A stretch of 63,836 nucleotides of DNA, the filler included, from Craspedostauros australis (lineage: Eukaryota), in the NCBI GenBank assembly GCA_030167865.1. It is 6 parts of 6 records of this genome, joined end to end, with 100 filler letters (N's around TTAATTAATTAA, not from the genome) between each part and the next. Parts side by side here need not be neighbours in the genome. Positions count along the whole stretch, not along the records: positions 51,970 to 57,602 come from JALAGF010004288.1; 5 more parts are not named here. One strand, written 5' to 3'. The notes under the pieces are model-generated. The model saw only the letters and a list, made by a program, of their open reading frames with translations. It was not told the origin of the DNA and ran no database searches. The position numbers were made by a program, and so were the translations under genes. How positions within the stretch are numbered: the first letter of the stretch is position 1; every line of letters starts with the position of its first letter. Positions 1 through 63,836 of this stretch are shown piece after piece.

Positions 1-8
1 CAGACCAC

Positions 9-1007
9 GTGCAAGAGGCATGGGATGCTCTGGAAGATGTGACTCCTGTCTCCGTTTGGTCTGACTTTGTGTTGAATGGAATGTACCATCAGCAGTCTGA
101 AATGAGCCTCAACGAACCAGACCTACCAATAAAGCCCGAGAACGTTGAAGAGATGACCAAAGCTCAGTTCGAGGAGTGGCTGAAAGAGGAAATTGAAGAA
201 CGTATCAGTGCGCAGAAGGATCGCATGCGGCTGAACCGTTGGGACGGGTTGGAAACAAAGCAAGTCGATCAAAACTTTGGCAGCAATCCTCGTGAACTGG
301 CCTCGAGTTATAGCGCAGCCGACGGCTTCGATGCTTCACGGTACGAGACCCTGGTGCCAACGATTGACATGGACAAGAAGCTGATACAAGGCCTTCTCAA
401 GATGAGGGAGGCATGCGCTAATCTTGAGGACGACATCCCCCATTCAGACACAGGCTCATTCAATCCAACCAAACAGAATTTCTGTCCATCACTCACAACT
501 GCGGCGGAGGGATCGACCAACCTCGCGGATGGATACGTTTCCACTGCTGGCGTGAAGAAGATCACAGACAGCGCAGGCAATTTCTTGAGATGGGAAGCGG
601 GACTCTTCACGGTCTGCGTCCAAGGCAGAGACATGTTTGATTCTCGTCCAATTGACTACAAGACAATCCGCCACAGCAGAGACAGGATTTACCACGACCT
701 CCTTGACATCATGTTTGGCTCGAATCGGTTGTACTGCGTTGCAGGAATGGAAGACAGCCTTGCCATGAATACAGCGCCACCCGAAGACGATGAGGAAGAC
801 GACGATAACAATGGCAACGACAACGGAACATCCCTTTACGCAGGCTTTCCAACCGATGCGAGTCCACTGCTGAGTGAATCGTTGAACAAGCTCGACAATC
901 TTCGCAGGCGCAGTCGGAAGATCAACGAGTACGGGTATCGCATCATAATGAAGGATGTAGAAATGGAGAAGGAGCTGGATGCTTTGGAGGCTGAGGATGG
1001 CGAATAG
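9..1007 (+). CDS. Hypothetical protein, probably the 3' part of a larger gene cut by the window edge
   Basis: 332-codon ORF open from the window start, globular-looking composition, acidic tail; no family recognised. Confidence 0.55.
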   Translation: MQEAWDALEDVTPVSVWSDFVLNGMYHQQSEMSLNEPDLPIKPENVEEMTKAQFEEWLKEEIEERISAQKDRMRLNRWDGLETKQVDQNFGSNPRELASSYSAADGFDASRYETLVPTIDMDKKLIQGLLKMREACANLEDDIPHSDTGSFNPTKQNFCPSLTTAAEGSTNLADGYVSTAGVKKITDSAGNFLRWEAGLFTVCVQGRDMFDSRPIDYKTIRHSRDRIYHDLLDIMFGSNRLYCVAGMEDSLAMNTAPPEDDEEDDDNNGNDNGTSLYAGFPTDASPLLSESLNKLDNLRRRSRKINEYGYRIIMKDVEMEKELDALEAEDGE

Positions 1008-1512
1008 TTGCAGGATTTAGTGGGCAACCTTGAGGCACTAAGCGGAGGGGGCGGGGAGTCGGAGCAAAAGGAAACACTTGGGAGATGGATCAGTCCGAGG
1101 ACGAAGGGACAACAGCAGAAGATGACGAGTAGGATGATGCAGAACCAGATGGGAGTGCGCAAAGGCGTGATGATCGATCATACATACATTCTAGTATACA
1201 AATACATACAGGCAAACCTCCTTATCATATGTTGCAATGCCTGCTTCACCGAGTTGTGATCGCAGAGGCAGAGTATGACCATGGAAAGCTGTGATTCGTC
1301 TGCTCCATTCCACGGACAAGGTCCTCTTTGGTACCATACCCGTGCATACTTAGATCTTCGAAGTTATTTTTATTTACTGTACTATGCACTCTATTAGCGG
1401 TAAACTTTTACATGACACATGTCATACACTTATGCTCTGCTCGTACGTACACGCACTATAGATGATCGTACGTATAATACATCTCGACCCTATGGATGCA
1501 CAACACAGTGTT

Positions 1513-2400
1513 TCATATGTCGAAATCGTCCGTGCCTTCGATCTTCAGATTCTGACACTCGGAATTGAACGGCAGATACTTGATGCTCCAGGACGAAATG
1601 TCGAACTTGGACGATTTCTCATTCCAAATGCTCTTCAGGATGTACTGCTTGTAGTCGCAAAGGTACGGTCCGATGGTGCGGAGGATGCCGTTGGCAGTGC
1701 CATCGCCAAAATCCATCGCGAACCACTGGCAGACCTTGGGCAGCGTGATGGAGATCTCCTGACGTCCCTTCTGCACCAACGTCACGGTGTTGGACAAGAA
1801 GTTGGCGGTTGTGCGGGAGAGTTCCTCGTCCAATGTTTCGACGCGGTAAGTGGGAACGTTGGCGATGGGGTAGCTTGTGGATCCGGAATGTAGCACGAAG
1901 TTGATTCGGAAATCACCCTGGGACAATGCGAATGAGTAGGTCGACTTGGGCAGGATGAAGCGCGACACGAATTGGGACGGGTAGGTCATCTTGCACCGGA
2001 TGATGTTGTGCCCGAGCTCGCTCAACGAAAAGATATCGTCAGATGCTTGGAACGCGATCGTGTTGAAGTAGGACACCCACGCGAGGCCCGACGTCGGTGG
2101 ACCCAGCAGAATGAATGCGTGGACGAGCATGAGGTGGTAGAGATTGATGAAGAATGCCAGCCTCTGATTCTCGCTCAATCGAAATACGTCCGCATGCTTG
2201 ATGGCAGCTGTGGCATCCAGGAAGTCACGCAAGTCGGAGCTGGTGGCGGATGGCTGCTGGATCCGAGCTGCAAGCGCAAGCGCTCGCTCCGCCAGGCCCA
2301 GAGTCTGATTCGTGCTGTGCTTCTCGCCGGCGGCGAACGCGTGCTGCCGACAATTGACCAGCCTCCACTTCCCGCAGTCCCATTCGGAGGAATGGTGCAC
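1513..2400 (-). CDS. DUF547-domain protein (N-terminus unclear; possibly truncated or degenerate)
   Basis: ENQRLAFFINLYHLMLVHA, FSLSELGHNIIR, DFRINFVLHSGSTSYP and ITLPKVCQWFAMDFG match DUF547 blocks. Confidence 0.75.
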   Translation of the reverse strand: MHHSSEWDCGKWRLVNCRQHAFAAGEKHSTNQTLGLAERALALAARIQQPSATSSDLRDFLDATAAIKHADVFRLSENQRLAFFINLYHLMLVHAFILLGPPTSGLAWVSYFNTIAFQASDDIFSLSELGHNIIRCKMTYPSQFVSRFILPKSTYSFALSQGDFRINFVLHSGSTSYPIANVPTYRVETLDEELSRTTANFLSNTVTLVQKGRQEISITLPKVCQWFAMDFGDGTANGILRTIGPYLCDYKQYILKSIWNEKSSKFDISSWSIKYLPFNSECQNLKIEGTDDFDI

Positions 2401-2685
2401 ACCATGTTTATCTGGTGCAGGTAAATTGAATTTCCAATCTATCGTGTACTATGTACAGTGTTATCGAGGCTATGTCCATGCTTTCATATCACATCAAATG
2501 GGAATGTTGGTGGCAGTGTGAGTATGGTCGGATACCGAGGGAGCAAGTATGTCTGAATTTGTTGCAAGACACAGCTTGATCGATGCATGTTGCGCCGTGC
2601 ATCTCTGGATGATGTCCATTCGCCCAGCTGTCTTCATTCATTTCATGCTGACGAGTACGTCAAGAATGCTCTCGATCAGAATCGA

Positions 2686-3288
2686 TCATGCCAAGCTGTC
2701 CTCATTCAAACCGTCCTCCAATCCATTTCCGCCCGTCGCCGTCATCAACGCTTCCAGCACCGAAGAGGACTCCCCACTGACCAATTCTTGATACTGGATT
2801 TGCAGCTGCTTCGTCTGCTTGGCCAATTCGACGGCCGCATCACGATTTTCCTCCAAATCCGCATGCCCCACCATCTGCTCCAACTGCTCGGTGTTGGCAA
2901 AGATCTGATCTTCCAGCACCTCAGCCAGCATGGCACGCTTCGCGCGTTCCGGAATGCCCATCTGCGCAATCTTGCGCGCTCCGGCCAATGCCTGCTCCTC
3001 CATGATGAGCTCCTGCCGTTTGCGGGCATCCATCGGTGGCTGCTGCTGCTGCTGCTGCGATGCGCCATCGTCATCCTCGGCGTGCAGGATATGCGATGTC
3101 AACGGGTACCTTCCTGTTACGACAGCTGCTGCTCCCATGCTGCTCACATGATTCGAAGATGGCACTAGCACGAAAGCCGTCGTTGATGTGGACAGCGTCA
3201 CGATGGTGAAAGCGAGAACCGCCACTGTTGTGAACAGATTTGACGCAGTTGTCGAGCCAGAATTGGCGCGTGTCAGCATGGTGACCAT
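2686..3288 (-). CDS. Putative plastid-targeted small helical protein of unknown function
   Basis: Hydrophobic signal ending TTA-F(V), Ser/Thr-rich transit-like segment, coiled-coil-like C-terminal domain. Confidence 0.7.
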   Translation of the reverse strand: MVTMLTRANSGSTTASNLFTTVAVLAFTIVTLSTSTTAFVLVPSSNHVSSMGAAAVVTGRYPLTSHILHAEDDDGASQQQQQQPPMDARKRQELIMEEQALAGARKIAQMGIPERAKRAMLAEVLEDQIFANTEQLEQMVGHADLEENRDAAVELAKQTKQLQIQYQELVSGESSSVLEALMTATGGNGLEDGLNEDSLA

Positions 3289-3751
3289 CTTGACGTTCCT
3301 CTCGTCGCTGCGCTGAATCCATTCGCATTGTGATCATCGAGGAACACGGTCACCGTCATGAATTCGACGCATTTGTGGATCGCCACCACAACCACAATTT
3401 CTCCTCCTTGTTTTTGTGGTTGCAATTTGTCGTTGAAGCCACCAGATTTGGGCGAATCCTTCTCAATCATGAGGATCCAAGATTGAAATGTGTTGATCGA
3501 GCGTGTCAGCTGTGGTTTTGCAGAAATTCGATCCGTTTGATCACAACGGCGACAATGACGGCGCCAAAAAATGTGGACGACGAGTCTGCTGTTGGCATCA
3601 ACTCTGCGCCAACATCGTCGACGCTGATCTCGTTGCGCACAAAAGGCATGCCTCAGGGGAGTCTGTTGTCGCTGCAACACTCTCTGATTGCCAAGCAAGA
3701 CACAAGAACGACGACAACAACGATAACGACGATAACGACACAGCCAAAAGC

Positions 3752-5218
3752 ATGAGTGCGGGCGAATCATCGACGCCGTGGGTGGAACGATACCGACCGA
3801 AGTCGCTGAAGGAGGTCTCGCATCAGGAACAGGTCGTGTCGACTTTGCAGGACGCCGTGCGAACAGGGCGTCTGCCGCATCTCCTGTTCTACGGCCCACC
3901 AGGCAGCGGCAAGACCTCCGTCGCGCTGGCGCTGTGTCGACAGCTGTGGCATCCCACGCAATGGAAGCGCCGCGTGCTGGAGCTCAACGCCTCCGACGAA
4001 CGCGGCATCAGCGTCGTGCGCGATAAGATCAAGCACTTTGCCAGCCTTTCGGTCGGCAATCCTTCCAGGGTCGTACGTGAGAAGGGGCAGACCAGCGCAG
4101 CCTCGTTCTTTGTCAAGAAGAAGAAGAAGCCGACGGCGGCCAGCAAGGAGGCAGTGGTGGACGTGGATGCGATGAACGTGGATGGTGGCGACGAAAAGAA
4201 GCCGTCCGACAAGGAAGACAGCTATCCCAATCCGCCGTTCAAGATCATCATCTTGGATGAAGCGGATGCTGTCACTACGGATGCGCAGGCTGCATTGCGT
4301 CGGATCATTGTACGTTTGGTTCATAATTTGCTCGTGGTTGTGGCGTGAACGCCGCATGGATACCATCAATGTCACTGTTAATGTGACGCAGTGAAGGGGA
4401 ATTGGTGGGACCAACGATGGTGATGATAATGATGATGGACAAGGCTCACATTTTCAATCTTTGCATGACTCTCTCCTCTTTTGTTGCGTCCTATTCTGCG
4501 TATGCGCCACTCCCGCAATCGTCATGGCACAACCACATCCATCTTGTTCACTTCACAGGAAGCGCACTCTCGAATCACGCGTTTCATCTTGATCTGCAAC
4601 TACGTAACGCGCATCATCCAACCGCTCGCGTCGCGTTGCGCCAAATTCCGTTTCCAAGCACTGCCAGCAGATAGCATGAAATCGCGCCTGCTGCAAATCG
4701 CCAGCGCAGAGAATTGTGACGGCGTGGAGGAGGAGCAGCTGGACACCATACTGCGTGTGGCGGAGGGTGACATGAGACGGGCCGTCATGACGCTGCAGAG
4801 CGTCCATGCTCTCGTGAAGGGCCGCCAGCAGCGGCGACAGCAACAAGAGCAACCTGCAACGGACGCACCGCTCATCACAAACGAAGAGATTTGCGAACTC
4901 GTCGGCCTCCCACCACCATCCATCGCCGATGAGCTCTGGACGGCCATGAAATCCGAACAATTCGATACCATGCAACGTGCCGTGGAGGATGTTTGCCTCT
5001 CCGGATATTCCGCGCAGGCCGTGCTGGGGCTGCTTCTCGATCGCATGCTAGACCCCAACGACGACACGAACGAACTCAGCGAATTGGGACGATCCAAGAT
5101 GGCAATCCGCATCGCTCAAGCAGAAAAATCAATGATCGATGGTGCCGATGAGTACCTTCAGCTGGTCACGGTTTGCGGTTTGGGACTGAAGTGCTTCCAA
5201 GAACATCAAAAGTCGTAG
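3752..5218 (+). CDS. RFC4: Replication factor C small subunit (human RFC4/yeast Rfc2 type); exons 3752-4309 and 4559-5218
   Basis: PWVERYRP, Walker [37 protein letters not shown] motif ([10 protein letters not shown]); GTACGT..CAG intron 4310-4558 restores [13 protein letters not shown]. Confidence 0.95.
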
Positions 5219-5831
5219 AGATCAGAATCCATCAGAATACAGGAGAGCAGATGAGAGGTAAGGAGTGCGAACAACCTTTTGGGAATGGGAGGTGAGCCAG
5301 CAACAACGAGTCTGTAGTGGTTGGCAGATGTATGAAACCAATATAAGACTTTAGTGCTCCAATGTCCACCAACAAGATGCAGCGACTAATATGAATGTGA
5401 ACCTGAATTGAGTTGCATGCTGTAAGTTGTATGCTAGAGGATTATCAGCTCTGTAACTGCGCCGGCTGGGTGGCGTCCCGCACACATGAAAGGCAACGCA
5501 GGAATCTGATGTTGCCGACTCCGGAGATGCAGCAAAACCGACACAAAGATACCTTTCTCGACAAGGCCGACCAAACACCATTCCACGTGTCAGAAGAACA
5601 AACGAAAGATGTGCGCAAACAATGTCCGGATGACGACCATCAACAAGCAACGAGGGCAAAGAGTGACGATGATGATTGGCGTCATCACCAAACCAACACA
5701 AATCACAACAACGGCGACGACGGCAACGGTATCAGCAACAAGTTTACGCCATCCCGACACTCTTCATTTCCATAGCGTTCCATTCCACACGAGTACGCCA
5801 ACGCACACGAACTGTTTCCATCACAGCAGCA

Positions 5832-6389
5832 ATGTTGATCCGAATCGTCACCATTCTGAGCGTCATGCTCATCATGGCATCTGCCGCAACGGCGGCGCCC
5901 CGGTTACCGTCGTTCCTCGCGAAGAGATCGAAGACGTACACGCCGTATTACTTCTTCAAGGTCAAGGGATCCGACGAGAGCCAAGTGATCGAGAAGACCG
6001 TCAAGCAGATCGAGAAGGAGCTGGGCGTCCGCGTCGAGCGGTTGGATGCGTTGGCCGATGCCAAGGCCCAAGCGTTGCTGATGGCATTGCCAAGCACGAG
6101 CGCCGCCGCCAAGGCCCCCTGCCTCTACCATCGCGAATCGATGCAGATCGTGGATGCCGAGCAGGCCAACGACATATCGCACGTGCGCGCATGGGCCAAG
6201 GGTCGGTACCTGCCACCGCGACGAACATCGTCGTCGGGGCCGCAGTTCAAATTCGAGGAAGGCGAACAGATGGAGGCCATGGCGGACGCGGAGGAGCTCA
6301 TGGATGCGGCATTGACGCCAGAACAGAAGAGCGGAAAGGATGCCATCAAACGCCGAACGGAAGAGATGGCCAACGATTGGAAGAATTGA
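5832..6389 (+). CDS. Signal-peptide-bearing thioredoxin-fold-like protein with SxxS in place of CxxC
   Basis: N-terminal signal MLIRIVTILSVMLIMASAATA; FFKVKG-SDES-QVIEKTVKQIEKELGVRVERLD...APCLYHRES...VRAWAKG resembles small Trx-like proteins. Confidence 0.6.
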   Translation: MLIRIVTILSVMLIMASAATAAPRLPSFLAKRSKTYTPYYFFKVKGSDESQVIEKTVKQIEKELGVRVERLDALADAKAQALLMALPSTSAAAKAPCLYHRESMQIVDAEQANDISHVRAWAKGRYLPPRRTSSSGPQFKFEEGEQMEAMADAEELMDAALTPEQKSGKDAIKRRTEEMANDWKN

Positions 6390-7366
6390 ACGAAGCTTGC
6401 GTTGTGATACTGCTTCACAAACACTCGCACAACGGCAGAGTTCTCATACCCGTAGAGCAGGCAATTTCAATAGAGTACTCAATCGAACCTGAATGAAGAA
6501 TTCCGCGCAGGAATTTCTGGAGACTCTCTTGTTTGGAGCTCAACGTGGGACGATTCATACCATACGCGACGCGTTCATCGTTGCATCTGTGTTTGCGTCT
6601 TTCCAGGGAACGCGCTGATGGTGGACGGAGACGGAGCATCAATATGGCGCTGCATCTGCGGCATTTCGAATGAAAGAAGTGAACATGTACGGATGAGAAA
6701 TGCAAGTAAGAGTCTTCATTGTGCCAGACTCGTGCTTCAGTCGATCTTTTCAATTCCAATGTTGCTCTGCGCGCCAATCGCATGCATTTTCTCAGCAACA
6801 GATGAATCGTCCGCATTTCTCTGTAGGTGCCATGACAACGACTGACACTTCCGTCGAAACTAAAACGCAAGCAATCGATTCGAATGGATTCAGTCCAGCC
6901 TACGACCCATGGGATTTGCTCCTCTTACCTGTCTACTATTCTATTCCACAATGCTTTGTACAATGAACGAGGTTGAATAAACTTCAGGCTTTCTCGCAAT
7001 GATTGTCGGTCTTGCGACAGGCACCAGCGATACCCGAAGATAGGGTGCCATACGAGACCTGGCACTCTTTCAATTCCGCTGTGTCTCACAAAAATCAATG
7101 TTCCTTCGAACTGCCAAAGTGAGTTCTTTGAGATGCAAGATCAAGCCTGGCAGTGGCTGCGCTCGTGTTGGCTTGTCGTCGAAGATGTAAACCCAAATGG
7201 CGCCTCACCCTCTCCTTGCATCCCTGTCCTCTATCTTCTCCGGCTTGTGCCACGAGCGTTGCTCTGGCCCAAATCTGGAACGCATTTGATCTTGATCGAA
7301 ACTCCAGCTCCACGAGAACCACACTTTGAGCATCAGGGCTTTTGAATCAAGCATACTCATACAATC

Positions 7367-8740
7367 ATGGCGACCATTCCCAATCACCAAATGATCAATG
7401 CGGCAACCAACGGTGATCTGCCGACGATCAAACTGTGGAGACAGCAGAATCCACATGCCTCCATTGATATGGCGAGGAATAGCAGGAACTGCAATGCTCT
7501 TCATGTTGCATGTCAGCATGGACGTTTAGAAGTTGTGAAATACTTGGTGGAGTCTTGCCAAGCCAACGTCAATTTGCAAAACAGGGACACATGGACCCCA
7601 CTGCATTTGGCATGCCAGTGTGGCTCTTTGGAAATTGTGAAATACTTGATAGCATTGCCCCAAGTTAACGCGAACTTGCAGGATAACAGCAGATACACCG
7701 CACTCCATCATGCGTGCAGTTGCAACAACTTGGAATTGGTGAAGTGTTTGGTGGAATCGCGAAAGGTGGATATCACCATTGAGAACAACCAACAGAAAAC
7801 ACCATTTCAGCATGCACGATACCATGGATATTCTCAGGTTTCTACATACGTAGCAACCTGCTTCCAGACGGTCTTCTTGCAGGGTGGACGCACACCATGC
7901 AACTCCAAACGACTGATCCAGAAGGGCCACAACAACATCAATCAAGACAGACTTCAGGCCCTTCGAGAGGCCAAGCACACCGATATCACCTTCTTGGTTG
8001 GCCGTGATGGGGATCAAGCAAGCATCAAGGCAAACAGCACGATCCTCTTGGCCACTGTGCCCTCCATTGCGACGTTGCTCGACGGCGGCATTAATGATCA
8101 GACGGTCCCTGCATCCACAAGTGCACCCACACCCATAGTCATCCCTACATCGGCACCATCCGCCGAGACTGCGGGTGAAAGGACAATCTTGCTACCCGAG
8201 TGTAAGCCAACGCATGTGCAATGTGCGCTTCGGTACATCTATGCGGGAGATGTGTCATTCTTGGACACACCAGCCATGGCCGAACAAGACAACCTCCAGC
8301 AGCTTGTGATTGTCGCCAATCACTTCCACTGCTGGAAGCTCAAGCTCATCGTCGAAGCGGAGCTGATCCACAACCATCTCGCACAGGAGACCCTCATCGA
8401 TCTGCTTCTTTTTGCGCATCAGCATGGGTGCATTGTGTTGAAGGATGAAGCGGTCAGGATGGCAGCAGCAGACGCGGTCACCTTGCTGAACCACGTCTGC
8501 TTTGGTAAGTTGGCAGAGCACCCGGACGTGATGAAGGAGATCCACATCCACCACCGAGGTGGGACAGCACAGGGTGGAACTGATGACAAGTATGACAAGA
8601 TGTCCATGTTGGCGTTGTACCAGCTGCTGGAGGAATGCGAGGACACTGCATTGGAGACATACATGCAACGGGCGTCCCTCTCGAAGTTCGTGCGTTCAGC
8701 GATGTTGGAAGCGGCTGAGAAGAAGCAGAACGTGGTGTAG
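7367..8740 (+). CDS. Ankyrin-repeat plus BTB/POZ-domain protein
   Basis: Ankyrin repeats (NALHVACQHGRLEVVKYLV, TPLHLACQCGSLEIVKYLI, TALHHACSCNNLELVKCLV); BTB motifs TDITFLVG, ALRYIYAG, ANHFHCWKLKLIVEAEL. Confidence 0.9.
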   Translation: MATIPNHQMINAATNGDLPTIKLWRQQNPHASIDMARNSRNCNALHVACQHGRLEVVKYLVESCQANVNLQNRDTWTPLHLACQCGSLEIVKYLIALPQVNANLQDNSRYTALHHACSCNNLELVKCLVESRKVDITIENNQQKTPFQHARYHGYSQVSTYVATCFQTVFLQGGRTPCNSKRLIQKGHNNINQDRLQALREAKHTDITFLVGRDGDQASIKANSTILLATVPSIATLLDGGINDQTVPASTSAPTPIVIPTSAPSAETAGERTILLPECKPTHVQCALRYIYAGDVSFLDTPAMAEQDNLQQLVIVANHFHCWKLKLIVEAELIHNHLAQETLIDLLLFAHQHGCIVLKDEAVRMAAADAVTLLNHVCFGKLAEHPDVMKEIHIHHRGGTAQGGTDDKYDKMSMLALYQLLEECEDTALETYMQRASLSKFVRSAMLEAAEKKQNVV

Positions 8741-9480
8741 ATGACGTCGACGAAGACAAACAACGATGAGAGATATTTTAGTATCATTTGCATAATATTA
8801 TTTGATACAACAACAACAACCGGTGTGCATCATCTACACGTACAATACCTTTGAAGACGTACGAAGGGCTTTCCTGTTCGATCGTTAGTTTGTGTGTCTG
8901 TCTCTGGTTCCCGCATGTTTTTGGGTTTTGAATCATCTCCGTCGGTTTTCTCCATTCGAACTGGAATCGAGAGCGGTATGCGTTCGGACGCACGACGAAG
9001 CATCTAGTTCGCTCCGGTCCATCTTCAATGCGCTGTAGACAGGAGTTTGTTGCTTGAGCTACATTGCCATTCGATCCATGCGACATTCCCTTCACATGTT
9101 GATCATGTGGAAGCTCACAGCGACGCTCGAGTCGGTTCATGCCGAGGCAGCAGATTCTGAAAGGGAAGAAGAGAGGATAAAACCAAATCGAAATTGAGAC
9201 GGTACAGCGCTGGTGAGTTGCTGTGTCACATGCAGCATGACCTTCCTGGCAGACAACGATTCCGTCGGATCCAATCAGATGCTCAGCAACACAGTATCTC
9301 TCTGCGTTGGTTTGATGATTGCAGTTCTCAACAAGGTGTTATTGTTCAGAGAGATTCCCATTGTGCAACATATGCGTTCGTCATTGCATCGGATCCATCA
9401 GAGGTGTGCGAATGCACTCAAGTTCGGTACGAAACAGAAGAACGAGTAGGTGGCTGCGCGTGCGTACCTAAGGAATTCCG

Positions 9481-9969
9481 TCACGATTGCTGCGCCATCG
9501 TCTTGATCATGTTGCTGTACCATCGATCCAAATGAACGAGTTTGGTGCGCGATGGATGTGCCAATTCGATCGCTTCCAACAGCACCACCAATACCATATC
9601 CGCCAAGGTTCTGTCGCCGACGAGATACGCCCTGCCCTCCAGATGCCGATCGACGGTTGCCAGGGCGTTCTCCAAGGATTTCAGCAGCGTCGCATAACTT
9701 TGCTGCGCATCCGCGTGTTCCAACACGACGCACAACGGCACCTCGATGTGCGACCACATCCAGTCCAACCAGCTGTCGGCTTGCGCCATCTCGACATGCG
9801 ACCGACCCAGCAAGGATGCGTTGGTCGTGAATCGGATCATGTATCGCAGCATTGTGGAGGTGGAGGAGAGGATGATGGGACGTTGCGTTGCATCGACCGT
9901 GCAATGCAACAGGAGGGGTCGTGGCGGCGCGCACGAGGGCGGCATCATGGTTGCCGTGGCATCCAGCAT
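9481..9969 (-). CDS. GST C-terminal-like domain protein (EF1B-gamma/aaRS-appended type); start uncertain
   Basis: LLGRSHVEMAQADSWLDW, LATVDRHLEGRAYLVGDRTLADMVL, HLDRWY. Confidence 0.75.
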   Translation of the reverse strand: MLDATATMMPPSCAPPRPLLLHCTVDATQRPIILSSTSTMLRYMIRFTTNASLLGRSHVEMAQADSWLDWMWSHIEVPLCVVLEHADAQQSYATLLKSLENALATVDRHLEGRAYLVGDRTLADMVLVVLLEAIELAHPSRTKLVHLDRWYSNMIKTMAQQS

Positions 9970-11057
9970 CGCATCCGCTGATTCATGTTGCTGCTGGGTG
10001 ATCTTCAATCCGACGCATGATGCGACTCGGAAGATCTGTTTTGCGACAATTGGAGCGAGCGAGCGATGGTGTTGGTGTGGATGTGACAATGAGAAGTAGC
10101 AGCACAGTGAGAAGCAGCGAGAATGTGTGAAAGGTCCGTTTCGAGGGAGCAACGCGGATGCCATTCAACATCACGTCAATCATGTCACATCAAACGACTA
10201 TGATCTGCCATCACACCAGCACAGCTGCACTCTCCTCGTACTCACCTTGTCGGCTCGGACACTGGACAGCTCCTGTTTGGTTCCATGCAACACGGCCTCT
10301 ATTCTATGATCAGACATCCTGCACCACGGCAAGGACGGCGAAGGCTGCGAATGGTCATGCCCAGAGATGATGAATTGGGGAATCCATGTCTCTTTTCGTC
10401 GTTGCCTTTGTCTTGTTGGACGTCATGGACGAACACCGCCACAACCCAAGCGGAGCATGTTGACGATGGTGGTGGCGATGGTATTGACGATCCATCAAAC
10501 TTTCGTTGGTTGATTGGACGGTTCGTGTTCTCCGACGACTGGCAGACGCAAAAGATACGCATTGGTGGAGAACGTGTTCGTGACGTTGTCCAATTATGGC
10601 TATTTCGTGCAGAACGAACTCTGTCGTGGTTGATTTCGTATCTTTTGAAGCGAAGAGTTCTGTTCGATGAATTCCGAAACGACGGACTGCCATCTGCTGC
10701 AACCGTGGCGGACATGTGCTGCTGCGCAACGGATCGTTTGCGTGTCACATCCGCAATCGAAGAGCTTCTTTGTGTGTGAAGATCCTTGTGGTGGCGAGAG
10801 TTGGCTGCGGTCTTCAGGCAGCAGGACAAATCCACGACACGACGCAACGCAGACTCTTCCACAAAGCTCGCTTCTGGGATTTCTTCGCCAAAGAAGAACA
10901 CAAGAAGAGAAACGCAACAAGGAGAGACATCAACCATCAGATCCTCACCGACGATCACACAAACTTCCCAACACCTCACATCTACATCCACATCGATATC
11001 CGCAGCGATACCCATAGTAGTTGACACAAACACACAGAAGAGACCCGCTGCAGAACA

Positions 11058-13199
11058 ATGGAGATAAGATCGCATTCGCAGTCGCTGCTGCGCCGTCTGG
11101 TGGTTTCCGTCGCAGCACTTGCCTGCCTCTCAACGACCGCAGATGCCTTCGCGTTCGTGCCGGCTCCTTTCCAGGCAGCGAAGGTCGCCTCCGCACAGCA
11201 GAGACCATGTGCTGGATGTGCACCTCCCGCTGCTCTTTGGGCGACGCCGGAATCCAATGATGAGAAGCCAGCGGCTCCAGTATCCGAGACGAACTCGACG
11301 TCATCAGCGGTGACATCGACGCCGCCTTCCGATGTTGCTGCCGATGCTGCATCTACTGCCAGCAAGCAACCGGCGCTGGTTGTGGAAGAGACCAAGATGG
11401 AAGCTCCCACCAAGCCAGAACCTGCCACCAAGATGGAAGCCGTCGCCACCACTACCACCGACATCACAAGCGCAATCGCAAGCACAAGCACTAGCGCAAG
11501 TACGAGCACCAAATCCGCCAAGACCCGGTCCACCAAACCCAAGAAGGGCGCCGAGCTCGTCAAGGACGGGATCAAGCTGCTGGGCGACATCGTCTCCTAC
11601 GGCATCGACACCGCGCCAACGGCCGTGTCCACGACGTTGCAGACCGCGAAGGATGTCAACGAGTGGGCGCTGACCGTCCCTGAGAAGGTGGACACTGTTG
11701 TCAAGGAAGCCAAGGCCATCCCAGACAAGGTGGAGACCAAGGTCAAGCAAACGCAGGAGACCATCGATCTCACCGTCAAGAAGACGCAGGAGACCATCGA
11801 TGACTCCATCAAGGTCACCAAGGAGGTGGCTGCGGAAGTGCAGGACATCCCCAACAAGGTGGAGCGCAAGGTCGAGGAAGTCAAGACCTCCGTCAAGGAG
11901 ACCAAGGCGCAGGTCACGAAGACCGTGCAAGACACCAAGGAATCCATCGATCGATCCATCGACACGACGCAGAAGATCATCGCCGACGTCCAGGACATCC
12001 CCAACAAGGTGGAGCGCAAGGTGGAGGAAGTCAAGACCACCGTCAAGGAGACCAAGGCGCAAGTCAAGCAGACCGTCGACGACACCAAGCACGCTGTCGA
12101 CACGACGGTCAAGACCACGAAGCAGATCATCGAGGACATCAAGGACATCCCCAACAAGGTGGAACGCAAGGTGGAGGAAGTCAAGAAGACGGTCAAGGAG
12201 ACCAAGCAGAGCGTCGACGAGACGGTCGCCAAGACCACCAACTTTTTCAACGACGTCGTCGCCAAGATCAAGGAAATTTCTGGTTCAGACATGGAGCCCG
12301 GGAATACGGTGGCCATTGCTGGTGCAGCGGCCGCCCCCAAGGATACAGCCAAGGCTGATACCCCTACGATCACGGCGGCCGCCACGCCCGCAAAGGCACC
12401 TGCGACGCGATCCACAACGATCTCCGCACCGTCCAAGCCAGGCAAGGCAGACAAGCCGCCTGCTGCCACCACGGTGAAAGCCGCCAACGATACGCCAAAG
12501 ACGAAGCCAAAAGTGCAGCCAAAGGCACAGCCCGCCCCGAGCAAACCAAAGGCGACCGTAACCTCCACCCTTCCAAAGAAAGCAGCAGCGCCGAAGTCCG
12601 GCACACCCAACAAAACCCCTACATCCTCGATTCTCAAAGGCGTCGCGCCGAAGCCGGCAGCCAAGGATGATGTTCCTCCTCCAACACCAAAGCGATCAAC
12701 CTTTGGCATCTTCCAATCAGCTCCATCATCGGGCAAGACACAGCCATCCAGCAAGGCCACGGAGCAGCCGCAGAAGAAAAAGTCGTACAATCCGGGCATG
12801 CCACGGTTCGGTTCTGCAGCCCCCGCTAACAAGGTGGCCACGACCAAAGCCAAAGCCAACGCCAGCAAGGAGAAAAGCAACAGCAAGAGCAAACCCACTG
12901 TTTCCGCAAAGAAGGAAACGCAGCCACCTGCCAAACGATCATCCTTCACTCTATTCCAAGGCAAGCCCAAAACATCCGATGACACAGACAGCAAGGACAA
13001 GAAGAACAAGAAGAAGACGGTAACCGCGAAGGCCGCCAAACCAAGAAGACCACCAGCAACAGTTGACTTCGGCATGGGCTTTCCAAATCGCTCCGGCAAA
13101 TCCATCGTGGATGAAGATCTCGAGGAGGAAGTCGCAGATGCTCTACGGGCCGCGAAGGATTCCCTCGACCAGGCAAAGAAGACCAAGCGAATAATCTAA
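11058..13199 (+). CDS. Plastid-targeted protein with tandem 50-aa amphipathic repeats and a K/A/P/T-rich disordered C-terminal half
   Basis: Signal ending ADA-FAFVP; DIPNKVERKVEEVK unit at 11841, 11991, 12141; strong GC3 codon bias. Confidence 0.85.
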   Translation: MEIRSHSQSLLRRLVVSVAALACLSTTADAFAFVPAPFQAAKVASAQQRPCAGCAPPAALWATPESNDEKPAAPVSETNSTSSAVTSTPPSDVAADAASTASKQPALVVEETKMEAPTKPEPATKMEAVATTTTDITSAIASTSTSASTSTKSAKTRSTKPKKGAELVKDGIKLLGDIVSYGIDTAPTAVSTTLQTAKDVNEWALTVPEKVDTVVKEAKAIPDKVETKVKQTQETIDLTVKKTQETIDDSIKVTKEVAAEVQDIPNKVERKVEEVKTSVKETKAQVTKTVQDTKESIDRSIDTTQKIIADVQDIPNKVERKVEEVKTTVKETKAQVKQTVDDTKHAVDTTVKTTKQIIEDIKDIPNKVERKVEEVKKTVKETKQSVDETVAKTTNFFNDVVAKIKEISGSDMEPGNTVAIAGAAAAPKDTAKADTPTITAAATPAKAPATRSTTISAPSKPGKADKPPAATTVKAANDTPKTKPKVQPKAQPAPSKPKATVTSTLPKKAAAPKSGTPNKTPTSSILKGVAPKPAAKDDVPPPTPKRSTFGIFQSAPSSGKTQPSSKATEQPQKKKSYNPGMPRFGSAAPANKVATTKAKANASKEKSNSKSKPTVSAKKETQPPAKRSSFTLFQGKPKTSDDTDSKDKKNKKKTVTAKAAKPRRPPATVDFGMGFPNRSGKSIVDEDLEEEVADALRAAKDSLDQAKKTKRII
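11712..12260 (+). repeat. Coding tandem repeat, 150-bp period (three near-complete copies plus a degenerate upstream copy)
   Basis: AGGACATCCCCAACAAGGTGGA(G/A)CGCAAGGT(C/G)GAGGAAGTCAAGA recurs at exact 150-nt spacing. Confidence 0.9.
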
Positions 13200-13995
13200 G
13201 CTGGAATCGAAATGTACAACGAAGGTAAGACACATATAATCCGTGGTGCGGTACGGTACGGCTGAGCAACGAACGAGTACACCCGCAACCCCGCTGCCAG
13301 AGCCCATCACAACGACACAACCAATTGCATATCACCATTTACGCAAAGCGACAGCTTGCATCATCACCAACGTTTCACACTCGGAGCCGGTCACATCGGG
13401 AGGAGAGCGATCCGGAGGACTCGGAGCGATGGTCCCTGCACAAGCAACGAAGATGACAGCAGCATTTTCTTAATTCTAATATTCTACCATGCGACTTCAA
13501 CGGCATTTCCGTCACCCTCTCGTAGCATGTGGTATTGCATCGGTGACAATGCCGAGTCACGATGCCGCTCCGTTGTGTTATGCAATCATGGAGACTTCGC
13601 AGAGATGAGAAGCGCACGACGCTGTCTCCAGAGAATCCACTCCTTCGTGGTAGCCCAGGATTTCTCGCATCGTTGTTCTGATTGAGTCGCTCACCTTGCT
13701 ACTGATCCGAGTAATGCGAATGCAAGCCCTTCGGAGTTGGCTGGCTGTGGCGGCGGATGGTTTGGAAGGCATTTGCGTTGCTTGCTATGAAGTCGTTGAG
13801 CAGTATCGCAGTTGAGTACGACTATGACCAGCAAGTCAATCGCACTGATATTGCCTGGGTATACAACGCGCAGACTCCCTTTGCTCGCGGGTTAGTTCGT
13901 TTGTTCGTCTAAACTCGATCTGATCTAGTATGTTATACAGGCTCTGTCTGAGAAACAAGCATGTTGCTCCATCACGTTCGTTTCTTCCTCTTGTT

Positions 13996-14916
13996 CTAAA
14001 ACGGAAGGTCCCCAATACCGCCAAGGCTCTGCCCCTCTTCGCTCTCGCTGTCGTCCTCGCGTGGGGTGGCCATCGATCGGCGTTCGGACTCCATGAGATA
14101 GCATGCTGCGATTTGATTGCGCAGATGCGCCGGCGACTCCCAGTAACAGCTCAAGGGTGCTGTATCGTCCGTATCGTCGTCATCTCTCGAGACACTCATT
14201 GGTCTTTGTAGCTTCGTGTCCAACGAAAGCTGACGCGAAGAGAAGGTGAGCACGAGATGTTGAAAGTGCATGCTCTCGACGTGGTGCTTCAAGCTTTGAT
14301 GCAGACGTAGGATCGTGGTCATTTGTTGTTGTTGCTGCTGTTGTTGCAGTCGGTTCTTCTTCGACGGAGATGCCACGGCCTTTGCCAACCGCTTCACTGC
14401 CGTGTCCATTCTCGTAACCGTATGCTGCACCGATGTTGTGTTGGCGTCAATGGCGTGGAGCTTGATGGTATGGACGATTCGGTCTGCCGCGGCCCGCAGC
14501 AGGGCCGGTTGGTTCTGTCGCCGTTGCGACGTCCATTCGAGCGTGTGGTTATTGTGATCCACCATCTGGAATGTGCACGGCGTCGCTTCCCACCGTCGCT
14601 GTTGTTGTTGTTGTTGTTGTGGACTCTGACGTTGAATGCGATTGCGGTGACGCTGACGTTTGTTTGATGTTGGCTTGGGAGACAGCGACTTGTTGGTCTT
14701 GCTGCAGCTCGTGTCGCCATCTCCATTGTCAAGGCGCACTCTCATGACGCCCTGACTTCCTTCCTGGAGGGTTATGTTTCGAGCGTTGCTGCTGTTGCTC
14801 TTCATTTCCAAACGGATGCAGTCACACCATGACCAGCCATCAGCTGAAATGAGCTCGTGCCATACCTTGTACAGCGGGGCATTGACTGTTGTTGAGTGCT
14901 GTTGCGCGGAACTCAT
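13996..14916 (-). CDS. SRPBCC/polyketide-cyclase-like domain protein with poly-Q insertions
   Basis: HSTTVNAPLYKVWHELI..W, TLEW, HTIKLHAIDANTTSVQH and terminal helix LHQSLKHHVE. Confidence 0.55.
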   Translation of the reverse strand: MSSAQQHSTTVNAPLYKVWHELISADGWSWCDCIRLEMKSNSSNARNITLQEGSQGVMRVRLDNGDGDTSCSKTNKSLSPKPTSNKRQRHRNRIQRQSPQQQQQQQRRWEATPCTFQMVDHNNHTLEWTSQRRQNQPALLRAAADRIVHTIKLHAIDANTTSVQHTVTRMDTAVKRLAKAVASPSKKNRLQQQQQQQQMTTILRLHQSLKHHVESMHFQHLVLTFSSRQLSLDTKLQRPMSVSRDDDDTDDTAPLSCYWESPAHLRNQIAACYLMESERRSMATPREDDSESEEGQSLGGIGDLPF

Positions 14917-16964
14917 GTTGATGGCGCTGGGTCTCTCTTGCGATCTCTGCTGCTGCTGCTGCTGTTGTTGAGTACGAGCGTGGTGGTGGTGGTGTGATTG
15001 TTGGGGCGGAACTCTCGAACTCGTGCTGTCTCTGTTCGTGTTGCTATTGTTGCTATTGTTGCTTTTGTGATGTTATGAGTGGATGTTCACGCTGGCGGTG
15101 ATTGTCTTCGTGTGTTGCAAGTACAGTATGCTGTGGTATGGTACGAGCTGTGAATACGATCGAAGTCAATAGATTATGGCAACGTCTTCGACAGTGTTCG
15201 GGCCACGTTCGGATGAGTTGGTTGATGAGGAGACAGCGTGTTGATGGCAGACGGGATGCAGGGTTGACGATCCACAAAGCTGTCACGCTGGTCAGCGTGC
15301 AACGTAAGTGCGGCAAGCGTGGGAAGCGTGGTGCTACACGCCAAACAAGTACTGCACATCAACTGATTGTTTGCGACTGACTTGATGTGGTGTCGATAGG
15401 AGTCGACAAGAGAGGACAAGGAAAGGAACGCGCACATATGCCCAAAGCGCGGAAAGGTGAACAGAACCGACACAAGGAGGAAGCGGCCTTGATGCTCCTT
15501 TCAACCTCTTCTGCTTCACTTGTCGTTGTCCCCACCACATCACCCTTGTCCCTCTCTCTTTGTTGGTGTTGGGCAATGTTGTTTGATGTTTCTGGACAGG
15601 CGAGGTGAGCTTACCAGCGCGCGTGTCTGAATCGTTTCACCCTGTGCCATGTTCGTCATGATCGCCCACGACAGCATCGCAGAAGGAGAAAGTCCGCTTC
15701 CATTTGTGTTGGGGCTACAACTCGTGCAGATGGTCGAAACCTCGGAATGCGACGGCATCGGAGGCACAGAAGGCGAAGGGTGACTCTCATTGCTCACAAG
15801 AACATGATAAAAATATGAACAGCGGAGAAACTCCCCTGCTTTGTCGGTTCCGAAACCATTTCGAACAACGAAACCAGTCACCATCACGATTGATAGATCG
15901 CCAATACTATTGCCACATGCTGCTTATGAACTTCAATGCAGAATACACCATCATGGCAACCACGAGGGCCTATCGAACAAGACGGAATACTGCAAGCAGC
16001 AAAGCCGGGATTGAAACGCAACAAGAGTGTTGAACAGGAGAAAAACAAAAGGTGCATTGACAAAATGTGCACAATTTGCAATAAGGATGTGATGTCTTGG
16101 TAACAACAAAACAACCGTCACAAAACGTGACTGCTCTCAGAGTCCACGCATCATCCACAAACAGGAAGACCAACCACGACAACGAGAACTGCGACCATGG
16201 TAGCGACGTCATGTCAGATGCTGCGTCAGAGAACATTGCTGCGGAGGAAGTCGATGATGACGCGACACATGCGTGCACCGAAGAACCCAACATCTGAAGC
16301 CACCAGGGCTGCATACACGCATGCATGCTGTATCGCGGCGGTTCTGCGCAGGGAGGCCTCAGTTGTACAAGTCGGTCGCAAGCGACTACAACAGTCGCTG
16401 CACGAGTGTCACGGGACCATGCAGCAGGAGAGTACCAATAATACTCGACCCTTCAGGGGTGCTGTGGATAGGATGATTGCGGCGCTCACGATGTCGGAGC
16501 AGGACTCCAACTGGACGGAGAGGCGATGACATCAAGAACACCCGACAGACATAGCAAACACTGTATCCATCCTTCAAATCTGTGCTGTTCTTTGGTCGCA
16601 AGTGTGCGTTGCCATTTCGCGCTCCACGCAATTGCAGACAGAGACAATGAGAGAGCACGACGCTCGCACAAATACGAGGCCAAGTTGCTGATGTCCAAGG
16701 GTGGTTGACTGTCGCGGCAACCACAGCACACGACCATCGCGCTCACAAGCATTGCAAGAACTGGGGTGATTGATTCTGGCGAGACGCGTTTGCTTAATCT
16801 TATCATGAGGCCAACTCCGCTTCTTCGTTGTCTGAGTGTGGGTATCATACTCGTGCACTTGTCTGCGCCACTCTGGCTCAGCATCAGGTATCTCTGTTCT
16901 CCTGTTCCTCTCTCTCTAGGAGGAGATGGCGTGTGTGCGTGTGGGGGTATTTGAAAGAGGATCG

Positions 16965-18635
16965 CTATGGCTTTGGAGTATGTTCTTCCAAGTAGCTGGA
17001 TGCATACGGTGCTTCGAAGGTGCTGGCTGTGCTTGGAGGATGGAACCAGTAGTTGAATGCGACGTGCATGTCAGCCATGTTGTCGTTTCTAGCATCGGTT
17101 GACAGTTCTTGTTTCGTGTCCTTTGGAGGCAACGACGACGATGTAACTTCGTGAAACCAACCCGTCGGGAGGTACAGGATGTCGCCTGCCTCCAGCTCAA
17201 CTTCTGCCTTCGGCAAAGTACTTGTGTTGGAGTTGTCACCCCCAACGCCCAACAGACTGAAATTGTTCATTTTTTCCTCGGTCTTCGCATCGGAATCAGA
17301 TCTTTGTGGATGGGTCGTTGATGATGGCCGTCGCTGATTTTCGGTTTTCTCTGCTGCCGTCATCTTCCGATCGTCGTCATCATTGCCGCCGTCATCATTG
17401 CCGTCGCCAAAGTCTTTTTGACCAGCACCCTTCTCCAAATTCTTTGCGAGCTTTGTCTTGAGCTCCTCCGAACCATCCTCTCCCTTGGCCTTCTTGGCAT
17501 TCATCACGGACCAAAAGTCTGCGTCCTCTTCATCATCATCATCGTCATCTTTACCCCCGCCAAAACTGTTAAATGAGATGCCGACACCATCCCCATCGGC
17601 ACTACCGTCCTCATAGTCGTCGCCATCTTCCACCAACTCCATCTGAGCCTCCAGCACGGCCTCCAAGGCAGCCTCCAAATCGGCCTCGGCCTTTTCCAAT
17701 CGCTGTTCCGCATCCTCCTCCCCCTTATCGACCGCAGCCTCTGCTTTGGAGACTTCCTCCTCCAACACGGCAACCTTGCGCTTCGCCTCCCACGCCTTGT
17801 GCTCATTGAGGTTGGCGCCATTCTCGTTGGTTGCGTCATCGCCTTCGTAGTTGATGAGTCCGTTGGGATGGACCGTCCGTATAGTGCCTTTGGTTTTCAT
17901 GGCGTGCGCTTGATCCGGCGAGTACAGCCGGAAATGCTTTCGACCCGCCAGCAGACAGTAGAAGTTGTCGTGAAAGTCATGATGCAGTCCACTCGTCGAG
18001 CCTGGCCTTGGCTTTGCACTCGAGGCGGCTTGCTCATTCGCTGTGGCATCCTCCGCAACCACCGGCGACGATGACGATCCCATCCACAGATTGTAACTCA
18101 TGGGAATGAGATTGCCACCCAACGAGGGATACAGTGGAACATCGCCCTTCAACGACACAACCGGCTCGTGCATGGCCTTCGGCCGACCCTCGTCATCGAC
18201 CTTCATTGGTTGCGTCGAAAGATACAACAGGCACCGATCCTCTGATCGCAAGAATTCTGCAAACGTCATGACGACTTCGCACTCGGACCGCGGTCGTCCA
18301 AATCGCGATGTCTTCGTTTCACGGCGCTCGACGTGAACCTGACTTTGCCCCGCCTTGACGAGGAGATGCTGCAGGTCAGTCAACTTCCACAGCGATTTCC
18401 ATTCGTCTTGTCGTCGCAGCGCGTTGTGAATCTTGACGGGACGTCTCGTTCGGACGTACTTTTGGAAGAAGGTGGGTGGATCCGGCATCTCATCATCGTT
18501 GCCAATGCAATCGATGGTGACATCCTGCTGTGATAGACGGTGTCCAGTGTATCCCATCTTGCGTCGCTTGCGGCTGTTCTCGCTGACGTTGCTTTGCTGG
18601 TGATCGCCGTTGGTATCGCCGTTGGTATCTCCCAT
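16965..18635 (-). CDS. JmjC/cupin-like 2-oxoglutarate/Fe(II) oxygenase
   Basis: FFQKYVRTRRPVKI, NLWMG, SGLHHDFHDNFYCLLAGRKHFRLYSP (HxD), LEAGDILYLPTGWFHEV, AFNYWF. Confidence 0.9.
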   Translation of the reverse strand: MGDTNGDTNGDHQQSNVSENSRKRRKMGYTGHRLSQQDVTIDCIGNDDEMPDPPTFFQKYVRTRRPVKIHNALRRQDEWKSLWKLTDLQHLLVKAGQSQVHVERRETKTSRFGRPRSECEVVMTFAEFLRSEDRCLLYLSTQPMKVDDEGRPKAMHEPVVSLKGDVPLYPSLGGNLIPMSYNLWMGSSSSPVVAEDATANEQAASSAKPRPGSTSGLHHDFHDNFYCLLAGRKHFRLYSPDQAHAMKTKGTIRTVHPNGLINYEGDDATNENGANLNEHKAWEAKRKVAVLEEEVSKAEAAVDKGEEDAEQRLEKAEADLEAALEAVLEAQMELVEDGDDYEDGSADGDGVGISFNSFGGGKDDDDDDEEDADFWSVMNAKKAKGEDGSEELKTKLAKNLEKGAGQKDFGDGNDDGGNDDDDRKMTAAEKTENQRRPSSTTHPQRSDSDAKTEEKMNNFSLLGVGGDNSNTSTLPKAEVELEAGDILYLPTGWFHEVTSSSLPPKDTKQELSTDARNDNMADMHVAFNYWFHPPSTASTFEAPYASSYLEEHTPKP

Positions 18636-19033
18636 GTTGCAGACCTCCGTGCCGTGTCAGATCTTTGCCGATCCGATTTGTGGAGGTCGAATGAGGTGAT
18701 TGGCTTTTGTGAGGATTGGTTGTTGTGAGTGTTGCTCTGGTTGGAGATGGTTGTGGTCAAAGTGTTCGATGAAACTGACTCATCCGAACAACAAAACCTG
18801 AAGGTTCGTCTGTCGTACGTCCCTATTTGCTTCTGCTCGGATCAGCGATGACGACACCGCACTGTGGTGCGCTGCAGATCGCGGCACGTGACAATGATCG
18901 AAGGTCAACGGCAGCGACGCAAACCACCATCGTCGGCAACAGCAGCAACAACGGCGCGAAGTTCGAATCCTTCATCTCGACGCCTTCGATCCATCCATCC
19001 GTTCGTCTAGCTATACCAACAAGAACCAGCACG

Positions 19034-19632
19034 ATGATCTTCCGAGTATCAGCACTTGCCCGTCAACGAGCACAGCTCCTCGCCCGACGAACCTTCGCTT
19101 CGGAGGTCGCCGCGTCCAAGCCAGCCGCTGGAGGCGGTGCCTTGAATGCCCTCGCTCGCGGATGGTACAACGTGTACGTGCAGCCTACGCGGGCCTTGGT
19201 TGGGGAAGACCATGTTGCGGTCATCACGATGTGCCTCCACGCCAGTCCTTGTAACGATGGCGCATCGGTGCTCGCGCCAAATCAAATCAAACGATTCTCT
19301 CACCAACGTCTTCTTCATCTCCTTTTTGCTTTCGTTCCGCACTGGAACGTGTGCCCAAAATCCAATCCCAACTCGTGCCAATCCGTGCACATACATACAC
19401 AACCAACAGCTTCGGAAAGAGCACTGCCAGATACTCAGTCTTCCTCGTCGTCGGTTGCGTCGTTGCCGAGTTCGGTACCAACTCTCTCACAGACCAGCTG
19501 TGGGAAATGAACAATGCCGGAAAGACCTATCAGCAGGTGGACTGGAGCAAGTTCGATCCAGAAGACGAGGATGAAGATGACGATGACGACGACGAGGATG
19601 ATGACGAGGATGATGACGACGATGACGAGTAA
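19034..19632 (+). CDS. QCR9: Cytochrome bc1 complex subunit 9; exons 19034-19173 and 19410-19632
   Basis: Splicing GTACGT..CAG intron 19174-19409 gives WYNVFGKSTARYSVFLVVGCVVAEFGTNSLTDQLWEMNNAGKTY, matching the QCR9/UQCR10 pattern. Confidence 0.85.
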
Positions 19633-20087
19633 GCTCGTTTAGAACTACTAGCACTTGCTGCCACCAGCGAATCGATCCACTGATCCCAAAGCTTTTACAC
19701 AGAGTATTGCATCGCACACATTAGGAGATTCAACTGGAGTCCATCTTCCAATAACAATAATAATGAAGTAGAATACGATGGCTCTGCGATTACCTATCAT
19801 ATCAAAATAAAAAGTGTGCTTTGTGGCGAAGCATCATGCCGCAATAGAGCATCCGTCGTCTAATAGCTGCCACCTGTTTCATCGATTTGGAGGATGGTTC
19901 ACTTCACGACTGGTTGGGTGCAAGTGCAGCACTCTGCTGTTCGCGCTGTTCAGTGAACTCCACTATTCCCGGTCCTCGTCACAGTCTACGTAACACCGAG
20001 TCAAGCCAATGCGATTATCTGCCATGTATCTAAGTTCTTGTAGTGGCGACGATCTATGAAGCAAAGACCGAGTCGAGGATCAGCCGC

Positions 20088-21263
20088 TCAAATGGCGAAG
20101 AATCCCAAGATGGACGGAAAGCACACCGCCAACGGCTCCACATGGAATGAACCCGGGAATCCCGCCACCCATGATGGACACATCTCACGCTCCAGCGCCT
20201 CTTCGCGTGTGACAGCCTCGTCGGTCGACGATTCCATGACCGTCAAATACACGTTCGCCTCGATGCGCACGGTCCCGGACTCCGGTTGCCACCCCACCAC
20301 TTCAACGCGCGTTGCCTTCGGCGACGGCCGCGTCCAACTCACGCCGCGCCAATCGAATGCTGACAGACGAAAGTCCTTACGCTGCAACGTCGTGGCATGC
20401 ATCAGGATCGGCAGATCGTGCACGAACGGCGCATGATCCTGCATCGCGAACAGCATGTGCAGAACAGGCACACCGTACGGTGACCAATCCAAGCCGCCGG
20501 GTCCCAATCCCGAGAATGCGCCCGTCGAACCTGGTGCGACCGTCGTGAATTGGACGACGGCCTTCCCATTGCGTGATTGGACGGGAAGTTTGGCGCGGCA
20601 TACCGAGTGTTTGGCGTCCTGCAACGAGGTGTAGAGACCATCGGGACGCGTTTGCCACACTTCCACGATGCTGCGCAATAACGACGGCGATGTCGCGTCG
20701 CAACAGCAATTCTGGTCGTTGCTGGAGCACGAGAATAGATTCAACGTGACATCCAATCGTGGCGCCGTTCCTTTGCGCTGCGATGAGCGGTGGAGGGGCC
20801 AGTGCGCCGGTTTGTATCGGTGCTTTGCGGCGATGTCGTCGGAGCAGACTGCGGGAGTGTCAGTGATAGACGACAGTGGCACGTTGGGTTTGTAGGCTTG
20901 AGCTGTGCCGCCGTATTCGTACAGACGGTACTTGGAATCCTGATCTTGCGGCGGCTGTGCGCAGATGGGTGCAGCGACGTTGGTGCATTCTGATGTCGCT
21001 TCGGAGGATGTGCTCTCCTCTGCATTAACGTTGTCGCTGTTGCTGTCTTCGACGTTCGCGTCATAGTTGGCTTCGCAGGACCGGCCATCCCCAGCGATGC
21101 ACGCGTTGTTCTCGTTCGTCCCAGCATCATCCTCCACAGCTACACCATCCGTCGCTTCCACCACTGAGGAACGCCCAACGAGCCCCAACAGCAGCACCCA
21201 AAGACAGATCAGATGGAGCAGCTTGCCATTCGCCCATCGTCTTTTTCGCTTCGTGGTCATCAT
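20088..21263 (-). CDS. Secreted or membrane-anchored intradiol ring-cleavage dioxygenase-like protein
   Basis: Hydrophobic N-terminal segment; VEVWQTRPDGLY, CRA, FTTVAPG, PVLHM follow the intradiol dioxygenase core order; an upstream in-frame ATG exists at 21497. Confidence 0.65.
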   Translation of the reverse strand: MMTTKRKRRWANGKLLHLICLWVLLLGLVGRSSVVEATDGVAVEDDAGTNENNACIAGDGRSCEANYDANVEDSNSDNVNAEESTSSEATSECTNVAAPICAQPPQDQDSKYRLYEYGGTAQAYKPNVPLSSITDTPAVCSDDIAAKHRYKPAHWPLHRSSQRKGTAPRLDVTLNLFSCSSNDQNCCCDATSPSLLRSIVEVWQTRPDGLYTSLQDAKHSVCRAKLPVQSRNGKAVVQFTTVAPGSTGAFSGLGPGGLDWSPYGVPVLHMLFAMQDHAPFVHDLPILMHATTLQRKDFRLSAFDWRGVSWTRPSPKATRVEVVGWQPESGTVRIEANVYLTVMESSTDEAVTREEALEREMCPSWVAGFPGSFHVEPLAVCFPSILGFFAI

Positions 21264-21904
21264 TTCTGCGCTTGTGTTATAAATTACACCTTCCTCTCTG
21301 CCTGTCCCTTGTTCTTCTGAGATGATAGTCGACGCTCTCCAAGTAGCGCTTGCGATCTGCGTCCGTGTCTGTGTTGATGTCGATGATGTCAATGATGTTG
21401 GTGTTGCCGGTTGCCGGAGATTGTGCATTGGAGAGCGACGAAGACGGCGATGTTGACAACAACCGTCCAGTGTCATGGCGGCCGGGGTTTTGTACACAAA
21501 AGGAGATCACGTCTCGATTGATTTCTACATTTCGAGACCATTTTGTGGCCGTATCCAATCTTGATTCGATGGACTGCTTAACAATGGAAGCGAAACTCGG
21601 TTAATGACACTTTTTGGCTTTTCGGATTCGTCAAAACCTTGGTTTCTCCCACGAGAAATAAGCAGGCCAAAACGACCAAGCCAATGAAGGCGACTCAATG
21701 CGCCTGCACCGTCTCCACCCACTGGTCCAAAAGCACCAGATGTATCTCCAGCAGGCGCATCTGTAGACACTCCTACCATATCCTACCATATCGTATCCTA
21801 TCGTGTGTAGTGTAAGATTTCCCTAATCTTCTCTACTCTACTCGACTCTACCCGATTCGACTTGACTCGACTCCCTGCTCAGTTTCACTATGCAACGACC
21901 CACC

Positions 21905-22879
21905 TCACGCCTTGGTTGCCACTGCACTTGCGTAACTCACGCTGCTATCTCGCATGGACCGCACCTCCGACGATTGCGCATACTTGACCCACGCAATATT
22001 GAGCGCCTCTTTCTGCAACGCCTTATCGTTGTGATGCACCGCGTTGAGCCACACGGCGATGGGATGACGCCCGCAGATCGTGTTGCGCGTCGCCTTGAGG
22101 TACGCCGCGAAGGCGCCCGGTTCCTGCAGCTGGATCTTGTCCATGCCAGCATGGTCCATCTCGCGGATGTACTCGTGGATCTTGCGCGTTGCGACGGATC
22201 CCGTCGGTTGGTACGCAAATCGCTTGCCCCAATGGCAAAAGTCGGACGATATGATGCACAGCACGTCGCGTCGTTGCACGATGGACGCGAGGCACTTACC
22301 GTAGGCGGCTTCCTTCGACGTCGAGAGGTTGCCGCACATGATGGGCAGCACCGTGATATCATCCTTCTTGCTGTCGGGGATGCATTTGGCGATGTACGGA
22401 TACTGCATCTCTCCCGAATGTTCCTCCTCATCAACCGACTGCGACATGTACGTGAAGTCCAACTTGTCCTTCACGAACAGCTGCCGTACTTCATCGCGCA
22501 ACGCGTCATCGACACGCAGATCGCCCACGGGCGTTTCGATCGTCGTGGCCCCCGAAATGGCGCAACCGTCCAAGTAGACATGATGCGATGGATGCAGCAC
22601 GAGGAGATGCCGCACGGGACTGTTCGCAGCTTCCAGTTCCTTGGCCAACGCATGGTACGAGTACGCGGCGGTCGGACCCGAGTAGGAATATCCGGCATGC
22701 GGACAGATGATGCCTCTCACGCTTGTCGATGCCGTGGCATCCACGTCGTCCAAGGCGGATGACAGCATGGCATCGAGATCGTCCTTCGAGTCGGAGTACC
22801 ACGAGCCAGCGTGATGCGCTCGGCGCGTGTATTTGGAGAATGCCATCTTGGATCGGCTGGAGTTTCCCATTCGCGTCAT
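21905..22879 (-). CDS. MEMO1: MEMO1 / AmmeMemoRadiSam B family protein
   Basis: RRAHHAGSWY, IICPHAGYSYSGPTAA, PSHH, EHSGEMQYPY, ISSDFCHWGKRF, NTICGRHPI, DSSVSYAS. Confidence 0.97.
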   Translation of the reverse strand: MTRMGNSSRSKMAFSKYTRRAHHAGSWYSDSKDDLDAMLSSALDDVDATASTSVRGIICPHAGYSYSGPTAAYSYHALAKELEAANSPVRHLLVLHPSHHVYLDGCAISGATTIETPVGDLRVDDALRDEVRQLFVKDKLDFTYMSQSVDEEEHSGEMQYPYIAKCIPDSKKDDITVLPIMCGNLSTSKEAAYGKCLASIVQRRDVLCIISSDFCHWGKRFAYQPTGSVATRKIHEYIREMDHAGMDKIQLQEPGAFAAYLKATRNTICGRHPIAVWLNAVHHNDKALQKEALNIAWVKYAQSSEVRSMRDSSVSYASAVATKA

Positions 22880-23321
22880 GAGCTCAAGTCGTTGTCGTCG
22901 TGGTCCTGGTCGCCTTCCTTTCTTCCTTTCTTATGTGATCTTACTTGGTGGTCCTGGTTGTGCTGTTTTGTCGTCCACAGATGGAAGCCTTGTTGCCTCT
23001 CTTGTGCAACACACGACGACGATGATGACGACCGATGACGACCGATGATGGTGATGTGCCTGTGCGAAGGAAGGTGGATGCTCGCACATTGACACCTGTT
23101 GTTTGTGTTTCGATTCTTCCGAGGGCGATTCTGGCGAACAGAATTCTTCTTGTTCATACGTCTGTCCATCGATACGTTCATCCATGTCTCGAAACATTGC
23201 AGGTCCCTCCCAACACTCAACATGAACACCACACTCTGGTATTCTATTCTAGAGTACGACGAGTGGCACAGCTAGAACTCCAATGATTAGCATACGCACT
23301 CTTCTCTATCAGAGTCAGCGT

Positions 23322-24284
23322 TTAAATTAGCGACGCAGCCTGCGTGATCTTATCGTACGTATCGAGAACGGGGGACGTCTTGCCCAAAGCGCCAGCGACC
23401 GCGGCATTGGCAACAGAATCGACAGACACAGGTGGCTCGAGGGCGATCTTGATAATGCCTTCTGGCGCTACGTTCGTGATGGCGCGCACAGGACCCGACG
23501 ACAGCAAGGATTCGATGAAGGATCCATAAAAGCTGGCGACGCGCGGTGGGTTGAGTCCGAATGTGTCGCCGCCGTGGATGAAGGTCGGTTCGATGAGCGT
23601 GTAGCCCGTGGGGAAGTTGGATGTCACGCCGTCTTCCGACAGCTGCTTGCCCGTCATGTAATCGGCCAGCGGCGCGATGCCGTTGGCGAATGCCTTGACC
23701 TCGGGTGCGACCGAGATGTAGACGAAGCGCTGCACATTGGCCTTGGCGCCGGCTGCGGCCAACGCGGTGGCGGCGTTGACCTTCAACTCGGATTCCTGAT
23801 TGCCGATGGCGCCGATGCAAGAGATGACGGCCGCGCATCCCTGCGACAATTCGGAGATGGTGGCCGACACATCCATGCCGGGGCTCGTGACGTCGAAGGC
23901 TACAGTTCCATCGCGTCCATCGCGCGATGTGGAGATCACTTCGATGCCGAGCTGCTGCAGCTTCTTCACGACCCGCGATCCGACGAAGCCGCTGCCGCCC
24001 AGCACGAGGATCTTGGATGGTTCAGCAGCCTCGGCTTCTTCCAGGGGCAGAAATCCTGCCGTTATTCCCACGACGGCCGACGTCGCGACCTTTTCAAACA
24101 AGGAACGGCGAGACAGTGCGGCAGCGTCGCCCTCAGCGTCACTTGACTTCTCTTGAATGGCGAACGCAGAGGTCGCCGATGGATTGGTGTGATGCTTCAG
24201 GAAAAGTGTTGAGAAGGCTTGTGTCGTTGTAGATGCCACGAGCAATGCCACAACGGCGACGGTCATGCGTTGGTGGATCATCAT
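23322..24284 (-). CDS. Plastid NAD(P)-binding Rossmann (atypical SDR/epimerase-like) protein with Tat-like lumenal signal
   Basis: Signal ending TQA-F; SRRSLF-hydrophobic-AEA; KILVLGGSGFVGS, AVISCIG, RFVYIS, YMTGK, PTFIHG, PPVSVDSVA. Confidence 0.88.
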   Translation of the reverse strand: MMIHQRMTVAVVALLVASTTTQAFSTLFLKHHTNPSATSAFAIQEKSSDAEGDAAALSRRSLFEKVATSAVVGITAGFLPLEEAEAAEPSKILVLGGSGFVGSRVVKKLQQLGIEVISTSRDGRDGTVAFDVTSPGMDVSATISELSQGCAAVISCIGAIGNQESELKVNAATALAAAGAKANVQRFVYISVAPEVKAFANGIAPLADYMTGKQLSEDGVTSNFPTGYTLIEPTFIHGGDTFGLNPPRVASFYGSFIESLLSSGPVRAITNVAPEGIIKIALEPPVSVDSVANAAVAGALGKTSPVLDTYDKITQAASLI

Positions 24285-24970
24285 CGTCGTTCTTGATGGG
24301 AAGTTGCTGGTGTGATGGTGCAATGCGCTGTTGTTGCGCGATACAGTAGAGATCTTTGGTGTGGCTCCTGGTCGGTGATTGTTGGCAAAGCGCACAAGTA
24401 ACTACTGTAGACGTATTGGTCGTTGTTGCGTGCCCTGGTTGGAGCTCTTGTTCTTGATGACCCATGTGAGTGAGTTGACCAACCATTTGTAAAGTAGAGT
24501 GGCATGTTTTCTTCGATTAAAGCCAAGCTAAGCATACAAATCTGCTCCTTATAGTGTCCATAGCAACAGGAAAATTACCCAGAATCTTAAAGTCCATAGT
24601 TTAGGTTTTATGGACCCGTCAATGTGCACATTTTTGGACTACTCCTAAACTTCGGCGATAGACATCCGACAAGTTCGATCCAAACAAAATGTTTGTGTTC
24701 TTGGTTTTGGCGAATTTGTTCACATTTCGAATTAATAGAGAGGTTTCGCATTGGAGGTGGTTGTAAGGGTCATAATTTCATAATCTGGGCCTCTCGGCCA
24801 ATCATATCGCTCCATTTAGGGCACAAGATACCTTTCGGCTCCTCGTCGAAATGGGGGTCAACGTCCACATAACGTCAATCGAAAATATTATGAACTCATT
24901 GTCCGCGAATATGAACGCTCCTCGGAGACCGTTCATAATTTCATAATCTCTCTGATGAGTCGTGGTAGTC

Positions 24971-25070
24971 NNNNNNNNNNNNNNNNNNNNNNNNNNNNNN
25001 NNNNNNNNNNNNNNTTAATTAATTAANNNNNNNNNNNNNNNNNNNNNNNNNNNNNNNNNNNNNNNNNNNN
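24971..25070. other. Artificial contig linker
   Basis: N44-TTAATTAATTAA-N44, stops in all six frames. Confidence 0.99.
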
Positions 25071-28000
25071 CTGTCGGTTGGATGTCACTGCTACAATGTT
25101 CTGAATCATAACGGGATACTTGTAGAGTAGAGCAGAGTACTATTGTTACCATGTGGGGCACATCGTGCTTGTGCTGTGCGTCATCCTCGTCCGAAAGGAC
25201 ACTGATTCGTTGTTCCATCGAGTGCTTCGCGCATCTGCGTATGTTCGTAGAGTGAGTAGAGTATGTATATTCGTACTAATATGGGGTTGTGATTGGTTGC
25301 ATGGCACGTTGTGATACCGTGCCTTTACGATTGAGAATGTGAATGTTGGTGTAATTGTGATTGTTGTGCATATTGATAATGTGGTGGTGATGTACATCCT
25401 TTCCGTCACTTGGTTCGTTCATGGACAGCAGTCGCATCATCATGTAACCAGCGGTGCGCTGCCTCCTTCGACGTCCGCGTCGGATGAGACCAACATCGTC
25501 AATGACTCTTCGTCTTCATATTCGCTGATGTCACCATCCTGGAGGACCTGCTGGTAGGCGGATGATGGCGCAGTCCGGGATTGACGTCGGATGCCCTCCG
25601 ACTGAGATCGACGCATGGAGATGGGGCTGGACAGCACCGACATCAACGATGCCGTGATGGACGGTCGCCTCGGTTGCTGCGAATGTGCTTGCTGTTCATG
25701 ACGACGCGTGTAGTCTTCATCATCGGCACTGTCAACGAAGGGCGGCGGCTGGAATGGCAATGGAGGCAGTCCACTTGCTTGGTTGAAGGAGATCGCGGAC
25801 ATGACATCATTGGTCATCTCCATCGAAGCGGACCTTGATCTTGCTGCCATCCCCGACCGCGCTGCACCTGGCGTCACCGTGAGCGATGATGATCTTGATT
25901 GCAATTCCACCTCGGAGCTGCGCCTGTTGAATCTGCCGCCATGCTGCTGCTGCTGCTGTGTTCCCTGAGAGAACGTGCGTCTGAGTGGGATGGAGGGTAT
26001 CATGGGCGACATGGGCATCATGTTGAGAGCGGATTGCAGGAAGCTGGAGCGCGTCATCACGGGCTTGGTGTGGATGGGAGATGCCATGGATGCGGTTGCA
26101 GCGGCGGATGACTGCATGGCGCAGGATCTTCTCACAAGCAGACCTCCCATGATGAAGAAGACGTCCTCCGTGCTGCTATTTCTGCTGCTGGCGCTGTCAG
26201 CATCACTGTCCGAATCGTGATCGGTGCTGCCAGTGCTGCTGTTGCTTTGATTGTCGTTCTCGTTGTCGTTATCATTGTCATTATCGCTGTCAGTGTCGTT
26301 GCCGCTGTCGGAGAAGATGGTATCCGCGGTGTCCGACGATGTGTTGAGTGCAGTCTCCCGCCCATGCATTGCTCGAGGCTGCGCTGAGCTGTTGCCATCT
26401 GTTCCATCGTTGGCCGTGCCGGCCTCATGGATCACATCTATCGATCCCGATAGCTGCTTCGCATGAGGCACATCCACGGTCTTGCCACTGTCATGCGGGT
26501 TGCGCACGAGAAGCTCTGTGCGACATGCCGGGCAATCATCCTGACGCTGATCACACAGCCACAGCTGGATGCAGTCGACGTGGAAGACGTGTCGACAGCA
26601 CCATGACGGTGAAGACTCTTCCGTTGTGTTTGCATTTGCGCTTGCATCAATGTCTGAGCCAGCGCCTGTTGCTGTCGATCCCGATGTCGCTTTTGACTTC
26701 GATCGTGATCTCGTGCATGGCTTGTTGTTCTGATAGCTCCATGAGACGACGTCGTTCACTTGGAAGTCCTCCATGCAGATGATGCAGGTTGATTCCTCTT
26801 CCACATCGCTGTTGAGCATTTCATTGGTGAGGATGGGCACACAGAACGGGCTGGAGGTTGGTGGTGGCAGTGGTAGCTTTGATGCAGTTCTACCGTCCGT
26901 GTTGCTGTTGCTGTTACTGTTGTTGCGGGCGGTAGCGCTGGTCTGAGAATGCGACCCACCCTGCTCAATATCCATATCAGCATCTTCATCTTCATTCATG
27001 TCAAGGCCGCCTTTGGATTCGTAAGCCGCGCTGCTCGGGCGAGAGAGGGTGTTGGAAAGGTGGAATGAGTCCAGCACCTCCTGCACTGTCCAGTAGAAGT
27101 AACCGTTCGGTTCTTGCTTTTGGATGGTCTGTTGAAAGATGAGTGAGGATTTGGAGTGTTGGTGCGATGGCAGTGGCAGTGGCACGGGTGAGGAGGTGGA
27201 TGTATTGGCAGATGGCAATGCAATTGAGTACTCTAACATGCGCGTACATCATGGACGACGCGTGCAAGTGACAGCGACATAGACAGTGGCCATGCCTGTG
27301 ACGTTGACCACCACAGCGATTTCTGATTGGACTCACCGTTTCGTACATGTTGGCTCTCATCCACAGCTTGCGCTGCTCCGGAGTATCCTTCTTGATCTTC
27401 TGTCTGGCCTCCCGTTCCTCGCGGCGTCGCTCCCGCCTCTGCCTGCGCCTCTGGAGGTTTTCCTGAGCTCTCTGACGGATCTGCTCTCCTCTGCGCAGCT
27501 CTGGTGGAGGGATGGATGATCGTGAGCATCCCAGCATCATGAAGATGAGCGCAACGGCCAAAGCCGTGAGGAAGATGTCATCTGTAGTCATGGCTTTGGA
27601 GTGATGCCCGCCGTTGTTCCCATCGTCTGATGCTGAAGTGGAATTAGAGGTAGAATTGGAGATGGCATCGAGCGGATCTGTCAAAGACGTCAGGCCTGAA
27701 GAGATCGTTGTGGGAGGGAAGGTAGGGAAGGTGGCATCTGTCAACCCTTCGTCTGCAGAGCTGCTGATGCTGTTGCTCATACTGGGAGAGAAGGGGCCGT
27801 CTGCATCTCCATTCGCATCTTCAGATGAAAGAGGCACCACGTCGATCACGTCGATCTCGGAAGTTGTGATCTCCATCTTCAATCCTGTTCTGCCTATCTA
27901 ACTTTCTGTGTCTGCTCGTACTCGTTGCCTTGGCAGAGTATAGTTGTAGCACTAATGTGACTACTCTGTTCAACTCGAAGTGGCTCGTATCGTATTGGTT

Positions 28001-29641
28001 GGTCGTATGGTCCTCTGATCTGTTGCGCAGCCGAATTGTGTGAATTCGTGACCTTTGGGAGAGAGAATTACGAATACGGAGTGTACGAGCCTGTCGGTCT
28101 TGGAATCGGCAGATGCTTGTCCTCAAGTATCCGACGCAAAACTGATATCTGTGTTCCCGCTTTGTGAGTTCTTGGCTTCGCGCCTCCTGTCGATTTCTCT
28201 TCTATCGTGTTCAAGTGTGTGTTCGGTCGTGTTGGGCTGTGCCTTGCGCTTCTTCCTTGTGCTTCGATTTGCTGAGTTGTGATGCTCGCTTGTGGTGTTG
28301 TCATGCGTTGTGATGTGATGTGATGCGTTGTCGGAGATGGAACTCTTTGTTGGGAGCAGATCGCAAGTCCTGGAATACGAGTAGTTCGTACTTGACCGCT
28401 CTACTGCCACTCGATTCTGATGCCGTCGCTGATGTTGTCACTGCTGATGGTGACCTCTGCAGTGCTATGACCGGGTGCGGACAGGCCTCTTCTGCCTTCT
28501 GAGACTCTTCAACGGAAGATCCGATTGAGCGGAGGTGCTTTCCTGAGATGATGCCAGTGGCAGAGGTCAAGAACACCAGAGCAAAGGAACAACTTCCAAA
28601 TTTGGGAGCAACGAAGCGATCGTGTGGTTTGGTATCACGACTCTGTGTGGTGCTCATTGTCTCCCCTCAGTTTTCTTCCTCCACTTGTTTTTGCATTCCT
28701 TTTCACCCGCACCGCCCTCGTGTCTCTTCCGCTCATGTCACACCATTCGCTTCCAACAACCAGCCGTACCTCTCTCTGCACAATTCGCGCAATTCGCGCA
28801 ATTCACGCGCGCACACGCTCCACACACACGTCCAAGTGGGAAAGAGCGAAAATTGTTGGGACAGATCGCGCAGTAAAGTGGCAACAATACACACCAAAAA
28901 CACGGAAGCAGCAGATTCGTGGGATGTGCACGTTGTGAGCTTTCTCAGCGCTGTCGCCAGAGCGTTGGATTGTGTCTGACCGTCTTTTCCGAATTCTTGC
29001 TTCCGATGTCGCTGTCCGCACACCCAAACTATCGGACAACAGAGCATTTTCACACGTGACATCGAACAATTTGGCTAGACATCAATTTTTGATTGGAGGG
29101 AGAGATCGCGCCTGTCCATCGTGTTCCGCATGTGCTTGCGAGTGTGTCATGTCCCATGTGGCACTCATCCTAACAACATGACCAAATGAACATGTGACTC
29201 GCTAAGTCCCGACTTCCGTTGAGAGAGGAATACGGCAAGCCGAGCTTCTGTGACCACACAAAATTGCTCACCATATTTCTCACAACATCGCGTCACAAAA
29301 ACTGGAACATCCGTAACAACGACAACAAAGCTCCGTGCAAGGATACAAAATGGTGTTTCGCCATCGACGATGATGTGACGATCGTCAGTGCCAACATTGT
29401 GATCAGCAGGCGCATAGACAGCAACAGTAGCGGCGGCGGCATTGTTGCCGTCATGTACGAGTACACCATCACCATGCACTTTCTTGAGCACGGACTCGTG
29501 AGATCACTGCACACAATGAACATGAAACAGGCCGAGGACAGAGAATGATCGATGATGTCGATACCGTCAATGCGACAATGAAGCAAAGACCAGCACAAAA
29601 GCAACGATTCAACGCGCTCTATCCGTACCATGCACTGCCAT
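25071..29641. repeat. 4571-bp segment duplicated in inverted orientation at 41057-45627
   Basis: Mirrored ORF sets translate identically with coordinate sum 70698; the end sequences are reverse complements. Confidence 0.97.
25440..27876 (-). CDS. Single-pass membrane RING-H2 E3 ligase-like protein (copy 1); exons 27876-27337 and 27128-25440
   Basis: TM IFLTALAVALIFMMLGC; CIIC...CRHVFHVDCIQLW...CPAC; GTGAGT..CAG intron joins MYET|TIQK in frame. Confidence 0.88.
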
Positions 29642-32600
29642 ACAAATGGCTCAAGCAACATGGACAGAGTGCAAGCTGCTTGGCCGGCTTTGCCCGATTT
29701 GCATCGACGAAATTGATGGAGGATTGGCGACATCGGGGATGGCAAGCTCGACGAAATTGAGGCGAGGAGTGATCGTCGACACGCGTGCATTGCGCGGATC
29801 CAAGCGCATCTTTCGACACAGCGCATACACCACCAAATCGGCTACTTCCGCGTCCTCTTGTTCATTGAGCACATCACAAAGTTGTTCCAAAGCATACCGC
29901 TTGCCCAAGGACAATAACACGAGCGCTCCAACCAACCAACCAAATACTCTACGGGTAAGCCGAGAGGGATGGCAATCATGAAAATTGTACACAATACTGC
30001 TGCCACCAAGCAAGCGAGGAACGAGCAACAGATGACGGCATGTTTGGCCTGGCGTGAACATTCTCCAGCATGTAATATTTGCCATGGTGGTGTGGAACGT
30101 GCTTGGCCGTGTAATTTGAACTGATCAGGAGGCAAATCGAACAATTTCTGTAGGGCACGTGACAGATGGTGGTGTTGGCGTTGGTTTGTGCTCATGTCTG
30201 GAAGCGCTCTCTATTCCATACGGGTACGATCAACTCATGCACACGTGACGACTGGGCACCCAAAGAATGATGGCAGATTGCAATGGACTAGGGCGTTTTG
30301 AAATAAGCGAACGAAATGAAATGACTCTTGCTGCTGCCAATCCAAGGCTGCCTGCTATTAGTTGGCATCTGATCCTATCATAGCCCATGTCATGGTCTGG
30401 TACATCTCGCCGCAGGGGCATCAAGAAGATTCATGACCGTCGTCGTACCAGTGGGTCGTAACCATGTTCTGGTGTCGCAGGCGGTGCAGTCGTATGATAC
30501 ATCCGACCAGTCCTCGATGCCCTTGCATTCTTCCGTTGCAGTTGAAGATGAGAGATGACCACAAAAGGATGTGCAAGGATGACTCCACAGGACTTCCATT
30601 TGCGTGTGTGGCGACCAGAGTGTGCTGGATCGGGCATTGGCCAGGATTTCACTGTGCGAGTAGATCGTACGCATACGACTACTCATGTTGGATGTCGAGC
30701 AAGTGGATCACGCCGCTCCGAGAGAAGGGAACATGACAGCGGGCTGCGGGCACATGACAAATATCACCACAGAGGGAAGGCAGCGTTTGCGGCGTCTACG
30801 CTGCGCAGTCGTAGGTCGTACGCGTATGGTGCAGATGCTCACATCAATTCATACTGGCTATTAGCCACGAGGTACGACTAACCCGTGCGAATCTGCGTGG
30901 GAGTGAAGGTCGAGTTGACCGTGACTTCTACGCGTACGCGCAGAGTAGCTCGCACCTTCGCTGGAATCCAGAGAAGGAGAAGACAAGTTGCGGGCGGGTC
31001 TCTCCTAACGAAAGTGTCATCGCGTGCGCGTGGTGGAGGTCACGAACGGAGGGCTTGACGATTGTCTTGGGAGAAAGCCGCTCGTATCAACGGAGGAGAC
31101 GAAGGACGCTCACAACGATGCAACTGCAAAGGTATTTGGTGGGACGGCGGAGCGGGGCGGGGCACTTCGCTCCACTCTCGACACTTGCGCTACTGCCATG
31201 TTCGTGCGAGTACCATGATCTGCTGTCTGCGTTGCCTTGCGTTGCATCGGACCGCGCGGGTATTGCGTCGCGAATACTCGTCCGATTAGTCGTTGGATGG
31301 GAACTTGCAGTGGTCGAAGATGCTTCGGATGTCTCTTGCATGCTGCGATGAGTGTTTGCATTGCTTGTGATCTCCATCTGGAAAGCAGGGTGGCTAGTGT
31401 TTGGGGAGGTGCTGATGCTGCTCGCACTTGGCCAGATGCTGGAGAATCCGCAAGTATCTTCATCGTTGCTGCGTCCATCATTGCGGGTACGAGTGCGGCC
31501 GCCGATGACCACGATGGAGATGACAGAGAGAGGAACCAAGAAACCTGGGACAAGAAAGGTGAGCGCTTTGGTGGGCAGTCGGTTTGTGCACTGCAGAACG
31601 CCTTTTCTGCCTGTCTCGGCGGCAGACAACAGAGCGAAAACGGGCGTTTGGGCCTGTTGTCTTGTTTTTGACTCGATGGACTGATCGGCTCCGTCCGAGA
31701 TTGTTTGTTGGGGTGGCATAATCCCCATCTTGGATATGGCTAGAACGCAAGCACAGTATGTATCGAAGCTCGTTGGTGGGCAGTACTATCTAGGGATAAT
31801 GTCGAACACACAGAACGTACCGCTGGTTGAAGCAATGACTGAGAAGTGGAAGAGGCCGGTGAGCTCTGTTGTGTGTCGAAGAACAATGGCGGATACAGTG
31901 GAATACACAGCAGAAGGAACACGCTGGGGATAGCTTCGTATGATATCCAATGCAAATGTTTGATTTGTTGTGGTTATCCTCATCGTGGAACCCAGTCATC
32001 GGGAGGCACTTTGGCCGGAATGACGTGAATCTCGATGCAGGAAAATCAGGCACACAGGAGAACACACGGGATGTTTGCCAAGTTGCGGCACGAGTGCGCG
32101 TGGAGTGCTCCATCGCACAAATGCTCCCGGATGGAGAATGGCACCCGTGAGAGTCATGGTCATCGAGCGGCCCACACGCGTTTTTGGCTTGTCTGCCGCG
32201 CACCCTGGTCCAACTGAGCGCACGAAGAAGCGAAAACAAACAAGCAGACACGGCCGCCCCTCCGCGCCACCTGGCGCTCGCCTTTTGGGAATTGGGTGCG
32301 ACAAGATAGTGCGTCACCTGCGCGCAGTTCCGTGGGTAAGCATCCGTACTGACATGCGTAGGCCGTAGGTCCTGCAACACTCGTGCTTCTTGCTTCCACG
32401 ACGCCAACAATGCGACGCAAAAGCGCAAAGCACGACGTGACAGGACAAGCGATGACCGAAAACCAAGCAAGACAACAGAACAAGAAGCAACACAACTCAC
32501 CAAGACACAAACGAGCCATCGATCCATCGATCCATCGAAGCAACACGTGCAACGCATCATCCCACACATCGCAATCGCCCTCTTTCCTGTTACAACATCA

Positions 32601-32719
32601 TATTCATATAATCACAGAGAGCCAGATACACGCACCAGCACGATCTACGCCACCAACAGACAAGAAGCACCAGCAAGCACAGAAGGCCCCCTTCCCAAGC
32701 AGAACGAACCTCGAGCAAG

Positions 32720-33442
32720 ATGGTGGACTACGGATACGGAGACGGCACACCGGATGTGGCGCACCAGACGAACGCGGACCCCTACGGATACGGGGATGCC
32801 AAGCCAGACACCGACAAGTACGGGTACGGAGACGCTGCTCCGGACGGAGAGTACCAGGCCGGCTACAACGACGACTCCAAGGGCGACAGCAAGATGAGGC
32901 GATACAAGCGCGACGGCAACGAGAGCGACGACAACATGAGCACCTCCAGCAGCAACGGAAGCGTGGACAGCAGCGGACAGCCCAAGCCCCGCGCTCACCG
33001 CCCGCGCAGGCGCAACTCCGTCACCAGGTACTCGCTCGTGGCCAACGAGGAGGCCGCCACGGTCGCCAGGGAGCACACCGACAACGAGAAGCGCATCGAG
33101 CAGTTCCGCAAGGGCATCCTCAACGGCCAGGGCCTGGACATGGTGCCCGGAAGCAACGTCCCGCACTACTCCGGGGGCATCGACGGCGCCCCTCCGGGGG
33201 ATGTGGGATCCTCCGCGCACTACACCAGCGAGGCCGACCGCATCCTGCAGCAGCAGCTTGAGGACACCGACGAGCCGGAGCAGATGCGGGAATCATCAAG
33301 GGCCCTCTCCTCCACCTCGTCCGCCTCCGGCGAAGAGACCGACGATGACGACGCTCACGGTGCTGCCAACGGGAGGAAGAAGGGAGGACGGCTGAAGCGG
33401 GGGATGCGCGCCATCGGCCGCCGTTTCTCCGTCGGTGCCTAG
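32720..33442 (+). CDS. Hypothetical disordered protein with three YGYGD repeats and RRxS motifs
   Basis: Strong GC3 bias, CA-rich 5' leader, YGYGDxxPD three times, RRRNSVTRYSL. Confidence 0.8.
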   Translation: MVDYGYGDGTPDVAHQTNADPYGYGDAKPDTDKYGYGDAAPDGEYQAGYNDDSKGDSKMRRYKRDGNESDDNMSTSSSNGSVDSSGQPKPRAHRPRRRNSVTRYSLVANEEAATVAREHTDNEKRIEQFRKGILNGQGLDMVPGSNVPHYSGGIDGAPPGDVGSSAHYTSEADRILQQQLEDTDEPEQMRESSRALSSTSSASGEETDDDDAHGAANGRKKGGRLKRGMRAIGRRFSVGA

Positions 33443-34956
33443 GCTGTCCGAGCAGTCTCAGCTTCTGCCGCTGCCGCCGACTTGCCCACGTTGCGTCGCG
33501 CGAGGCGATCATCTTCATCGCTGCGTGATATTCCACGTGACCAACCGCACAACGACAAGGCAACGCAGGAATCGCCGTAACAACACATTGCGAGCCCGAG
33601 GACACCACAGCAACAAACAGCCTTCCAACACATGCAGATGCGGACACAGAGATACGCACAGATTCGGACATACCCAGGGAACAATCTAGATAGAAAACAA
33701 CAGCACAGCCAGCCACAATTTGTCTGGGTGGGCTGCTGGTAAAAATCACAGACTACGATAACACCGTCGACAACAACGTCGACAACGATATCATTGCCAA
33801 CCACGGCAGCGATAATGACAACGCCAATGATAACAACGATCACACACGGCGACACCACACCAATCATGGTAGCACACTGGCACCTTACATAAGTAACACA
33901 GAGCAGTAGCACAACATAATACTCTACCTTCCAATGCAAAGCAATGCAATTAGAGTACTCCTGCTTCACCCTCTGCTCATGCCCCTCCTCTTTCGGTGTC
34001 GTGGCGATGTCTCTCGTTTCCGCCTCGTCCCATCAGTCCACTACCTCCAGCTCCCACGCATCTTTCCTTCCGTCCAGTATGCGCTGCGGGTGGGGTTCGC
34101 TGAAGCGGCATTTGTGTAGTCCTCGTATTATATAATGCAGCAGAAGATTGCATGATGTTGACGACTACGATACGAACTGCACCAGTTCCGGAAAGAACAT
34201 ATTCTACAATATTATATTACAGAATAGCAAGTTACGAGTATGCTGCTACGATCACCTCGCAGGTGCCGACAACCCGAGTGTTGCATTCCAACACGATATA
34301 ACATGACCGGAGTAGCAGCAGACCGCCGCGCCCTGTTCACCTCAACATCGTCACGCGTTCTCTCCTTCGACCACACTCATATCTCATGTCATAATGCGAT
34401 GGCGAGGCTCCAGGACCAGAGGCAGCATTTCCGCGATGGGCCGCCGCCGTCACCACTACTCGTAGAACCGGCGCCAAGAAATGTACTCGACCAGAGCAAG
34501 ACTCCAAGCGGAGTCGAGTCCTTCCCCTGCTCTTCGGTCCACACTCATCAGACAGCAACTTTGCCAGCAGTGTTAGCAACAGCAACAATGCCGAGAGATA
34601 ACATTATGTTCGTGCATGCGGAAGATGGCAGGCATATTGCGTGACTCTCTGAATCCTAATATCATGTGTCTGTATCCCAGAAACAGAGCCGACGTTTGTG
34701 TTCGAACTCCCTAAAATGACAGACATTCGGGAGACAAACAGACAAAGCAGTCAAGAACTGGAATGCTGGCAATAATACACAGACAAACATCATGTCACAC
34801 GAGAACGACAACTCATTGGAGAAACAGACAAGAAGGCAGTGAATGTGTATCTTTCGTGGTTGTTGTGGATCGTGTTCATGGACAATGCAGCATCCGCCCT
34901 CTCGCAAGGAGGCCACCACGGCGACTTCCGCAGATGCTATTTCCGCAGTCGCGAGC

Positions 34957-36618
34957 ATGGCGCGGTCTATTATACTCATTCTATATGATACGACTTCGAC
35001 ACCATACCATAGCACTATACTAATACCTGCAACTGGAACAGACAGAGCACTCAACAACCATTCCCATCTCATTCGACGCAGCAGCAGCAGAAAGCAGCAA
35101 TCACGTGGAGACAGCGCCATGGCAGAGAGCAAGACGAAGATCGGCGACCATGAAGTCGTCTGTGGGACGGTGAGCGCATCCAACAGCTTCAGAATGTCCC
35201 GCGGCTGCCAATCAGCCGAATGCGATCGAACCTACTTCACCTATTTCCCCACCACCGTCTGTGATCGCTACAACGAGCGCCAAACTGCGTCGCCGCCGGC
35301 ATTGGAATCCTCCTCGTTGCCGTCGCTGTCCGATCTGAAGCTTCCCGTGGTCTTCGTCATCCACTGCTTCGGCTGCACAGCAAGCAACATGTACCAGAAC
35401 GACGAGTGGATCCAGGTGGCGGAGCGGTTCCGTCTCGTCCTCGTCTTCCCGGAGGGCCATCGCAGGAGCTGGAATGCTGTCAATTGCTGCGGCGAGGCCC
35501 AGGAGAAGAAGATTGACGACGTTGCCTTCATCGATGGTCTCATGAGCTCCTTCTTCAGCGAGGAGCTGGCGCTGAAGTACCCCTTCCTCTCGGCCTCGGC
35601 CCACTACGCCACCGGCTACTCCAACGGAGGGTTCCTCGTCACCCACGCCGCGTCTCTTCGACCCAACCTCTTCCGGGCCGTCGCGCCGATATCCGGCTAC
35701 GTCAACATCGACGAGGCCTATTCCAACGCAACCGACATCGCCACTTCCACAGCCGCGAGCGACCTCGTCCCTTCTGCCATGCCACCAGCATCACGATCGG
35801 TCGGATTGCTCGTCAATCACGCCAGAGACGATCCCTTGGTGCGATTCACAGGTTGTTGCAGCGACCCCACCATGCCCAAGTGCTGCTGCCTTGTATCGGA
35901 GGAACGGCACCTCGCACCCTCCAAGTGCATGTCCGCAGAACGGTTCGCCCATCAGTGGGCTGCCAAAAACAATGCTTGCGGGCTGTCGGACCAACCAGCA
36001 ACGACAGCAACGCCATCCTCGCCGAGCGCAGACCTCTCGATGGTCGTCAGCCGACATGATCCCGATCTACAATTCACGTGCACCACATACACCGGCGGTT
36101 GCCGCGCCAATACGACGCTGTGCGTTCATGAGACAGGAGGTCACCTTGGCATCGGAAAGCAAAACCGGCAGAGGCTGCACGAAATATTCGCAGAGATTGG
36201 CAATTTCTTCGCCCACGATGCCTGCGTCAACCTCGGCAATGCAGGGACCACTTGGTCCCGCGACTCCCTCACGTGCGTCTGCCCGCGCGATCCTTCCAAC
36301 CAGCATCATTCCAACGTCGACGGCTTCTTGCCGTACTGTTCCTTGGCGAATGAAGGCCGGCCGTCGCTCGACAAGGTCGCCACGCCAGCCTTGGTGCCGG
36401 GACAAGGGGTCGATTCCTTCCAGGCCATTCAGATGGCAGCGGTAGCGTTCCTGGTCCTTCTCATCTACGCCGTCCGAAGATTCTGGTGGACGTCAAAGCC
36501 ACGGCATGCGAAGCATCGCAAACCGAGTGACACGAGCAAGAAGCGTAATGCGAAGGAAGGGAAAGGGCAGGACAAGATCAAGCAACGATCAAAGGCGAGC
36601 CAGGCGACGACTGGATGA
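34957..36618 (+). CDS. Cys-rich alpha/beta-hydrolase of LpqC/PHB-depolymerase esterase type with C-terminal TM; start uncertain (34957 or 35119)
   Basis: LPVVFVIH, VLVFPEG..SWNA..CCG, DDVAFID, nucleophile YATGYSNGG, FRAVAPISG, DDPLV, GGH; TM MAAVAFLVLLIYAV followed by a basic tail. Confidence 0.85.
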   Translation: MARSIILILYDTTSTPYHSTILIPATGTDRALNNHSHLIRRSSSRKQQSRGDSAMAESKTKIGDHEVVCGTVSASNSFRMSRGCQSAECDRTYFTYFPTTVCDRYNERQTASPPALESSSLPSLSDLKLPVVFVIHCFGCTASNMYQNDEWIQVAERFRLVLVFPEGHRRSWNAVNCCGEAQEKKIDDVAFIDGLMSSFFSEELALKYPFLSASAHYATGYSNGGFLVTHAASLRPNLFRAVAPISGYVNIDEAYSNATDIATSTAASDLVPSAMPPASRSVGLLVNHARDDPLVRFTGCCSDPTMPKCCCLVSEERHLAPSKCMSAERFAHQWAAKNNACGLSDQPATTATPSSPSADLSMVVSRHDPDLQFTCTTYTGGCRANTTLCVHETGGHLGIGKQNRQRLHEIFAEIGNFFAHDACVNLGNAGTTWSRDSLTCVCPRDPSNQHHSNVDGFLPYCSLANEGRPSLDKVATPALVPGQGVDSFQAIQMAAVAFLVLLIYAVRRFWWTSKPRHAKHRKPSDTSKKRNAKEGKGQDKIKQRSKASQATTG

Positions 36619-39240
36619 AGTGCAGTGTAGTGCAGTGCAGTGCAGTACAATGCAGGGTTGGAACTGAACCGGGAATGCGTAGTCGTAGTGCAATGCTCCT
36701 TCCTACTCAACGCCATCTGGCGTCTCTCTCTCTCTCTCTCCCGCGGTTTCTCCGTTCCTCCTTTTCAACTGTGCTTCACATGCTCAACTCTATCATCAGT
36801 GTTGTTCCCTTGCTCCCCTTTTGTTCGCTTACCACTTGCACGCATGAGAGGAAGTGATCGACGAACAACCATGGAGAGACATCAGCAATGCACCGCAGCA
36901 CGGGCGCCACTCTTCACAAGCGCAAGTTACAATAACTTAATCTGTGGCAAAAAGGCAGTCTTCCACGATGCAATGCAAGCCTGAAGAGGGCATGGAGCAG
37001 GCCCTGAGTGGCGCCGTCCCCCACCTATTTATTCGAGACGCATGCACACGATTCCATTGAGCGCGTTGGTCTGACTTTGGGCATCCTGGTCCGAGATGGA
37101 CATTTGCGAATGAATACTACTCGTACCGGACGATGAGAGAAACAAGAGGGAGTGGTCATCAAGGGCTGGCGATGGATTCGGTGGTTCGCCCTTGGCAGAT
37201 GCATTAGTCGTACCATCGTGATACCGTGCCTCCTTCCAGTAAAGTGCATCTGGTATTGGTATGATGTCACATGATCCATTCCACATGGTTTCATTGTCCA
37301 CACCAATACACAAGCCATGGGCGGTCACTTGTGGATGCGGCGGAGCTGTTTGGTTTCGAGTGGATGAGAGACGTGCTCTCATTTCATCCTGGTGACGACA
37401 TCATGATCACATGCGAGATCTCGGCGCCGAGCGAATGGAGCACAATGTCGAAGCGGAGCGGAACGAAACGAACTGACATGAAGCGAAAGGATAAAGCAGA
37501 TAGCTCGTACCATGCTACCCGAAGCTCGTACGAGCCACTCCTCCCCAGTACTCGTACCATGTAAATCTCGTAATGCTGCTTATCCAGACTCCGACTAGAA
37601 TGCGGTCCGAGATTGGTTCGGCCATGCCGATGCACAAGTTGGGGACTTGATCGCCGTGTCTCCAAGCCACTCGGCCAATTGCAGCGGTTAGTGGGAGAGG
37701 GAACCCCACGAACTGGGAGGCGAAGAACAGTACGACTACAGAGTACGCGTAGTTGGTAGAGCAAACATGTCGCCACCATCCACCTTGTGATTCAATTTGA
37801 ATCACAGGGCGGACCATTACGTTTGTTTACTGCAGGCCATGCCGCGCCATGCCATGCGAAGAGTTGGACTGCTGGATTCGTCACAACATGCGAGGATGCA
37901 GCTTTACTGTTGCATGTCAGGCTTTGGTACACAACATGGATGACGAAGGTGGTCTCGGTCATGTGATGACGTTGCGCAACCCTTCATCCATCAATGGTCG
38001 CCTGAACACATGCGATCTATCAGTGCGAGGCGGGGTAATTGGATGCTGAAGAATTATGCTTCTCGCACCGTCGATTACTATCAAGAGGTGTGTTACCTGT
38101 GTACTCGCACATACATGGAGGAGATGTAGCGATTCCGGACTTCGCAAAAAGTGGCGCCTGGACAACAATAGGATCCCGGGGTTGGAAATAGTTAAGCGGT
38201 GGCCATTCTCGCGGGCACTTCGCTATGTTGACCACATGCATGCATCACCAAATGCTCGGCTAGTGCATGTCCCGCCGCTTCGACATCGTCGGAGGGGGTG
38301 GGTGATGTCACGTCGAATCCATGAAACGGAGACGTTGCTGTGGATGGGCTGGGTTGGATGAGTATCGACAGGGCATGGGCGAGCGCGGACGATAGATGGG
38401 AGAGTACGATAGTGTGCACGGAACGCGTATGATCGTAGCAATGGAAAATGCTCCGTGGAAGTGCTTCCTCGTCGAGAATCGTCAGAGGCAATTCGAATTG
38501 TCTCGACCACAAGAGATTCTGTGAGAGCAGAGTGTGTGCTACACTTTGGCCGGATCACGAAGATGCAGCGGAGAATGAGATGGACCATGGCGGGCTCGTT
38601 CTCCTGTGGGTTGCTCCAGAGAGCTCACAAGCGCCATCCCAATAATGGCATCACGGCTGTCGCAGTTGCGGTGAGTGGTGGTTGCTGCACCGAGGTTGCC
38701 GGTCACCATTTGAGTTGGGGTGACTTGACTGTTGTGGAATACACGTACGTGTGTTCTAACCGCACCATAGGTACCTAGTATATTCTATTATTCATATAAT
38801 ACATTCCACTGACAACCGAAAACGGACAGAAATCGATACCTGCAAGTATAGTACCATGCCGTAGTTGTGCTTACACTCGCACATACGTGTTCTTGTACGA
38901 ACCATCCTGGCCTGCACAGCGAAGGTGCGATGTCCGCTCATGACGATGCTGTCACTGTCTGCGTTTAGCTACGGTCGTGGCAACACCCTGGATTCAGACG
39001 TAGGGTGGAGGGAGAAGGAAGGCTGCTCGTTCGTTTGTTTGTTCAAAAAGGAAAATGCTTACGGGCCATTATACTAGAGCATACACACTGGTGCATTCTC
39101 TGCGCATTCGTCTTCTACCATGTTGTACGATACGACAAGTACTTGTACGTGCCGATACAAAAGGATGCCTTCCACGTGTTCGTGTGCAAGCGTGAATCAA
39201 AAGCGTTGCTGTTGTTATTGCCGTTGGTGTGGTTAGCGAG

Positions 39241-40260
39241 CTAGGCGGCCGGTGCACCTCTGGCATAGACGTTGCCGAGCTTCTGAGACGCATGGTCGAA
39301 GAATGTGTGGATGTCATTTTCCACCGTCGATCTGTCCTCGCTGATGCGCAAGCAATGCGGTGATATTGTTGACGTCGTCGATGGGCTGGAAAGGCAGACC
39401 ACGACCTCGGGATCCGAGAGGATGGAGAGCACCTGCTGGCTGCAGGCATGTGTGTTTTCGGTGTCGCCGAGACGGCTGTAGACGCAGATGAGGTTGTTCC
39501 AAATGCCCAAGAGACGGACGATGTCCCTCTTCCGGTCGAAGATGCTGCTGGACTCCATGAGCTTGTGCGCGTTGATATAGAGGAGCTTGGAGCGCTCCAG
39601 ATGCTGCCTTTTCCCCGAATCGGTGGCCTGTTGCGTGGCTTGGATGTGATAGAGTAGGGCGATGTCGAAGATGAGGACGCCCGTGAGGACGTGGAAGGTG
39701 GACTCCAGGACGCCCTGGGCGGGTGCGCAGCCATCATTGATCGGCAATACGACAGTCCGTGCCAGCCTGTACATGCAGCTGCCATCTGAAGTCCCGCCAT
39801 GGTTGCAAGGGCTGTCAGAAGCGGCGTTAACCAGCTTTTGGCATGGGTCCCAATTTTGGAAGCTTGAATGCGCTCGAGACGCCAATTTTGGAGAAGGCGC
39901 ACGGCGGACCACCACCGGCACGGGCAGGCAGAGGACGCCGCTGTCCACGGCACCGAAATCCAGCGGCGCCGTCGACTGTTGTTGCAGCTGACCGAGCGAG
40001 CGCCTGACAAAGCGCAAAGTCTCTGTGAAAATCTGACCAGCGATGTCCAAGTCGCCGTCTTGCAGCGCGTGTACGCCGTCGTTGATGTTCTGAACGACCT
40101 TGGTGATGCTGTTCATGTGCGTTGCGTGCTGCATCTGCATCTGCATCTGCTGCTGCACTTGCTCTTGGGATTGTTGTTGAAGGTGCGGATGGAGGAGCTG
40201 TGCGATTGTCATGGTCTGGCTTGCAGTAGCGTTGGCGGCAGTAGTGCAGAAGGACGACAA
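39241..40260 (-). CDS. Diatom-type TPR-like helical hypothetical protein
   Basis: NINDGVHALQDGDLDIAGQIFTETL, VLIFDIALLYH, WNNLICVYSRLG and C-terminal APAA pattern. Confidence 0.7.
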   Translation of the reverse strand: MSSFCTTAANATASQTMTIAQLLHPHLQQQSQEQVQQQMQMQMQHATHMNSITKVVQNINDGVHALQDGDLDIAGQIFTETLRFVRRSLGQLQQQSTAPLDFGAVDSGVLCLPVPVVVRRAPSPKLASRAHSSFQNWDPCQKLVNAASDSPCNHGGTSDGSCMYRLARTVVLPINDGCAPAQGVLESTFHVLTGVLIFDIALLYHIQATQQATDSGKRQHLERSKLLYINAHKLMESSSIFDRKRDIVRLLGIWNNLICVYSRLGDTENTHACSQQVLSILSDPEVVVCLSSPSTTSTISPHCLRISEDRSTVENDIHTFFDHASQKLGNVYARGAPAA

Positions 40261-40956
40261 GGAGTGCTTGGTTGGATGAGTGAGGTGAAATTATGGCTGA
40301 TTGCTGACGTCCTTCGAGATTTGAGTTTGGTTTCGGTTTTGCTTGTTGCTGCTATTTTATGAGAACAAGGAGAAACCTGGTCCATCCGCTTCTGTGATTT
40401 TGGGCTCGTCTTCGTTCATTTCGTCATGGTGGCGCGGCGGGGCTTGTGTTCGTGTCGTGCGGTACTCCCCCGACGACCCTCGCGTCCATCGCCTGTGTGC
40501 ACCCACACCTGCGAGGCAAGAAACCACACCCAACGCGCACCTTTTGACATAGCCATTTTTGCGAACCTGCGACTTCCCAATCGCACATCATAAATGAAGC
40601 GAAAACGCTGATGCCGTTCTGGAAAGAAGAGGAAAACGGAGGTGCTGCAGGCACTACGACCTGCACTCAATGTAAAACGGTGTCGCGATAGCACTAGTTG
40701 TGGAGTGTTTTTTGAGTTTTACTCGTGATGAGTCGTGATAAAGTAGACTAAAATAGAGCACACCCAAAACCATCCAAACAACTGCTTATGATGTTATATC
40801 TCGACACCACACCATTTAAAATTAAAACTAGACAGTGAATTCGGACGCGTGGCTATCATTGATTCTGAATACCGAAGTTAAATTTGTATGAACTTTATTT
40901 TTAATGTCGTTTTGGCTTGCTGTCAGTCAGGTGGTGGGTGGCAAAAATTCTCGATG

Positions 40957-41056
40957 NNNNNNNNNNNNNNNNNNNNNNNNNNNNNNNNNNNNNNNNNNNN
41001 TTAATTAATTAANNNNNNNNNNNNNNNNNNNNNNNNNNNNNNNNNNNNNNNNNNNN
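40957..41056. other. Artificial contig linker
   Basis: N-TTAATTAATTAA-N. Confidence 0.99.
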
Positions 41057-44000
41057 ATGGCAGTGCATGGTACGGATAGAGCGCGTTGAATCGTTGCTTT
41101 TGTGCTGGTCTTTGCTTCATTGTCGCATTGACGGTATCGACATCATCGATCATTCTCTGTCCTCGGCCTGTTTCATGTTCATTGTGTGCAGTGATCTCAC
41201 GAGTCCGTGCTCAAGAAAGTGCATGGTGATGGTGTACTCGTACATGACGGCAACAATGCCGCCGCCGCTACTGTTGCTGTCTATGCGCCTGCTGATCACA
41301 ATGTTGGCACTGACGATCGTCACATCATCGTCGATGGCGAAACACCATTTTGTATCCTTGCACGGAGCTTTGTTGTCGTTGTTACGGATGTTCCAGTTTT
41401 TGTGACGCGATGTTGTGAGAAATATGGTGAGCAATTTTGTGTGGTCACAGAAGCTCGGCTTGCCGTATTCCTCTCTCAACGGAAGTCGGGACTTAGCGAG
41501 TCACATGTTCATTTGGTCATGTTGTTAGGATGAGTGCCACATGGGACATGACACACTCGCAAGCACATGCGGAACACGATGGACAGGCGCGATCTCTCCC
41601 TCCAATCAAAAATTGATGTCTAGCCAAATTGTTCGATGTCACGTGTGAAAATGCTCTGTTGTCCGATAGTTTGGGTGTGCGGACAGCGACATCGGAAGCA
41701 AGAATTCGGAAAAGACGGTCAGACACAATCCAACGCTCTGGCGACAGCGCTGAGAAAGCTCACAACGTGCACATCCCACGAATCTGCTGCTTCCGTGTTT
41801 TTGGTGTGTATTGTTGCCACTTTACTGCGCGATCTGTCCCAACAATTTTCGCTCTTTCCCACTTGGACGTGTGTGTGGAGCGTGTGCGCGCGTGAATTGC
41901 GCGAATTGCGCGAATTGTGCAGAGAGAGGTACGGCTGGTTGTTGGAAGCGAATGGTGTGACATGAGCGGAAGAGACACGAGGGCGGTGCGGGTGAAAAGG
42001 AATGCAAAAACAAGTGGAGGAAGAAAACTGAGGGGAGACAATGAGCACCACACAGAGTCGTGATACCAAACCACACGATCGCTTCGTTGCTCCCAAATTT
42101 GGAAGTTGTTCCTTTGCTCTGGTGTTCTTGACCTCTGCCACTGGCATCATCTCAGGAAAGCACCTCCGCTCAATCGGATCTTCCGTTGAAGAGTCTCAGA
42201 AGGCAGAAGAGGCCTGTCCGCACCCGGTCATAGCACTGCAGAGGTCACCATCAGCAGTGACAACATCAGCGACGGCATCAGAATCGAGTGGCAGTAGAGC
42301 GGTCAAGTACGAACTACTCGTATTCCAGGACTTGCGATCTGCTCCCAACAAAGAGTTCCATCTCCGACAACGCATCACATCACATCACAACGCATGACAA
42401 CACCACAAGCGAGCATCACAACTCAGCAAATCGAAGCACAAGGAAGAAGCGCAAGGCACAGCCCAACACGACCGAACACACACTTGAACACGATAGAAGA
42501 GAAATCGACAGGAGGCGCGAAGCCAAGAACTCACAAAGCGGGAACACAGATATCAGTTTTGCGTCGGATACTTGAGGACAAGCATCTGCCGATTCCAAGA
42601 CCGACAGGCTCGTACACTCCGTATTCGTAATTCTCTCTCCCAAAGGTCACGAATTCACACAATTCGGCTGCGCAACAGATCAGAGGACCATACGACCAAC
42701 CAATACGATACGAGCCACTTCGAGTTGAACAGAGTAGTCACATTAGTGCTACAACTATACTCTGCCAAGGCAACGAGTACGAGCAGACACAGAAAGTTAG
42801 ATAGGCAGAACAGGATTGAAGATGGAGATCACAACTTCCGAGATCGACGTGATCGACGTGGTGCCTCTTTCATCTGAAGATGCGAATGGAGATGCAGACG
42901 GCCCCTTCTCTCCCAGTATGAGCAACAGCATCAGCAGCTCTGCAGACGAAGGGTTGACAGATGCCACCTTCCCTACCTTCCCTCCCACAACGATCTCTTC
43001 AGGCCTGACGTCTTTGACAGATCCGCTCGATGCCATCTCCAATTCTACCTCTAATTCCACTTCAGCATCAGACGATGGGAACAACGGCGGGCATCACTCC
43101 AAAGCCATGACTACAGATGACATCTTCCTCACGGCTTTGGCCGTTGCGCTCATCTTCATGATGCTGGGATGCTCACGATCATCCATCCCTCCACCAGAGC
43201 TGCGCAGAGGAGAGCAGATCCGTCAGAGAGCTCAGGAAAACCTCCAGAGGCGCAGGCAGAGGCGGGAGCGACGCCGCGAGGAACGGGAGGCCAGACAGAA
43301 GATCAAGAAGGATACTCCGGAGCAGCGCAAGCTGTGGATGAGAGCCAACATGTACGAAACGGTGAGTCCAATCAGAAATCGCTGTGGTGGTCAACGTCAC
43401 AGGCATGGCCACTGTCTATGTCGCTGTCACTTGCACGCGTCGTCCATGATGTACGCGCATGTTAGAGTACTCAATTGCATTGCCATCTGCCAATACATCC
43501 ACCTCCTCACCCGTGCCACTGCCACTGCCATCGCACCAACACTCCAAATCCTCACTCATCTTTCAACAGACCATCCAAAAGCAAGAACCGAACGGTTACT
43601 TCTACTGGACAGTGCAGGAGGTGCTGGACTCATTCCACCTTTCCAACACCCTCTCTCGCCCGAGCAGCGCGGCTTACGAATCCAAAGGCGGCCTTGACAT
43701 GAATGAAGATGAAGATGCTGATATGGATATTGAGCAGGGTGGGTCGCATTCTCAGACCAGCGCTACCGCCCGCAACAACAGTAACAGCAACAGCAACACG
43801 GACGGTAGAACTGCATCAAAGCTACCACTGCCACCACCAACCTCCAGCCCGTTCTGTGTGCCCATCCTCACCAATGAAATGCTCAACAGCGATGTGGAAG
43901 AGGAATCAACCTGCATCATCTGCATGGAGGACTTCCAAGTGAACGACGTCGTCTCATGGAGCTATCAGAACAACAAGCCATGCACGAGATCACGATCGAA

Positions 44001-45627
44001 GTCAAAAGCGACATCGGGATCGACAGCAACAGGCGCTGGCTCAGACATTGATGCAAGCGCAAATGCAAACACAACGGAAGAGTCTTCACCGTCATGGTGC
44101 TGTCGACACGTCTTCCACGTCGACTGCATCCAGCTGTGGCTGTGTGATCAGCGTCAGGATGATTGCCCGGCATGTCGCACAGAGCTTCTCGTGCGCAACC
44201 CGCATGACAGTGGCAAGACCGTGGATGTGCCTCATGCGAAGCAGCTATCGGGATCGATAGATGTGATCCATGAGGCCGGCACGGCCAACGATGGAACAGA
44301 TGGCAACAGCTCAGCGCAGCCTCGAGCAATGCATGGGCGGGAGACTGCACTCAACACATCGTCGGACACCGCGGATACCATCTTCTCCGACAGCGGCAAC
44401 GACACTGACAGCGATAATGACAATGATAACGACAACGAGAACGACAATCAAAGCAACAGCAGCACTGGCAGCACCGATCACGATTCGGACAGTGATGCTG
44501 ACAGCGCCAGCAGCAGAAATAGCAGCACGGAGGACGTCTTCTTCATCATGGGAGGTCTGCTTGTGAGAAGATCCTGCGCCATGCAGTCATCCGCCGCTGC
44601 AACCGCATCCATGGCATCTCCCATCCACACCAAGCCCGTGATGACGCGCTCCAGCTTCCTGCAATCCGCTCTCAACATGATGCCCATGTCGCCCATGATA
44701 CCCTCCATCCCACTCAGACGCACGTTCTCTCAGGGAACACAGCAGCAGCAGCAGCATGGCGGCAGATTCAACAGGCGCAGCTCCGAGGTGGAATTGCAAT
44801 CAAGATCATCATCGCTCACGGTGACGCCAGGTGCAGCGCGGTCGGGGATGGCAGCAAGATCAAGGTCCGCTTCGATGGAGATGACCAATGATGTCATGTC
44901 CGCGATCTCCTTCAACCAAGCAAGTGGACTGCCTCCATTGCCATTCCAGCCGCCGCCCTTCGTTGACAGTGCCGATGATGAAGACTACACGCGTCGTCAT
45001 GAACAGCAAGCACATTCGCAGCAACCGAGGCGACCGTCCATCACGGCATCGTTGATGTCGGTGCTGTCCAGCCCCATCTCCATGCGTCGATCTCAGTCGG
45101 AGGGCATCCGACGTCAATCCCGGACTGCGCCATCATCCGCCTACCAGCAGGTCCTCCAGGATGGTGACATCAGCGAATATGAAGACGAAGAGTCATTGAC
45201 GATGTTGGTCTCATCCGACGCGGACGTCGAAGGAGGCAGCGCACCGCTGGTTACATGATGATGCGACTGCTGTCCATGAACGAACCAAGTGACGGAAAGG
45301 ATGTACATCACCACCACATTATCAATATGCACAACAATCACAATTACACCAACATTCACATTCTCAATCGTAAAGGCACGGTATCACAACGTGCCATGCA
45401 ACCAATCACAACCCCATATTAGTACGAATATACATACTCTACTCACTCTACGAACATACGCAGATGCGCGAAGCACTCGATGGAACAACGAATCAGTGTC
45501 CTTTCGGACGAGGATGACGCACAGCACAAGCACGATGTGCCCCACATGGTAACAATAGTACTCTGCTCTACTCTACAAGTATCCCGTTATGATTCAGAAC
45601 ATTGTAGCAGTGACATCCAACCGACAG
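41057..45627. repeat. Inverted copy of 25071-29641
   Basis: Identical translated ORFs on the opposite strand. Confidence 0.97.
42822..45258 (+). CDS. Single-pass membrane RING-H2 E3 ligase-like protein (copy 2); exons 42822-43361 and 43570-45258
   Basis: Same as copy 1; intron 43362-43569 GTGAGT..TTTCAACAG. Confidence 0.88.
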
Positions 45628-46155
45628 CGTCACCACCACAGGCCGAGATGACGGGACGTCGTGATTGCTGTACCGCTTCATTCCAACTTTCATTGCAGAT
45701 GGAAGAACCACACCATCCTGCTCGTACTGGTGCTCGTACTCCAATTGTCACGACAACAGAACCTCCATCGTGAACAGCAATCAAAAGACGAGGAATTGCA
45801 CAGAAAAGGTGAAGCAGGTCTGTGCAACGGTGACCCAACCATGCAATTGCTCATAGCGATACCTGCGACTATGCGGGGGACCCGCTCCGCAAAGCGCCGC
45901 CAATTTCCGCGCCATCATTTACAATAGTATGCACTTCGGAGTGAGCGACATAAAGCAGACTATCCTGTTATGTGCTACTACTACTAATACTGGTGTGTGC
46001 GATTTCATGTATGCCTACCACGGGTGATGGTCGGTAGACTCATGCAACACCACGCCGGATGCCGACAATGAGGTACACTGTGCGCGCTTGTGCGTGTGGT
46101 GGTGCATATGCTTGTGCTCGTCCGTGGCAGACCTGCGGATCTCTCTGCCCACTTC

Positions 46156-46657
46156 TCACTTCTGCACAGTGACATCTTCGTCGGCGTCGGCCTCGATGTC
46201 AGACGACGACGCTTCCTCCTCTTGGTTGAGCACATCCATGGCACGCATCTCCATCTTGAGGCTGGTCTCGAACACCTTGCGCTCGGACTCGGTTTGGGCA
46301 GCTTCGGCCTCTGCGCGGATGGTCTTGATGTTGGACAAGATGCGCTCGCGACGGACAGAGTAGGACTCTGGTCGAGAAGAAAGAGCATTTTGGATCTCAA
46401 GGTACTCGCGCGGGATCTTTCTGGCACCGGCTTCGCCGGTGAGGACGTTGGTTCCCAAATGCATATTGCGGTTGCTCTGGTGGTCTGGCTTCATACCGGC
46501 CGCGCGCTCCTCTGGGGTACCGACGTACACCTCATCGAGCTGGAAGCCAGAGATGGCCTTGTGGATGGAGGCAAGAACCCAGGCTCCGGAGCAGATACCA
46601 GTGGCTTCCAAGGCCAGACAAATCCGGAGGAAGATGTACACCAGTGGGTTGGAGAGG
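46156..46657 (-). CDS. SIT: Silicon transporter, 3' fragment (last TM and C-terminal tail; 5' part lost at contig end)
   Basis: LSNPLVYIFLRICLALEATGICSGAWVLASIHKAISGFQLDEVYVGTPEERAA is the characteristic diatom SIT C-terminal segment, followed by a coiled-coil-like tail. Confidence 0.93.
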
Positions 46658-46757
46658 NNNNNNNNNNNNNNNNNNNNNNNNNNNNNNNNNNNNNNNNNNN
46701 NTTAATTAATTAANNNNNNNNNNNNNNNNNNNNNNNNNNNNNNNNNNNNNNNNNNNN
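46658..46757. other. Artificial contig linker
   Basis: N-TTAATTAATTAA-N. Confidence 0.99.
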
Positions 46758-47549
46758 TGATGTCGCTGCGCACCTCGCGTATGCGTTCCATGACGCGTTC
46801 AAAATCGACGCGCACCGCGGATGGTGTGCGCAAGGTTCGCCGAATGAATGATAGCCTTCGATGGCACAACCAACATTGAGTCTGTGATGTTGCAGCGTGC
46901 AATTTACGATGCGCGGGGATGGAATCGTGCATTGCGATTGTGTATGGATTCCGGGAAGGAACGTCAGCAGCGAGGACGGTAACGACGGCAATGATGAGAA
47001 TGACGGCACTTCCAATCATCAAATCCAAATGCGGCAGAGTAATGTGGTACAGCAACGCGATTAATAGCAATCTTCGATCATGTTGCGTTGCTACCCCTGA
47101 ACAAATAATTCGCACGTACCAATCACCGCCCAACATGTGTTCCTCAACCATTGCGACGCGTGCGCCGACACCTGCTGATGCACCCGCTGTGATGAGACCG
47201 GCCGTACCACCACCGATGACAACCAGATCGTCGGTATCATCTCCCTTTTCTGAAATAGGACCCTGCCATTCCGGTGGATGGACGTGATTCAACAAAGTGA
47301 TGTTGTTTTCATCCAACGGCCAGACCTTGGAGGCCACGTGAATGTCGTTGGCGCGCCCTGCAGAGCCTTGCCCAGAATGACCGCTTCGTCGCGGTTCGGT
47401 GCCTGACCATTGGCGATCAAGAAGTCCACAGCTTCGGAACCCACGAAGGAATCCCTGTGCGTCTTGAGGCAGTACTTGCGATCCTCCACCTTGATGTTCT
47501 GCTTGAATCCTTGGGCGATCTCATTGAGTTCGTTGTCAAACGTGGTCAT
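46758..47549 (-). pseudogene. DEP domain plus mercuric-reductase-like pyridine nucleotide-disulfide oxidoreductase, frameshifted 5' fragment
   Basis: DEP: VEDRKYCLKTHRDSFVGSEAVDFLI..RDEAVILGKAL; then in other frames PLDENNITLLNHVHPPEW, DLVVIGGGTAGL, MLGGD|xLNVGC, PSKAIIHSA, VDFERVMERIREVR; three frameshifts. Confidence 0.85.
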
Positions 47550-48199
47550 GATTGTGCCGTTGGTTGTGCTGTTGGTTGCGCTGTTGGTTGCGCTGTTGGC
47601 GATTGAATGACTGAGTGGGTTGGTTGGGTTGCTGGCGATGTGCTTTGTATAACATTCTATTGTATAATATGATGGTTGTTGAGGTATGGTGCTTGTGAGG
47701 AGAGCTTCTGCGATGGGCAGAGTCGTTGACGAAGGCAATTGCTGCTGTTGCTGTCGTCGTTGTCGGCGATGTACTCCATGGAGGAGGAGTCTTCGACGAT
47801 CAGAGGTTTCTCTTGGATGATGTGCGTTGTGCTCAAGAGCAATCCTGTTTGTTTCGTTGTCGTCGTTGTTTACAGGCACACGTGATCGTACTCTCTGCCT
47901 TGTTTGGTTGTGGATGCAAGAGTCTCGTGTCCATCCAAGGATGATCGGTGCGCCTGTATCTCTGGCGATGTGTTGCTGACGATGATGGCATTCCTGGTCG
48001 TTCGTCCCTGCTCACTCGGAGAGGGGGAACTGTTGTGCGTTGCTGCTTCGTGTATTGTGTTGTGTTGGATGACGAGCTTCGGGTATCAAGGGTTCTCGTT
48101 CTTCTTTGTTTTGATTGGCCCGAATAGTATCTTTCTGCGTTCTGTCCAATTCGGTATCTTTCTTTTCTTGCGCAAGCAGTATTCCATTCGAGTCACGGA

Positions 48200-49014
48200 A
48201 CTCTTGCGATGCATTGAGCCGACCTGGTCGTTCGTACATCACGCCGTGCCTGTGGGGACACCAACTTTGCGAAGTGACGGCGCAGACCCATCAAAAGAGG
48301 ATGATCGGCACCATCCACATTGCGTGTGCGGTGGTGGCAACGACCACTCTGTTGTCATCATCCCCGTCAACGACGCCGCTTGGAAGGCATGATCTGAGGC
48401 CGAGCGCATCTCGCAACAGATGTGACAGCAGATCAACGATGCCAACATCCCCATGCACACCATCAGGCCCATCATCGATCGACTCATCGACAATGCCAAT
48501 CGTTTCTTCGCGTTGTGGATCTACCTCCACAATCCCTTTGCGTGACAGACCAAGGCAATGATGGCCACCAACGGAAATCGCAACCGCGACTGCAACCGCA
48601 ATGGAAGCACTTGCAAAGACGCAGATGTGGAGAAGGCCACCATCCTGACTGTCTGTGGTGATGCGGCGCACGCCATGCCTCTGTTCCTTGGACAGGGTAC
48701 CAATCAGGCCATCCAAGACGCCTACTGTCTGGTCAACACCATTCGGCAGTACACCATGCAGTGCAATGGACAAGCCAATGGTGGGAACAGCCTCAAAGAC
48801 ATCTTGCAGATAGAATACATGGACAAGTGATGATCCACCATCGGGACCATCACGTCCAGCACGACCACCACAGCCAAGGCTGATTGGTCTGCTGGGGTAC
48901 CTGGAGGCCTTGTCGGGGTCGTTGGCCAAGTTCCAGGATGTGTTCTTCTTCATCATGGACAAGACGGGCGTTGCGAAGAAGACCGTTCTGGATGCTGCTG
49001 TTCCGAGGATATGA
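48200..49014 (+). pseudogene. FAD-dependent monooxygenase (salicylate hydroxylase/UbiH-like) pseudogene
   Basis: CGDAAHAMPLFLGQGTNQAIQDAYCL motif; in-frame TGA at 48390, 48423, 48543, 48828, 48831; frameshift before LGYLE..FFFIMDKTGVAKK; no N-terminal GxGxxG seen. Confidence 0.85.
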
Positions 49015-49189
49015 GAATGTATGGAGCAGTGCGAAATCGCGATGTGACATTGCGGTGTGGAGCAGATAGATTCTGTGGACGGCTTTCGCTTGTTGTTGAT
49101 GGACCAGCCACACTTGTACGATCCAAACATTCCATACTTCTCACCAACCACAACACTCAATCACAATCATAATCACAGGCGAACACCTC

Positions 49190-49190
<1 letters not shown>

Positions 49191-49225
<35 letters not shown>
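49191..49225 (+). repeat. (CAAT)n microsatellite
   Basis: Direct reading. Confidence 0.9.
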
Positions 49226-49315
49226 CCACCAATCAAACATCTCCCTTTTCCATCTCACTCGTACAACAACACACTCACATGCACCAAAGTGTCAATACTG
49301 TTTTCATGTGCTGTT

Positions 49316-50773
49316 CTAATTACTCGACGACAAGAGTACTCCAAGGCCATCCAGGATCTCATCAATCATCGATCTGCCTTTCTTTTCCACAGAGCAAGCA
49401 GAAGGATCATCAACTCGGACGAGCCCATCCACTCTCTTGTCATCCCACGCTTGTTTCAACGTCTCACTCCCCTGCAGCAGAATGTTGAAAGTCTCGCTCA
49501 TGGGATCCATTGTACCCATTAGGCCCAGTGCATGCATTGTACCCCAATGTTTGCTCGTTCTCATCAGCATCTCTCCAAACAGGGCCAGTGGCCGCGACCA
49601 TGTTGGAAGAGAACACAGCACTGCTCTCACCTTGTTGCGATGATTTCGCCGCAAGTTGCATTCAACAAGCGCATTGTACGAATGGACATGTTCTTCAGGC
49701 GGGCATGGATAAATGTCGAGATGGGTGAGTTGGGTAGTCTGCTCCAAGGTTTGCTGAAGTGCTTCCATTTGTGCCGAGAAGATCTCGGGCGCAACTTTAA
49801 ACATGCCGGGACCCCCAAAGGCAGAGTATCTGAGAGATGACAAGGTCTTGTTTCCCAGGAGCGAGATCAATGCGTCGAACCTTGTCATCCCCTCTTGTCG
49901 CGATGACCCAATCCAAATATCGCGCACCTCGAGCTTCTTCAGGTGTGATGTATCTGAAAGGAGTTTGATGATCTGGTCGATTTCTTGTTGTGAGTAGATT
50001 TGTCGGGCGCTGAGGCCTAGAGCGAAATCGATATTGAGCTTGTTGATGCGCTTGTTTGACTGGAATAGCTTTGCCAAGCTATCACAAGTGATAGGGTTGA
50101 ATACAAAGGATACTTTGGCAACACTGCAATTGTTTGGGGAAAGCCATCTGCACAAATCAGCGCCCCTATTCGCGAGCTTACAATTATAAAACGCAACGTG
50201 TTTCGAGTTTTGGGAGATGTTGAACATGAGCTTGTCACAATCAACAAGATTACATGAATCTAATTGCACACGATGTGTCACAAGAGGGATATCGTGGAGC
50301 TGCTTCATCTCCACGAAGCATTGAGGCAAGCGGATGCCCTCGTCGAATGAAGATTTGGGTGGGTGTTTGGCAGCCAATCGAAGTACGAAGCGAATCGATT
50401 GGTTGTCTTCTTCTCCGAATTGGTCATTGCTGCCGAATTCCAGATACAGGGATCGAATGCGCATCCATCCGCAGCTCTCACGAGACCATTCGCTCAGTAG
50501 AACACGAGGTGACAAAGCAACGTGCTTGTGCAGAACCACCATCGATTCCAAGTCAGCAAAGGTGAATCCTGCTTGGATGGCCATGTCCCAGTGTTCCATC
50601 CGCTTGGGTGTGACGCTGTAGCAGTCGATCTGCTTTGCTCGTGGGGACTGCACATTGAACACGGTCTTCGGTGACAGCTCTTTTCGATGGAGTTGTTTCC
50701 AGAAAGTCTTGAAGTCTGGATCATAATCGCTGTTGGTATTGGTGTTGACGACAGTATCCATGTTGCGGTTCAT
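49316..50773 (-). CDS. RNI-like/LRR-like hypothetical protein of an expanded diatom family
   Basis: 485-codon ORF; NKRINKLNI, HLKKLEV, NKTLSSL, TTQLTHLDI, LRRN and a PLALFGEML tail. Confidence 0.65.
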   Translation of the reverse strand: MNRNMDTVVNTNTNSDYDPDFKTFWKQLHRKELSPKTVFNVQSPRAKQIDCYSVTPKRMEHWDMAIQAGFTFADLESMVVLHKHVALSPRVLLSEWSRESCGWMRIRSLYLEFGSNDQFGEEDNQSIRFVLRLAAKHPPKSSFDEGIRLPQCFVEMKQLHDIPLVTHRVQLDSCNLVDCDKLMFNISQNSKHVAFYNCKLANRGADLCRWLSPNNCSVAKVSFVFNPITCDSLAKLFQSNKRINKLNIDFALGLSARQIYSQQEIDQIIKLLSDTSHLKKLEVRDIWIGSSRQEGMTRFDALISLLGNKTLSSLRYSAFGGPGMFKVAPEIFSAQMEALQQTLEQTTQLTHLDIYPCPPEEHVHSYNALVECNLRRNHRNKVRAVLCSLPTWSRPLALFGEMLMRTSKHWGTMHALGLMGTMDPMSETFNILLQGSETLKQAWDDKRVDGLVRVDDPSACSVEKKGRSMIDEILDGLGVLLSSSN

Positions 50774-51869
50774 CCTTTTCTTGTTGTCACTGTTGCTGTT
50801 GGTGGTGCAATCGTACGAGTTGAGCAGACAGAGTCTGTGGTCCCAAATCAGTTGCGCTTGGATGGCGATTATGAGCTCATCTGCTCGAGCTTGATGTCCT
50901 CCATTTCATGATCCCGTGCATTGATCACGAAACAACGTGTCGTCAGTCAACATACCTGGATGGGCTTGCGCAGTTCCACCACTGCGTATGGTGTGGTTCG
51001 GTGTGGTTCGGTATGGTATAGTATGGCATGGTACAACCGTGGACAACCACATCATGATCCGAAGCTGGCTTGCTCGCTCGCTCGCACGATACAACCTTCG
51101 ATGATGCCCAACTTGGCCACGCTGTGCAGTTGTGCCTCTTCATGTGATACCATAGTACATCCCTCTGTGATGGTCTTGGGGGGAGTCAACCACGATACCA
51201 CTCCGATCGATACACTTCTTCGGGAGTTGGATGTCATCGAACGAATGCAATGGGCGGATCCACGATGCGACGAATCCACGATGTGAAGAATCCACCACGA
51301 TGACTTCTTCGGTGGACATCAGAGACGTTTCTCATGTTCTGTGGCGATGACGATGACGACGATGGTGATGACACCACTCGTGTTTCAATCCACAACAAAC
51401 GTATCCAGGACTCATCTCGCCTCACCCAATCGTCGCGAACGACAAATAGCACGGGAAGCCAATCGTTGTGTGGCGGTGGCGGCGACGATGATGACAGTGA
51501 TGGTGGCGGCGCAACAGAAATCGCCGCTGCGAATACTGATGCAGATCGCCACAACCACAACCACAACCATAACGCTCAACGATGATCACCGTCGGCACCA
51601 AGCATCTATCCACAGAGTACGAATACCAATACTCTCTCTCGTTTCTCTCTGCTTCTAGCGAGAGACTTCGAACGATGCCGGCTGGTTGACTTGGTTCCTT
51701 ACTCATTGATCGCCCAACCACAGAGACAGCCGCAACCAGAAGAATCACGGCAATGGCACCAATGGCACCAATGGCATCGTTGATGCATCAAAAGAGGATG
51801 ATTGGTGCCATCTGCATCGCGTGCATGGTGGTGGCAACGAACTCACGGTCATCGCCGTCGTCCCCGTCA

Positions 51870-51969
51870 NNNNNNNNNNNNNNNNNNNNNNNNNNNNNNN
51901 NNNNNNNNNNNNNTTAATTAATTAANNNNNNNNNNNNNNNNNNNNNNNNNNNNNNNNNNNNNNNNNNNN
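51870..51969. other. Artificial contig linker
   Basis: N-TTAATTAATTAA-N. Confidence 0.99.
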
Positions 51970-54900
51970 CGAAGACTCACGGGAATGCGAGGATCCTGCG
52001 TCATCAGCAACAACGCACTGCGCTCAGAGCACTGGACCCTGCCCTTCTCCGATGTTCCCTCCATGCGAGCTGCCACATTCACCGTGTCACCGAACACTCC
52101 ATAGCGAGGATTCAACGTCCCCACCACGCTGCTCACCACTGGACCCGTGTGGAAGCCACCTCGGATCTTGATGTATCCCTTGCTCAGATCGTCCGAGTCC
52201 ACAGGGATGCGACTGGCGGCCTGGACTGCTTCCATGGCGAACTTCGCGATGCGCTTGACGTGATCATCGGGCTGCTTCTTGGCCAGGTTGGATGCGCACA
52301 TGTAGGCATCACCGATGGTCTCGATCTTGAACAGATCGTGCTTCTGGGTCAGCTCGTCGAATGCGCGGTACAGACGGTTGAGCATGGCGGATACCTTCAG
52401 GGGAGAGAAGGAAGAGGCGATGCTCGTGAAGCCCACGATGTCAGAGAAGAAGATGGTGACCTCATCGTGTGATTCTGGTTCTGGGTGTCCACCTCTCTCA
52501 AGCACTCTGGCGATGTGTGGTGGGAACATCTGCGAGAGGAGGTGGATTCCGTGAGCTTGTTGTTGCTGCTGCTGTTGCTGGTGGGTGAGAGGAGGCAGAG
52601 ATGATGCACCAATGCTGCTCGTTCCCGCGATGCTAGCAGCAGTGCCAACAGTGCCAGCAGCAGCAGGAACCACGAAGCCTGGTGCGGACTTCATGCCTTG
52701 AAGGGATCGTCTCAAACCTCCTCCGCTTCTCATACCCAAACCCATACTCCCCATGCTTCCCATGCCGAGGCTGCCCATGCCGACATTTCCACCGATGCCC
52801 ATGCCGGCCGTGGCAAGGCCTCCAACGTACGTCGGTGCCACCTTCTCGACAGTCAGCTCCTTCAGACGGTTGTCAAACTCGCCTGCTGTGGGACGCAACG
52901 AAGGATCCGCCACCATCAAGAACTTCATCAGCTTCGATACCTTCGGTGGACACGCCGGAGGCACTGGTGGTCGACGGTTGATCTTGATGTCGCACACCTG
53001 TTGGAGGACGTCGAGCGCATTCTCTCCTTCGTACGGATCTCGCCGACTGTACAGCTCGTACAGGATGATGCCCAGCGAGTACATGTCGGATGCTGCGGTG
53101 TTGGATGTCTCTCCCCTCAGCAGCTCGGGTGCCATGAAGAACGGTGTTCCCATCGCACCCTTCTTCTTGCGATGGGAGAAGCCGAAGTCTGCCACCTTGG
53201 CTCGGAACTTGCTGTCCACCAGCACGTTGGCTGACTTGAGATCGCCGTGGATGACCTGCGGATCGGCGGAGTGCAGGAAGCGCACGCCTGATGCGATGTC
53301 GCGCAGGAAGTTGAGGATGAGCTCACCATCCATCAGCATGGTCTCGTTGTGGAGGAGGTCGTACAATGATCCGTGGCTCATGTACTCCATGACGAGAGTC
53401 GGTTCTTGTCCTTTGGCGATGACAGCACCCATGACGGTGGTGATGCATGGATGTCTGAGCTTGGATAGGAGTCTCATCTCTTGTACGAACTCGTCCTTCT
53501 GTCTGCTGTACGAGCTGGATGATCCATCGTGGTTGTTGCGACGGAAGATGTTGAGGAATCCCTGTGAGAGAAAGCTGAAGCTGTTGCTGATGCTCCTTCC
53601 GATGCCGGCGTTGCTGCCACTGCCGCTACCACTGTTGCTCTTGAGGTTGTATTTGTACTTGCTTCCACTGTTGCTGTTGCTGTTGTTGTTGCTATTGGAT
53701 CCACGCTGCACGACAACAAGCCTCGAGTCGAGACCGGATGCGCGTCCCGAGAGCATGACGTTGTTCCGTCCATCGAATGTGCGCATTCCAGATCTCTTGC
53801 CGTTGATGACACGAGTAGATCCAGATCTAGAACCAGAACCAGATCTCGATCCTGCGATGTTGCCTGAGAATGTCGCGGATAGCTTGCGTGGCATGCTGGC
53901 GGCGGAAGTCTTGGCTGCGGGCGTTCTGGTCGATCTAGTGGATCGGCGCGAAGTCGAAGCCATGCCTGACTCCATCCCTGATGCTACAGCTGATCCCATA
54001 CTTGATCCCATCCCTGACACAGTGGCTGATGCTGTGGCTGATGCCATTCCGGAGGCCATGCCACTGGATCTGTTCTTGGGACGAATGCTCTCAATGTGAC
54101 TGGCCTCCAGATCTCTGTCGAGCTGCAGGTCGAGGGGTAGATCGCAGTCGCTGTCTGTCTCGATGTCTCGCTCATTGATCGTGGATGATGTGGCAGTGGT
54201 GAGCGCTGTATTGAAGGGACGATGCAAAGAACCATCGCCCGCCGAGCTGGATCGATGGTCATGGATATCACCAACGCTGCTCCTGATATTGCTGTTGGTG
54301 TGCGTTGTGCTTGTGGATGTGATGTCGACCATGACATTGCTCGACATGCCAGATGCGGAATGGAACATGCCCGATTTGAGAGTCTTGGCCTTGAGGGTTG
54401 TTGGTGCCGGTGCCGATGCCGATGCTGCTCCGTTCATCATGCCTGCACTCGATCCAATCGGCTCCACCTCGTCAGATGAGTCTGTTCCACCTTCCTGCGC
54501 ATTGCCGTTGCCATTACCGTTGGTGTGACTGCCAGAACCATTCCCATCATGATCGACACCAAACGATGCACGCACCAGATCTTCGCTGTGTGGTGCCAGC
54601 ACTCTCTTCACTGCCACCTGCGTACCTCGGTACTCCGCCAGAAGGACGAAGCCGAACGTGCCCTGACCAATGACCTGAGGAGGATCGGTGAACAACAGCT
54701 CCTCTGGCTTGACGGCCCACACAGAGTCGGCTTCTTGACGCTTCTTCTCGACGTACCACATCACCACGATGAGGAAGAGAAGGAACATGGGGACCAGGAT
54801 GGATGGGATGAGGATCGAGAGTAGCACGCATGTGCCGAAGAGATCGACTGCGTCGTCGTTGCAGACGCAAACACCATCGGCATCGGGTTGTCGTATGTCG

Positions 54901-56687
54901 CTGTAGTCAACAGAGCAGTCTCGCTCGATGATCTGGATGCGGAGCGGGCTTTCTGGTATCTGTTCTCCATCGAGGAAGATCTCGAGGATGAGGCTTCCGA
55001 CTTGTCGTGACATGACGGTGAAGTGATGGATGTTGCTGTTAACAACGCTGCCAATCGCAACGCTGCTGCCTGTGTCTGTGATGGCATCATTGTTGACATC
55101 ATTGTTGATGATGGTATGGAGCGGGATCTTGGTGACGGTGGCCTGTCGTGTGGATTGTCCTTCGTGCACAGTGACGGTGATGATGGCGTCGGTTCTGTTC
55201 TTGTTGTCGATGGCTTGCAGCGTGATGGGTATGGTTTGCTGCGATGTTCCGCAGACGGACATCTTCGGGCATCCGGCCGATGTGGCCGGGAGTGGCAGCG
55301 TTGGTGTTTGTTGTTGCGATGACGATGTTGGGAGGAGGGAGGACACGTCGACGTCGAATGCCTTGAGGCATGGGCTGCATATGCATGTGTAGTCTTCAGA
55401 TGGACACGACAAGCCCTCTGTTTGGCATCCACGGTCGACTTCCGCTCGTGATTTGCGGAAGAAGCCATCGGGGCACTGAATAGCCTCATAGAGCTGCGAT
55501 GGTCTGGGACATTGCCACACACCTGATACTGGATGCTTTTTCAAGAACCGGATCTCCTCTAGCATGCCACGCACAGGCGCATAGGTAAAGGATGTTCGGA
55601 AACCTGCGTATTTGCCGTTTTCCATCGCTCGCAGCGCCGTCTTGGAGACTTCGTAGGTGGAGTCGAAGCGCAAGTCTTCCGTTTCGACGAGCTTGGAAAG
55701 ATCCCTGCAACTGTTGACCGCCGTGATGTTGCCGTTCCCGATGCCCTCTTCGCATGCTCGGATGCGCAAGCCGATGTTGGAGTGATCCAGCAATGCGATC
55801 ATCGCAGACTGCACCTCCACATTGACCTGCGACGGCACGTGTGCCAATGCCGCCAAATTCCATTCTGGGTACAAAGGCGTCAACGCCGTGAAAGGAAACG
55901 GTTCTCCGTCGATGTTGAGTCCGTCTTGCTGATTCAGAATCTTGAACACGGACGGGTCGATCGGTTCACCAGTTTCGTCATCCTTCGTTCGTTCGATCTG
56001 ATCCGTGCGGATGAAGCCCACATCGAAGATGCCCTTCTTCACCCCGTTCACGATTTTGCCTTGGTTGCTCGTGAAAACGACCTGTTTTGGATCTTGGATG
56101 TATGACAGCTTCGCGACTTGCAATTCGCGGAACTGCATCTGCCCAGCTCCGAAGGCAGAAACGGAGGCTGCTGCAATGGTCTTGTTTCGCAGATCTTGCA
56201 GCGTGTTGATCCTGTCGTTATCTGCTCTGACAGCGACGACGCCGCCGAATTTGGATAAGATGTATTCCTCTCCGTTGACGAACCGCTTGGATATGTGAGA
56301 CACCAGGCTCTCTGTTCCAAACTCAGCCTCCAGGCAGGTGGATGCACTTGGGTTGACGTAGGTAAAATCGATGGACGCCGCTGGCTGCGTTGCGTCGAAC
56401 ATACCCTCGAACCCCAGCGCGACCATTTCGAAGGAGATGGGAGGATCGAAACGCTGTCCAACCGTCTGCGTGAGGTACTCCGAAAAGGTGACATTGTGAC
56501 GTTGGAAGGCGTTGTCGACGCCTGTGATGGCCAGCACGCCGATGGTGTACTTGGATTTGTACGTGTGGTTGCGATGCTTTGGAAGACCGTGAGAAGCAGC
56601 GCACTGCTCGTCGGCGGTTGTCTCCAATGTCGCAGCGCCCAAGGCGAGCAAGCCGAGAGCAACAGCATGAGTCGAGAAACCTCTCAT
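51970..56687 (-). CDS. Receptor-type kinase/guanylate-cyclase-like protein with extracellular phosphonate/phosphate-type periplasmic-binding domain (3' end truncated)
   Basis: Signal peptide; TIGVLA..DFTYVNPS..FGGVVAVRAD..DVGFIRTD..TPLYPEWNLAAL; TM; GQGTFG, VAVK, HGDLKSANVLV, DFG, GTPFFMAPE; TIFFSDIVGFT, KIETIGDAYM, FGDTVNVAARME. Confidence 0.93.
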
Positions 56688-57602
56688 TGTCGAAGTATCG
56701 TCGTCGTTGTGGAGGCTGCTTGGCTTGGCTTAGGTTTTTGTGGGATGTTGATTGTGGTCTCGGAGCTGTCTTTGTGATGAACTCTTTGTGATCGTAGCTA
56801 ATACGTGGACGGTACCGTATGAGTATGCGTGTATGTAGCTACGTGTGTTGATTCAGTGTCGTCTGCACTTTGTGGTGGTTGTAGCTTGCGATGGTTGCTT
56901 CGCCAGCTTCGCATCAGGCTGGTCACCCCTGTGTTGGCGCCTCTCTGGGTTGGTGTTTTGTGGGGGCTCCAGCAGCTTGTTGGTGAGTTGGATGCTCTGT
57001 GTGTGTCATTCCTTTTCTTCGTGTTTGCGCTGCCTTTGCGAGCAGCGCTATTTTTATCACTTCCCCCTGGTGACATTTCCTCGCGTTTCCCATTTCGGTG
57101 ATGTCGCGAATAGCGCAACAAATATCATTTGTATGGAACCTGGCTCACAAGAGATAGAGGGCGTTTTGACCGAATATGACCCCTTTTACAGTTCGTGTTG
57201 CCCAATTCGGTTTATTTGTGGACAACAGCGACTATTCTAATAGTGCGCAGTACAATGGTCATTCAAGACAGAAATCAAGGACCATGAAGACTTCGAACAA
57301 GGGAAGCGCGGTAAATACGTTTTCGGCGTCGTTTTCCGATGGGACTCCATTGGTAGTCCAAGTAGTCATCGTATAACATGTTCACAATCTAGAAGGTACT
57401 CCCATAGACAGTTCATCGACGTAGTGTGAACATGGTATTACGGTTGGTCACTAGTTATGTTATGTTGGTTGTTCGTGCTGCATGGGACTCGCTCCACTCT
57501 TACTCAGTCTGTGTGGTTTCGTCCCCCTCACTCTTGAGGCTCGCCGATGGCAGGTTGACCTCCTCCTGGCCGTCGCTGTCTGACTCGCAGTCAATCTTAA
57601 TC

Positions 57603-57702
57603 NNNNNNNNNNNNNNNNNNNNNNNNNNNNNNNNNNNNNNNNNNNNTTAATTAATTAANNNNNNNNNNNNNNNNNNNNNNNNNNNNNNNNNNNNNNNNNN
57701 NN
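57603..57702. other. Artificial contig linker
   Basis: N-TTAATTAATTAA-N. Confidence 0.99.
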
Positions 57703-60700
57703 GATGCTTGCAAGCGGCCGTTTGCGGACCTGGAAGCGGGGGAAGATGCTGGATTGACTGGGTGTTCCACTGTTGTTGTTGTTGTTGCTGCTGCTGCTGC
57801 TCTTGGCATTGGTGTTCAGGCGAGATTCATGACCAGAGGTTGGGATGTTGGTGGCGAGCCAGTCACTCCCGTGGACCTTTCGTTTGGTCCTCCTTCTCTT
57901 TGTGCTTCTCGTGCGCTGGAACATCTTGGATGTCGTGGGAGACTGTACGCTTGCCGTCGTTGCTGCTGTCGTTGCTGCTGCAGCGGTTGCTGATTGATTC
58001 AGATCCTTCTGCATCTCTTGAGACTCGATGGCAGTGTGCGGCAACTTGTCCGGCGAATCCTGAATCTCGATCACTTCAATCTCAGCTGCTTCAGCGCCTC
58101 TCTCTTTCGCAGAATCATCGGAGTCGTCATCAGCGCCACTGTCATCACTGTCAGATGAATCGCTGCTGACGGATATCGTGTCTTGGCTTGTGACGGGCGT
58201 TGGTTTGGTCGACGCTGTCGTTTTGGACGCACAAGTAACCGATGCAACCCGATTCTTCTGCGACTGTTCAGGGTTGACTTTGCTGCCATCGTTGCTCTTG
58301 TTGCCAGTGGCTATGCTTGGACCTTCATCCGTCTTGCGACGGTAGGATGCTGATGTTGCCAATCCCTTCGTGTCAAGCAAGTCGTCTTCATCTTCTTCAT
58401 CGGAACTGGGCATGTCCGTGTTGATACGCGAATTGGTTCCTCTGTTGGTCATTTGCAATCGTGACGGATCCTCAATACCAGTTGCATCAGCTCCCTTGGT
58501 GTCCTTGTGCTTGTCTGTGATCTTCGTGTTGCTAGTACTGCTGTTGTTGACACCGACAACCTTCTCGCCCTTCGCTGCCTGTTGCACCTCCTCTTCGCCC
58601 ATACACGAAGCCATCAAGTCTTCATCGAGCCGTCTGCCCACCGTCGTCTTCGGTTTGAGCGAGGCTGCTTTGATTTGTTTGGATACGGCGGGTCTGGAAG
58701 GTGGGAAGAGACGCTGCTTGCAAGTTAGCAGTCCGTCATGTGCATGTGCGGCTTGTCCTGGAGACAGAGACAATGGCGATTGATGGCTGCGCCTGCTGGT
58801 TGATGGCGATCTCGGATTCCTGCTCTTTGGTGTGATGGGGCTGGATGTTGGACTTCGCTTGCGTGAAACGGGGACGAATTGCAGCGGGGTGTAACTCAAG
58901 CGTCTTGCCTTGCGCCTGCCGCTGCGTGGTGATGTGGATCTTGGGGTTTGCGGAATCTTGTGCGGTTTGGTGTTGGTTGGTGGAGTGGAGACAGAACGCA
59001 CCTTGCTTGATGTGGCGGCAGCCGCAGCTGCAGCTACCGTGTTGTGAATTCCACCGACGCCGGGAACGAGAGAATCTGCACTGTCCTCGATGCTGTCGGT
59101 CGTGCCCTTGTCTTCAGCGGCGGATGCTGCTGCTGCTCCTTTCACTTCTGTCAGTTGCTTTGCTTGTTGCTCTGCGTCATAGTCTCTGCCTTCTGCCATC
59201 GCCAACAAGCGCTGGGCAGTTTCAGTATCCGCGGGTCCTGATGGGAACAACGGGCGCATTTCTTGGATGGTGTTTCGTGGAAACACTTGGCGAGGGACGA
59301 AGGGAGGTTCTGGTTTGCTTGTTGGTGCGGGTGCAGATGTGGTTGCAGATGCGGTTGCAGATGCAGTTGCATTGATGGTGGATGGTAATTCTGGCAATGG
59401 AATCGATGGCACGCCGGACTTCTGTGGCTTCCCTTCGTCTCGCGACCGCGCCTTTTGCTTGTGGGTGACTCTGCGATTCTTCATGTCTTCAGCATCAGCA
59501 TCGGTATCACTGTCCAAGTCCAGCAAGAGCGATTCATGGTACTTCTCTTTGCGGGTCTTCGTGCTCTTCGCAGTTTGTGGTAATGCGCTGCTGGTGTTGG
59601 CACCAAAGGCGCTCGCCTGCTTCTCCTTCTTTCGATTTGGCGACATTGGCAATGGAAGCGACTCGTCCTCACTGCTGCTGCTGCTGCTGCTGCTGTCATC
59701 CAATGGGTGCGAATGTTCGGAGTGTGCATCGGTCTTTGTTGTCGTGGTTGCTTCTGCAGCCTGCAGAATGCTTCGTTGGTCGCCATCACTACCATCATCA
59801 CTACCATCACTACCATCATCGCCATCGATCATTATCACATCACCATCGTCACCATCATCACCACCGTCATCGTTGGCTTCTTTTCCTTTTCCTTTTCCGT
59901 TTGGGTTTTCGTGTTCATTCGTGGTTTCATCTCTCTGTTCGATTGTGTCACGTACCGCCGCCTTGTTGGCGTCAGCAACATCGCTCTTTGGTGCACGACC
60001 AGCGTCGCCATCAACACCATGATCACACTTCTTTTCATTCACACCACCATCTCCTCCTGCTGTCACCGCCACATTCTCATGGCCGCAAGGATGATCGAAT
60101 TCACCGGCGTTCAATTTGCTCCACGCTTCCCCCATCACCTTGTCTTTGATGGCCCGCAACTGCTTCACCTTTTGGTCGATGCCAGCGGAAGTGTGGGCCG
60201 TGCTATCCAACAGCAGACTTCCCGATCTCAGCGAGTACCATCCCAGCGGTTTGTACATGCCGCCCAAATGATGCAGCCAGTCGCGTAGTTTGGCATCGTA
60301 CTCGTAGATGCGTCGGATGGATGTATCTCGTGGGATTGTATCGCCGTTGTTGAGAGCCAAGGGATATCGGCACAACGATGGACTTTCCTGCATGCTGTCA
60401 GTGTCCGTGCCCGAAGGCGCACCAGCTGAGCTCCTCTGATCGTTCAGGATCTGCTTCTTGGGTGGAAGCTGACTTGGTGATCGTGGCACATCATTCTGCC
60501 GTCTCCCCACATTCGATTTGCGAGTACCAGTGGGTTTGCTGTCGTCATGATCCTTCACGCTCATTACCATGGCGATGCGATGGCCTTGTGCACTGCCAAG
60601 GACGAACAGTGGATGCGTGTACTCGACGATGTCTCCTGGTCGCAACGGTTCCCTGCCATACTGTTTGTGTCTGAGTCGGTTGGATCCGGTTGGACCCACT

Positions 60701-62601
60701 TGCACAATCTGGGATGGTGACCAGCCAGTTTCATCTTCGCTGCTGGTATCCGTGCTGCTGCTGGTCGTGTTGCTGGCGTTGTTGGCGCTGCTGGCTTGGC
60801 TGTCGCTTTCGTTTGGACAGCGATTGTCGTTGTGACTGCGGTTGTGACTGCGGTTGGTGCTGCGGTTGCGGGTTGTTGGCGCTTGTCTGTCTTCCTTCTC
60901 GCGGTTGCTGTGTTTGCTGTGGCGATTATTTGGAGTCGACAAGTTGCTGGTGGTGCTGGCGGTGCTGGCTGCCTTCTTGATGCTTTGTGTCTTCTTCTGC
61001 TTCGTTTCGCCGTCGTTGTGCTCGCTCTTTCGCTTGTGTTGGTGTTTACTTGTGTGCGCGCCTTTGCGCTTGTGTCTGGCATACTTCTTGCCTCGGCGAT
61101 GGCCATGACCACGGTCACGACCACCATCAATATCATCTTCATCTTCACCTTCATCGTCATCCATGTCTGACCATTTCATGCGGTATGGAATCTCCAAGTC
61201 TTCATCGGCAATGTCGCATCCATGGGCATGCTCTTTGGTATCCGCCTTGTGTTCCTTTCGCTGTTGTTGCTGTTGCACTTGGGCTTGTAGTTGGCGTCTC
61301 TGCTGCCTTGCAAGTCTCCGTTCCATCACAGTATCCTCACTTTCCGATGACGAAAGAGAAGAGGACTTGGCGAACTTGCCGTGATCATGCCCATGCCTCC
61401 TCGACAGTGAGAATCTCTTCTTCTTCTTCTTCTTCTTCTTCTTCTTCTTCTCCGAACAGTGGGTGTGCAACTTCGTTGAGGTTGGGGATGGTGCTGGCGA
61501 TTCTTCTTCTTCATTATCGTTGTCTGATCCATCGAATGAATTGCTGTGAAGTTGGGACAAGGAGAAGGGATAGTCCTCAGAGTCTGACGATGAACTGCCA
61601 TGATCACTTGGCATTCCAGTCTTCGATTCTGAATCAGAGCGCTCCGGATTTCGTGCTGATAACTGCTCTGATAGCTGCGCAGAAGAATCTGACGAAGGCG
61701 AAGATGGTGGGACGCACACGTCGGCAGATGATTCTGCACTGGATTCGTCGCTGCTGGAGCATAGCGAAACTCTTAGCACAATCGTCTTCTGCTTAGTCTT
61801 CTTCTTCTTCTTCGGCTGCGGGTGCTGTTGTTGCTTCTGGTGCTGTTTGTTTGATGCGTATGAGCTTCTCTGGATCTGCTTCATCTTGTTCCTTTCGTCT
61901 GCGTTAGCACTCTTTTTGCTGGTGCGGATGCTCGTGCGGATTGGAGATTTCTTCAGTGTCACTTTGGATTGGCGGTATCTTCGTACGGTCTGGCGTGTCT
62001 CTCCCTCCGCGCAGCTCACACTGGTGTCGCTATCGCCATCGCCATCACTGTTGCTATCGCCGTCGCTGTTGATGCTGATGTTGATGATCCGGTCCAGCTT
62101 CCTCCTCTTTTCGCTCTTTCGTTTTCCGTGATCAATCTTGTGCGAGACGTTCTTCATGTCATCATCCCGCTTGTGACGGCCGCTGATCCTTGCCACATCA
62201 GCAGCGTGGTGAGTGCGCTTGCCATCACCTCCACTTGCGTTTGCCAAAATGGATGGACGAGAGCACAACTTGCTGCGAGAAGAAGAATCTCTCATTCCAC
62301 TTCTTGATTTGCTCCGTCGCTTTCCACCAGCAGGGCTGCGTGAATTGAACAGAAATGTTTGCTTCACGGACTTGCGGGCCGAACGCGGCGCCTTCTTCTT
62401 CTCCGATGGTGAGGACAGAAGCCTCTTCAGCTTGTTGTTGCTGCGGCTGCGGCTCCTGCTGCTCGTCTTACTCATTGCCTTGCTTCTAGTTTTGACTTCG
62501 ATGTCGTCACTTCGACTTGCACGATGCTGAGCAGAGTCCTTGCGGATGCTGGTGCTGGAAGAGCGGTGCCTGCTGTCGGTCTTTCGGCTGCTTCGTGACA
62601 T
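57703..62601 (-). CDS. Very large low-complexity (S/K/R/D-rich), probably nuclear protein with one small central globular domain; runs into contig end
   Basis: Over 1600 codons uninterrupted; poly-K/S/Q tracts; structured island PLRPGDIVEYTHPLF..YPLALNNGDTIPRDTSIRRI. Confidence 0.8.
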
Positions 62602-62775
62602 GGTGATGCTGTGGAAAAGTGATAGGATGGGGGCTCTCTATCGGTACTTGTGTGAGTATCTCTATTTGCTGTTATAGTGCTTGTGTTCACAATGAAGGAG
62701 CGTTGCCTGCAGATGAGTGTTGTTAAAGTCTGTGCTTGATGATTATGGGAATGCAATTGATGCTCTCAATGACAA

Positions 62776-62818
62776 ATGGATGGATGGATGGATGGATGGA
62801 TGGATGGATGGATGGATG
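62776..62818 (+). repeat. (GGAT)n microsatellite upstream of the large ORF
   Basis: Direct reading, about 10 copies. Confidence 0.92.
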
Positions 62819-63479
62819 AATGATGAAGGAGGGGATTGCGTCAAAGCCTGTTGTCATCCTCCTTGGAACATCACACAAAAAGTGACTCCTTTCATGGTCA
62901 CTCACGTGAGACAATGCCAAGAGTTGATGCCATCTTGATCATCGTCCACAACCGAAGTCCACCATCTCGTGTTTCGCTTCAAGGCTCTCTTCATGTCTTT
63001 TGTTTGTGTGCGTCGTTGTCGATGGCAAAACTTGCGCCCGATTTTGAAACTTGGTTTTGGTGAAAAGTTCGCGCCAACACGCCACGACTGATCCGTGAAT
63101 AGAGATGCAATTCTGGCCAATCAAAGGTGAGGAAATGGATCTTGGATGAGCGTTGGAAATTAAGTTTGAGTCAAACTAATCGATATCTCACGGGACTGGC
63201 ATATCTGGACGTGACTCGCTTGGCTTCGAATCGTGTCTACATCGTACTTTCAATCTAGAGAGAGAGAGAGATGGAAACTATGATGAGCTTGATTCAGCCA
63301 CGTGGTGCGTCTTGAGTTGTTGAGAAGAGAGAGAGAAGACTAATCTAGAGAGGGTTACTTGTACCATATGTATTGATACGGTGCTACGCTCGTCTATTCC
63401 ATCTTGTTGCTGCTTCTCTTTCTGTCTTGTGGTTGGGTGGGTGCGTGGGTGCGATGCTCTGCTGCACGAGTACCGATGC

Positions 63480-63836
63480 TCAGTTGAATGTGACCTTGCA
63501 GTCGCTCACGTTGGCCAGGCGAGGAGATCCACTGTTCTGCATCATGAGACACCAAGCGTCCTCCAACATGGACAACACGTCATCATCCATCGGAGGTGGG
63601 CTCTTGTTCAGCAACTCAGACTCAGCCTTCTCGGCCTTCTTGTCGGTCTTCTTGTCAGTCTTCTTGTTGGTCTTCTTGCCGTCAGCCTGAGCGGAAGCAT
63701 CCGCGCCAAGGTACCAATCATCGTCATCGTTGTAGGCGCTGAAGCAGTACTCGCACACATAGTCCATGGTGGCCGTGAGATAGAGCTCGCGACCGTATGG
63801 GAAAGAGAGAGAACCAGAGGCAGACGCTTTGGGAGC
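63480..63836 (-). CDS. Possible 3' end of a hypothetical protein cut by the window edge
   Basis: Frame open to the window end (..SFPYGRELYLTATMDYVCEYCF..KKTDKKTDKK..). Confidence 0.45.
   Translation of the reverse strand, partial: APKASASGSLSFPYGRELYLTATMDYVCEYCFSAYNDDDDWYLGADASAQADGKKTNKKTDKKTDKKAEKAESELLNKSPPPMDDDVLSMLEDAWCLMMQNSGSPRLANVSDCKVTFN

Follow-up and report, generated by a model that had tools for sequence, protein, structure and literature searches.

The 63,836-nucleotide window, which is the whole stretch of Craspedostauros australis DNA that was analysed, contains a long minus-strand reading frame and raises the question of what kind of surface receptor this frame encodes, what the receptor might bind and whether its intracellular kinase and cyclase are working enzymes. 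The frame runs from an ATG at 56687 to 51972 and is open throughout (1572 codons, zero stops), and together with colinear homologues it points to the intronless gene that an earlier, sequence-only reading had proposed. The span given in that reading held for the frame itself but not for its end at 51970, where the contig ends, a spacer begins and the frame does not terminate. Contig C4289 appears to open with about 18 further residues of the receptor C-terminus, including a KGKG motif, a link drawn from contig overlap. The window parts are unlinked contigs joined by spacers, and neighbours within the window were not taken as gene context. We consider it probable that the gene, which is likely a diatom's, specifies a predicted receptor guanylyl cyclase that crosses the membrane once, that its TtrS/ThsS-type head likely closes around a small anion and its Ser/Thr kinase is likely active, and that its stalk, kinase and cyclase were likely gene-converted from a tandem neighbour. 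The domain order, the type-2 periplasmic-binding-protein (PBP2) and filamin folds, the intact kinase and cyclase motifs, the loss of the phosphonate motif and a switch at codon ~437 were read from the sequence or from models.

Table 1. Features of the receptor gene, with positions along the window.
Feature	Position	Strand	Basis
Predicted signal peptide, residues ~1-25	56613..56687	-	Hydrophobic stretch ~6-21, 11-residue hydropathy up to 2.35
Type-2 PBP head, TtrS/ThsS sensor type, residues 44-383, helical insertion ~300-358	55539..56558	-	Pfam PF12974, NCBIfam NF040750, fold matches
Cys-rich module, residues 393-441	55365..55511	-	C393, 405, 421, 428, 435, 437, 440
Filamin-type Ig domain, residues 443-588, two low-confidence loops	54924..55361	-	Fold matches, homologue P0362
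Juxtamembrane Cys-rich module, residues 589-620	54828..54923	-	C591, 607, 609, 620
Single TM helix, residues ~621-645	54753..54827	-	Hydropathy peak 2.89 at 625-643
Kinase N-lobe start (GQGTFG loop, VAVK), residues 668-695	54603..54686	-	Motif positions
367-aa Ser/Gly-rich insert, beta3-alphaC (22% Ser, 7% Thr)	53502..54602	-	Composition
Kinase alphaC and C-lobe, non-RD, TKL/Raf-like (E1070, HGDLKSAN, DFG, APE)	52848..53501	-	Pfam, motifs
Kinase-cyclase linker, ~104 aa Gly/Met/Ser and poly-Gln	52536..52847	-	Composition
Class III cyclase, guanylyl-type (D1416, D1460, E1456, G1530, N1537, R1541), cut by contig end	51972..52535	-	Pfam, motifs
Tract common to tandem neighbour gene B (C4289)	51970..55379	-	Contig comparison

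The proposed layout of a single-pass surface receptor, with head, stalk, TM, kinase and class III cyclase in this order, was confirmed by Pfam, motifs, hydropathy and models (Table 1). Pfam placed a Phosphonate-bd domain at residues 104-299 (E 1.9e-17), a kinase at 1061-1270 (E 3.7e-44) and a Guanylate_cyc domain at 1404-1564 (E 2.7e-46), and the motifs were located at residues 568 (LEIFLDGEQIPESPLRIQI), 691 (VAVK), 1147 (HGDLKSAN), 1167 (DFG) and 1186 (APE). Hydropathy windows of 19 residues exceeded 1.7 only at starts 612-630, indicating the one TM that had been expected, and hydropathy also predicted a signal-like hydrophobic N-terminus where a signal peptide had been suggested.

PDB sequence searches with the ectodomain as query and with a head profile gave no informative match, so the assignment of the head fold required a model. 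In the structure comparison that the sequence-only reading had called for, the ectodomain model (pLDDT 90.9) supported a PBP2 fold, with XAC2383 as best match to the head (Z 25.2, rmsd 2.1 Å over 257 residues) and ArrX (Z 24.2) and PtxB (Z 23.7) among the others. The ESM Atlas returned only sub-0.9 matches, to bacterial PF12974 clusters, which we regard as a lead only. The periplasmic-binding-like domain had been placed at about 56550-55790; the fold stood but the limit did not, because a helical insertion sits within the fold, which reaches ~residue 383 (55540). By its sequence profile the head most resembles the TtrS/ThsS sensor type rather than the phosphonate carrier type. It matched NF040750 (TtrS), positions 5-238, with an E-value of 7.6e-14 versus 0.0097 for TIGR01098 (PhnD), a eukaryote-only head profile scored 51.4 bits against TtrS versus -1.4 bits against PhnD, and the TtrS periplasmic region was matched over its full length and better than transporter PBPs. 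Both sets of heads, 145 eukaryote-type and 116 bacterial, showed conservation of R227, T228, N112 and a YPEW motif (R227 in 96% and 97%, respectively). Residue 55, an Arg in 72% of the eukaryote-type and 94% of the bacterial heads, is Thr here, so the pocket of this head may have changed. In a quick head tree, the bacterial rows of which were relatives of one protein and four plasmid loci, TtrS grouped with three other sensors, apart from the eukaryotic clade. A genome scan with P0379, the closest bacterial match, found nothing beyond the 2.4 kb contig that carries it. The head homodimer prediction scored 0.47, and one control 0.59.

The Cys-rich segments described earlier were resolved into two modules flanking the stalk domain. 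All seven Cys of the module at residues 393-441 were invariant in a 65-row alignment, as were two of the four juxtamembrane Cys (residues 589-620) in 48 rows. The model of the intervening part agreed with the suggested filamin/Ig-like stalk, matching filamin Ig domains at up to Z 12.7 (rmsd 2.0 Å over 91 residues); the top 16 fold matches were all filamin-type domains, and homologue P0362 matched PF00630 with an E-value of 2.4e-5, under the cut-off.

The kinase motifs previously described as intact (VAVK, HGDLKSAN, DFG and APE) were all located, and the G-loop, beta3 Lys, alphaC Glu and HxDxKxxN signature were present as well. The 367-aa low-complexity insert that divides VAVK from the alphaC helix had gone unmentioned; inserts of 64-393 aa occurred between beta3 and alphaC in 46/46 family rows in which both anchors were found. 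The catalytic Asp and the alphaC Glu were each retained in 65 of 66 family rows, and the catalytic Asp, Lys, Asn, alphaC Glu and APE Glu each in 63-66 of 66, where this gene (A) and its tandem neighbour (B) have identical kinase-cyclase rows and are counted twice. Such retention despite a family-wide insert is as retained catalysis predicts, and by its sequence the domain is likely an active Ser/Thr kinase. The best kinase-only PDB match was CTR1.

In the cyclase, E1456 and G1530 form an E/G specificity pair, which the available text of PMC4215837 gives as that of the guanylyl cyclase Cya2, and D1416, D1460, N1537 and R1541 are present. The metal-binding Asps occurred in 40 and 41 of 41 family rows. 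The second specificity residue varied within the family (G 19, T 12, S 7 and C 3; n=41), so some ATP use is possible. The intracellular part had NPR1 as its best PDB match (E 5.9e-55). The cyclase is guanylyl-type by these residues and likely cGMP-making; from the cNMP output foreseen earlier the class III cyclase was upheld, and the E/G pair narrows the product to likely cGMP. The kinase-cyclase spacer was 22-37 aa in 38/41 family rows versus ~104 aa here, and with ~104 low-complexity residues in the linker, coupling would more likely proceed via dimer geometry or phosphorylation than via a rigid helix.

The tandem order of genes A and B was read from contig overlaps. Their heads are 54% identical and their bodies near-identical, the change from one level to the other being abrupt, at codon ~437. 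Positions 51970-55043 (3074 bp) form a collapsed repeat that three contigs share, letter-identical at the ends of C4288, C4289 (twice) and C4290; as 3074 of the ~3400 common bases thus represent one assembly repeat, no independent evidence can be taken from their 100% identity. Positions 55044-55378 were assembled separately in A and B and are ~97% identical, with 9 substitutions and one 12-base indel in 335 bases. At fourfold sites A and B differed at 40/65 and 19/26 positions in the head versus 2/61 in the separately assembled stalk, and the divergence between B and a third paralogue, C, was 0.44-0.57 throughout. The head tree joined B and C (support 100/100), and an AU test rejected a grouping of heads A and B (p 0.00024). 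The 3' tails of A and B showed 3 differences in the last 56 coding bases, with a V/I change and TAA versus TGA; both stop 18 codons past the contig end and are unrelated beyond the stop. C4289 carries body, spacer, head B and body within one contig, and a genome DNA search with the 3' end matched only C4288, C4289, C4290 and paralogue C. The sequence comparison suggests gene conversion as the likely source of the stalk, kinase and cyclase of A, the donor being a tandem neighbour with a different head.

Far from being a singleton, the protein belongs to a large, widespread family. Head, kinase and cyclase were combined in 35 of 66 homologues, and the similar architectures anticipated among diatoms were indeed found among the diatom homologues. 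A HisKA/HATPase output, absent here, was present on paralogue C3431 and in 14/66 homologues, and in other algae and protists the same head also occurs on histidine kinases and class C GPCRs. Our literature searches found no diatom guanylate cyclase with a phosphonate domain and a kinase, and no eukaryotic TtrS-like receptor was among the matches listed, judged by title and the start of the abstract; a further set of listed papers dealt with animal receptors. A paper on diatom GPCRs describes type-1 PBP heads and leaves phosphonate unmentioned in its available text (PMC3727952). In a wider scenario, a sensor domain of the bacterial thiosulfate/tetrathionate type would have been acquired by algae and other protists and become the basis of a eukaryotic receptor class (kinase-cyclases, histidine kinases and class C GPCRs), with diatoms sensing sulfur oxyanions of sediment bacteria via cGMP and reshuffling heads onto a common body by gene conversion; taken as a whole, we consider this unlikely.

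TtrS and ThsS sense tetrathionate and thiosulfate via this Pfam domain, according to the accessible parts of PMC5408782 and PMC11293645. All four bacterial TtrS-type loci that were opened, which had been chosen among the top plasmid matches of a TtrS-like kinase and are not a random sample, adjoined sulfur-related genes (ttrBC; rhodanese; two cytochromes with a SoxA/TsdA domain). A sulfur oxyanion, e.g., thiosulfate or tetrathionate, is our best single guess for the ligand, a tentative one drawn entirely from kinship. The ligands of PF12974 proteins range from phosphite, arsenite and sulfate or arsenate to ATP and even a sterol (PMC10942540, available text), and it is almost, if not quite, probable that the ligand here is another oxyanion or an organic anion. 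The Pfam name itself implies a phosphate, phosphite or phosphonate sensor, which would report phosphorus supply via cGMP, and a phosphonate/phosphate head had been the sequence-only reading. The PF12974 match, the presence of PtxB and PhnD among the top fold matches and the two lobes with a glycine-rich helix start, which could still bind an oxyanion, all agree with it. However, the STS-H ligand motif of PhnD/PtxB (PMC5700983) is replaced by A178-F179-G180/Q209 in the profile alignment and was found in 0/145 eukaryote-type heads checked, the TIGR01098 score of 15.4 bits lies below the cut-off of 112.05, and the identity to solved PtxB/PhnD is 11-17%. With TtrS also scoring far above PhnD, that reading was not supported, and a phosphonate or phosphate ligand appears very unlikely. 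By analogy with the flytrap ectodomain of animal natriuretic-peptide receptors, the head might have ceased to bind small molecules and now act in docking or dimerisation, with a peptide, pheromone or partner protein as its counterpart. In this gene and its two closest paralogues Arg55 is lost and Arg63/His64 are gained, and sex pheromone affects cGMP genes in pennate diatoms (PMC8027222, PMC5485032, available texts). Yet the pheromone-induced genes described in those texts are GC/PDE fusions or a soluble cyclase, of another architecture, and the cleft-type R227, T228 and N112 with the SxxG helix start are kept from bacteria to diatoms, so that a head without a small ligand seems doubtful.

For the body, the kinase could be a pseudokinase scaffold split by the 367-aa insert, with an allosteric ATP site like that of animal receptor cyclases. 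The very long insert, the short activation loop, the non-RD type and the overall resemblance to NPR1 would suit such a scaffold, but the insert is family-wide in the rows measured and the catalytic residues are nevertheless kept; we judge a pseudokinase to be improbable. The common body could also be an assembly artefact without any conversion, either because a separate, diverged body belongs to head A or because A and B represent haplotype variants. While the collapsed repeat at the contig ends invites this explanation, the few changes in the separately assembled upstream bases, the two distinct downstream tails, the narrow result of the 3' end search and the contiguity of C4289 speak against it, and heads that are 54% identical are not alleles. 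We regard an artefact as distinctly unlikely and retain gene conversion as the preferred reading.

In the working that we propose for the receptor, a ligand would close the two lobes of the head, and this change would be passed through the Cys/Ig stalk to the TM within a dimer. Class III cyclases work as dimers, and the dimer was placed in the signalling step because of this. The non-RD kinase may then be switched on and phosphorylate its own Ser-rich loop or partner proteins, and the paired cyclases would produce cGMP. Genes A and B would provide two inputs to one output and constitute a natural experiment, with two heads on one body. As the head is soluble and well folded and its nearest characterised relatives have known ligands and established reporter assays, the ligand question is directly testable.

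The receptor shares its order of ectodomain, one TM, kinase-like domain and guanylyl cyclase with the animal receptor guanylyl cyclases NPR1/GC-A and GC-C. The latter have a natriuretic-peptide flytrap instead of a PBP type-2 head with Cys/filamin stalk, they lack the catalytic Asp (HGN in human NPR1 at the site of HGD here) and the long kinase insert is a feature of this gene; at the specificity site GC-A has Cys where Gly is found here. Animal receptor cyclases have a short conserved helical kinase-cyclase linker, in contrast to the ~104-aa low-complexity linker. A receptor cyclase with seemingly intact kinase motifs bears on the origin of the animal pseudokinase version, with the trees here containing no animal sequences. 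TtrS/ThsS are the closest named relatives of the head over its whole length, with AFG at the helix start in TtrS as well and the sensor likewise outside one membrane anchor. Their output is a histidine kinase, whereas here it is a eukaryotic kinase with a cyclase, and the head differs from theirs by disulfide-type Cys and the helical insert; TtrS itself lacks the RTD motif, and this gene the conserved Arg55. The solved PF12974 proteins (PhnD/PtxB/HtxB, ArrX/AioX and XAC2383) have the same fold (Z 21-25) at 10-17% identity but are free, unfused binding proteins. Receptor cyclases of Acanthamoeba and giant viruses also fuse an extracellular receptor domain, one TM, Ser/Thr kinase and cyclase, as far as the available text describes them (PMC4053784), with the cyclase between two kinases; here there is one kinase and the protein stops after the cyclase. 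Sex and stress responses of diatoms prominently involve cGMP signalling, and no ligand of a diatom receptor cyclase is named in the available texts (PMC7335047, PMC8027222). Cyclases are among the tandem-expanded families of the Seminavis robusta genome, the available description of which does not cover this head, its ligand or head/body exchange (PMC7335047). Close counterparts are the automatically named 'Receptor-type guanylate cyclase gcy' proteins of S. robusta (P0002, P0018) and their relatives, with the same architecture and ectodomains 44-49% identical. As databases already list this architecture under automatic names, the surprise is limited; what is new here is the tandem pair with 54%-identical heads, near-identical bodies and a sharp switch between them.

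The architecture of gene A, with an extracellular binding head joined to a kinase and a cyclase, is common, and what stands out against it is the link of the head to the bacterial tetrathionate sensor TtrS and a probable head swap between two genes that are likely neighbours. Gene A is an uninterrupted frame of 1572 residues, in which Pfam recognized Phosphonate-bd, kinase and Guanylate_cyc domains and all motifs cited in the sequence-only reading were found. The frame stops short at the contig end, where the N/TTAATTAATTAA spacer follows, and no stop codon was present there. Because N-TTAATTAATTAA-N spacers connect the separate contigs that make up the window, ORFs reaching a spacer are cut, and genes on either side of one are not neighbours.

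Window coordinates of the features discussed, with one locus on another contig of the same genome
Feature	Position	Strand	Remark
Contig C4288	51970-57602		
Gene A ORF	56687 (ATG) to 51972	minus	
N-TTAATTAATTAA-N spacer	24971-25070		
N-TTAATTAATTAA-N spacer	40957-41056		
N-TTAATTAATTAA-N spacer	46658-46757		
N-TTAATTAATTAA-N spacer	51870-51969		
N-TTAATTAATTAA-N spacer	57603-57702		
Exact inverted copy, 4571 bp	41057-45627		contig start
Exact inverted copy, 4571 bp	25071-29641		contig start
ORF inside the inverted copy	43450-45258	plus	RING-finger-like motif, by eye
Paralogue locus L012	G000:C3431:28500-38000		

The structure of the ectodomain was modelled with AlphaFold2 (residues 40-619, alignment of 65 rows), and the model had a pLDDT of 90.9. 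The best Foldseek rows were PtxB, XAC2383, ArrX, PhnD, HtxB and AioX, and VIA-align of residues 44-383 placed XAC2383 first (Z 25.2, rmsd 2.1, 257 aligned), followed by ArrX (24.2) and PtxB (23.7). The stalk was modelled separately (pLDDT 85.0) and its 16 top fold matches were all filamin-type domains. The PBP-type head and filamin-type stalk assigned from the sequence were thus correct.

The further reading of the head as phosphonate-type was not supported; the head is TtrS-like and not PhnD-like. The NCBIfam TtrS model matched the head over model positions 5-238 with an E-value of 7.6e-14, while the PhnD model matched only weakly, and a profile made solely from eukaryote-type heads gave an annotated TtrS 51.4 bits versus -1.4 for E. 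coli PhnD. STS-H, described as the oxygen-binding motif of PhnD/PtxB (PMC5700983), aligned to A178-F179-G180 and Q209 of gene A, and AFG also occupies the STS-aligned positions of TtrS. STS-H was present in 0 of 145 eukaryote-type heads (rows with a head coverage of 85% or more, three bacterial rows removed, mostly classed by similarity), and 81 of them had GLG-Q at these positions. R55, N112, R227, T228 and YPEW were common to eukaryote-type heads and 116 of 119 bacterial sensor heads, the other three being left out for a missing anchor motif; R55 is missing from gene A and from the two paralogues nearest to it, all of which carry R63/H64. TtrS and ThsS are described as sensing tetrathionate and thiosulfate via the same domain, direct binding being inferred in both (PMC5408782, PMC11293645). 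Four bacterial loci, picked from the top matches of a TtrS-like kinase, adjoin ttrBC, a rhodanese, or SoxA/TsdA-domain cytochromes. A firm ligand call is opposed by the breadth of PF12974, which takes in arsenite, ATP and sterol binders too (PMC10942540, PMC8050422), and by the absence of RTD from TtrS. In two cyanobacterial proteins (P0233, P0248) a related bacterial head is carried by chemoreceptors (PF00015).

Gene B, on contig C4289, has a different head from gene A and the same body (stalk, TM, kinase and cyclase). This contig opens with the same body, complete with its last 18 residues and a stop codon; gene B follows after 1.8 kb, and C4290 starts with the same body and another tail. 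The simplest path through the contigs puts A, the spacer and B one after another in tandem. Within the shared tract, the middle 3074 bp is one collapsed repeat, which alone is little proof of a swap, and it is the separately assembled flanks that carry the argument. In the upstream flank (335 bases) A and B differed by 9 substitutions and a 12-base indel, and the tails differed at 3 of the final 56 coding bases and were unrelated past the stops. At fourfold sites A and B differed at 40/65 and 19/26 in the head and at 2/61 in the upstream flank; the differences between B and paralogue C, a third related gene, were 0.44-0.57 throughout. Informative sites switched from B=C to A=B near codon ~437. 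A careful tree of 22 heads joined B with C (support 100/100) and rejected A+B (p-AU 0.00024), a pair chosen before this tree, after an identity table and quick trees; in kinase and cyclase trees A grouped with B. The tract is limited by the Cys module on one side and by the stop codon on the other, and the flanks beyond both limits are unrelated; gene conversion that copied B into A, an older paralogue, would explain this better than a fresh duplication. For diatoms, high mitotic recombination is reported between homologues, though not between paralogues (bioRxiv 10.1101/2020.11.08.373134). The 4571 bp inverted copy is probably another collapsed repeat.

The genome contains 8 heads, with kinase+cyclase, kinase+histidine kinase+two receivers, or degenerate cyclases as outputs. 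L012 combines the same head, without the Ig stalk, with a Ser/Thr kinase, a histidine kinase and two receivers in a single chain. In L013 (C4504) and L015 (C3587) the kinase frames are broken, probably by introns, and the cyclases, judged by eye, lack catalytic residues; these loci are possibly regulatory or dead partners. Head F of L014 (C3503) is ~80% identical to head G of L015 and reaches its contig end, the final 18 codons being identical to G. A search for a separate kinase body for F found none, and F and G are possibly a second shared-body pair.

The homologue search returned 66 proteins, of which 35 had head, kinase and cyclase in precomputed Pfam annotation (with an added phosphodiesterase in 2 of them); histidine-kinase domains were present in 14 eukaryote-type rows, and 2 proteins were bacterial. 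Named eukaryotic homologues were diatoms (Seminavis, Nitzschia, Cylindrotheca, Amphora, Bacillariaceae), which makes a diatom the likely source of gene A. A profile-free search of 1.84 billion representatives gave 163 matches at E<=1e-30 and 1854 at 1e-10. The head was joined to a class C GPCR 7TM in 6 of 32 proteins picked for Pfam, and among 20 members looked up the placed taxa were Paulinella, Choanoeca flexa, a pedinophyte, Amorphochlora, Cymbomonas and diatoms. A quickly built tree of 58 heads had a branch with support of 99 that set 30 eukaryote-type rows on one side, and the 4 Paulinella rows lay apart, amid bacterial rows. The Paulinella micropora proteins P0139, P0167, P0185 and P0193 are class C GPCR-like with 4 to 8 tandem heads. 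The Choanoeca row was nested on a long branch amid diatom-type rows; transfer from algae, contamination or long-branch error may account for this. This choanoflagellate protein (P0187) shows the head-stalk-TM-kinase-cyclase layout in full, and its cyclase is of the classic E/C kind. A literature search of main texts, with partial coverage, found no description of the family.

The product of gene A is most likely a dimeric receptor that would turn small-anion binding into kinase activity and cGMP, each functional step being one that we infer. Its cyclase retains both metal Asps, the N/R pair, and Glu1456 and Gly1530, an E/G pair described for guanylyl cyclase Cya2 (PMC4215837). The kinase is non-RD, with a Ser/Gly-rich β3-αC insert of 367 aa; this insert measured 64-393 aa in all 46 of the 66 rows in which both anchors were found. 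The spacer between kinase and cyclase measures 22-37 residues in 38 of 41 rows; its ~104 low-complexity residues in gene A speak against rigid coupling there. Of the 66 family rows, 65 retain the catalytic Asp, 65 the αC Glu, 66 the APE Glu and 61 the DFG Asp; NPR1, the closest PDB entry, carries HGN at the site of the catalytic Asp. Gene A would work like an animal receptor guanylyl cyclase, but it does not share that family's pseudokinase and linker features.
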